Part shown: piece by piece, positions 1 to 64,000 of the stretch
Numbering within the stretch: the first letter of the stretch is position 1
Layout: each line of letters starts with the position of its first letter
Source: Octopus vulgaris
Taxonomy: Eukaryota
Reading direction: 5' to 3'
Assembly (NCBI GenBank): GCA_951406725.2
Contig: OX597817.1
Coordinates: forward strand, 130,262,001 to 130,326,000
Length of the DNA: 64,000 nt
Made by a program: the position numbers and the translations under genes
Notes under the pieces: model-generated
The model's database searches: none
The model's input: the letters and a program-made list of their open reading frames with translations, nothing else
Told to the model about the DNA's origin: nothing

Positions 1-154
1 AACGATTAACGATACTGGAAAATTCTACATGTGCATTTGTACTAGTGTTTATCGTTGGTCCTTCTTCAAATTAGTACCTTACACTTCTGAAATTCCAGTT
101 GTCGCTATAAAGATTTCCATCGTTTTCGATATAGGAGAAAAAGTTTAATAATTC

Positions 155-862
155 AAAGAAAACTGAGAATACATACACAGAATAATCAATTCATTTACTA
201 TCATAGTCCAGTCGAATTAATGAATTCATTCATATTGCCTACGCTGCGTTTCGGTTGATTGCTTTTATCCATATTTACACATTTAAACTGCCTTGTGAAG
301 CTGCAAAAAGCAATATGCCTTCTCAGTGCAAATTAACTGATATTTTTCATATCCTAACGGATGGAGAGTTTATTCCGATTGAACTGTAGCCTGTGCATTT
401 TGGGTTCTGTTCTAAAAATAGCTAGATGTTGATTTTGACCTTACTGGGGATGTGATAGACATAGTTCAGAAGAACTAAGTCATGTTATTATTCACTCTTT
501 TGGCAGTGCCGATTAACCAAGAGTGAATAATAACATGACCTGGTTCTGAACTATGCCTATCCTTTGTCCAGTAAGGTCAAAATCAACCTCTAGCTATTTT
601 TAGTACAGAATCCAAAACGCACATGCTACAATTCAATCGGAATAAACTCTCTATCCGTTAGGATGTGAAAAATATCAGTCAATTTGATCTGAAGAGGATT
701 TTGCTTTTTCTCAATTTCATAAGGCACTTTAAATGTGTAAATATGGATAAGAGCAATCAACTGAAACGCAGCGTAGGCAATATGAATGAACTCATTAATT
801 CAACTGGACTATGATGATAAATGAATTGATTATTCTGTGTATATATTCTCTGTTATCTTTGT
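155..862. repeat. Imperfect ~350-bp-arm fold-back element with a degenerate HHR in each arm
   Basis: Arms are reverse complements around ~500-518 (gtcatgttattattcactctt / aagagtgaataataacatgac; gcctacgctgcgtttc / gaaacgcagcgtaggc). Right arm has CTGAAGA 689-695 and GAAA-cgcagcg-TA 763-775. Confidence 0.85.
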
Positions 863-910
863 ATTGTTATAAATTGTGTGTGTGTGCGAGCGAGCGAGTT
901 TAACCATAAG

Positions 911-958
911 AGCCACTGACGAGCATTAATCAAATGCAAAATCACTGATGATCTGGCT
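911..958 (+). ncRNA. Type I hammerhead ribozyme motif with core G12 mutated to A
   Basis: agcca-CTGACGA-gcatt(aatca)aatgc-AAAA-tca(ctga)tga-TC-tggct; all three stems pair, GAAA reads AAAA. Confidence 0.7.
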
Positions 959-1193
959 ATGCCCCGGATGTAGGGCATTTGTCAGTCAAAATGATAAGTG
1001 CTTTCTATGGCAATGAGTCATTTTGACCCTCATTTCTAGCAATACTGGTACTGATTGGTGTCCTTGCTCACTTTAGTGACGTCTATATTTCTGCCTTTCG
1101 GTTTTAAATTACTGATAAGCCACTTTTACTGTATATGTGCGTATGTGTGTGTATATATATATATGCATATACATATATACATGCATTCATATA

Positions 1194-1256
<63 letters not shown>

Positions 1257-1258
<2 letters not shown>

Positions 1259-3172
1259 TGTAATGCAAGCCATATGCTACAAATGTGTCCCAGAGAGAAA
1301 AGTCACTGTACACAAGAGCAAAATCTCCAGAGAAAGGAAAATTCTAATGAGACGGCGTACAAAAGTTTCAAATCGCCTAAACAAACAAATTGAAAGCAGT
1401 GAAAAGTACCGCCCGAAAATAAAACTGTTGGAAATTGAAAAATGTCTGCAACTCTCCCATGAAAAAGAAAGACCAGACAAAGAAGCCTGGGCTATAGACA
1501 ATATAAAATCTAACCCCAGAGCTTTCTACAGGTATGCCAAAGAAACAGCTACAGTGCACTGTAGGATAGGGCCGCTCCTTGAAAAGGATGGCACACTCAC
1601 AGGAAATCCAATGAGGGTAAGTGAAATACTAAATGAGCAATTCAAGAGTATTTTCACTCCACCCCTAGGGCATTTTCAAGTCAGCAATCCAACTGACTTC
1701 TTTACCACTGTAGATATAAAATCAGAGGCAGCGATGATTGATTACATCAATGTAAAGGAAGACGATGTAATAAAGGCTATTGATGAAATGAAAACAAACT
1801 CAGCTACTGGCCCCGATGGATTCCCAGCAATCCTTCTAAAAGTATGTAAGAGAGCCCTAGCAAGACCACTGCAGTTCCTCTTTCAGAGCTTCCTTGCAGC
1901 TGGCAAACTTCCAGGAAAACTGAAGGAAGGTAAAATATGCCCTATTCATAAAGAAGGTAGCAGAGCGGAGGCCAAGAACTACAGACCTATCTCTCTGACC
2001 TCACACATCAGCAAGGTCATGGAACGAATAGTCAGAAGGAAACTAATCACCTTCCTTGAAGAAAATGACTTGCTGCCTGACACCCAACATGGTTTCCGAC
2101 CAGGAAGAAGCTGCTTAACTCAGCTCCTACAACACTATGACTGGGTGCTGAAACGACTGCTCAACCACTCAAATGTGGAAATGATATATCTCGACTTTGC
2201 AAAGGCCTTTGATAAAGTCGATCATGGAATGATATGTCACAAACTGCGTGATCTTGGCATAGTTGGAAAATTGGGAGAATGGCTTCATGACTTTCTGAAG
2301 GATAGAAGTCAGGTAGTAGTAGCCAATGGGGCCACTTCCACTAACACGCAAATAGTGAGCGGTGTTCCGCAAGGCACTGTTCTGGGACCACTACTGTTCA
2401 TAATGGCCCTCTCAGACATGCCCTCAGCCACGCAGAGAGCCACGATCACAAGTTATGCAGATGATACAAAAGTTTCACAGGCAATACAGAACCCTAAAGA
2501 CAATAAGTACCTGCAATGTGAGCTGGACAAAATATACAAGTGGGCTGAAAAGAATAGCATGCAGTTCAATGCTGAAAAGTTTCAAGCTTTATACTATCAG
2601 CATGCAAAACTAAATGCAATACCCAATAAATACAGAAGATAGCCTCTGTGCAGCATATAAGCTATTGGGAAAGACTCAAGAGATTGAGACTCTATTCCTT
2701 AGAGCGTAGGCGAGAAAGATATGCCATAATATACATCTGGAAGATCCTAGAAGGACTTGTCCCAAACCTTGGCATCGAGAGTTACACAAATGCCAGAACT
2801 GGGCGCCACTGCATAGTGCCAAGGACTTCAAATTTGCCATCAAGATGTAGGACAAGATACTGTGATAGCCTGGGCTTCCGAGGCCCACAGCTCTTCAATA
2901 TCCTCCCGAAGAACCTAAGAGACCTGCATGGGGTGGATGCAGATGTCTTTAAAATGAAACTGGATCTCTTCTTGTCAGGTTCCCAGATGAACCAACTTCA
3001 CGGCAGGAGGTGCAGATGAGGGCAGCTGCATCGAACTCTCTCATGCACCAGATGGCATTTGCTAAAAAGCATTCGTGAAGTAAAATCATGTAGCAACACC
3101 AAATGGCGGTGCCCCAGCATGGCCACAGCTTGTGAGCTGAAACTAAGTAAAATTTTTAAAAAATAAAAAAAT

Positions 3173-3175
<3 letters not shown>
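1257..3175 (+). mobile_element. 5'-truncated CR1/L2-group LINE (RT domain, internal deletion near 2640, 3' UTR)
   Basis: RT motifs GPDG, NYRPISLTS, QHGFRPGRSC, YLDFAKAFDKV, GVPQGTVLGPLLF, YADD; C-terminal SYWERLKRLRLYSLERRR; starts directly after (TA)n and ends in an A-rich tail. Confidence 0.92.
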
Positions 3176-3208
<33 letters not shown>

Positions 3209-3275
3209 TGTATGTTTATATGTATATGCATATGTATATACACACACACACACACACACTCATATATATATATAT

Positions 3276-3348
<73 letters not shown>

Positions 3349-4567
3349 GGATGACTAATAAATCGAAGAACCGAACAAAAATCCTCTAGCAAGGAGTTTC
3401 AAGCCTTTTACGACAAGAAGTTAATCGTTCGATAAATATTCGCCATTAGAGTAAGTATCTAGCAAAGTAATTAGGACCGATATATTCGACTAAAATCCTG
3501 AAAGCTGTAGTCGAATGGCTCAAAACGCTAAATGAATATAAGAATATAATAATACACACACCCTTATATATTTGCCTCTGGAAGCATTCCAACATTCCAG
3601 CATTCCAGCATTTTTTGTTCCCAAGTTTTTAAAAGTTAGACTTTCCGACTGTTAGAATGTCAGTCTGCAGATGAATTTTTCATTCTTCAAAATACAATTT
3701 ATGTGTTTGATGTACTTCATATAGTATTTTCGTGAGTCGAAGATGGGGTGCATGCAGGAATCTACAGACTGTTGTTATTTTGGCTCCTGGTCAGCGTTGA
3801 TCGAGTTCTAGGGTGATTGGTAAGTAAACGACCAGAACTTGTGATTTACCATATTTCCACTAACAAGGGTGTTTGAACGTGTTTTCATGTAGCTATGAAA
3901 AGACGTGAAGCTGTGTAAGTTACATGAAAGACAGTTAGAAGATATGATTAAATCTGTAGACACTGGGCGTCCGTGTATAAACAAGGCAAATTCTAACTAC
4001 GCGTGCTGGGAGGATGGTTTAATTATAAACAAGACAGATTAAGAACGAAAACACGAATGGATACAATAACTTCTCTGTCGAATTCACTGCCATTATAAAG
4101 TGAAGAATTAAGAAACACAAACGGTGTCTTCATAAACTGGAAGAAGGCGGCTGATGAGGAGATATATAGAGGGGGTGCAAAAGTAGGTATACAACAAGTA
4201 TCACATCAATGTCATTAAAATTATTAGCACATTAAATTAGTTAGCTTAATTTGGTATTTTCGGTATCATTAATCGTAATGAATTTATCATAACCATGATA
4301 ATACTTTTATCGTAACTTTTAATTTGATAAAAATATAATTGAGTATTGTACGCGTTTTCTTTTTTCATAACTATATACCTACTTTTGCTCCACCCTGTAT
4401 GTATATTTGTACTAGGTGCGAGCGCGCGCGTGTGGCGGACAACTGGCGAAACTTCGATGTCATTGACACCACATTTTCCTGTGAAAATAAACACGTTATT
4501 CAAGTCTTTATATATTGAGCACTTCTCCTGACTGATTATCTTTATGAATTATTATACATACAACACT

Positions 4568-4650
<83 letters not shown>

Positions 4651-4703
4651 ACACTCACACACACACATATATATATATATATACCTACATATATATCACA
4701 ATC

Positions 4704-5003
4704 ATGAGGTAGTGAGTTCGATTTCCAGACCAGGCTGTATATTGTGTTCATGAGCAAGACACTTTATTTCACGTTGTTCTAGTTCACTCATCTTTTGAAA
4801 TGAGTTGCCACGTCACTGGTGCTAAGCTATATCGGCCTTTGTCTTTCCCTTGGATAACATCAGTGGTATGGAGAGGGGAGGCTGATATTCATGGGTGACT
4901 GCTGGTCTTCCATAAATAACTTTGCCCGGTCTTGTGCCTAGGAGGGTAACTCACTAGGTGCAAACCGATGGTTATTCATGACCGAAGGGGGTCTTTACCT
5001 TTT
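4704..5003 (+). mobile_element. tRNA-derived SINE remnant (Meta-like central domain)
   Basis: B-box gagttcgatttcc followed by ttgtgttcatgagcaagacactttatttcacgttg, shared with the SINE at 41795-42054; ctttacctttt tail. Confidence 0.6.
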
Positions 5004-5040
5004 ATACATACATACATACATACATACATACATACATACA

Positions 5041-5069
<29 letters not shown>

Positions 5070-5073
<4 letters not shown>

Positions 5074-6240
5074 GATGGCTCCCCCCTCGTTATCGAGTAT
5101 GGCAATTGCACGAAGCTTAACTGTTAACGGTGCTGTGATCGAATGTAACTTTTTAGCCCAGCTAAAGATCTACAATGTCTTGTACAGAATTGGCAGCTAA
5201 AACCTTTACCGGCAGTAGCCGGCTATAGTTGTAACTGGGCTTCACGTACCTTTGCATGTCGTTTAAGTCCTTCCACCGAATTACACTCCCTTCTACATAC
5301 CCGACAGATATGATTAGTATGGTGTGTAGCACCGCCACCAGTGGCCAGGTTGTCACTCATCTGTCTTGCTTTATGTCTACGAAGATGACTTTTGAGTCCA
5401 GCTTTACTGAGGCAGGGTCTTGCACAGACACTGCATGTCAGCATCATAGGAATACCCTTCCCATCTGGAAGTACAACAGCGATGTCCTTCCTGACATCCC
5501 TCCTTACTTTCTCATGCGCAACTCGAGTTTTCTCAAAGGTAGCTGTCTCCTTCTCCACCTGCTACGAGTAATAGCTATGCTCTCCCATGTGTCAGGAGAG
5601 ATGCAAGCACATCTTAAGGAAGCCTTCAGCAAGTCCTTATACCCCTTTTTTGGTTTTTGAGGTAGTTCTCCTTTAGCTAACTCTCCATAAAAGAGTTGTT
5701 TTGGCATCCTTGAATCCTTCATCCTGACCAGGATAACCACTCCATATGAGCCTTTGCTTCTATACACAAGAGCTTCTATACTTTCAAACTGAGAGCTTTC
5801 CAATATTTCAAGATCACTGATGCGGTCATCCCACTTAATGCCAAAGATCCGTCTGAGATACATCTGATGGAAACGTTCCAGTTGTTTAAGGTGGTTTCGA
5901 TATGTTACCCACGTCTCGCAGGCATAAAGAAGAGAAGAGAGCACACATGCCTTGTACACCTTTATCATTGTCTTCCCGTATATGTCTCGCCGACTCCAGA
6001 GGCGCCTTTCTAGCCTTCTGAAAGCATCACTCGCTTTCCTAATTCATTATTCAAATTGCTATACCTATTAACATTGCTCCCCAGGTAGACAAACTGATCA
6101 ACTACATCAAATGGTTTACCGTACGCATAGATATTTGGTACGCTATACTGCTTACTTGGGGCAGATTGGTACAGGACAACAGTTTTCTTGAGACTGATTG
6201 TCAATCCTAAGGCAGTGCAAGCATCAGAGAATACATTCAA
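5070..6240 (-). mobile_element. RTE-clade LINE 3' fragment (RT C-terminus plus two C2H2-like fingers), frameshifted
   Basis: [70 protein letters not shown]. Confidence 0.88.
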
Positions 6241-6935
6241 AATGTGTTACTATAGAAGACACCTGCCTAAGGATCCACGCAGTAGAACTGAACCTGGAAC
6301 CATGTGGTTGAGAAGCAAGCGTCTTAAATACATGTATGTATGTATGTATGTATGTATGGATGGATGGATGGATGGATGGATGGATGGATGGATGGATGGA
6401 TGGATGGATGGATGGATGTTTACACAAACATAGATACATGAATTTTTGTGCCACAAGAATCTGTAGTTTCCGCCTACAAAATTTCACACTTAGAAAATAT
6501 TGGTGAACTTGAAGCCATGAAATCAATAACATTATGTACCGAGATCGAGCACCAAGCAGAACTACTTGGCTGCGAAGTGAACTTCTTTACTTCGCGGACA
6601 TCCCTGCATCCTGTCTGTATATACATTCCGCTGATAGTTCTACGTCCATGATGATAAAATTAGTACAGTAAGTTTATTAAATATTCCATCAAGCAGTGAC
6701 CTTGAACATTCCAGTTTAGTCTGAGAATGATAACTCAGTCTGCCAATGAAATGAAGCCAAGAACTGGACTGGGTGAAAGCATAAGTATTCTGAAATATTT
6801 CAACTGAAGCATTTATTGTGTGGTCTAGATTATAATGATGAACGAGATATGTTTCTTAGATAAGAATTCGTTCTAATTAGGCAAAACACAGCTAAGAAAA
6901 ACAGAGATATATAATGAAGAATAATATGTGAGTAC

Positions 6936-6980
<45 letters not shown>

Positions 6981-7804
6981 TTACACATACACACACGCTC
7001 AGGTTCGAGTCCCGTGGCTGTCTGCTAACAACCTTTCCGTCATATAAAGGGGAAATACCCAATCTTTCTGCTGTTTTATGGGTATAATACGTTCGAAATG
7101 TTACTTTCTTGACTGTATGACATGATACACTTTCGACGCTTCCCGAAACAAAAACAAAAATGACGGAGGTGTGAGTTCGAGTCTCATAGCCGGCCGCCAA
7201 CACTTTTTTTCTGCAAAATAGGGGTAGCTTATCCTGTTCAGGCTATATTATTAGCATTATCCTGCGTTTGAGAATTTAAAATCACTTCTTTAACTTTCTA
7301 AGACATCTCAACGCTTCTAAAGCAAACTTTGTTTGTTTGTTTACGTTCATCGTAATTTGAATTTAATATATATATATATATATATATATAGGTTGATAGA
7401 GTGATCACGAAAATGGTAAAAGCAAGTAGAAGATTGGCAGAATGGATCCGCTAAATGTGCAAGACAAGAGCACAGGAAGTATTTCCTTATCTAGAACATA
7501 TTTGTTGCCGTTTGCCGAGATTATAACATCCTGAAGGAGACACACAAAATTGAGTAACTCCTTGTACTTGTTGGGCTGTTGAGTTGGTAATGTAAACAGA
7601 AAAATAGAACTCACGATATGAGTATATTTTTTCTTTATTCATAATCGGTAGATTTTACAGAGTTACTCAGTGGCAGAAAGTTGTCACTTACCAAACTTTA
7701 TCTTTGAGGTTATAATTTCCTAGGGACGAAAAAAGGAATGAGTTATCTGGAAAGTTCTAGCCATATTGATGCAGAATATTGGCATTATTCTATAAATATT
7801 AAGT

Positions 7805-8200
7805 CGGCGGCCTGGCAGAAACGTTAGCACGCCGGGCGAAATGCTTAGCGGTATTTCGTCTGCCGCTACGTTCTGAGTTCAAATTCCACCGGGGTCGACT
7901 TTGCCTTTCATTCTTTCAGGGTCGATTAAATAAGTACCAGTTACGCACTGGGGTCGATATAATTGACTTAATCCGTTTGTCTGTCCTTGTTTGTCCCCTC
8001 TATGTTTAGCCCCTTGTGGGTAGTAAAGAAATAGGTATTTCTTCTGTCTTTAAGTTCTGAGTTCAAATTCCACCGCTGAGGTCAACTTTGCCTTTTATCC
8101 TTTCGGGGTCGATAAATTGAGTACCAGTTGCGTACTGGAGTCGATCTAATCAACTGGCCCTCTCCCCCAAAAATTTCGGGCCTTGTGCTTAGAGTAGAAA
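7805..8200 (+). mobile_element. tRNA-derived SINE with Nin/Deu-like domain, dimeric
   Basis: Head ggcggcctggcagaaacgttagc, B-box gagttcaaattcc and a tcgactttgcctttca...ggggtcgat...agtaccag domain occurring twice. Confidence 0.8.
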
Positions 8201-8267
8201 ACATTATTCTATAAATAATATACAAATCTTCGAACTGGGTACTATTGCATAATTCTTACATAGTGTT

Positions 8268-8324
8268 CCCGCGATAGCTCAGTTGGTAGAGTGGAGGACT
8301 GTAGTAAGTTTCTAAAATCTCCTT
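8268..8324 (+). pseudogene. 3'-truncated intron-containing tRNA-Tyr(GTA) fragment
   Basis: cccgcgatagctcagttggtagagtggaggactGTAg matches the eukaryotic tRNA-Tyr 5' half; intron-like spacer follows; no T arm; flanked by direct repeat ttcttacat. Confidence 0.8.
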
Positions 8325-10324
8325 CTTACATGGACAGGTAAAAGTCTTGCAAGACTAGGTTTCCAAGGAATTACTGATCTTCCACTAATATAAGTGCGTT
8401 TGAGTGCGTTTGCATCTATCTGTGAAAAGATGTGAAGAAGTGTATGTTACTCCCGGGCATTGGTGTGCAGGAACACCACACGAACGTAGAGTGCAGATAA
8501 CAATAGGATATGCTAGAGTTTATCAGGAACCAATGCAAATAATTAGAAAATGGAGAAAACCACAGATTAACCAACACATCCGTTGGACCACATTTATAGC
8601 TAATTTTTTAATGCAAAGCATGACATAACAAAATAGGTGGCGTAACATATCTTACGGCCGTTACTGATCGGAAAGCCAGAATGCAGTCTATACATAAATG
8701 CGAGAATAAAATTCTTCATCTCAACAGGGCATTCGAATTAAGGCAACGGATCTTCATCAGTAAATTTTTTAAGCACCCTACGATAATTGTTTACTTTTAC
8801 TTGAGCTTACTGCCCTGGAAATTGAATTCTCGACCTTGTGATCGTAAGCCAAATATCCTAGGCACTAAACCACGCACCTTCACTCACACACACACATACA
8901 CATTATCGGCACACATACGTAATAATGTATATAACTAAAGAGACTAGGCAAAACTTTTATACCTTTTCATATCCGGCTCTGAATACGGTTAGCAGAGAAC
9001 ATGTTGATGCATGACTTAAGTTAATCTTGTAATGATAAGTCAATATTGCAGACGTCCTTGAATCTGTCTGCATGGCTCTAAGCACATCATATCAGTCGTC
9101 CTCTTGAACTGTTGCTCTCTAGGGTCTATATAAACCCTAAGGCAACCATGCAAACATTATTTAAAACGTCCATGAAAAAAAGTTACTCATAAATGTATTT
9201 ATTGCAAGAAAAGGTTGTGTCTTTCTCTAACGATTTATATAGTTCACCTACAAAAGTGAGTGTGTAATAAACAAAACAGGTATTTTGGAAGAAATATCTA
9301 TAAATCTAGTTTTTAAACATCAAATTGAGTCCAACAGAATAAAATAATAATCAAATGTATCATTTGATAAAAATGGTTGAGAGCCACTGCTCTGAAACAT
9401 TATTGAGAGCAAACTTTTCAGCAAATAAAATATCCTTATTGGTATCCATAAAAAAAATTCTTTCGAAGTTCCTGATCGTTGAATACAGTGATGGAGTTGT
9501 TTCGTATCTCAATGCTACGACTTAAGTTTTCAATCAAAGCTTTTTATTGTTGAGCAAATCTCTAGTTACATAATATTTAAATTTGTTTCGCATCTCGACA
9601 TCATGACTCGTGCTTTTATCACTCAGCGTGCTTGATGCTTCAACAGTTCTCCATTTAGCTTTATTTGAAACTAAACTATTTTGACATCTCTTTACACAAG
9701 CGCAGCAAACATATGTAGCAGCCATATCAGCAACAAAACAACGGAAGCAAATCGAGAAATATTGTGACAACATCCTTCAACAAGCATGGACAACCTTTTG
9801 CGAGAAGCAGGCCGTATGAGACATGACTGATATCAGGTGAGCTGCACCACTAAGAAGATTCGAGGTCATTTTTCGGTAAGCTGCCATTCAGAAAGTCCCG
9901 TGAGTCGCTTGTTTCTCATAACTGTTCTACAGCCACCGGACATCATACAAACGGTTTTCTCTTTTTCCTTCCCACCATTATTATAATGTCTACTGCACCT
10001 CTGAATTAGTTTATTCCAAGTCCACAAATGCATTCATCACACTTCTTCTGTCTCTCACCCTTTAAACACTGCCTCCTTTACTGTCTCTCACCCTTTAAAC
10101 ACGGCAAGTTTTTTTTTTATTCAATCCTTGGCTTCCACAATAGCATGCTTTCATGTGGATTCTGTATTCCTACAGACGTCAGACGGCAAATCAGTCTTGC
10201 CAATGTGAGAGAACATAAAAAAAAGTAATTGGATACTCTACTGCCTCGTTGACGAGCTAAAATAAATAAAATAATTTCTCTAGTTTAATAGCAACCTTCT
10301 TTTTCCATTATTACTGGTCCGTTA

Positions 10325-10520
10325 GGCAATGAGCTGGCAAAGTCGTTAGGACGATGGACAGAATGATAAGCAACAGTTCTTCCAGCTCTTTACGTTCCGA
10401 GTTCAAATACTGCTGAGGTCAGCTTTTCCTTTCACCTTTCGGGATTAATAAAAGTATCAGCCAAGTATTAACCCACTTCCCCTAAAATTTCTGGTCTTGT
10501 GCCAAATTTTGAAACAATTA
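10325..10520 (+). mobile_element. Diverged Nin/Deu-like SINE copy
   Basis: gagctggcaaagtcgttag ... acgttccgagttcaaatactgctgaggtcagcttttcctttcacctttcggg. Confidence 0.7.
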
Positions 10521-10692
10521 TTACGGCTCTATGATTTAGTACATAACACTACGTCCTTGAATCGTTCCTGCAGCACATTATTTTTTCCTCAATTGAATCA
10601 TCGTTTATTTTACTTTTTCATCTGAGAAGACGCTACCAGATTCTCGTTCAATCCTCTCAACGTCAGCGATTCAGACAGACAGACAGACAGAC

Positions 10693-10781
<89 letters not shown>

Positions 10782-11063
10782 CAAAGTAGAGCTTTTCTTT
10801 TGGGGAAGAAGAGAAAAAAGAAGAAAAGATAAAGAAAAAAGGGGGGATTTCCGATCAAAAGGGATCGTGAAAAAAAAGAGTGGGGCCGATCAATAGGGAT
10901 CATGTATCACAGAAATTTCAATGTAAAAAAGGAAAACAGATTAGGTTTGTCCGTGGATAGAAAAGTCTACGGAAAAGACCACAGGAACATTGGGCAATAG
11001 AGTCATGCAAAAAGAAAACACATTATAGTAAGTGGGTCTCTTTTTTTCCTTTCGTTTTTTTTT

Positions 11064-11101
<38 letters not shown>

Positions 11102-11196
11102 CTTTTTTCTTCCTTCACCGGTGCTGTCTGTGCTGCTCCTGATTACTATCTAAATATAAACTCTTCATCTAAATGTAAAATTTGTTTTATATAATT

Positions 11197-11295
11197 TCTG
11201 TGTCTGAAGAATTCCTAATAGGAAATTCCTTACATGTCTATCTAATACGTAAAACTTTGTAATTCCTACTAGCAACTGAAACACGTGTAATGGTG
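11197..11295 (+). ncRNA. Degenerate type I HHR-like motif
   Basis: CTGAAGA 11204-11210, partly pairing stem II (attcctaatagga / tcctactagcaact), GAAA-cacgtg-TA 11278-11289; stem I weak. Confidence 0.5.
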
Positions 11296-11365
11296 AATAA
11301 ATAATTTCCAATTTCCTGTTTAGTAATAGATAGAGAGATAGAGAGATAGAGAGAGAGAGAAAGAT

Positions 11366-11412
<47 letters not shown>

Positions 11413-11603
11413 GACAGGGGACTAGTATTTAGTACATGACTGCTTGTTATTTACCGACACTACAAGGATGAAGACAAAGTTGAGCTTGGCGGTGTTAGGA
11501 TCCATTTCACTGAGAGCCAGAACAATTGCGGCAAGGCACTTATCTATGAGGCTCTCATGATTCTGTTACGAATATCTATTTGCTTAATATTGGCTTGATC
11601 AGA

Positions 11604-12190
11604 AGGCGGCGAGCTGGCAGAAACGTTAGCACGCCGGGCGAAATGCGTAGCCGTATTTCGTCTGCCGTTACGTTCTGAGTTCAAATTCCGCCGAGGTCGA
11701 CTTTGCCTTTTATCCTTTCGGGGTCGATAAATTAAGTACCAGTTACGCACTGGGGTCGATATAATCGACTTAATCCGTTTGTCTGTCCTTGTTTGTCCTC
11801 TCTGTGTTTAGCCTCTCGTGGGTAGTAAAGAAATAGGTATTTCGCCTGCCGCTACGTTCTGAGTTCAAATTCCGTCGAGGTCGACTTTGCCTTTTATCCT
11901 TTCGGGGTCGATTAAATAAGTACCAGTTACGCACTGGGGTCGATATAATCGACTTAATCCGTTTGTCTGTCCTTGTTTGTCCTCTCTGTGTTTAGCCCCT
12001 TGTGAGTAGTAAAGAAATAGGTATTTCGCCTGCCGCTACGTTCTGAGTTCAAATTCCGTCGAGGTTGACTTTGCCTTTTGTCCTTTCGGGGTCGATTAAA
12101 TAAGTACCAGTTACGTACTGGGGTCGATATAATCGACTCAATGCCCTTCCCCAAGCTACCCTTGTGGCAAAAACGGGAAATTAATATTGG
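11604..12190 (+). mobile_element. Nin/Deu-like SINE with 184-bp internal unit in ~2.7 tandem copies
   Basis: gtatttcg[t/c]ctgccg recurs at 11653, 11837 and 12021 behind a single tRNA-like head. Confidence 0.85.
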
Positions 12191-13531
12191 TTTGATCAGA
12201 AATGGGCATCGGACTCGCAGAATCGATAGAACGTTGGACAAAATTGGTTTGGGTGTTTTACAATCTGAGTACAAATTTCGCTCATATTAACTTTGCTTTC
12301 AATCCATCCCAGTGATCGATAAAATAAAGTAACAGTCGAATAGTGGGATTGATTTCATCAACCTTCAAACACAAACATAATCTTTTACCAGTCTTAGAAA
12401 TCGATTTGGGTGAAATATTTCTTCTGATCCAGTTAGAAAATAGAATGAGAGCACTTTGAAGATGAGTGCTAGTTCGTTGATGTTTTTAACTATGTGCTAT
12501 ACTTACGGGGGATTAAGTGTCCAAGTTATGTTTTTTATTAATCATAACTAGTCTGGGAAATTGTTGATACCACCTCGTAATTAAATATTTGACGTTGACT
12601 CAGTGTTGTTGTTTATGTTGTTATTGTCGTCGTTGCTGTTGTTGTTGTTGTGGTGGTGGTGGTGGTGGTGATGGTGATTCGGCGGTGGTGGTATAACTAT
12701 AAGTCGGATGAAGCAGATCTATATCACATCGTAGTTCGCCCAAATGACTGCACGACTCGCAGATCCGTTCTTCACGATAAAACATGCTTCGCCTTTATAT
12801 TATTGAGAATCAACCACTCTTCAGATTCCAACAAGCAATGGCAGGAACATTTACGTGGTTGATCGACCTGCTAAAATTAAGAACCGAATATGCTTCCAAT
12901 GTCATTGCACGATTTTGAAAATGGATTTACCAAATAAAGGGATCAATTTTTTCAAAACGGTCACAACGTTATTGTAAGTTCATCACAGAGAAATTGGGTA
13001 TATGTATGCATGCATGTGTGTGTATAAACACACACAGACACACACACGCATCTCATTGTGTCGTCCTTTGTTTTCTATTTTAGGCCCTTTTAACTGATGA
13101 TAATAAAATAGCTTATGTCACCCTTACCCTCCCTCTTTCTGGGCATATGTTATCTCACTGAGATTTGTTCATGTGGTCATAGGGAATTTATAGCCATAGT
13201 AAATTAGGGGTTTGGAAGGAGTATCTGAAACTAATTAATTTATTATCAGCAGCTAGAACTTAATTGTCAATTCCATGTAACTTTAATTCTTACTATACTA
13301 GATGCATTAGATCTTTTGATGGTGATAAGGAGATATATAAATGTAGCTGTTTTACTATCTCATGACCCTGATTGTTTTTCTCTTCCGCCACTCCAAATTA
13401 TAGTTGGAGTATTTCTTCGCTAAGTTCATTCTGCTACAATAATAGCAAGCATGTAATTCTTTTATTCGCTAGTTCAGATAAAATATTTGCTAAAAAAAAT
13501 TTAATGGAGTATTCTGTATGTTGAAAATGTA

Positions 13532-15142
13532 CAGTGGCGGCCAAAATGTTCAGAACGGCATTGTTTTCGTCAGAAAAGTAAGTATAAGTTTTTATTAAAG
13601 TAGTTTTATATTCTATACTTTTCACAGACAATAAATACAATATTAATTGTTATTGATTGAGATTTTGGTGTAATTTGAGAGGGAAATACAAAAGTTATGG
13701 ATGATTTAGTGATTTACTGCAAAACCCACGGCGGCCAAAATGATCAGAACGGTTGAAAAAATAACAAAATAATCAAAAATGACAGAGAATACTGGAATTA
13801 TTTGATATTTAGTGTGAAGCCCTTTAGCTTCAATCACACTCTGACATCTTTGACTGCATGAGGAAATTAAATTTTCAATTTCTTGCTGGGTGATCTTATT
13901 CCATTCTTCCTGAAGGGCATTCCATAATTGCTCAGTTGTTTTAGGATTTCTGGCTTTCGAACGTCCTCCTAGAATATTCCATACATTTTCAATAGGATTG
14001 AGATCTGGGCTTTGAGCAGGCCAATCCATAACAATAACCTTTTCAGCCTTAAGGAAGTTCATGACCACCTTAGCCTTGTGACATGGGGCATTGTCCTGCA
14101 TGAATATAGGTGGTCGCTTAGTTGAAGCACAGGCAAGACATGATCTTTTACAAGTTGTTTATGAACTCCTGCATTTACCTTTCCATGTAATCGCACCAAA
14201 GGGCCCACACCATCTCCAGATATCATCCCCCAAACCATGACACTTCCTCCACCGAATTTAACACTAGTCTTAAGGCATTTAGGCGACAATTTTTCACCTA
14301 CTTTTCGACGAACGTACCTTTTCCCATCTGAGCCAAATAACATAAACTTAGATTCATCACTGAAATGCACCGTTTGCCATTTTTCTTGAGACCACAACAC
14401 ATGTTCGGTTGCAAAGGTAAGACGACACTTTTTATTCTTGGAGCTGATCAGTGGCTTCACTGCAGGTGCTCTTGCTTGTAGGTCATGTTCAACTAAACGA
14501 CGAGACACAGTTTTTCGAGATAAAGTTTTCTTCAATACAATACTCATTTTCCGAGAAACAGCAGCAGCAGTTTTAAATCTGTCCTTTTTAACCAACTTTA
14601 GCATAGCACGATCTTCTCTCTTGGTCGTTTTTCTTGGCGTACCTGTAAACTTTCTTGCTTCACACGAACCACAATCATCGTAGACCTCAAGAATACCGTG
14701 TACAACACTTTTTGACTTGTTAACAATCTTTGCAATAGATCCAATACTTAAATTATCCTTCCTTCGAAGCTTAATAATCTGCTGACGAATTGGTAACGGA
14801 GTAAGTGGCATTATATTAACAAAGTACACTGCAAATATTCTTACTAATGTTTAGTCACGTAAACAAATTCAAAACATTAGAGTTCGCCGGTTAAATATAC
14901 TAAAACACGGAGTAAAAGCAACCGTTCTGATCATTTTGGCCGCCATGGGTTTTGCAGTAAATCACTAAATCATCCATTATTTTTGTATAATCCTCTCAAA
15001 TTACACCAAAATCTCAGGCAATAACAAATAATATCGTATTTATTGTCTGTGAAAATTATAGAATATAAAACAACTTTGATAAAAAATTATATCGACTTTT
15101 CTGACGAAAACAATGCCGTTCTGAACATTTTGGCCGCCACTG
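13532..15142 (-). mobile_element. Tc1-family DNA transposon, full length, IR/DR-type ~220-bp TIRs, TA TSD
   Basis: TA|cagtggcggccaaaatgttcagaacgg ... ccgttctgaacattttggccgccactg|TA; inner direct repeat ggcggccaaaatgatcagaacgg at 13731 and its mirror near 14922-14944. Confidence 0.95.
13802..14811 (-). pseudogene. DD34E Tc1 transposase, frameshifted near 14110
   Basis: HTH region, FSDESKF, KFGGGSVMVWG, QDNAPCH, 34 residues between the second D and E in SPDLNPIENVW; split over ORFs 14059-14829 and 13706-14101. Confidence 0.92.
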
Positions 15143-15522
15143 TATATGGTCTTATGGATCCGAAGAAGGCAGTGTATTTCAAATTGGTGTAATGCTTGCA
15201 TTGTTTGATTAAATGGAGCAGCCTGAAATGGCCGTCATGCACTAATACCTTGACATCCTTGTTATTTATTTGCTTATAATATATATATATATGGTGGTGG
15301 TGAGGATGATGACGATGGTAGAGGGTAGAAGACGTAAGCTATTTGCAGAGAAACCCTTACTATTATCTGATGTATCAAAATAAATAACATATTAAATAAA
15401 TGAGGGATAGAGAACTTGTGAAATTCATAAGGGAAAAGAAATATATATAAGTATATATATACATATATGTGTGTGTTTTATGTATATATATGTACATACA
15501 CACACATACATGCACGCACACT

Positions 15523-15568
<46 letters not shown>

Positions 15569-16018
15569 AAACGGCAAACAGGACAAAAACAAGATACACG
15601 GATCATTCGCAGCCGATTTGTGCATCAGTCGGAGTGCGGAAAGTCATTGTAGTTTCGCTCCCTTATCTCCGATACTACTCGCATCCGGTGCCAGGGACTT
15701 AAGCTAAAAGCATTAAACCTCTGGGAAAGGCAAACGAATGTATACAAGAACAAAAAGAGGAACAGAAACAAAAGCGAGAAATGTGTGTGTGTGTGTGTGT
15801 GCGCGCGCGCGCGGGTACTCGCATGCACAGCAACTCCATTTGCTAACCATGAACTATAAAATAACTTTTTTAGCTTAACGATCTTCGATATGGGGAAAAT
15901 TTACAACTTTCTACGTCAATAAATCGCTATTGTTCCTGAAAGTTGTTTTTCATACCTTCCACGGAATGCTCGAAGTTTACTAACTTCCTACACCTGGAAC
16001 CTTGGATCTCACCTTTAC

Positions 16019-16072
<54 letters not shown>

Positions 16073-16094
16073 AGTGTATGTGTGTGTGTGTTAG

Positions 16095-16166
<72 letters not shown>

Positions 16167-16199
16167 AGTATGTATGTGTGTGTGTGCAGTTAAGTATAT

Positions 16200-16680
16200 G
16201 TCCGGTCATGTGCCTTCGAATTTAGATTCTGACGAGTCGTCCATGGAACTAAGTTCTTTATGGATACGAAACCATTCGTTACTGTATGACCGGAAATGTG
16301 CTTTGTTGCGTATAGATACATTACGGTACTATGCTTTAGAGTGTGCTTCTTTTTCGGATATATGATACACAATGTCCGGCGAATATGGTCGGTGGGGCAT
16401 CATTTCCCATTCAAACTGCTCCAACCTTTAGAATGTCATCCTCACTGTATGTGGACGAGAATTATCCTAATGGACAAACACCTTTCATCTTGAAACCAAA
16501 GATGGTCGTTTTTCTTCTAGTGCTGACTTAAGCCACTCAAGCTGCTCGCAGTAGATCTTTGTTATCATTTGGTTTGGGTTTAAAAGTTGAAAGTTAACTA
16601 AATCTTTCATATCCCACCAAACAGATAACAACATCTTATGTGGGTGAAGACCTTCTTCAGCCTGGTGTGTCTGTGTTTCT
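16200..16680 (-). mobile_element. Decayed mariner transposase fragment
   Basis: Minus-strand reading DNSRPHT...LEQFEWEMMPHRPYSPD, interrupted by stops. Confidence 0.65.
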
Positions 16681-16704
16681 CATTTCCCTACCCAGTCTTT
16701 GGCG

Positions 16705-17213
16705 CTTGACATATGAATATGGATAAATAAATAAATAAGAATAAATGAGTGAATATAACTCTACTCCTACAGCTGTTCCTACTTTGGGGGTCCAGCATGC
16801 CAAAGTTGACATATCATTACCAAGATAATACAAAGATTGTACAAAAATTGAACAAGAATTGGATAGAAATTGGACAAAAGTTGAACCCCAAGGCTTCATC
16901 AGAGAGTCCATAATGGCAGGAATTAAACAAGTAAAGAAGTAAAATAAAATAATAAAAATACTAAAGAATAGTAAAAATTAAATTCTTTAGTATCTTTATT
17001 ATTTTATTTTACTTTTTTACTTGATTAATTCTATTATGGACTCTCTGATGAAGCTTTGGGGTTCAACCTTTGTCCAATTTCTATCCAATTCTTGTTCAAT
17101 TTTTGTTCAATATTTGTATAATATTGGTTTGATGTGTTAACTTTGGAATGCTGAGTAGAGTTATATTCACACATTTATTCTTATCTATTTATCTATTTAT
17201 TCATATTCATATG
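16705..17213. repeat. Imperfect fold-back element (~240-bp arms, centre ~16975)
   Basis: gaacaagaattggatagaaattggacaaa / tttgtccaatttctatccaattcttgttc; cttcatcagagagtccataat / attatggactctctgatgaag. Confidence 0.85.
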
Positions 17214-17789
17214 ATGTAATTAATTAATAAATGGAGCTAGCTGATGTTTGTCAATTTATTTTCTTCTCCAATTTCTTCCTTGCCTTATAAATTCTGCTTA
17301 AACTTTTGTGTACCTCCACACATACCTATTATTCAATTGCACTATTGCCTTGCAACAGTAAACATTTGGATATATATAGGTATATCCAGTAGTATATTGG
17401 ATATTTATTATCCCTTAGATTGTTGTCTGACCTGTAACTCATATATACGTATGAGTATCTGTCATTTTAATGAATTTTAATTATCTTTTTCTGATTAAAT
17501 CTGAAAAGAAACAGCAATTTTAGCAAAACATATTAAGCAACACTAATAACAAATCATAAAACATAAAAATAAACAAGCTTTTGACTGTTCGCTGCTGGGA
17601 AGCTTTGTGCCTTCGTTCCGGCAAATATTTTTTTCTTTTAAACACAGTATATCCGTAGATATAATCTTTGGCCGAATGTCACAATAAATTTGCTTTTCAG
17701 CTAAGAATGATATATAAATGGCTATTTTAATCACTGTTGCAATTGCATACACAGAATACAATCACGCTCACGCGCACATATAATAAACA

Positions 17790-18520
17790 TAGGCGTGACT
17801 GTGTGGTAAGGAGCTTGTTTCCAAACCACATGGTTCCGTTTTCAGTCTCACTGCGTGTCACTTTGGGCATGTGTTTTTAACCGCTGGCTGGCCAAAGCCT
17901 TCTAAATGGATTTTGTTGGTGGAAACTGAAAGAAATATGTATGTTATGGCGAGAATCATGACACCCCCTGTGAGAACTCGTATGAGTAGCTGAACTCGTA
18001 TAAGTAGCAGCGTCTTTGATTGAGAGCGACAGATGAGAAATCGAAGGCAGTCGAAAGTTGTCATTCATGAGTTCGTGGAGTCGCAGGAAATTGCTGAGAA
18101 GTTGTTTTAGTTCGTTGAGAGTTGTTTTTTTGGATTGCTTACAGTTGTTGGCAGAATATTTGGTATACATCAAGTGGAGACAGTTGGTGTTTACCTCATT
18201 CTGTGGTACTACATATCACACTGCATTCATGCACGACACTAAGGTGACGTATGCAGAAATCATGTTATAAAAATGTATACATATTTATGTGTGTGTGTGT
18301 ATCTTTGTGTTTATCCATACGCTAGCGCTAGACAACCGATGTTGGTGTGTTTGTGATCCCGTAACTAGCATTTCGGCCAAAGAGACCGATAGAATAAGTA
18401 CTAGGCTTACAGAGAATAAGCTCTGGATCGGTTTCTTCGACTAAAATCCTTTAAGGCGGTGCTTCGGTACAGCCACAGTCAAATAACGAAACAAGTAAAA
18501 GAATAAAAGAATAAAAGAAT
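17790..18520 (+). mobile_element. tRNA/CORE-like SINE with CR1-type tail, interrupted by an ~300-bp insert
   Basis: Head gtgactgtgtggtaaggagcttg, CORE-like cactttgggcatgtgt, 3' part accgatagaataagtactaggcttac...ggcggtgct...gaaacaagtaaaagaataaaagaat. Confidence 0.75.
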
Positions 18521-18589
18521 ATATATAAATACACACACAAACACAGACACACACACACACACACACGCACACACACACACATATATATA

Positions 18590-18770
18590 TAGGGAGAGTT
18601 TACGAAAAAGACAAAAGACGAAGACAGGTGGTGTACAAAATAAACAGATGTATTAGTATAACGCTCAGGAATAGAAAATGTCTTTTATGTTTCGAGCCTA
18701 CGCTCTTCTACAGAAAGGGACACAGAAAAAACAAGGAGAGAAAAAAATGTGTGCAGTGGCTAACGATCTA
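18590..18770 (-). mobile_element. Short TA-embedded repeat with minimal HHR-like motif (family also at 25559, 44860, 45277, 62920)
   Basis: Minus strand cttt-CTGTAGA-a-gagc(gtag)gctc-GAAA-ca-TA-aaag at 18682-18717. Confidence 0.65.
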
Positions 18771-19373
18771 TATACACACACAACATACACACATATAGTG
18801 AGACACAGAGAAAGAAATAAAGAAAGAAAGAGAGAAAAAATGAAAGAAAGAGATAGAGATAGAGAGAGTAGGTGAAAGCTTAGTATACATAACACAGGAT
18901 AGTGTTCAAATGGATCGGAATTTAAACTCCAACTGCTGCATCCATGGCCAGCACCTGCGCATTGAAAGATACCTATAAGAACAATCCTTATCGAGGAGTT
19001 ATGGAAGAAGTAAGGTAGATAAACACATTACATTTGAACATGTCTATCGATGCACACCTTTGATATCATGCACGTATTATTTATGATTTATGATTATTAT
19101 CATGCACGGATTATTTATGATTTTGGTTACTGTTATGACCGTCTTGAAACAACTGTTGAGATAATATTTTACATATTTCTTCTCTTCTGTTTTCATTTCT
19201 TTTTCCTTTATTTTGGAATCTGTATTCTGCGCTCCAAGTAACTACACGTCTCAAGCCTATATGTGTTTAACCACTTTACTACCTATCTCTCTCTCTCTCT
19301 CTGTCTCTCTCTCTATCTCTCTGTCTCTCTTAATCTCTCTTTGTATATAAAGAGAGATTATATATATATATAT

Positions 19374-19892
<519 letters not shown>

Positions 19893-19908
19893 TATACACA
19901 CACACACG

Positions 19909-19981
<73 letters not shown>

Positions 19982-20137
19982 TGAAATAGAAAGATGAATA
20001 ATCTTGTTGCAGATTAATCAAAAGTTTAACCGATACCTTGGTAGCAAAAATCACAGCAGAAGACAGCACGGTTGGAGGTACAACCATATGGTGTTGCAAC
20101 CGTGCGTTGGTGCGGATAATTGAATTTTAATATTATT

Positions 20138-20611
20138 GGTGAATTGAAGAAATGGAGTTGAACGAAGATTGAACAGAAATCGTTTTATTGCATTCTACAC
20201 GTGTTTCGAAAGGCACAATTTACCAAATTCCGATTGAATAAGGAGACCATATTGTGTCTTTCTCTTCAGGAAGAAATAGGAATTCCGTTGGAAAAAACAA
20301 AAACAGAACAGAGGCGGAGCAAAACAAATCGAACGCGGCTCCTAAGAGCCCATGGCCAAACTCTTGGCCATGGGCTCTTAGGAGCCAAACTTTGGCCATG
20401 GGCTCTTAGGAGCCGCGTTCGATTTGTTTTGCTCCGCCTCTGTTCTGTTTTTGTTTTTTCCAACGGAATTCCTATTTCTTCCTGAAGAGAAAGACACAAT
20501 ATGGTCTCCTTATTCAATCGGAATTTGGTAAATTGTGCCTTTCGAAACACGTGTAGAATGCAATAAAACGATTTCTGTTCAATCTTCGTTCAACTCCATT
20601 TCTTCAATTCA

Positions 20612-20613
<2 letters not shown>
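20138..20613. repeat. Perfect 223-bp-arm palindrome, one HHR per arm
   Basis: 20138-20360 is the reverse complement of 20391-20613 (ORFs 20201+ and 20266- give near-identical peptides); the spacer is an extra copy of the arm end. Confidence 0.95.
20473..20565 (+). ncRNA. Type I hammerhead ribozyme (mirror copy 20186-20278 on minus)
   Basis: ttc-CTGAAGA-gaaag(a)cacaat...attgtg(c)ctttc-GAAA-cacgtg-TA-gaa; distal stem I tatt/aata; predicted cleavage after A20555. Confidence 0.85.
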
Positions 20614-20657
<44 letters not shown>

Positions 20658-20793
20658 ATCATAATAAGTAACAAGGATATCCAGCGGTATTGCAGTACGA
20701 TCGTTTCATGCGGCTCCATTCAATTGAAAAATACAATCATTTCATTACATCAATTTAAAATGTAGAGCAATCTCTCTCTCTATATATATACAC

Positions 20794-20872
<79 letters not shown>

Positions 20873-20873
20873 C

Positions 20874-20906
<33 letters not shown>

Positions 20907-21208
20907 TGTATGCATGTATGTATGTATGTATGTATGTATGTATGTATGTATGTATGTATGTATGAGCGTATGTATGTATGTGCGTGCGTATGTATGTGTG
21001 TGTCCGTGTGTTGTGTTTTCCCCCAACATTCCTTCAAAAACCGGTGTTTGTGGGGTTAAGTCCCCGTAACTTACGGTTCGGTAAAAGAGAGCGATAGAAT
21101 AGGTACCAGGCTTTAAAACAATTAGTACTGGGGCCGATTCATTCGACTGAAAATTCGTCAAGGCCGTGCCAGAGTCAAAGAACACACACACACTCACACA
21201 CACACACA

Positions 21209-21263
<55 letters not shown>

Positions 21264-21483
21264 TTATATTTATATGGATATATGCATACCTTTATATACA
21301 AGTAAATAAGGAGCAGAAAAGAGAAAGAGATAGGAAGAGAGGGAGACAGGGAGAGAAGGAGAGCATAATATGAGGTGAGAATTATTGGAGTCCAGCAGTG
21401 TAGTGTGACGTAACCAGACTAAAAATAATGTTCTATATTTGAAAGCTCTGTTGGGTAGTTTGGACAGTCGTTAACTTTGTGTG

Positions 21484-21661
21484 TTGTCTGCAGTGGCGGC
21501 GCTGCTGGTGGCGACGGCGGTGGAGGTGGTGGTGGTGGTGGTGGTGGTGATGGGGGAGATGGCCGGTGGTAGTGATGGTGGTGTGGCGGTGATATAGGTA
21601 GTGTTGAGATACGGAATCTGTAGCCGTTATAGCTGGGTACCCTGTAATGGTGGTAGTGGTA
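21484..21661. repeat. Inverted duplicate of 23514-23672
   Basis: gtgatataggtagtgttgagatacggaatctgtagccgttatagctgggtaccctgtaatgg versus ccattacagggtacccagctataacggatacagattccgtatctcaacactacctatatcac. Confidence 0.9.
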
Positions 21662-21918
21662 GAGGTGGTGGTGGCGGTGCTGGTGCTGGTGGTGATATGA
21701 TGCGAATGTTTGAGTGGGATCTGTGCTTACGTTGAAGTGACGCGAGACGAAGAGGGGAGAGTAAGTAAGAGAGAAACAGAGACAGAGAGAGAGAGAGGCA
21801 CATAGACAAAAGAAAAACTGTGTGTTATAGAGATAAATTGAAACAAGAGTGAATGAGTTAAATTGATGTGAGATGGAGATCTGTGTTAGCCGCCAGCAAC
21901 CATGACTGGTGTGTGTGT

Positions 21919-21976
<58 letters not shown>

Positions 21977-22094
21977 CTGTGTGCCTGTGTGTGTGCGCGC
22001 TTGCATGTATAAGCATTATCAGTTCACATCCGTTCCTCCATGCGGGTATGAGTTGGACATGTATAAGCAAGTATGTATGTATGTACTATGTATG

Positions 22095-22210
<116 letters not shown>

Positions 22211-22297
22211 TATACATATATATATGCATGTATGTATATGTGTATATATGTGAGTGTGCATATGTATGAGTGTATACATATATATATATATATATGT

Positions 22298-22342
<45 letters not shown>

Positions 22343-23047
22343 TGTGTGTGTGTATGTGCATGAATCGCTAATGGACTAATGGATTTAGTAACGTTATTAT
22401 TGTTCCAAGTTCAGCATAAAGAATAGAGGAATATGAAAAATTTTTCATAAAAATAAATTAACTCGAAAGCTGGTGTGTCTTTAACATATGTTATTTACAT
22501 AACTATGTAATCCCGGTGAGTGTATGTGTGTGCGTCGAGCGTGCGTGTGTGTGTGTATGTGTGCGCGCGTGCATGCGTGTGTGTGTATGTACATGTGTGT
22601 GTGTGTGTGTAGACAGAGAACAGACAATAGGCAAATAAATGAGTCTGACAGATATAGACGCAGAATTAAACAAACAGACAGACAGAGAGAGTGAGGGAGA
22701 AAGAAAGAGAGATACAGAGAGACTGACAGACAGAGACAGATATACAGGTAGGGAAACTCACAGAGTGTTTGATATATCGATATAAAAGAAATCCTGTGAT
22801 AGTTCGGATAGATTGCAACCAACGCCATCATGAAATAAATTACTGACGTGTTCGTTGTGTTTAGACAGATGATGCTATGCTGCACTTACAGACTATACTA
22901 ATAGACTTTAAGATGGAAGCATGAGAAGAGCAAACACGCGCGCGCACACACACACACACACATGCACACACTCACACGCACACACACACACAGATTCATA
23001 GACACAAGAGTATATATATACATATATGAGTTTCACATGTGTATATA

Positions 23048-23097
<50 letters not shown>

Positions 23098-23253
23098 TTA
23101 TATACATATATATAAATGTATATATATATTATATGCATATATTTATATATATATATCTATATATTATGTATGTAGATTTATATATATATATATATATGTA
23201 TGTATATATTATGTATGTGTGTATATATACATACATACACACACACACACACG

Positions 23254-23337
<84 letters not shown>

Positions 23338-23689
23338 AAGGTAAATGCACACAGTTTACATAGTTTTAATATATTTTTATTGAAAGAGTATGGTGGTTGT
23401 CCACTGGTTTTGTAATTTCGTATTTTCTTAAGAAGATTTTAGTCCATGATCTTGTATGAAAGTTTGTGAACGAATCAACAAGTAGAAAAATCTAAGGGGA
23501 TGTAATTAGTGATACCACTACCACCATTACAGGGTACCCAGCTATAACGGATACAGATTCCGTATCTCAACACTACCTATATCACCGCCACACCACCATC
23601 ACTACCACCGGCCATCGCCACCACCACCACCTCCACCGCCGTCGCCACCAGCAGCGCCGCCACTACAGACAAAGAAAGTAATTGGTTAT

Positions 23690-24960
23690 TTGGGGGAGGT
23701 AAATAAATATGCAGAAACTCATAAGCTAAAGCAGTAAGATGAAATACGTACAGTGATGGAGATTCCTTGCACATCTCTCTATGTGTTCACTCAAAAGTAT
23801 CTGTCTCTACTTTGAGAAGCGGATCAGTTCCTTATATAGTGTGACTCTCCGTCTAAGTGACATACTTGTCTGTTCTATATAGTTGTGTCTACAACATGAA
23901 CATGTTATATCAAATTAAATTCTCGGATGCACAAGTGAAGTTGGTCTTAACTGTGAACCTCTCTCCTTGTTTGTATTGGAATTCCGAACCTTCCACTATG
24001 TTGGAGCATGTTCCACTGTTTGGACGTACAAAGTTTTAACCATTAGTTTCGTGGTTGCTGTGTATAGCCTTTTCAGCGATTTGGGTTGCTTTTTACATTT
24101 GATGAATTCATGTGTTTTCAGAATGTTGTTCATTTTTTAATCCCTAGTGGTCATTAATAGATTTCGTATGATAGTGTTGTATGCATCATTGTTTCTACGG
24201 TTGTGAATTGATTTATACGGTAGTATTTTGAGATGAGGTGTAATGTTGCGCTTTGTTTCCCTTAGTGTCTTAATGCCTATTTTCCTAGCACGTTTACTTC
24301 CATCATCTATAAGTGAGGGTGATAGTGCCTCACAGTTAGTGTTGTTCTGAGGTCTTGAAGATGGAAGTCCCGAATATTTCCGTCACTATTGTGCAAATCC
24401 TTTTCGCTAAATTAAAGGTAATGTTTCTTTTGATGTGTTTTGGGTGGCATGAGCTAAACAGAAGATATTGCTTTGATTCCGTTGGTTTATGATAAGTGTC
24501 AGTTGCAATTTGGTTGATGACTTTTTTTACCAGAATATCTAAGAAAGGGAGCAGGTCTTTGCTATATTTCATCGTAAACTGAATGTTAGTGTTTATACTA
24601 TTTAGTATTGATTTAAATTCCAAAAGTTTATCTATAGTCTCATTTCAAATGATAAAGCAGTCATCCAGATATATTTTCCAGTTCTCACTTATATAATGAT
24701 GAAATAGATATGTATATTTTTGCAGTGAAACGTCATATATGGTGAATTCAAAATATCCCATTATTAGGTTCGCAAGAGTAGGAGCTACTGTTGTTCCGAT
24801 AGCAATTCCACGTTTTTATCGATAATCGGTGTCATCTAATAGGAAACAATTGTTCTGAAGTATAAATTTTAAAGTTTCAATAAATTTTATAGCTTCTATT
24901 CCATAGTCATGTTGGATATGAGTGTATTGATTGATAACATCGAGGGGAAGCAATGAAGAG
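23690..24960 (-). mobile_element. Decayed Penelope-like element (RT plus probable GIY-YIG remnant)
   Basis: GIAIGTTVAPTLANLIMGYFE, WKIYLDDCFII, LNSINTNIQFT, LPFLDILV, TDTYHKPTESKQYLLFSSCHPKH; many stops and frameshifts. Confidence 0.88.
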
Positions 24961-25241
24961 AGATACGTAATTACATTAGCTTACAGTTGCTTCTATTACG
25001 AGTTGATGTACAGTCAGGGCTAAGTGTCAGTGCTACATGTTATAGATGCCTCAGAACCATTTGAATGAATTTAAATTCTAGTAACAGGTTATTAGTATGG
25101 CAGTGGCTAAAATGTACCGTGATGTTTCAACCTATTTCGGAGACATTCTTGTTTGGCAAGTGATGAAACTAAAACAATTAGTAGCTATTCAAAATGTACG
25201 TATGTATGCATATACATACATACATACATACATACATACAT

Positions 25242-25318
<77 letters not shown>

Positions 25319-25320
25319 AA

Positions 25321-25489
25321 GGCACAGGAGTGACTGTGTGTTAAGTAGCTTGCTTACTAACCGGGTTCAGTCCCACTGCGTGGCACCTTGGGCAAGTGTC
25401 TTCTGGTATAGCCTCGGGCCGACCAAAGCCTTGTGAGTGAATTTGGTAGACGGAAACTGAAAGAAGTCCGTCGTATATATATATATATG

Positions 25490-25562
<73 letters not shown>

Positions 25563-26140
25563 CAAATTTACAGAAAACATAAGACGAAGATAAGTGTAGG
25601 AACAACAAGCAGGTATGTTAATTTAACGCTCGGAAAGAATGGAAAGGTCTTTTACACTTCGAGCGTACCCTCTTCGACAGAGAGAATTAAGAGGGTAAAA
25701 AAGGATGAAGAAAGAAAAAACGGAGAAAAAATGTATATAACCGCAGGTATGGCTGTATAGTAAAAAGTCTACTTCCCAACTACATAACTCCGGGTTCAGT
25801 CCCACAGCATGGCATCTTATGTCTCCTATTATAGCTTCGGGCCGACCAAAGCTTTGTGTACGTGTTTGAGTGTGTGTTTGTGTGTGTGTGTGTGTGTGAG
25901 GGAGAGAGAGATAGAGAGAGAGTCTGTGTGTCTGTGTAAGTTCTCCATTATCGCTTGATAAACGGTGTTGGTGTGTTTATGTCCCCGGAACATAGCAAGT
26001 CGACAAAAAATCCGGCAAAATATTTATCAGTCTTAAAAAAAGTGATAAGTAAATACTGGTGTCGATTCGTTCGATTAAAATTTTTCAAGGCGGTACCCCA
26101 GCACTTTCGCAGTCAAATGATTGAAACGACTAATAGATAA
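25321..26140 (+). mobile_element. Two CORE-like SINE copies with an HHR-bearing short repeat (25559-25740) between them
   Basis: ggcacaggagtgactgtgtg...gggttcagtcccactgcgtggcaccttgggcaagtgtc; second head at 25741; tail ggcggtaccccagcac...gattgaaac. Confidence 0.75.
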
Positions 26141-26234
26141 AAGATACATACATTTATATACATTTATATGTCTGTATGTGTGTGTATCTGTATGTATGTA
26201 TGCATGTATGTAATTATGTATGTATGTATGTATG

Positions 26235-26265
<31 letters not shown>

Positions 26266-26268
26266 TTA

Positions 26269-26304
<36 letters not shown>

Positions 26305-26369
26305 TGTATGTATGTATGTATGTATGTATGTATGTATGTATGTATGTATGTATGTATGCATATACGTAT

Positions 26370-26791
26370 TCTTTTATTCTTTTCCTTATTTCAGTCATTT
26401 GACTACAGCTATGCTGGAGCACCGCCTTGCAAAATCGACCGCAGGACTTATTTTTCTAAAGTTTAGTACATATTCTATCGATCTCTTTCCAAACCGCTAA
26501 CTCACGTAAACACCGCTAAGGGATGTAAACACCGCTAGGGGATGTAAACACACCAACACTGGTTGTCAACAGGTGATGGCGTACAAACACAAACACGAAG
26601 ACACACTCATTCATAGATATATATATGTACGACGGGCTTCTTTCAGTTTCCGTCGGCCAAATCCATACACAAGGCTTTAGTCGGTCCGAGGCTATAGTAG
26701 AAGACACTTGCCCAGGGTGCCACCCAATGGGACTGAACCCGGAACTATGTGGTTGGAAGTAAGCTTCTCGCCACACAGCCGCGCCTGCGCC
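26370..26791 (-). mobile_element. Full-length CORE-like SINE with CR1-type tail
   Basis: Minus head ggcgcaggcgcggctgtgtggcgagaagctt...gggttcagtccc; tail ggcggtgctccagcatagctgtagtcaaatgactgaaat. Confidence 0.8.
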
Positions 26792-26823
<32 letters not shown>

Positions 26824-27595
26824 TGTATGTATGTATGTATGTATGCATGCATATATAAGCAAAAGAGAATGATTCCATTTGCAACCACTATCACCACCAC
26901 CACTACCACCACAACCACCACTACTACTACTACTGCTATTGCTGCTGTTGCTAATAGCACCGCTTGTGTTTATTAAAAGTATTCTCTAACCACTGACCTT
27001 ACTAAAACGGATTAAGCTTATTTTGGAATATTACTGAATGAGAAGTGTTTCCATGTATGGTGTTCATTGGCGTTAGAAATCGCCTTATATTGATCTGTTA
27101 ATTATCAATGTCAGTACATGACCTCGTTTGACCCCAACTTTATATTCCTTCGTTCATTTAGGACATTCGGTTTTGTTGGCTTTTTTTTAATTTCATATTT
27201 TCGTTTCGGTTTTTGTTTGTGCTGTGGTTGTTTGTAGGGTGTTATTTCATTATCTAAACAGACAAATCAAGAAAGTAGCAGAATAAATGACATGACTAAC
27301 CCAATTTAGTTCGTTGCTCGCTACAGACAGTATCGATTAGTTATTCTCTTTCTTTCTCTTTCTCTCTCATTCTTTCTGTCTCTCTCACTCTTTCTCTCTC
27401 GCTTATCTTTTTCTGTTGATCTCTTTCTCTCTCTCTCTCTCTCTCACTCTCTCTTCTCTCTGTCTGTCTGTCTCTTTCTCCCTTTCTCTTTTTCTTACTA
27501 TTATTGTAAAGGGCGTGACTGTCGACAATAAATCTCGACTTCAAATTCAATCACCGTCAATCATGTATCATCTCATTTTATTCTGTTTCTCATTA

Positions 27596-28390
27596 TTGGC
27601 AGAATCGTTAGCACACCAGGCGAAATGCTTAGTGATATTTCGTCTGCCGTTACGTTCTGAGTTCAAATTCCGCCGAGGTCGACTTTGCCTTTCATCATTT
27701 CGGGGTTGATTAAATAAGTACCAGTTACGCACTGGGGTCGATATAATCGACTTAATCCGTTTGTCTGTCCTTGTTTGTCCCCTCTGTGTTTAGCCCCTTG
27801 TGGGTAGTAAAGAAATAGGTATCTCTCCCGTCGCTACGTTCAGAGTTTAAATTCCTCCGAAGTCAATTTTGCCTTTCATCCTTTCGGGGTCGATAAAATG
27901 AAGTATTAGTGAAGCACTAGGGTCGATGCAATAAACTTCAGGCCTTGTGCATATAGTTGAAAGGTTTATCATTATTATTATTATCCTTATTGCTGTTATT
28001 AATATCATTATTGTTGTAGTTGTTGTTGTTGTTAGTGTTACTGCTGCTGTTGTTGTTGGAGCGGCGAGCTGGTAGAATCGCAACCGCGCCGAACAAATTA
28101 CTTAACGGCATTTCTTTATGTTCGGAGTTCAAGTGCCACTGAGGTCGACTTTGCCTTTCATTCTTTCGGGGTCGACAAAATAAGTACCAGTTGAGCACTG
28201 AAATTGATAAAATCGACTTCTAATTCCCCTTAAAACTGGTGGCCTTGTGCCAAAAATTACAAACAATTAGGTCGGCTTTCAGCCTTCCGGGGTCGAGGAA
28301 ATTAGTATCAGATAAGCACTGAAGCTGATGTAATCACTAGTCCCTCTCCTAAAATATTTTATGCCTTGTGCCTGTAATAGAAAGGATTAT
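27596..28390 (+). mobile_element. Two adjacent dimeric Nin/Deu-like SINE copies
   Basis: tggcagaatcgttagcacaccaggcg at 27597 and gcggcgagctggtagaatcg at 28061, each followed by the gcctttcatcctttcggggtcga domain twice. Confidence 0.75.
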
Positions 28391-30090
28391 AATTATTATT
28401 TTGTCTTTATCACAGGTTTTGTTGGAGCTCCTGGAGTTTTGCATGCGTAGCGGGCTTACTACCTGCAGCTTACAGTACCATGCTAATTAGGCACATCTAA
28501 GAGTGCATCCATAGAAGTGTTCCGGATCATCAAGGATGTTTGAAGTTTATGAAACTGCTCCAGGTCAGCAAAAATATTCAGTTATAAACATACATAGAAG
28601 CATTCAGGGTTAACAAGAACGCTGAAGACTGTCGAGATATTTAGAGGTAACTAAAATGTTTAAAATGAACAAAAAGTCTAGAGGTAAGTGGAGGGTTCAT
28701 GACGTCTTCAGAATCTCCGAGACTGGTTAGAGGAGACGTAGAGAAGTATCCGTAACTGAAAGTGTAACCAGAATGCTGGTTATGGAATAGATTGTTCTAA
28801 AAGCATCCAAAGGATAGGTAGTGGCATTAAACCAGGTAATATATTAAACCCACAACCCTTGCAGGCTACGTCATAATTTGAACTCAGAAGACTAAGAGCT
28901 GGAATAAATATCGCAAAGCATCCTATACGATGTTCTAACGATTTCGTCAATCAAGCACCGTACGTCGGTATTTTATCTACGCCGGGAAGATGAAAAGTAA
29001 AGGGGTCTTCGTCCGGAACTGAACTCAGGACGTAAGAGGGTACAAGAAATATTGGCTTCTGATATCTTATCGCTTCTACCAACGTGACATCGAAGAATGT
29101 TCAAAGTTAGTAAATACTGGGTAAGAATGTTTTAACAAAATTTTCAAATAATAATATTACGGTTTCTAGAGCGTACCTGTGTTTAATCTTCATTGGCAAT
29201 TTTTTAATATTTTTAGAAAATTGGTTGTGTATCATTCAGTTGTGGCAATTATAAATCAGATGTAAAATGTATTTTTAACTGTTGGATCGGCGAAGTTCCT
29301 GATCTTTTCAGTTTGCTTCTTTACAACGCTATCATAGGTTGTTCTTCCTATGTCGATAATCAATACGTTATTGTCAACCTTGTCATAGGGATGATATAAG
29401 GTTTATTATATGATATCTAATGGCCTGTTTGTACGGTAAAGTTCCATAGTATTTTCATTTTGACATATACCATGAATGCCAGAGATACCAAGTTTATTGT
29501 TGTTGTTAGGGCGGCGAAGCATTTGCACAGATATAACATATCTTCTATGATTGCACCACAGTTTATAAATATACCATCAATGTAGTCACTTTTTTTTTCC
29601 ATTTCCTACTGTTGCTTCAGTTTCAGACTTTAGCCATATGAAGTCAGAGCCAATATTTTGTGTGAATTTTATTGCTGTGGGTAAAAACCAATTTGCTCCA
29701 TTTTTCAAAATCATTTCTTGGAAGATATAAATGTAATGGAGAACATCAACGGTCGCCTCGCTGTATTGTTCTCTATTGCCGTGTAGCCCGCTACCACTCT
29801 ACCATTGCGAGGGATTATGTGGTAAATAGTCTATATTTTTTTTTACCTGGTATACTTGTTTGTTTAATTCACATAGGCATAAAAATATAACTCCAACTAC
29901 ATTCAGAATCGTTGAGCACTCTTGGTGACTAAATATCTCACGTCAATGAACTAAATTTGTACTGCTAAGCTTCATGTACGACCATCTGCGATATGCAAGT
30001 ATATATATATATATATAAAAATATATATTATACTTTATATAAATATGTGTTATGTATGTAAGCTTGCATGCATGTACGTATGTATGTATA

Positions 30091-30196
<106 letters not shown>

Positions 30197-30224
30197 TGTA
30201 TGTATGTATATATATATATATATA

Positions 30225-31278
30225 TCTTATTATAAAAGGCAGATTTTATCTGCCTCCCTTTGTAAGTTATAGAAATCTACAATATAGGATTTCTTCAATT
30301 ACAATTTACCTACCATTTTTAAGAGTACAATGCATCGGGTCATGCCAGGTCCAGTTTTTAAAATTTAAACTCCAATTAAGCAAAATTTACAGAAAACTCA
30401 CATTCTGGTGCGTATGTCAAATGCTCTTCTTAATGTGGTTTACACCACACGCAAACGCACACACACACAAAGGGAACGAACTGTTTCACTGACGCTATCA
30501 CCCTTCTCCTCCTTTGAAAACAGTGAATCCGACAGCGATAAAGAAAACGAATTGGTACCTGAATGGAGTGAAAATTTAAAAACTGTTTCTTTCGGTGATT
30601 TTTCTGAAGAAACTGGACCAAGCCACAGACTTTCCCAGAAGAGTAAAGCCTTAAACTATTTCTATTTACTTTTTCGAATGAGCCTATTTGAAATCATTAC
30701 GGCAGAAACGAAACGTTACGCTAAACGTAAACAAAACGAAAGAAAGGATAGTTTGTTATTTCCCACAACCTTAAATGAAATTAAGGCCTATTTTGCCATA
30801 AATATTATTATGGGTATCAGAAAGTTACCCAGAATAACAAATTATATCGTAAAATTTTGTTGTATACCCAATTGAATATTAGCTAATAACCCATTTTCTA
30901 TAGCGATGTTTGAACAAAATTTTAATAATTTTATATATTGTTGAATTTACCTGTATCTACCTGCAATTAGAGTCACTTTGTGACAAAAATTATAGTATAG
31001 AATTGGTTGAGGACATTTCTACGATTTCTACGATGAGTCTACGATTTAAAAAAATTTACCATCATATTTTTCCATTTTAATGCATTTTTTTCGCTATTAT
31101 ATAAGGGAAGTAACTCTCCAAAAATATCTACGATGTGTCAACGATTTAAAAAGAAATTTACCTTAATTTTTTTTCCATTTTTAATGCATTTTTTTCCTAT
31201 TTTTTGGCTATAACTCTCTAAAAATGCTTATATAGTTATTTCCCTTACAAACCCGAGCAACGCCGGGCGATACTGCTA

Positions 31279-31279
<1 letters not shown>
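30225..31279 (+). mobile_element. Non-autonomous Helitron-like element
   Basis: A|TCttattataaaa 5' end; subterminal hairpin cccgagcaacgccggg 31252-31267; CTAG|T 3' end; no TSD; inserted in (TA)n. Confidence 0.8.
30500..30850 (+). pseudogene. piggyBac-like (PGBD4-type) transposase N-terminal fragment inside the Helitron
   Basis: Acidic SDSD stretch then FSEETGP...LNYFYLLF...FEIITAETKRYA...TTLNEIKAYFAINIIMGIRKLPRITNY; no DDD core. Confidence 0.75.
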
Positions 31280-31343
<64 letters not shown>

Positions 31344-31362
31344 TGTATGTATGTATGTATGC

Positions 31363-31407
<45 letters not shown>

Positions 31408-31452
31408 CTTTATAAAATTATTTTAGCATTTTCTATCCTGACTTGCTTTTTA

Positions 31453-31522
<70 letters not shown>

Positions 31523-31819
31523 GAAAGAGAGAGGAGGTATAAGATGAAAAAAATTATTTCACCAATTGTCCCAACATCGCCTGACAACCGACGCTGGTGT
31601 GTTTAGCGGTTTGGCAAGAAGACCGATAGAATGAGTACTAGGCTTACAAAGACTAAGTCCTGGGGTCGATTTGCTCGACTAAAAGCGGTTCTGCGGCATG
31701 ATCGCCGTCAAATGACTGAAACACGTAAAAAAAAATAAAAGAATAAATAAATCATAAATTATTTTACATACCTGCATTGACGTATGTAAATTAAATTATA
31801 TTATTCAGTTGTACAATTT

Positions 31820-32011
31820 ATATATTAATACAGTTCTATATTTAAGAGATGAGGAATTATGTACTTTATTCACATTATTTACATTCGACGGATATTTGTC
31901 CTCATCTTGTTTGTTGTTAACACAACGTTTCAGCTGATATACCCTCCAGCCTTCATCAGGTGTCTTGGGGAAATTTTGAACCTTGGTTCTCATTCCTAAG
32001 GTATTTTTCGA

Positions 32012-32042
<31 letters not shown>

Positions 32043-32165
32043 GCTGCTCAGGTCACTGCTTGGAATCGAACTCGGAATCTTGGGGTTAGTAGCGCGGGGT
32101 TAAGAACGCGGGCCACTAACCCCATGATCCCGAGTTCGATTCCAAGCAGTGACCTGAACAATAAT

Positions 32166-32220
<55 letters not shown>

Positions 32221-32395
32221 GTAATAATAACATCGAAAATACCTTAGGAATGAGAACCCAGGTTCGAAATTTCCCCAAGACTCCTGATGATGGCTGTAGG
32301 GTATATCAGCCGAAGCGTTGTGTTAATAACAAGCAAGATGAGGATAAATATCCGTCGAATGTAAATAATGTAAATGATGTAAATTAATACAATTC
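31820..32395. mobile_element. Head-to-head pair of a tRNA-headed element: B box, (AAT)n, minimal HHR
   Basis: Arms diverge from ~32092; gagttcgattcc at 32132-32143 and mirror; HHR acac-CTGATGA-a-ggctg...cagct-GAAA-cg-TT-gtgt at 31919-31963 (-) and a mutated copy at 32280-32324 (+). Confidence 0.8.
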
Positions 32396-32587
32396 TTTAT
32401 TTTATATATATACTTACGAATGAGTAGACAGATGAAAAGAAAAGATGCATTTATTTGGAGTTACATATAGTATTTAAAACGGTTTCATTCGGTCCTACGC
32501 AACTCGATGTTTCGTAGGTTTCTGCAAGTAGCCAACGAAACTCTAAACCGCATGGGATCGAATCAAACTGAATTAAATAATATTTAG

Positions 32588-32658
<71 letters not shown>

Positions 32659-34756
32659 TGTAAGTGTGTGTGCGCGCGCGCATGCATACATTCATGTATG
32701 TAGAAATGACTAATCTATTTTTCTTTACATTTCATATCACTTTCATGTAAAGTTATTTATATCATACTTAAACTACGATAACTTTTGTTATGAACAAGTG
32801 ACCTTTAATCCAGATCAACTTACACTACCTCTGCCACTGTTACCCACCACCACCACCACCACCACCACCACCCCCATCTCCAACAACAACAATGTGCTCG
32901 AAGCTACAAAACAACGACCTCCGTCACCAGCACAGCGACCATAACCACTAGCTATATCTAAATCATCATCATCATCATCATCATCATCGTCATTAACAGC
33001 GCCACCAAAGTGTTCTATCTACACATACTATCTATCACTAATGACTTAAATCAATTAGAATCTCGGTGTTACAATGGTATTCTTGAAATTACGAATCTGA
33101 TTTACGTATCGAATCCTGTGGGAACAGTGTTCCGTTTCTGACACTGATACGTATCAATCATACAGACGTTAATAACATGTATTGAATATAATTATCACTT
33201 TAGTCTGGCCTGTTCTCTTAACTTTCTTACTAAGTTACGCGTATGTGTGATATGGTGATATCGTATTTTCACACATACACGAATGGAGAGATACAGCAGC
33301 TAGCGTGCGCGTGCATATTTATATAAGCATTCAAACGGACAGACACCAGAAACATGTATAAACACAGCAACAAACACAAACAAATACGCAGAAACACAGA
33401 TACATTGATATACGTGCGTGTATATAAGAAAGGTCTAAATGAGATATTTATGGAATTTAACCTAAAAATCCTCATTAGAAATGGCGTAAGTGCTGTTAAA
33501 GTGTCAGCCATTACGTTAGATATAATTACCCATAAGCACAGTCCTTGTGCGAAAAACAAACGAAACCTACTTATGTCAACAGAAATTCTTAATCATCTGC
33601 CTACAATCATAAAAATAAATCTAATTATAAACGTTAGCAAGAGAAGAATATTTAACATATCTTCCACCCAAAACAATATTTAATCGTGCTATTATGGACA
33701 TTGTGATGAGAAAAAATGGATGTAAGGGGATTCAAAAGCGGTAAATGTAAACAGTATCGAGCCCAACCCAAACCTTATGCCTGATATAACCAGACATTAT
33801 ATTGATCTGAAAACATTTCCTTGCCAACAATAAGTACCAGAAGCTCTTCAATGGAAACAAAAAAACAAAGAAACTAAGAAGAGAGGAACCTTGTGCTATA
33901 GTTGTATAGCAAACATTGTCATTAAGAGAGTTGGAAGCACATCTAACAACAAATGAAAACCCATTTCTAGATTGCATCTAACATAGTACAATATACTGTC
34001 CACTTTATGGCAAGCGTCTAAGCAGTATATAATAATACTCTGTGCAATAATATCTGAAAATGGTACATTAAAAAAATCCCATTTGGCTCCAAGAAAATAA
34101 TTTGGAATACAGCCATTTACTGAACATCCATTCTTTCCTCAACAAAAACAAAATGGATTCTACATTTCTGTTGTGTTACAGCTTGACCAGGAAAATAATA
34201 TTTTTATATAATGGTCAACGGAGAAATAAATGGACAGTACTTACGGTATTTTCAAGCCCTGCCAGGCTGGCGACAGTCGATAACCATCGTCCATGACTTT
34301 GTAAGCCCAGGAAAACAGACGAAGTCGATATACGAGTTGGTTTCGTTTGCACTAAATGCATCAAATCACCCTATATACACCACATATATACGGATACGAG
34401 TGTGCTGTCCCCTCTCAGATTCATACACTTATTGCAGTTGTCCTTCAGTTTTACTAAGCCCTGTAAAAGAACTTGGACGGTTGGGCCTCCAACCAGGCCT
34501 TTCGCCATACCCTTAAAGCCAGGAACTTTTCAGCATTCCCTCGTTTATAGAGAGAGACAGGGAGAAGAGGAAGAAAATTTTAAAATGTGAGAATTAGAGT
34601 TTTGGGGCTGACGGATTAGTAAAAGTACTTTGTGCAGGATTCACGGGGTGATACATATTAGGGGTAGCAGAGAGAAGTGGGATAGGTATATTTGGTGGTC
34701 ATTAATGGGGGAGGAGGTAAGCAATTAGACCGTTCAAAGAAACAAGGATTTTTGGT

Positions 34757-34802
<46 letters not shown>

Positions 34803-35517
34803 GGAGTGGTAACAGCACGTATATGAACGAATGATAGTAGTATCTTACAGGAGAATTTTTGCCAATAAATTGAATTACTTCGTTTTTAAAATTTTGATTA
34901 AGATATCAGAATGTGTATCAGCAGGAGCGGCAACCCTGATCTGTGATCAGTAAGTCGATAACCATCAATTAACTCACCTTTATTCAAAATATGAGCCCTT
35001 CATATCAACAGATGTAAAAGATTTTCGTTACGAGGTGGAAAAGGGCAATATTGTCGTGCAGAATTTTAAAATGTTTAATAAACGACAAAGACACTGTTCC
35101 GAAATGCAGTAAATACTCTTAACTTCTTCAAGTTATAAACGAGATAAAATCCCGTTTTATAGTTGTTACTGACAGCTGCTAGACCAACTCTGAAAGAGAT
35201 CAGCTAATTCCAGCACTTCTTTACTCAAATTGCTACGTTCGAGCATTAAATAACCAATGTTTGTTATGTTTGCTTTGAATTCCAATTATTTTAAAGTATG
35301 GCACTTAATCCATCAGTGACTTTTGCTAAACCGCTAAATAACAGGGAATGTAAACAAACTAACACCGATTCTCTAGCGGTGGGGAGAGACGTAAAGATCA
35401 GAATAGTAACAGAATGAATCATTAGCTTCTAGGAAGTTGATAAACTTCACTAAATGTATTCAATACGCTCGTTTCGATTGTACAACCACTCCCACCCCCC
35501 TCTCTCTCTTTCTCTCC

Positions 35518-35548
<31 letters not shown>

Positions 35549-35572
35549 CCTTTCTCTCTCTCTCTCTCTCTC

Positions 35573-35603
<31 letters not shown>

Positions 35604-35630
35604 AGGGAGAGCAAGAGACGTCACGTAACA

Positions 35631-36571
35631 GGCGCGGGCGTAGCTGTATGATAAAAAAGTTTGCTTCGCATCCACATGGTTTCAAATCCAATCCCCTCTG
35701 CGTCACCTTGAATGAGTGTCTTCTACTTCAGGCCAAGGCATATCGATGCCCAGTGACTGAAGTGATTTAGACGGAAACTGTGTGGAAGCCCGGAGTTTGT
35801 ATGTGTATCATATATGTATGTATGTATGTATGTATGTAGGTAGGTAGGTAGGTAGGTAGGTAGGTAGGTAGGTAGGTAGATAGATATATGTATGTACGTA
35901 TGTATGTATGTAGGTAGGTAGGTAGGTAGGTAGGTAGGTAGGTAGGTAGGTAGGTAGGTAGGTAGGTAAGTGCATATGTTTGTATTTGAGTGCGTGTTCT
36001 GGTGTTTGCTCCCCACCGCTAGAGAATCGGTGTTAGTTTGTTTACGTCCCTCGTTATTTAGCGGTTTAGCAGAAGTCACTGATGGAATAAGTGCCATACT
36101 TTAAAATAATAAGTACTCAGATCTATTTGACTGACTAAACTTTTCAGGACGTTGCCTCAGCATGGCCCTGACTGCAGAGCAAGGAAAAGAATTTCTATGA
36201 AATTGTAAAATTTATAAGGCGGCGTGGTGGCAGATTCGTTAGCACTTAAGACAAAGCGGCATTTATTCCGTCTCTTTACGTTCTGAGCTCAAATTCCACC
36301 AAAGTCATCTTTGCCTTCCACCTCTTTCGAGGTTGATAAAGTAAAGTACTGATCAAGTATTGGTGTTGATGAAATTGATTTGTCCCTTTCTCCAAACTCA
36401 GGCTTTGTGCCTATATCAGAACCAAAACAAAAAATTAAAGACGGCTGTGAGGTAATAAGCTGGGTTCCCAGCCACATTGTAGTGAGTTCAGTGCCACTGC
36501 GTGGCACCTTGGGAAAATGCCTTCTACTATAGCTTCGAATTTAGTTGACGGAAACTGGAAGAAGCACATCG

Positions 36572-36627
<56 letters not shown>

Positions 36628-36860
36628 GGGAGGGGGTCTGTGTGTCTGTGTTTGTACCCCACCACCACTCGACAACCAGTGTAGGTGTGTTTATGTACCC
36701 GTAGGTGTGTACCCGTAGGTGTGTTTATGGCAAAAGATGTCGATTAGATATAGGCACCAAGCTTTAAAAAATAAGTCCCGGAGTCGATTTCTTTGGCGAA
36801 AACCCTTCAAGGCGGTGCCCCAGCATGGCCGCAATCAAAAATGATTGAAACAAGTAAACG
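35631..36860 (+). mobile_element. SINE cluster: two CORE-like copies (35631-36190, 36440-36860) and one Nin-like copy (36218-36430)
   Basis: Family heads and cores as above; tail ggcggtgccccagcatggccgcaatcaaaaatgattgaaacaagtaaa at 36811-36858. Confidence 0.75.
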
Positions 36861-37736
36861 GTTCATTTTTACCCCCTAGGAAAGGTATGTCCCCCGTACG
36901 TTTTTAATTTTTTTTTTATGCTCCAAGAAACTTGTCCATGGGACCTAAATAGGTTCACCGTTGACGTAGACGTTTACCACATGATAATTAGGTGAGATGA
37001 TGAGATTAAAACTTTTTTTTCTGAGCTAGTTATTTCAGTTAGTTGATTCTTCGCTATCACAATTTGTATATCTCTTCACATACCAGCACCACACCCGCCC
37101 ACTTTCTCGTTACTTTACAATGTAAACATTATTAAATAACAATTACAAGGCTATAATTGTTGCACATTTTATTTCTCCAATCATTAAAACGAGCAACCAC
37201 CACCGCCTCCAACAACACCATAACTACTACTATTACTACTACTACTACTAAATCACTATCAACAACGATAACAAAAGCAACAAGCATTACTGTAACAACA
37301 AGCATTATTATAACAAGAACAGTAACGAAAAATTACACAAACATCAAATATATAAAACAACAGCAACAAAACCATATAAACGAATTTTACTGTTTTTTTC
37401 AAGTTTTTTTATAGGGTGGGAGTGAGGGAGAGATGAGAAATTATGTGAGTCACAACATCACGTGACCCGCAACTATTTTTATTTTTGCAGTTTATTTATT
37501 TATTTATTTTCAAAAAACCGTTTTGTTTCTTTGATAGTTTCTGTTGTTTCACTGAGTTGTTTTATTTCAAATACTTTTTAGTTATTCCAATTTCTTGGCT
37601 TTGCTGTTTTTGCTTTAACTGCGGTGTATGTGAAGGTCGGTCATGTTCGAGCAAACCTATGGCATTCCAGTGATGACCATCCTGTTTGTTTCAAAACAAA
37701 AAACACTCAAACTCTTAGCATTTCTGTATATCCTCC

Positions 37737-38938
37737 AGGTTGGAACGAAAGTTCTGTCCGTTTATCCTAATTGAAATAAAAATGAAAAAGCAGTCATAAA
37801 TAGATTCATTTAATCACCAGCATAGTCACCATTCTTTTCAATGACATCTTCCCATCTTTCCCAAATCTTTTTGATACCCTTTTCATAAAATTCATTTGGT
37901 TTTGACTCGCAAAAAGAAACTAGCTTCATTTCAACCTCTTCTCTTGAAGTAAGCCGAAGTAACTTCAAAATGATTCTGTAAGCTTCCAAAAAGATGGTAA
38001 TCTGCTGGAGCAAGGTCAAGAGAATAAGGTGGTTGAAGCATAATTTCCCAGCCAAATTCTTCTAGGAGATTCTGATACACTCTTGCAGTGTGGGGTCTGG
38101 CATTATCATGCTGCAGGATCACTCTTGTTCTGTTTACCATCAAAGGCTGTTTTTCCTGCAAAACTTTTTAAACATCTTAGCTGCTGGCAGTAAACTTGGG
38201 CTGTTATTGTTTGATTGTCATCTAACAGCTCATGGCCCGTCATACACTCACAAGAATCTTCTTTGGATGCGGACGAGTTCGAGGCTGTTGGACAGGCCTT
38301 GAATTACGGCTGAGTCACTGTTTTTGTGCTTAACATTATTGTAGAGAATCCAGTTCTTATCTCCAGTAATGATTCTATCTAAAAATGGTGTTTGAAGACA
38401 CCGCAGTCCACACGTTATTTGCGATTGCTTTCTGACAGATCATGTGGAACCCATCTTCCAGCCTTGGAGACTACCAAGTCTTATTATTTCATGATAGATG
38501 ATCATATGGCTCACATTAAACTCCTTGCTCAGTTCCTAATTGTAATGGTTGGATTTTCATCAACGGAAGCTTGCAATTCCTCAGAATTAAGTCCTTTGAG
38601 GCGGCCTTCTCTTACTTCATCTTTTAGACTGAAGTCACCCTCTTTGAAACGTGAAAACCATCTTCTGCATGTCCTTTCATTCACCACATCATTTCCATAA
38701 GTGTTTTTGAGTGATCTTGCTACTGAACTTACTGTATTCCTCTTCTGGAATTCAAACAGTAATACATGCCGTGTGTGCTCTTTACATGAAGTGTACATTT
38801 GGGTCATCTGAAAGAAGAAATGATATTTTAGCGATTTAGATAGCTACTAATATTATTTAGAAGTTAGGTTGCTGTAAACATGTCTTAAAATTATCCTACA
38901 AAAAAAAGATAAAACTGACAGAACTTTCGTTACAACCT
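37737..38938 (-). mobile_element. Mariner (DD34D-type) relic with TIRs
   Basis: aggttggaacgaaagttctgtc / gacagaactttcgttacaacct; RTCRRWFSRFKEGDFSLKDEVREGR, LQHDNARPHTA, PPYSLDLAPADYHLF. Confidence 0.9.
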
Positions 38939-39046
38939 AAGACATAGGAGTGTAATTTTCGAGAAGATTTTCGCCAAAATTTTCAAGAGATCGAGTGACC
39001 GCAATGAGGTTCCCTATCTCTTCTCGAACTGTTTCTCCATCCTTCA

Positions 39047-39085
<39 letters not shown>

Positions 39086-39341
39086 TTTTAATTTCTGCAC
39101 TCTCACACACACACGCACACACGCGCGCGCGCGCGTACACGCACACATATAATTTTTATCTTTTAAATGTTACAGCCATTGGACTGCGGTCATGTTGGAG
39201 TTCAGTTTTTTCACATTGCTTTCTTCTGTAAATTATGTTGAGGGTATAAATATCTAGGGAATACTCAGTTACATGTTCATTTAATGAATAAAGTTTCTTT
39301 CATTACTGAAAAAGACTGTGGATCCGGAGTGTGTGTGTGTA

Positions 39342-39388
<47 letters not shown>

Positions 39389-39871
39389 AATTAAGGATGT
39401 CTTTGCGGTCACTCGGTCGCTTGGAAATATTTTTTTTTAAATAGAAAACAACAGAGCATTTGCTGAATCGGAGACAATACAGAAAGCCTAAACAAATAAA
39501 CCACACACATACACGCACTGTAGGCATGATAGGGTAGAAAATCGGTGTATTTTCAATGTAGTACTCAACCCGAACGCCTGGTTATCTACACCCTCAAACT
39601 GGATCCTTGAGAAAAATTGGAGTCTACCGTTGCCGAAACTGTTCGTACTTGACTGGTAAAAGTAATGAGTTTTTATACTTTTTATTCCTCTTATCATTAT
39701 TATTGTTTTGTTTTTATCCATTTTCATTCATCCTTTTTAACTCTTATTTATAATTACTACCATGCCTCCTCTCTGTATGAGCAAATATTAAAATACATGT
39801 TCGTCGCACAAACTAAGCACGCACATCTTGATGCTGAACTGATGAAGTGACACTCCAATCGCATATATTAC

Positions 39872-40598
<727 letters not shown>

Positions 40599-40999
40599 CT
40601 ATTGCGTAACTTTTCGCATAGAATCATTTACATGCAATACAGTTAGCAACGGGGTGATACAGAAACAATTGTAACTAATAATGAAGTTATGGTATATACA
40701 TTTTACGCCTTCTTACTTGTATTATATACGTATGTAGGCGTATATACATACATGCGTATATACCGACATAGATGCTGCACATAAGTTTATTCCTTCGAAC
40801 AGAACGACATTGCCTGTACACGTGTCACTGTGACCCACGCGTCAGATGTAGAAGTGATCAGAGTGTAGTGAAATAAAATGGCTTTGCTCAAGAAAATAAA
40901 ACATCGTCTGGTTCAGAAATCGAAACCACTATTTTGCAATTGTGAGTGCAACACACTAACTACTAGGCCACATGCGTTCGTACTATATATGCGTGTGTA

Positions 41000-41045
<46 letters not shown>

Positions 41046-41256
41046 AGGGAGAGAACGAGAGTGTGTGTATATTCGTGTGTGTGTGTGTGCGCGCGCGTGT
41101 GTGTGCGCGTGTGTGCGTTCGTGCATACATATATGTATATGTTATATATGTATATATGATTCGAACTTAGACTCTGACGTCTATACAAGCCCTAAGTTCG
41201 AATCATTTGAGCGTTAAGTGTTTTCTATACTGAGAATCTCTGGATCTCATTTGTTG

Positions 41257-41310
<54 letters not shown>

Positions 41311-41399
41311 TGCTTGTGCGCGCATGTGCGTGTCCAAAAATTAAGGCATGTAATAGATAAAATTTAGGTTACTTGTTTCATCGCTAACAGAACCTCGAA

Positions 41400-41730
41400 A
41401 GTAGTAAATCATCTGTTTGGGACGGACAAGAAAAAGTAAGTACCGCCATAGAGGTCAGCTTCCCTGTTGATGTAAATACCTCTTCGAAAATCAAGGAGAA
41501 AGTAGATAACTATGGACAACGGCTTCAAAAACCTCCAGCTTCTATATCCAGATTATAACTTCAGATTTATACCAATAATAATTGGTGCCCTTGGTTTTGT
41601 GAGTAAATGCCGTAGTAAGAGTCTGGATAAGCTTGGGTTTTCAGAAAGAGAAATGAACCAGCTAATTTGCCCATTACAGATACAATCTGTAAATAGAACA
41701 GTAGAAATATACAAGAATTTTTTCTAGTTT
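41400..41730 (+). mobile_element. Restriction-like endonuclease C-terminus of an R4/Dong/NeSL-type non-LTR retrotransposon
   Basis: VWDGQEKVSTAIEVSFPVDVN...KIKEKVDNYG then (frameshift) LLYPDYNFRFIPIIIGALGFV. Confidence 0.72.
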
Positions 41731-41794
41731 GAAATACGAATTTGTTTTTTGCTATTTACATCCCAGTGACGAGGCTTTGTATCTCTGTTAGTAA

Positions 41795-42054
41795 AATAAA
41801 AATAAATGCGCCCTTTTAAAGCCTAGCCAGGCTCATGGGCCCGGTTTCCCGGTTTCAATGGCGTATGTGTTCCCCTGCCGGACGGGACGCCAGTCCATCG
41901 CAACGTTACTCATTTTTGCCAGCTGAGTGGACTGGAGCAACGTGAAATGAAGTGTTTTGCTCAAGAACACAACGCGTCACCCGGTCTAGGAATCGAAACC
42001 ATAATCTTACGGTCATGATGCTGACACCCTAACCACTAAGCCACGCGCCTCCAC
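41795..42054 (-). mobile_element. Full-length tRNA-derived SINE with 14-bp TSD
   Basis: TSD atctctgttagtaa at 41781-41794 and 42055-42068; head ggaggcgcgtggcttagtggttagg...ggtttcgattcc. Confidence 0.92.
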
Positions 42055-42619
42055 ATCTCTGTTAGTAACCAACTCTTTTCTCAGAGGAAAAATTCAAATA
42101 ATTAAAAAATAGAAGAGAACATATATACATATATTCATTCAGACATATCCACATACACACATACACACATACATACATACATACATACATACACACACAC
42201 ATACATACATACATACATACATACATACATACATACATACATACATACATACATACATACATACATACATACATACATACATTTTATTCTTGATTCAACT
42301 TGTTGGTTATGACCTTTCAGCAACAGACATGCATCCATGCACACGCTTACGCAAGCTTTCATGCACACACACGCTCTCTTCCCCTCTCCCTCCTCTCTCT
42401 CTCTCTCTCTCTCTCGCACACACACACACACACACATACACACATACACACACGCACACACACAAGCGCGCTCCTGCGGTAGTGAGTGTGCAGAAACTGG
42501 TCTGAAGCAACAGTCCATGTTACAAAATAATCAATGCAAATACTTGCTATTTTATTATTACATTCGCCATTTATTACAAGTATTCAGGAACCTAAATAAC
42601 TTCACAGTTTTAGTATCAT

Positions 42620-43050
42620 GTTGTTATATTTGTTGCTATTGTTGTTGATGCTGTTGCTGTAGTCTTGTAGAGTTGGTGGTGGTGGTGGTGGTGGTGGTGG
42701 TGGTGGTGGATGCGGTGTATAGCTGTTGTTGTTATTTTTGTTCTTGTTGCCAGTACTGTTGTTTTTCAATGAAGTCTGGTGCCTAGCTGGCAGTAATAAT
42801 TAGCGGGTACATGTTAATAATGGCGGTGGTGGTACTGCTGGTGGTGCTGGTGGTGCTGGTGGTGCTGGTGCTGGTGGTACTGGTGGTGCTAGTGGTGGAG
42901 GTGATAGTAGTGGTGGATGTATTGGTGGAGGTAGTGTTGCAGGTGTGTGTGGTGGTAGTGGTGGTGGTGATGATGATGATGATGATGATGATGATAATGA
43001 TAAGGATGATGATGATGATGACGACGACGACGATGACGATGATGATAATG

Positions 43051-43084
<34 letters not shown>

Positions 43085-43119
43085 CGATGACGATGTGATG
43101 ACGATGATGTTGATGATAT

Positions 43120-43155
<36 letters not shown>

Positions 43156-44510
43156 GAATGATGATGATGATGATGATGATGATCGTGGTGGAGATGGTAG
43201 TGGTGGAGATGGTGGTACGTAAAATGGTGGTAGTGTTAGAGGTGGTGGTGGTGAAGATGGTGGTAGTGATGAAACTAGTGGAGCAGGTGGTAGTGGTGGA
43301 GATGGTGGTACGTAAAATGGTGGTAGTGTTAGAGGTGGTGGTGGTGGTGGTGATGGTGATGGTACTGCTGCTGCAGGTGGAAGCGGTGATGATGATGACG
43401 ATGATGATGATGATGATGATGATGTTGCTGTTGTTGTCGTTGTTGTGTATATGTTGAAGATGTTATTAGTTTTGATTGTTTGGCTGAAAAATCGAAGTTA
43501 ATTTACTGCCGGGTGTGATACGGGTCAATCACCCGGTTACTGATTGAAACTTATCGATCTTCGAACACTGCATAATTTCTACCAAAAGCAACCTACCGCA
43601 ACCACCACCACCACCACCACCGCCGCCACTACTACCTTCACCTCCGCCGCCGCCGCCACCACCACCGCCACCACCATCGCCATTTCAATCACAAGCCTTC
43701 CACCCACTATTAGTACACTTCCATCACTTCTGTTGAAGTAGTTTCCCCAAACAGACAAACGCACTAACTCTACTATTATTGCTCCCACCACCATCGCCAC
43801 CACTACTTCTACCATAACCACCACTATCGCGACCACCATCAGCGCTATCGCCTTCACAACCACCACTACCGCCATCACCACCATCACTATCTACATCACT
43901 ACCTACATCACTCTAATCATCACCTCCATTATTATCATCTCCGCCGCTACCACTATCACCACCATCACTCCCACTACCGCCGTCACCACCATCCCTACCG
44001 CCACCACCATCACCTCCGCCATCACCACCATCACCACCGCCATCACCCCTACCACTACCGAGATCACCAGCACCAATACCAGCATCACTACTATCACTAC
44101 CGCCCACCACTACCGATACCACCATCATCAATCACTACCACCGTCATCACCACTAGCACTACTGACATCACCTCCATCACCACCGTCGCCATCACTCCCA
44201 CTACCGACATCACCATCACCACCATTGTCGTCATCTACACCACCATCATTGTGGTTCTAATAATACTGTCATTGATACCACCATCGGTGGTATCGTCCTC
44301 ATCACCACCAATATCACTACGATATCGCCATCACCATTATCACCGTCACCGTACGCTGCCACCACCGCTGCCACCATCACCACCACCCCATACACTACCA
44401 CCTCACACCATCGCAACCGTCAGCACCACTGCCGCCACAACACTCATCCCCACCGCAAATCACCACTGTGTATAATACCACCACCAGCATCACCAGCAGC
44501 ATCACTCCCA
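42620..44510. repeat. Low-complexity trinucleotide region: (GGT/GAT)n then (ACC/ATC)n
   Basis: Direct reading; strand polarity switches at ~43460-43580. Confidence 0.9.
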
Positions 44511-44545
44511 GTTGGGCACTTCTAAATATTTTCATTAGCAATCGC

Positions 44546-44634
<89 letters not shown>

Positions 44635-44692
44635 AAGTATGTAAAAAAGTCGATTGCCTAATCTGAGTTTTTATTTTAATTCTTATATGGAC

Positions 44693-44844
<152 letters not shown>

Positions 44845-45068
44845 GGATCAAATTTATGGAAAAACTTCGAGCTTACGCTCTTCATCAGAAAGGAATAAGA
44901 GAAAAGAAAAAACAACCGGTAGATTTAGCGGTCGAGCCTGGCGACTGAGTAGAAAAGGAGTTTGAAATAAAAGGTTGGAAGAAAGGGAAATAACAAAGTG
45001 ATGGTAACCACAACTAAAGGTGCCCGTGCCTGTATGTGTATGTGAGAATATATATATAAATATATATT

Positions 45069-45129
<61 letters not shown>

Positions 45130-45462
45130 GTTGTGTCTATGTTTTTCGTCTCTCTATGTGTTCGACGTCTTTTTGGTGTCCTGTACACATATATGCGTGT
45201 ATATGTACATGTAGAGGTAGGTACGTACATATATGTTTATATATATGCATATATTTTATTAACATATATATATATAGTTGAAAGTTACAGAAAAACAAAA
45301 GACGAAAACAGGTGTAAAAACAACGAGCAAATGCATTGGTTTGACGCTCGGAAAAAATACAAAAGTCTTTTACGTTTCGAACCTACGCTCTTCTACAGAA
45401 AGGAATAAGGGAAAATAAACAGAGAGAGAATGAAGAAAAACTTGTAGAGTTCAGCGGTCTGC
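44845..45462 (-). mobile_element. Two head-to-tail copies of the short minimal-HHR repeat
   Basis: cttt-CTGATGA-a-gagc(gtaa)gctc-GAAG at ~44864-44891 and cttt-CTGTAGA-a-gagc(gtag)gttc-GAAA-cg-TA-aaag at 45367-45402. Confidence 0.65.
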
Positions 45463-45879
45463 CCTCTAGATATATATATTTAGAAGGCAAGAGAGAGAGA
45501 CTTGTTTACATTTGTCATAATTTAGTGAGAAACTGTGTTCCAGAGAAAAAGTTACTTCCAGCCACACAAAAGATATAGCAAAAATGTACGTAATTAGTGC
45601 ATAATTAGCTAATTAATTTTAATAAACTACTAACTAATCAGTTGAATATGTTCACTATATTATTGACTGTATATAGTCATAAGTACTATTTCTTTTCGTG
45701 AGTAAATCAGATAACATCTATATCTAATGAGAACTAAACGAGATATGAAACTGGCCGATTAAATTTTTGTTTTGTTTTTGTTATCGGAGAAAAAGGCTAT
45801 TGCTTACAATATAAAAAGATGTAACTTGCACCACTCTATATATCCGGATTTGGTTAGTTAGTTGAAATACTCCCTTCAT

Positions 45880-46288
45880 AATAGGCCTTTCTACTATAGG
45901 CACAAGGCCTGAAATTTTGGTAAGGAGGGGACTAGTTGATTATATCGATCTCAGTGTTTTACTAAATTTATCGACCTCCACCAAAAAAAAAATATCAAAG
46001 GTAACGTCGACCTCGGCGGAATTTGAACTCAGAAGTAACGGCAGACGAAATACCTATTTCTTTACTACCCACAAGGGGCTAAACACAGAGAGGACAAACA
46101 AGGACTGACAAACGGATTAAGTCGATTATATCGACTCCAGTGCGTAACTGGTACTTATTTAATCGACCCCGAAAGGATGAAAGGCAAAGTCGACCTCGGC
46201 GTAATTTGAACTCAGAACGTAACGGCAGACAAAATACCGCTAAGCATTTCGTCCGGCGTGCTCACGATTCAACCAGCTCCCCGCCTTA
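45880..46288 (-). mobile_element. Dimeric Nin/Deu-like SINE
   Basis: Reverse complement of the family at 7805 and 11604. Confidence 0.8.
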
Positions 46289-46485
46289 GGCTCACTTCAT
46301 AATAAGGACATCCTGGAGTCGATACCACTGCGTAACATTTTGTTCAAGTGATTTTTACTGCGCTCTCGGATCAACCCAAATTTGTGATTGAATTGGGGTG
46401 AATTTTGATGAACGAAAAATTGCGTGTAAGTCTGACGGATTGAATGTGCCTGGAATTCAAATAACCAACCTTGTTTATACATACG

Positions 46486-46529
<44 letters not shown>

Positions 46530-46534
<5 letters not shown>

Positions 46535-47960
46535 AGACCCACAAACTCCTAAATGCAAATCAGCATGGCTTTCGCTGTGGCAGGGACTGTCTAACACAGT
46601 TCTTACACCACATTGAAGATGTACTCAAAGCCTTGGGAACAGGTTCGAACTCTGACGTCATATATCTTGACTTCAGTAAAGCGTTCGACAGGGTAGACCA
46701 TAACATCCTACTCTCAAAATTGGCAAATGTTGGAATCCGTGGAAAAGTTCTACACTGGATTAAGTATTTCCTGGCGAATAGAACACAACATGTTGTAGTT
46801 GATGGAGTCCACTCAAACCCAGCAAAAGTCACCAGCGGTGTTCCCCAGGGAACTGTTTTGGGTCCGCTACTCTTCATAATTTACGTAAACGACCTTTCCA
46901 GTGTCGTACATTACTGCAAAGTGAAAATATTTGCTGATGACACTAAGCTCCAGCAAATCGTCAATGAAGAAGCAGACCGAACTCAACTCCAGTCTGATCT
47001 ATATGCTGTGAGTCAATGGGCAGACAGAAACAAAATGCAACTGAATGAGGGAAAATTTGAGCTGATGCATTTTGGAAGAAATTCCTCACTAAAACAACCA
47101 TACTCTCTTCCTTCAGGGGAACCGCTCACAGCCTCTAACAATATCAGAGACCTGGGTGTAATTGTTGATGACGATCTCAGTTGGAGTGCACACATCAACA
47201 AGAAGGTCGATATAGCTCGTAGGATGAATTCCTGGATCTTAAGAACTTTCCGGTCCAGAGAACAAGGTGTCATCATACCACTTTTTCCTCCTTTGTACGG
47301 CCACACCTTGAATACTGCTGCCCACTGTGGTCTCCTCACACAAGACAAAACATCTCCAGAATTGAGTCACCCCAGAGGGCACTCACTAAACAAACTGAAG
47401 GCATGGTTGCTCTCGATTATTGGGATCGCCTTAAAGCCTTGAAACTTTACTCCCTCTAGCGTCGCCGTGAGCGATACATCATTTGTACGATGTGGAAAAT
47501 ATACCGCCAACTTTGCCCAAACGACCTAAACATTAGCTTCAAGGTTCATCCAAGACTTGGACCACGGGCTATACGTCCCCTGCCCAATTCAAGATCACAA
47601 CATACATGTACACTGCAACATAATTGTTTTACCTCAACAGGCCCTGCCCTATTTAACATTGTCCCGAGGGAGATCAAAGAGGAAAAGGATCCCATCAACT
47701 TTAAACAGAGTCTGGATAGATTCCTTCAAAGAATACCAGATAAGCCACCCAAAATTGGATACAACTCACCCAACAAGAACTCACTACTTGAACAAAACTG
47801 GATACAACTCACCCAACAAGAACTCACTACTTGAACAAAACTTGACTTAAACAAAACTTGACTTAAACAGGATTCGAATAATCCTATCAGGTGGTGCTAT
47901 TAAGTTAGACATGGCCTGGACCAATCTTTGGTCGAAACATATCTAAGTTTCATCTAAGTT
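46530..47960 (+). mobile_element. Second 5'-truncated CR1/L2-group LINE (different family)
   Basis: QHGFRCGRDC, YLDFSKAFDRV, GVPQGTVLGPLLF, FADD, IRDLGV; frameshift near 47285; 43-bp tandem duplication near 47757-47842; (atctaagttt) tail. Confidence 0.92.
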
Positions 47961-49208
47961 TATATATATATATATATATTTATATATAAATATATGTATA
48001 TACACATGTATATGTATATACGTGAAAATGTGTATACATGTATGTATGTCGATATGTATGCGCATAAACACACACACACCACGGATGCTGCAAAATGATA
48101 TATGGACTAAAAAGTGCGCGGTTGACCCATTTAAATTTGTACGCCTTAATAATACATCAAAGTTTTCGTTCCAAATTCCCACCCTCAGCAATCCTTCTCC
48201 TTCGATATGAAACGGAGTCCATCCATCAATCAACCAGTCAATCAATTATTTCATTAGTGTCAATTAAATTGACGACTCACGCTTCCTTTAACAAACTGAA
48301 GCGTTGTCTCGTAGAAATATAGTTTCTATACGTAGGCTACGCGGGTCGTAAATTTATACTGCATTAGACATGAAGTGTTTTATCGTTGTATTATCAAGAC
48401 AGTCTTTCTTACGCAAACATAGACCCTCATACACACATATGAACACACACGCTTAGACACACACCAGACACGCATGCACATACAAACACATTCAGACACA
48501 CACACCCATATACATGCACAGGCACACATTTACAGTCGTTGTAACAAACGGAATCGTGATTCACAGAGGAGATACGGAAAGAAGTCTTATCTTCTAATTA
48601 ATGAATAAACCATACTACATGTATTAAGTATTACTTAATGTAAATACTTAATGTAAATGGCTGTGAGTACAGCCTATTGATAACGCCCACCAAAGCAGAA
48701 ATGCATATATAATTTTCCCTAGCAACTGCCTAGGCTATTTTAGTCTAATTTAAACACGGCACGTCCGGAGATATTCTCTCCGAGAGAATAGTGGAGCAGA
48801 TTTAACATTCAGGAGGTTTTGAAATTAAATACAATACACAGGTGGTTATTTTGATCTAATACTGCTTCTATTGCATATAACGCATTTTCATTCAGCCGAA
48901 CGGCTATTCGCAACGCGGTTGTTAGTAAGTATATGCTGTTGACAAAGCCCAAAAAGGAGAAATACATTTAGCACACTCATTAACCACTGCTACGACGATT
49001 TTCTTCTGCCTCCAATATATATTGTGTTTATAAAGAAGCACAACCACAAGAAATATAATCTCTGCGCAAATATATATATAGAGAGAGAAGGGGAGGGAAG
49101 ATATAATTATAGATAGGTGGTTAGATAGATAGAGTGATTAATATTGTATATTACACACACATTTATTTACATGTATGTATGTATGCATGTATGTATGCAT
49201 GTATATAT

Positions 49209-49240
<32 letters not shown>

Positions 49241-49357
49241 TGTTATATTTCGGAATGGTCATATTGCCAGTTTAGCCAATAAAAACACACGCACTATATA
49301 TTTGGTGTTATTTTGCTTCAGTGATATTTATTTTTTACATTAATCTTAATCTTATTT

Positions 49358-49403
49358 CGGCCAAAGTTCTTTCGTCACACTCCTGTGACCGCATCAGTGG
49401 TCC
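49358..49403 (-). ncRNA. Variant minimal HHR in the presumed 3' pLTR of the Penelope-like element
   Basis: ggacca-CTGATGC-g-gtcac(aggagt)gtgac-GAAA-gaac-TT-tggcc; A9 position is C. Confidence 0.55.
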
Positions 49404-49924
49404 TTTGTTTTCTTCTCACTTACTTGTGTCTCTCCTTACTAACCGTCAGCCATTTTGTATTTCTATTGTATGTCTTCATTTGCGCATGCTTATATCTCTA
49501 TGTGCGTCTATGTTTATTTAGTGTGTGTGTGGGGGGGATGCCTGTAATATTTGTATCTTCTGGTTATATACATTCTTGTAATTTGTATTTTGTTTTTGTT
49601 GTTGTTGCTTTTGTTCTAATTTTGTTCATGTGTTTACATCCACCCATTATTATCATTACATATGCTTGGATGTATGTATAACAACAATATTAGTAATAAT
49701 AATAATAAATCTAATCGAAAAAAAAAAAAAAAAGAATATACATATACATATATATATATACATACATATACATATACATATATATATATATATATATATA
49801 CATATATACACACATATATACACATATACATATACATATATATACACATATACATATATATAGATATTCATTTCTATTTCTTTAATTACCTGTGTATTTA
49901 TTATGTTTGCAGGATCCACTATTG

Positions 49925-51381
49925 TCATATGTTGTGGTGTGCGCTATTGCTCCATTCTAGTTTTCTATTCAGGCTAGGTTTATTTTCTATTATATGTGTA
50001 GCTTCTGTAATTTGTCTAATTGTTGCATCTGTTCTATGTGTGGACAATATCTTAATCTCTATGTTATTGATTGATCCCCCGTGTTCTTGTTCGGCGTGTT
50101 GGTACAGAATCGATGAGCTTTTACCTTCCTTGAGTTGTCTCCAATGTTCATTCACCCGCTCACCAATGCTTCTTGCAGTTTCCCCTACGTATGTTACTGT
50201 CTTGTTACTGCATCGTCCCTCTATACATCTTATACTATAGACCACATTTCTGGCTTTACAGTTCGTTTGTGGGCTAAATCTACATACAGTGCAATAGTTA
50301 TCCGTACAGAGAGTTCTACTAAAAGAATAGCTTCTACCAATTATAGATCTGATAGGGTTGCCTGGCTTTTCAACAACCTTAATTCTTAGTTTAAGTTTAT
50401 CTAGGGTCCTTCTAAAGCGGTACGCTAGTTCACCTCCAGGGGTGGTGTCAACGAACATGACACTCTGGTATTTATGGCTATCATACCAAGAGTTGGCCTT
50501 CCCTATTTTCTTTTTTGTCCTTTCTATAGTGTTCCATGACTTGTTCCTATAGAGTGGGCAAATCCCATTCCTATCATTACATAATATATTATCAAATTTC
50601 TTCATGGCTCCTTTGTATACTCTGATCCTTTCTTTATGGCTGTAACCTGAGAACTGCATGCGGTGAATGAAATACTGTATGTGTCTCTTTAATTCTGTAG
50701 GCTCGCACATGCGTGACACATTTCTCATTATTCTGACGAGGTCTGCCATCAAAATATTGAATTTGGCATTGCCCGCAATGGCTGAGTTCCGGTGGATCAG
50801 GTATTTTGAGGCCATAGGTTTTGCATAGTATGAATGAAGGATTTGGGTTTTATTTTTCACAATTTCTAGCCAGAGTTCAGTGTCTAGTACTGGTAGTCTA
50901 TGGTTGGGGTGTTTAGTGGGGTAGTCTATTGTGACCTTAATACTCTGGTGGATGGAGTTAGCTATTTGCTGGATGCTCTCCATAGTATTAGTTTCTATTA
51001 CTATATCAACAGTACTCTCTTGTGGGGGTGCCTTTACTACTATATTGATATCATCAACATAGCGAGAGTACATGTTTACGAGTATGGATTTCTGCAGTAG
51101 GCATTCTTTAAGCCTTCTGTCCCACCATACCATGAAGAGGTTGGCCACATCACCAGCGATACTAACACCGATGGCTGCCCCCTCGTCCTGGGCATATATT
51201 TTATTATTAAATTTAAATGTGTGGCCTTTTAGGGTAACTCTTATACTAGCTCCTAGTGCATGTGCGATCATTTTCTTTACCTGATGGACATTTGCGGGGC
51301 TCCGTATGGCTCTGGTCCATCCGCGCCATCTTTCTATATGTGTCTTCCTAGCCATAGAAGTAATTGTAGGCGGTCTACCTC
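49925..51381 (-). mobile_element. 5'-truncated Penelope-like element, uninterrupted RT + Cys-linker + GIY-YIG reading frame
   Basis: [47 protein letters not shown]...[24 protein letters not shown]. Confidence 0.93.
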
Positions 51382-51773
51382 TTAAAGAGACACATACAGT
51401 ATTTCATTCACCGCATGCAGTTCTCAGGTTACAGCCATAAAGAAAGGATCAGAGTATACAAAGGAGCCATGAAGAAATTTGATAATATATTATGTAATGA
51501 TAGGAATGGGATTTGCCCACTCTATAGGAACAAGTCATGGAACACTATAGAAAGGACAAAAAAGAAAATAGGGAAGGCCAACTCTTGGTATGATAGCCAT
51601 AAATACCAGAGTGTCATGTTCGTTGACACCACCCCTGGAGGTGAACTAGCGTACCGCTTTAGAAGGACCCTAGATAAACTTAAACTAAGAATTAAGGTTG
51701 TTGAAAAGCCAGGCAACCCTATCAGATCTATAATTGGTAGAAGCTATCCTTTTAGTAGAACTCTCTGTACGGA

Positions 51774-51780
<7 letters not shown>
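51382..51780 (+). mobile_element. Inverted duplicate of 50294-50692 at the 5' end of the PLE
   Basis: ORF 51415+ repeats [14 protein letters not shown]...LCTDNY with one S/P change; ends in (TA)n. Confidence 0.93.
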
Positions 51781-51827
<47 letters not shown>

Positions 51828-51917
51828 TATATATACATATATACATACACGCATACATACATACATACATACATATATACATACATACATACATACATAC
51901 ATACATACATACATACA

Positions 51918-51944
<27 letters not shown>

Positions 51945-51950
<6 letters not shown>

Positions 51951-53187
51951 TTCATATAAAATTTAGTGTACATTTAAGCACAAAAGAGGTGAACCTTAGC
52001 AGGTTGCCTAACATACTAGAAAGAACACAATAAAAGTCCAAACCATAGTTAAGAGCAATTTCGAAGGGAATGAAAAATTAAAACATTTACCATGTTTTTC
52101 AGCCGGACCTCAGATTTCGAACTTTAATTAGCAAATAAAATAATTTGCAAGGCGAAGTTCTCATCAGCGGATACACCAAAGCATTAACATGTAAATTAGA
52201 GACCGAATAACACGTGCCTCATCCTTATATATTATAATTTTTTTCAATCCTCCGCGCAAGCGCAGATTCAATTGACAGCAAATAAAGATTCCGATTAAAC
52301 TTCAGAAATTGCAAAAATCATTTCTTGAAATTAATTTAGGGTAGGAAAAATTATAGAATTTTTTTCTACCAGTGGCCTAGTATGTATACAGTCAATAGAC
52401 ATATATTTCATATAACAATTAGTGTTCCTAATTTATATGTTAATGTTTTGGCGTATCCGCTGATGAGAACTTCGCCTTGCAAATTATTTTATTTGCTAAT
52501 TAAAGTTCGAAAGTCCGGCTGTAAAACATGGTAAATGTTTTTATCTTTCATTCCTTTCGAAATTGCTCTTAACTGGGGTTTGGACTTTTATTATGTTCTT
52601 TCTAATATGTTAGGCAACCTGTTACGGCTCGCCTCTTTTGTGTTTAAATGTACATTGATTTTTATATGAAAAATATGTCTATTGACTTTGTAGCCATACG
52701 AGGCCACTGGTAGAAAAATCTCTATAATTTTTCCTACTCTATATTAATTTAAGAAATGATTTTAGCAATTTCTGAAGTTCAATCGGAATTTTTATTTGCT
52801 GCCGATTGAATCTGGGCTTGCGCGGAGGATTTGAACTATTATAATATATAAGGATGAGGCACGTGTTATTTGGTCCCTAATTTATTTATTAATGTTTTAG
52901 CGTATCCGCTGATGAGAACTTCGCCTTGCAAATTATTTTATTTGCTAATTAAAGTTCGAAATCTGAGGTCCGGCTGAAAAACATGGTAAATGTTTTTATT
53001 TTTCATTCCCTTCGAAATTGCTCTCAACTATGATTTGGACTTTTATTGTGTTCTTTTTAGTATGTTAGGCAACCTGCTAAGGCTCACCTCTTTTGTGTTT
53101 AAATGTAAAATATATCTACTGACTTTGTATCCATACTAGGCCACTGGTAGAAAAAATTTCTATAATTTTTCCTACCCTATATTAATA
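51945..53187. mobile_element. ~450-bp HHR-containing repeat: one inverted unit plus ~1.7 tandem units
   Basis: CTGATGA at 52460 and 52909 (period 449); mirror at ~52097-52180; ccg-CTGATGA-gaactt...aagttc-GAAA-tctgagg-TC-cgg. Confidence 0.85.
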
Positions 53188-53207
53188 TACATACATACAT
53201 ATATATG

Positions 53208-53274
<67 letters not shown>

Positions 53275-53377
53275 TTATATATATATATATAATGTATATC
53301 TATCTATCTACATGTCTGTCTGTCTGTCTGTCTGTATGTATGTATGTATGTATGTATGTATGTATGCATGTATGTAT

Positions 53378-53550
53378 GTGGATGTAGGTGTCTTGAAAAC
53401 GAAATTAGATCTTCTATCAAGATATCCGAGTGAACTCACCTCACGGCAAAAAAAAAAGCCTCATTTCAGAGGAGGTTTCAAGTAGCAAAGTTGACGTCTG
53501 TGTCCCAGCATGACCGCATCCCTCAAGATGAAACTAGTAAAGAAATAAAC
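53378..53550 (+). mobile_element. Decayed 3' end of the CR1 family seen at 1257-3175
   Basis: gtggatgtaggtgtcttgaaaacgaaattagatctt and cccagcatgaccgca...tgaaactagtaaa align to 2933-3150. Confidence 0.6.
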
Positions 53551-53981
53551 ATACATACGCACACATACAAAACCATATCCTACGTTTAAGATTTTATGGT
53601 TTTAAGTATTTTGCATTTAAATTTAAATCTTCATATATTTCCACCTTCTGTATGACACTCCTCTCGTGGTTGATCGATAAAATACAGAATATGTAATCAG
53701 CAATCAATTAATCTTTTAATTAATTAATTAGTTTCAATTAAATCGACTAAATATGGACTCACGTTGTATAAAGAGAGACGGCACAGCTGAGCTACAGAGT
53801 ACGTCTAATTCACATAAGATCGTAAAAGAGATATTCTCGCTTGCATTACAGAATCGATACTTGGTCACTGAAATGATTCACTATGAGCTTACGTCTCTTT
53901 TTCTGTTGCGTTTTACCTTTCCACCATAAAGATATACATATACACAGCGAACATATCCTTTGCTGTTATTGTATTTGTCTA

Positions 53982-54791
53982 CGATGGGATACCCAAAAGA
54001 AACCAGAATCGGTCCAGACGCGTTTTCTACTGTTCGAGACAGCGCTGGAACTCTTGCAAAGGGATGCCTTTTAACACCTCCGTCGTTTACCTCTTTACCT
54101 CTTCCACATCTGCAAATTCCGTAGCACCAGCTTTCGTCACCAGTCATGACCTTCGAAAACATTCCCGGATCAATTTCCATCTGTTCTTTCAGTTCATGAC
54201 ACACAGTCGTGACTGTTTTTGATCTTCTCTATGCAAGCGAAGCACAAATTTTACTGCAGCTCTTTCCATTCGGAATTCCTCGCTCAAAATTCGCTGGCAG
54301 GAGCTCGAGGGCACACCAGTCATATCAAGTTTGTCAGCTGTTCGGTGACGATCCTCCAAGATCAGTTCACGAATTTTCATGATGTTTTCATGCATTCGAG
54401 AGATTGCCCTGAACAAGGTTGGTATACAAGCGACAAGTGACTATTCTTAAAGCATGAAAACCACTCGTAAACTTGTGTTTTGTTCATGGTAGTGTCCTTG
54501 CACGCTGCTTGAAGCATAGCATCTATTTCGGCTACCGTTTTCACCAGCAGAAGACAAAATTTCACAGAAGCCTGCTGTTCCTTCCTTCCAGCCATCGTAA
54601 AAATCGACGAATAGGAGAAAAGCACTGCAAAACAAAGACGTACCACGTAGCAATACGACCTGAAGCAACGACGCCGGTCGGCAGACTGATGCCTGAGGGT
54701 CGCATCAAGTGGTTGCTGGTGGCGGAAGCCTGAACTACACCGAGCTTGTCCTAAATAGACCATTTCCGGTTATTTTGGGGGTATCTCCACG
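53982..54791 (-). mobile_element. Internally deleted mariner relic with TA-flanked TIRs
   Basis: TA|cgatgggatacccaaaagaaacc versus ggttattttggggtatctccacg|TA; QVYEWFSCFKN, KVMTGDESWCYG. Confidence 0.8.
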
Positions 54792-55029
54792 TAGTCTAGT
54801 TGTTCATTAATTGACTTGGATTATGTTCAAAGAAATTCCAACCTCGAGCGACGACTTTTTCTATATTTAGGACTATATTGCCTAATTTCTCTCTCCCTCT
54901 CTCTCTCTCCTTCTCTCTCCCTCGCACCTTCTGCTTCTCTCTGTGTGTATACATACATACATACATACATACATACATACATACATACATACATACATAC
55001 ATACATACATACATACATACATACATACA

Positions 55030-55096
<67 letters not shown>

Positions 55097-55100
<4 letters not shown>

Positions 55101-57708
55101 AATATAAGAGAGTGGTCACTATATGGCTCACTCTAGCACCAGTTAATCCAAAAGGTTTCAACCACAGAAATACATGTTTCCCATGAAAGTCAGTACGATT
55201 GTTAGCTCACATGGACAGGGCAAATAAAAAATAACAAAATACAGATTATCTTGGGACAATTGTTTCGCTATTAATGAATTAAATGTAATTTTACTTACAA
55301 TAAAATCCACTTGTAGCTCTTCAGCCAAGACTATCTGGATGAAATCCACTCAATCACACGCCAGATTTTACCATAACGATAAATACGCGTGTGGTTCAAT
55401 TGATTACATCCGACGTTATAATTCAAATGCCCCAACTAACAGCGCGCCAAACTTCCACGGAAAACAAATACAGCATTTAGAAATAAATGCAGCATAATTA
55501 TAATCAATTAATAAGGGTGAGAGAATTAGATACTAATTTAATAGTATATCTATTCAACACCAAGTGGCCTAGTGCTCCGAGAAACCTGGATTATTATAAT
55601 ATTTTATAATATATTATAATATTTTTACAAAATAAATATAAGAGAGTGGTCACTATATGGCTCACTCTAGCACCAGTTAATCCAAAAGGTTTCAACCACA
55701 GAAATACATGTTTCCCATGAAAGTCAGTACGATTGTTAGCTCACATGGACAGGGCAAATAAAAAATAACAAAATACAGATTATCTTGGGACAATTGTTTC
55801 GCTATTAATGAATTAAATGTAATTTTACTTACAATAAAATCCACTTGTAGCTCTTCAGCCAAGACTATCTGGATGAAATCCACTCAATCACACGCCAGAT
55901 TTTACCATAACGATAAATACGCGTGTGGTTCAATTGATTACATCCGACGTTATAATTCAAATGCCCCAACTAACAGCGCGCCAAACTTCCACGGAAAACA
56001 AATACAGCATTTAGAAATAAATGCAGCATAATTATAATCAATTAATAAGGGTGAGAGAATTAGATACTAATTTAATAGTATATCTATTCAACACCAAGTG
56101 GCCTAGTGCTCCGAGAAACCTGGATTATTATAATATTTTATAATATATTATAATATTTTTACAAAATAAATATAAGAGAGTGGTCACTATATGGCTCACT
56201 CTAGCACCAGTTAATCCAAAAGGTTTCAACCACAGAAATACATGTTTCCCATGAAAGTCAGTACGATTGTTAGCTCACATGGACAGGGCAAATAAAAAAT
56301 AACAAAATACAGATTATCTTGGGACAATTGTTTCGCTATTAATGAATTAAATGTAATTTTACTTACAATAAAATCCACTTGTAGCTCTTCAGCCAAGACT
56401 ATCTGGATGAAATCCACTCAATCACACGCCAGATTTTACCATAACGATAAATACGCGTGTGGTTCAATTGATTACATCCGACGTTATAATTCAAATGCCC
56501 CAACTAACAGCGCGCCAAACTTCCACGGAAAACAAATACAGCATTTAGAAATAAATGCAGCATAATTATAATTAATTAATAAGGGTGAGAGAATTAGATA
56601 CTAATTTAATAGTATATCTATTCAACACCAAGTGGCCTAGTGCTCCGAGAAACCTGGATTATTATAATATTTTATAATATATTATAATATTTTTACAAAA
56701 TAAATATAAGAGAGTGGTCACTATATGGCTCACTCTAGCACCAGTTAATCCAAAAGGTTTCAACCACAGAAATACATGTTTCCCATGAAAGTCAGTACGA
56801 TTGTTAGCTCACATGGACAGGGCAAATAAAAAATAACAAAATACAGATTATCTTGGGACAATTGTTTCGCTATTAATGAATTAAATGTAATTTTACTTAC
56901 AATAAAATCCACTTGTAGCTCTTCAGCCAAGACTATCTGGATGAGCTAACAATCGTACTGACTTTCATGGGAAACATGTATTTCTGTGGTTGAAACCTTT
57001 TGGATTAACTGGTGCTAGAGTGAGCCATATAGTGACCACTCTCTTATATTTATTTTGTAAAAATATTATATATTATAAAATATTATAATAATCCAGGTTT
57101 CTCGGAGCACTAGGCCACATGGTGTTGAATAGATATACTATTAAATTAGTATCTAATTCTCTCACCCTTATTAATTAATTATAATTATGCTGCATTTATT
57201 TCTAAATGCTGTATTTGTTTTCCGTGGAAGTTTGGCGCGCTGTTAGTTGGGGCATTTGAATTATAACGTCGGATGTAATCAATTGAACCACACGCGTATT
57301 TATCGTTATGGTAAAATCTGGCGTGTGATTGAGTGGATTTCATCCAGATAGTCTTGGCTGAAGAGCTACAAGTGGATTTTATTGTAAGTAAAATTACATT
57401 TAATTCATTAATAGCGAAACAATTGTCCCAAGATAATCTGTATTTTGTTATTTTTTATTTGCCCTGTCCATGTGAGCTAACAATCGTACTGACTTTCATG
57501 GGAAACATGTATTTCTGTGGTTGAAACCTTTTGGATTAACTGGTGCTAGAGTGAGCCATATAGTGACCACTCTCTTATATTTATTTTGTAAAAATATTAT
57601 AATATATTATAAAATATTATAATAATCCAGGTTTCTCGGAGCACTAGGCCACTTGGTGTTGAATAGATATACTATTAAATTAGTATCTAATTCTCTCACC
57701 CTTATTAA

Positions 57709-57715
<7 letters not shown>
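55097..57715. mobile_element. 534-bp HHR tandem array (~3.5 units) joined to ~1.45 inverted units; retrozyme-like
   Basis: Units start 55097, 55631, 56165, 56699; inversion junction at ~56942-56944; near-identical copies; (TA)n on both sides. Confidence 0.92.
57345..57440 (+). ncRNA. Type I hammerhead ribozyme (identical copies on minus at 55242-55337, 55776-55871, 56310-56405, 56844-56939)
   Basis: cagatagtcttgg-CTGAAGA-gcta...tagc-GAAA-caattg-TC-ccaagataatctg; predicted cleavage after C57427. Confidence 0.9.
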
Positions 57716-57746
<31 letters not shown>

Positions 57747-58298
57747 CTGCACGCGTGTATGTGTGTATGCGTGTATGTATCAATATGTATTTTAGAGTGA
57801 ATTTTAGTCATTAAGCCTGCGTTGGTTGTACATAATATTGGGTAGGCTACGTGTAAAAGAAAAACAATAATGACAATACAAATATTTATTTGAGTTTTCA
57901 CACATCTTTATTAGTGCGCAGTGTTTACATTTACATGTGTACATATATTTGATTTAACGGAACAACATTCATGTGATAATGAACTGAATGGTTAAGAGTC
58001 TTTAGTAACATGGTGGATAATATCGTGAAAGTAATTAATTGTTATTGGTAGAAACTATTAGCACCACTACTGCATGTAAGTAATGAGTGCATGATTGGGT
58101 ATTACAACCCAAAGGCGGAAACCTTTTTGTCAAACCAGTCACAAGTATGTCAAGTAAGAACCGCTGAGTGGTTTGGGTCTGCGATTAAGTTCGCCAACTT
58201 TTTATAACTGTACAAAATAGATTCTAGAAATTTCGATCCAGCAATTTGGCGGGAAACTCGCTCATTTTCTCTGTGCATGTGTGTGTGTGTGTGTGTGT

Positions 58299-58355
<57 letters not shown>

Positions 58356-59112
58356 TGTGTGTGTATGCGTGCGTGCAATGTTTTCTACATTTTCAGCGCT
58401 TTGCTCTTACATTTATGAAATTATTTTTTTATCTATATTTTTTCCTCAAAGTTCATATCGTTAGTATCCCGATTATGCTTGCTCTCCGATGGGCCTCCAG
58501 CAAAACAAGATAGTTATTGTATATAAATGTCAATTTTATCATATCAAATGTTTAATAAATATAGTCATTAATCAAACGTTTACACTTAAAATAACATTTG
58601 CATATCACAGTGATTTCTTTCTTCCTTGATTCTGGTGATATGTTCCAAAACACAAACACACTCCATAAGAGATATTTTTTTAGGACGAATACCGCACTAA
58701 ACTTACTTATCACGATGAATAAACATTTAATATGACACACAAAGGGCTAATTTTAATCCAATACTGCTTCTGTTGCATATGTCCGATGTTTATTCAGTGG
58801 AATGGTAATTTCCAGCTTCAGTGATTGTTTTCCTATATCAGTGGCGATAAATTTCGTCTTGACATACGGTTTCTTGTACATCTTACTGATAAAACTCACA
58901 GAGGCAGAAATGCATCAAACATTTTCACAAGCCGCTGCTAGGGCGATTTTTGTTTGCCTCTGATATCTATTTTGTTTCTAAGCACAGTATGTACATAAGA
59001 GCAAATACGGTAGTAAATTTGTCTTTCACGATGTCTTCTATTAAGTATGATACATAGATGGCTGGTTTAATGTAATACTGTTTCTATTGAAAATAACATG
59101 TGTATGTGTGTG

Positions 59113-59192
<80 letters not shown>

Positions 59193-59289
59193 TGTATGTA
59201 TGTATGTATGTATGTATAAATGTGTGTGTGCATGTGTGTATACATATGTATATTTATACGGCTAATTTCAGAAACATAATGTTATCCTG

Positions 59290-60520
59290 GAAAAATTAAC
59301 ACTAGAAATGCTTTGATTAGTCAAAGTATGAGCCGTGAATATCTATGCACCTCTGTCATCGATCAACGTGATTAATTATGCCCTGTTGATAAAATCATAT
59401 TGGCTTTGGTGATAAGAAATCTTTGAAAGCTGATTCCACCTCTGGTTTGGACCTGAAAATTTTATCACTTAAAAACATGTTAAATACTTTTAAAAAATGG
59501 TATTCAGTGGGTGAAAGACGAGGAGCATATGGAGGATATGGTAAAGTCTCGTGTCCCAAATCTGTGAGTTTCTGCAGCGTCATTCTTGCAACATGTGGCT
59601 TTGTATTATCGTGTAGCAGAATTGGGCTACGCCAATTCACCAATGCAGGTCTCATTTTTTGCAAGTAAGCATATATTTCAGCAAGTTGGTTGCAGTAAAC
59701 CTTTGCTATAATGCTCTGATTGGCTTCCAGAAAGCTGTAATGGTCAACACCAATTGCAGACCGCCAGACAGTTACCATAATCTTTCGCTAATGCAACTTT
59801 GGCTTTGAGAAATGTTTGGGGGACTCATCACGATCAAGCCATTGACCTGATCGTTTACGGTTATCATAACTGATCCACTTTTCATCTCAAGTGACTATTC
59901 GGTCAAGAAAAGAATCATTGGTGTTTCGCAGAAAGAGCATCGAGCACAGATCAAAACGCCGTACTTTTTGATTTTCATTGAGCTCATGCGTTACCCATTT
60001 ATCGAGCTTTTTCACCTTACCAATCTTCTGCAGATTGCGTGAGACCGTTGCAATACCAACACCATGTGCCTGAGACATTTCTCTGACCCTTTGACGTGGG
60101 TTTTGTCCAACAATTGCTTTCAGTTGTTCATTGTAAAAACTGCATGACCGTCCTCTATCTTCTTAACCTTGAAGGCTCTCATCACCACTACGGAATTTCT
60201 GAAACCACCTTCGTACTATGCGATCACCTGTGGACCCCTCTCATTGATATTGGAAGCAGTTTGGGAGGAATTGTGCCCAAGCTTGAACTCATAAAAGAAA
60301 AGTAGGTGAAGGTCCTTTTCTGTCATGTTCATAATTAAGGGCGCCTATGCTTCAAGAATGTTTTCTGTCTGAAATAAATAGAAAATTATTAAAGAGCATA
60401 CATCTATTATTAAGTATACCGAAATTAACCTAAAATATAATTAAAATACTATAATAATAAAATTGCGTTTCAAAACACAACACTTAGAGCGGCCATTATT
60501 TAGGGAACAAGCTGATAGCT
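59290..60520 (-). mobile_element. Mariner (DD34D-type) relic
   Basis: KLDKWVTHELNENQ, FLDRIVT, MVTVWRS, LLHDNTKPHVA, PPYAPRLSPTEYHF; stops and frameshifts. Confidence 0.88.
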
Positions 60521-61031
60521 TAAAACTCGCACTCTGTGCGGACTTTTAAGCTACCTCCTGCGGAGGGCTAATTGAGTCTTCGGCCCAAAACTGCTGAGAG
60601 CAATAATAATAAAAGATTTATTCATATCTTACCATCTCAGATTTATATCACAGAGTATCACATTTGGAGAATTTTGTATCACCGTGACATTCGGAGATCA
60701 CTATAAAGCAGCAGGATGAATAACATTCTTGGTTGACAAACAGAATGTCGCATTTATCAAGCTTTGATCAGTTTTCCGACACAGAATGTCGCGTTTACTA
60801 TTATGGCTAACGAAGGTAACGATTGTAAATCGCTTGAAGCTTCTCACGGTCGCTTTATCTGCTGGAAATAGCAGCCCAAATGCTCTTACATCAGATTCCA
60901 ATGCTGGAGGTTCAAGAACCAAATGAATACCAAATTTTCAATCATGGGATCATCCTGATTCCAAAAAGGTATAATATGTCTATGCAGAGCAATTGTAGAG
61001 TTAGATACAGGGGCAGACGGAATTTTACTTT

Positions 61032-61120
<89 letters not shown>

Positions 61121-61761
61121 ATATACATACATACATGCATACATACATACATATATGCATACATATATGCATACATATATGCATACTTATTCCTCTATCA
61201 CCCTTTTTTTATCACGTAGTTGGGTTCTCGGAAGATATATTGTAACAAGTCCCAAACAATTTTTCATCTGTGTGTAGCTCTATTTGTCCGTGCAATTACT
61301 GCTCGTTGGTTAGTTTACTAAAAGCTAGATGACAGTGAAAGTCGAGTGTCTACTTAGCTAAATACGTTTGTTTGATGTGATTTTTGTGAGTTACTTAACC
61401 CTGTTCTATATTTATTATATAGCTAATGATGCAGCTCCAAAAGTTATTGTCAATTATTTATTGAGTACTTTGGGGCATTATGCCCCAAATTAGATCCATG
61501 AGAATATTTTGCATTCAAGAAATATAAGAAAAATCATACTCGTACTCTTCCCCTCTCTCACTCTCTCTCTCTCTCTCTCTCTCACACATACACTCAAACA
61601 TGTATGTATATATGTATATATAGTTATATAGTTATATGCATATATGTATGCATATAACAATATATATATATATATATATGTGTGTGTATGAATAAATATA
61701 TATATATATACATATAAATATATACACGTGTGTACATATAAATTTCATATATGTGTGTGTG

Positions 61762-62765
<1,004 letters not shown>

Positions 62766-62779
62766 TATATATATATATA

Positions 62780-62900
<121 letters not shown>

Positions 62901-62919
62901 GCGTGTATACATATACATA

Positions 62920-63074
62920 TAGTTTAAATTTACTGAAAAACAAAAGATGAAGACAGGTGTATGAACAACAAGCAGGTGAATTAGGTTGACGCTCGGGAAG
63001 TGAGAAAGTCTTTTACGTTTCAAGCCTACGCTCTTCAACAGAAAGGAATAAGGGAGAATGAACAAAGACAGAAT

Positions 63075-63078
<4 letters not shown>
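62920..63078 (-). mobile_element. Short minimal-HHR repeat copy
   Basis: cttt-CTGTTGA-a-gagc(gtag)gctt-GAAA-cg-TA-aaag at 63010-63045. Confidence 0.65.
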
Positions 63079-63132
<54 letters not shown>

Positions 63133-63138
63133 CATATA

Positions 63139-63173
<35 letters not shown>

Positions 63174-63469
63174 ACATTTCATTTCATATATATATATATA
63201 TATGTATGTATGTATGCATATGTATATACATATGTGTGTGTGCATATATGTATTTCATGAAATATATGTGTGTGTAGCATGTGTGTTTTGGTATGTATGT
63301 ATGAATGTACGAATGCATGTATGTATGCCTGTGTGTATGTATATATGTATGTATGAATGTACGCATGCATGTGTGTATGCACGTGTGTGTATGTATGTAT
63401 GTATGTATGTATGTATGCATGAATTATGTACGTATGTATGCCTGTATCTATTCTATATAAGTTGAGTTC

Positions 63470-63900
63470 GTCTTTTACCGTCTCAAGTTCTGCCGGTTCC
63501 TCAAACACATCCTCATCTGGCGTTCATTTAGAGATATCACGATACTCACTTCCTCCCCCACCCCCATCTATCCACATTGTACACGATCGTTCTTTGCCTA
63601 TTAAACCTTCAATTTCTCATGCATTCATTTTCCACATTCTACTTGCCCTCATAATATGACTAATCAATGCTTTCCAAGGTACTCCCGGGTTTCCCCCTTG
63701 CTGCAGTATTGATCTGTTTTCTCTTCTTTTCCACTATGATAATCTCGATAACCTTCATCACCAGCTTCGCATTTCTAATACAACAGTTTTACTTCTGCCT
63801 TGTTTGTTAATTGTTCAGCTTCCGCCGCCATAGATCATTACTGGATATACAATTGATTTTTACAATCTCTTCTCTTGTTCTTTATGACACTCCTTTGACT
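63470..63900 (-). mobile_element. Old RTE/BovB-like LINE 3' fragment
   Basis: Minus reading KSIVYPVMIYGGGS*TINKQGRSK..LEMRSW**RLSRLS*WKRRENRSILQ resembles the BovB-type C-terminus. Confidence 0.6.
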
Positions 63901-63966
63901 TTCACATTTATGTATGTATATGTGTGTGCGCGTGCGCGCGTGGTTCGCCTGCATGTAGGTATGATC

Positions 63967-64000
<34 letters not shown>

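Follow-up and report, generated by a model that had tools for sequence, protein, structure and literature searches.

Insertions of Penelope elements (PLEs) are described in the available text of Craig et al. 2021 (PMC8557442) as partial tandems with an inverted, 5'-truncated copy at the 5' end, a tail of 30-40 bp at one end and a bias towards microsatellites. A PLE protein has been seen in vitro to cut AT-rich DNA on both strands and to extend them, two start sites defining the tail, and the hammerhead of that system is reported to be protein-assisted and dispensable for insertion (PMC11167929). Action as dimers via stem III is described for metazoan hammerheads (PMC4209133; PMC6765202). Circularisation of retrozyme RNA (PMC7229834) serves as a precedent for monomers, and the preprint of Li, Clavereau and Pollet (bioRxiv 10.64898/2026.07.22.740005) derives animal retrozymes from PLE pLTRs and reports that one of nine predicted Xenopus retrozyme dimers cleaved in vitro. 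A schistosome parallel (PMC8490949) adds nothing specific in its accessible portion. For octopuses, Hydra-1_Obim is listed for Octopus bimaculoides (File S2, PMC8557442). No description of octopus retrozymes was found in the literature searched, though repeat libraries and supplements may already hold the family, and the words ribozyme, retrozyme and hammerhead have 0 occurrences in the main text of the O. vulgaris repeat paper.

The locus considered here occupies positions 51947-53187 (1.2 kb) of a 64-kb stretch of Octopus vulgaris DNA (the window) and lies within a TA/CATA microsatellite. It consists of an inverted arm of ∼1.05 units standing head-to-head with a direct arm of ∼1.7 units, the unit being 455 bp and the direct period 449 to 455 bp, so that the tandem/inverted family of ∼450 bp announced by the original prediction is indeed present at this place. 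Arm A (minus strand, running from 52425 to 51947) comprises one unit and ∼27 nt of terminal redundancy, with mismatches at 2 of the 23 columns compared; the 3' end of the arm (the short end) merges with the microsatellite via an ATATGT microhomology, which makes the boundary ambiguous up to 51943. The arms meet 5' to 5' at 52424-52425 with a 2-nt GT overlap. Self-comparison of the locus delimits the second arm, B/C (plus strand, 52424-53187), as a direct partial tandem, in which the copy alignment places an 18-nt deletion private to copy C approximately at 53106-53107. Ungapped identities are 93.1% (A-C), 92.5% (B-C) and 91.2% (A-B), in line with the description of the copies as visibly diverged. 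The 3' ends of both arms point outward into TA/CATA repeats: (TA)n followed by (CATA)n on the left (51781-51946), between the element and a neighbouring PLE, and, by composition, (CATA)/(TA)n/(TG)n on the right (53188-53379).

The two ends are unequal. In this single insertion the left end, located at a microhomology with the repeat, falls ∼75 nt short of the unit position reached by the right end, and comparison of the ends reveals a tail-like extension of ∼75 nt (53113-53187, plus strand) at the right (long) end only, which carries ACTAGGCCACT at 53135 and a terminal CCCT..TATTAAT. On examination for a target-site duplication, both ends of the element were found to sit in microsatellite with microhomology. 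The features by which PLE-type insertions are recognized in the available text of PMC8557442, i.e., a partial tandem with an inverted 5'-truncated copy at the 5' end, are present, as are a tail at one end (∼75 nt) and a microsatellite target (TA/CATA flanks). The 455-nt monomer between two predicted cut sites (52516-52970, plus strand) is non-coding and has 33% GC. A coding origin was rejected, since the longest stop-free frame in the unit is 50 amino acids and the best tblastn match of the unit region against 121 PLE proteins of the neighbouring PLE's family has an E value of 3.0. No Pol III B box was found in the unit, and a TATA box at 52845 is no evidence of a promoter, being present also in 517 of 2,000 shuffles. 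There are no further copies of the unit within the 64-kb window. We consider, with a probability of roughly 0.78, that the locus is a non-coding insertion of a 455-bp hammerhead repeat, a non-autonomous PLE (animal non-LTR retrozyme), placed in the microsatellite by TA-targeting PLE reverse transcription from several already-different copies. The family had been called retrozyme-like, and this description holds for a non-coding head-to-tail unit with a type I hammerhead sequence that is conserved among its copies.

Complete type I hammerhead motifs are found in copy A (52092-52184, minus strand; core at 52167, GAAA at 52118 and predicted cut after C 52106) and copy C (52892-52984, plus strand). 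In both, stem I comprises an inner part of 3 bp, a 5-nt bulge and a distal helix. After CUGAUGA, a stem II of 6 bp leads through a 6x6 internal loop to a 6-bp hairpin, and GAAA, a 9-nt stem III region and GUC follow. In copy C, the core CUGAUGA lies at 52909-52915, stem I (with the bulge and distal helix) at 52906-52908/52971-52973, stem II at 52916-52921/52952-52957 with the distal hairpin at 52928-52945 beyond the internal loop, GAAA at 52958-52961 and the quasi-palindromic 9-nt stem III at 52961-52969, and cleavage is predicted after the GUC at 52970. This structure has the bulge in stem I and the tiny stem III that the original prediction described, but not its branched stem II insert, as the gcaaat/atttgc hairpin is an unbranched extension of stem II across the internal loop. 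The CUGAUGA, the G-C pair at the base of stem II, GAAA and GUC are shared by A, C and the core of copy B (52443-52529, plus strand; core at 52460, GAAA at 52509 and C at 52515). The reported loss of stem III at the 52460 copy is real: 6 nt are missing and GAAA-G-UC remains. Copy B, with this deletion in stem III, is predicted to be inactive or very weak.

A satellite-like or assembly-made duplication bearing a chance hammerhead-like motif would be compatible with the absence of any Rfam hammerhead at the gathering score in the window (or at an E value of ≤10 in 49000-58000) and with a predicted minimum-energy fold of the ribozyme region that is non-catalytic. The motif is nevertheless rare by chance. 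A type I hammerhead descriptor, composed after the motif had been seen, gave 10 matches from four families in the 64-kb window, 2 of them in the 455-bp element (11 matches, including all three copies of the element, when stem III was relaxed), against 0.02 matches per shuffled 64 kb in 100 shuffles and none in 5,000 shuffles of the unit. Moreover, it is exactly this motif that is selectively conserved, and an assembly artefact is dismissed on the 7 to 9% divergence between copies. Such an origin is hardly credible. The drawn structure, in which stems I and II are closed and both the 5' and the 3' end lie in stem I, has 27 pairs, with 78 of 79 cells paired across copies against 27 to 48% in slid controls, a structure that was derived from the same three copies and in which no pair covaries (compensatory changes at 0 of 27 pairs). 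An exact 24-nt core pattern had no match in a collection of bacterial and archaeal genomes.

The predicted energetics of stem III favor a dimer helix. The stem III regions of A and C would form an 8-bp intermolecular duplex at −5.6 kcal/mol, compared with +3.0 as a hairpin, whereas for copy B the duplex is predicted at +4.2. PLE hammerheads that cleave as dimers were reportedly described by Lunse et al. in 2017, as mentioned in a review. The catalytic monomer fold lies above the ensemble by 13.0 (copy C) or 9.3 (copy A) kcal/mol, compared with 2.3 kcal/mol for the ribozyme of the nearby 534-bp array, in a model that leaves out tertiary contacts and with a gap of 9 to 13 kcal/mol that does not include the energy of a double hammerhead. 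A rival fold, in which the core pairs with stem III, is predicted to be more stable than the catalytic monomer fold by this margin, which exceeds what the dimer helix repays. Position 15.2 is U, paired to G (U15.2-G16.2), and is C in 26 of 26 Hydra-clade rows. The fragment 52893-52985, proposed earlier for a cleavage assay, is predicted to misfold as a monomer, and a negative cleavage result with it would be little informative because of this misfolding. The ribozyme of the 534-bp array, with a predicted catalytic fold near the ground state, is a better candidate for assay. As a circle, the 455-nt monomer is 59% paired, with a z score of −1.1 against 60 shuffles, i.e., it is not better folded, and the 534-bp unit has a z score of −6.3 in the same comparison. 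The locus itself is likely a spent copy, to judge from its sequence, having no two consecutive intact ribozymes (B is deleted and A inverted); for the same reason it falls outside the "active" retrozyme loci as defined in the accessible part of the Li et al. preprint.

Differences between the copies are distributed in a manner that bears on their age. Within the 68-nt ribozyme span, delimited by structure, 0 of 62 three-way columns vary, compared with 25 of 171 outside it (Fisher P = 2.6e-4; P = 0.002 when the ribozyme deletion is counted as one event). No substitution was found in 198 lineage-sites of the ribozyme, where 9.5 are expected (Poisson P = 7e-5; 8e-4 if one event is allowed), and the fewest changes in any of 258 overlapping 68-column windows outside it is 5. 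The ribozyme is not poorer in GC (40% versus 30%), and the changes outside it are evenly spread without overdispersion (chi2 4.5, df 10). The original prediction made its reading depend on preservation of the core and stems in the family, and among these three copies they are preserved, the ribozyme being free of substitutions.

An old insertion of the same kind of element, with identical copies from one circular template that have since decayed neutrally, would account for the similar pairwise divergences (7 to 9%), the star-like private changes (8 in A, 11 in B and 6 in C), the private deletions in B and C and a slight excess of GC-to-AT changes (12 versus 9). Neutral decay, however, predicts the 9.5 ribozyme substitutions of which none was found, and we regard this history as unlikely. 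Because the ribozyme is invariant (bar one deletion) and the rest is 7 to 9% apart, most differences between the copies likely predate the insertion; as neutral ageing after insertion is hard to fit, the divergence likely arose in units replicating under selection on the ribozyme. The description of this family as older thus lacks support if taken to date the insertion. By our own arithmetic, 0 of 198 changes bounds post-insertion divergence at about 1.5%. With the clock given in the available text of PMC13282606 (JC 0.09 = 25 My), the insertion would, as a rough figure, be at most ∼4 My old, compared with ∼13 My from a naive 4.8% per copy. The conservation pattern could also be explained, without heterogeneous templates, if identical copies had been inserted and diverged members of the family had afterwards converted them in patches, leaving differences outside the ribozyme only. 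This would demand conversion over nearly the full length of three copies, while the outside changes are even rather than patchy, and would still demand selection on the ribozyme at the level of the family; such conversion is distinctly improbable. Three units of the neighbouring 534-bp array differ by 0 or 1 changes, as one template would give.

Insertion of copies that already differed would proceed as follows. A source locus would be transcribed into multimers, in which adjacent ribozymes, joined through their 9-nt stem III regions by an 8-bp helix, could cleave after GUC as dimers, perhaps with protein assistance. The resulting 455-nt monomers might circularise. Both microsatellite strands would then be nicked by a PLE RT/GIY-YIG protein that primes two cDNAs, with two start sites giving the short and the long end, and joining of the cDNAs at the 2-nt microhomology would produce the head-to-head arms. 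The template would be either a heteromultimeric source or several monomers between which the enzyme switched.

The neighbouring PLE, which does not belong to the 455-bp unit, is represented by a 5'-truncated ORF (49925-51403, minus strand) with RT motifs plus GIY-YIG at the C terminus (Pfam E values of 0.0012 and 0.0015, respectively, below the curated cut-offs). Over 83% of its length the ORF matches an Octopus vulgaris protein at 97% identity, and by the motifs in the available text of PMC8557442 its CX4CxxC linker suggests the Neptune or Nematis type. A segment at 51382-51780 is 99.7% identical to 50294-50692 in inverted orientation, and 49925-51780 is regarded, on sequence grounds, as a PLE that is truncated at its 5' end and has an inverted arm. 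The 455-bp element begins 163 to 167 bp beyond the end of this arm at 51780, in a compound microsatellite common to both, in agreement with the ∼165 bp and shared microsatellite given earlier. A further segment, at 49240-49735 (minus strand), is of PLE 3' type and contains a minimal hammerhead, decayed in appearance, whose CUGAUGC core lies near 49398; the segment is co-oriented with the PLE ORF across a microsatellite and may or may not be the 3' end of that PLE.

The unit had alternatively been proposed to be a multimeric pLTR, and it might be this or the 3' remnant of an autonomous PLE, possibly of the neighbour at 49925-51780. Both elements lie in one microsatellite with the same fold-back layout, type I hammerheads occur in PLE pLTRs (PMC4209133), and the true 3' end of the neighbour is uncertain, with 63 nt only between its stop and the microsatellite. 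Against this, the 3' end of the unit runs straight into the next ribozyme in a 455-bp head-to-tail period with no ORF beyond it, and the RT and GIY-YIG ORF that defines an autonomous PLE is absent from the element. The unit aligned with 49240-51780 no better than shuffles did, 198 of 300 and 134 of 300 scoring as high, and the co-oriented segment at 49240-49735 has its own, unrelated hammerhead-like motif. A pLTR origin is therefore quite improbable, and the linkage to the PLE ORFs that had been put forward for checking was rejected for want of shared sequence. The position beside the PLE likely reflects a common TA target rather than a common structure.

The 534-bp hammerhead array (55098-57716) was said to share the architecture of the 455-bp element, and the head-to-head fold-back layout is seen in both. 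The two families also resemble each other in their long stem II, in sense-strand composition and in having ACTAGGCCACT and a terminal CCCT..TATTAAT near the long end, and their distances from cut to short end are 159 nt (455-bp family) and 157 nt (534-bp family). The array has features of its own: near-identical copies, a perfect 8-nt palindromic stem III, a longer tail and a strongly folded monomer. In the same sense, the units align colinearly with cores in register at a score of 94, reached by 4 of 1,000 shuffles and by 0 of 438 real segments of the window, compared with a score of 38 in the opposite sense, reached by 864 of 1,000 shuffles. Under other scoring schemes, 19, 13, 50 and 0 of 220 reached the score. 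The terminal motif, chosen after it had been seen, gave counts of 0, 23, 1, 55 and 1 of 2,654. In nhmmer searches of the window, the 455-bp profile and the 534-bp unit did not cross-match at an E value of ≤10. The two units are likely, though this is not established, to be distant sisters, the overall sequence similarity being borderline and significant under some scoring schemes only. The original prediction of an independent, unrelated family holds for the retrozyme-like character of a non-coding unit with a conserved hammerhead; the unrelatedness is doubtful in light of the weak colinear similarity.

Long-stem-II hammerheads of four families occur in the 64-kb window, which makes the 455-bp element ordinary for this genome. 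A MAFFT alignment of the ribozymes of the four families did not bring their cores into register. The head-to-head fold-back layout is found also in the adjacent PLE, in the 534-bp array and in an element at 19978-20613. The latter lies in (TA)n and has unequal ends, a complex palindromic junction (20340-20420) and two long-stem-II type I hammerheads (cores at 20269, minus strand, and 20482, plus strand) with a perfect 8-nt palindromic stem III; it is flanked by a 254-bp direct repeat (19724-19977 and 20614-20867; 94% identical and partly microsatellite), possibly a long target duplication. A C-terminal endonuclease-domain fragment at 61886-62197 resembles Hydra-clade PLEs and has 1,763 relatives at an E value of ≤0.001, and its long relative P0152 carries DKT, RT and CxxC/E/N/CxH motifs like those of the Hydra clade in the available text of PMC8557442, as judged by visual comparison. 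At ∼62256, 58 bp past the stop of this fragment, lies the 3' half of a ribozyme with a long stem II, homologous to the ribozymes at 62638 and 20482. In this genome, ribozymes of this general shape would so appear, from their sequence context, to be associated with the 3' ends of PLEs. The 455-bp unit shows no similarity to the Hydra-like region 62190-62790, and no autonomous partner sharing sequence with it was found among the PLE segments compared in the window. The hammerhead at 62638, within 61886-62790, is complete and related to the half at ∼62256.

Several other repeats are present in the window. Inverted pairs at 16750-17190 and 31750-32400 contain hammerhead-like cores (16902/17045 and 31959/32284, respectively) and are likely decayed PLE fold-backs. 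A Tc1/mariner-like element (13527-15147) has inverted termini of ∼229 bp and an HTH_Tnp_Tc3_2 ORF (14059-14850, minus strand), and two RVT_1 ORFs (1119-2642 and 46465-47442) are likely LINE fragments. A dispersed family with a 184-bp tandem subunit (7800-8200, 11603-12142, 27597-28250 and 45888-46288) is one that we take to be SINE-like.

The locus provides cephalopod support for the proposed status of animal retrozymes as non-autonomous PLEs, in the form of a non-coding hammerhead repeat with the full signature of PLE insertion (inverted arm, tail and TA target), a signature that the cited papers do not use as evidence for that link. A conserved ribozyme amid diverged copies suggests that the motif was selected in the family and that the age of an insertion need not follow from how far the copies of its array have diverged. 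The homogeneous 534-bp array and the heterogeneous 455-bp repeat, both young-looking and separated by 2 kb, provide a test of single-circle against multi-template models. We tentatively propose, as a possibility on which we would not yet rely, that one insertion stitched together several different ribozyme-bearing monomers, the PLE RT having primed on both target strands and jumped within a heterogeneous pool of retrozyme RNA, and that the long-stem-II hammerheads of octopus, with four families in 64 kb, form a structural subtype of their own that has an off-state fold built in. If this were true, such loci would be fossil records of PLE template switching; a search for literature linking template switching with Terminons found none.

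Comparison with the closest described systems places the 455-bp element as follows. It resembles the EN+ PLE insertions of Craig et al. 2021 (PMC8557442, available text) in its partial tandem, inverted 5'-truncated copy, one-end tail, microsatellite target and sense-strand hammerhead near the 3' end, and differs from them in having no RT/EN ORF and a tail of ∼75 nt rather than 30-40 bp. With the Hydra-clade PLE hammerheads listed in File S2 of that paper it shares a (TA)n target and a 9-nt, odd, quasi-palindromic stem III (20 of 26 rows), but those ribozymes have a loop II of ≤10 nt and C at 15.2; four short motifs of the unit had 0 matches in the part of the supplement available, where line breaks can hide matches. 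Likeness to animal non-LTR retrozymes, as characterized in the accessible portions of Cervera and de la Pena 2020 (PMC7229834) and the Li et al. preprint (bioRxiv 10.64898/2026.07.22.740005), extends to non-coding units arranged head-to-tail, each with a type I hammerhead, a GC content of <50%, a unit size within the reported range (150-450 bp; 51-972 bp) and co-existing PLEs, and a mollusc precedent is provided by Mytilus (350-390 bp). Compared with those retrozymes, the octopus element has a head-to-head inverted arm, an extended stem II (42 nt, including a 6x6 internal loop), a U15.2-G16.2 pair and copies 7 to 9% apart within one insertion; it also has no two consecutive intact ribozymes and a predicted circular fold not above shuffles. 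The locus is best classed among the known animal non-LTR retrozymes, parasites of the non-autonomous PLE kind, as a new example with the twist that its copies were likely already different when they were inserted.
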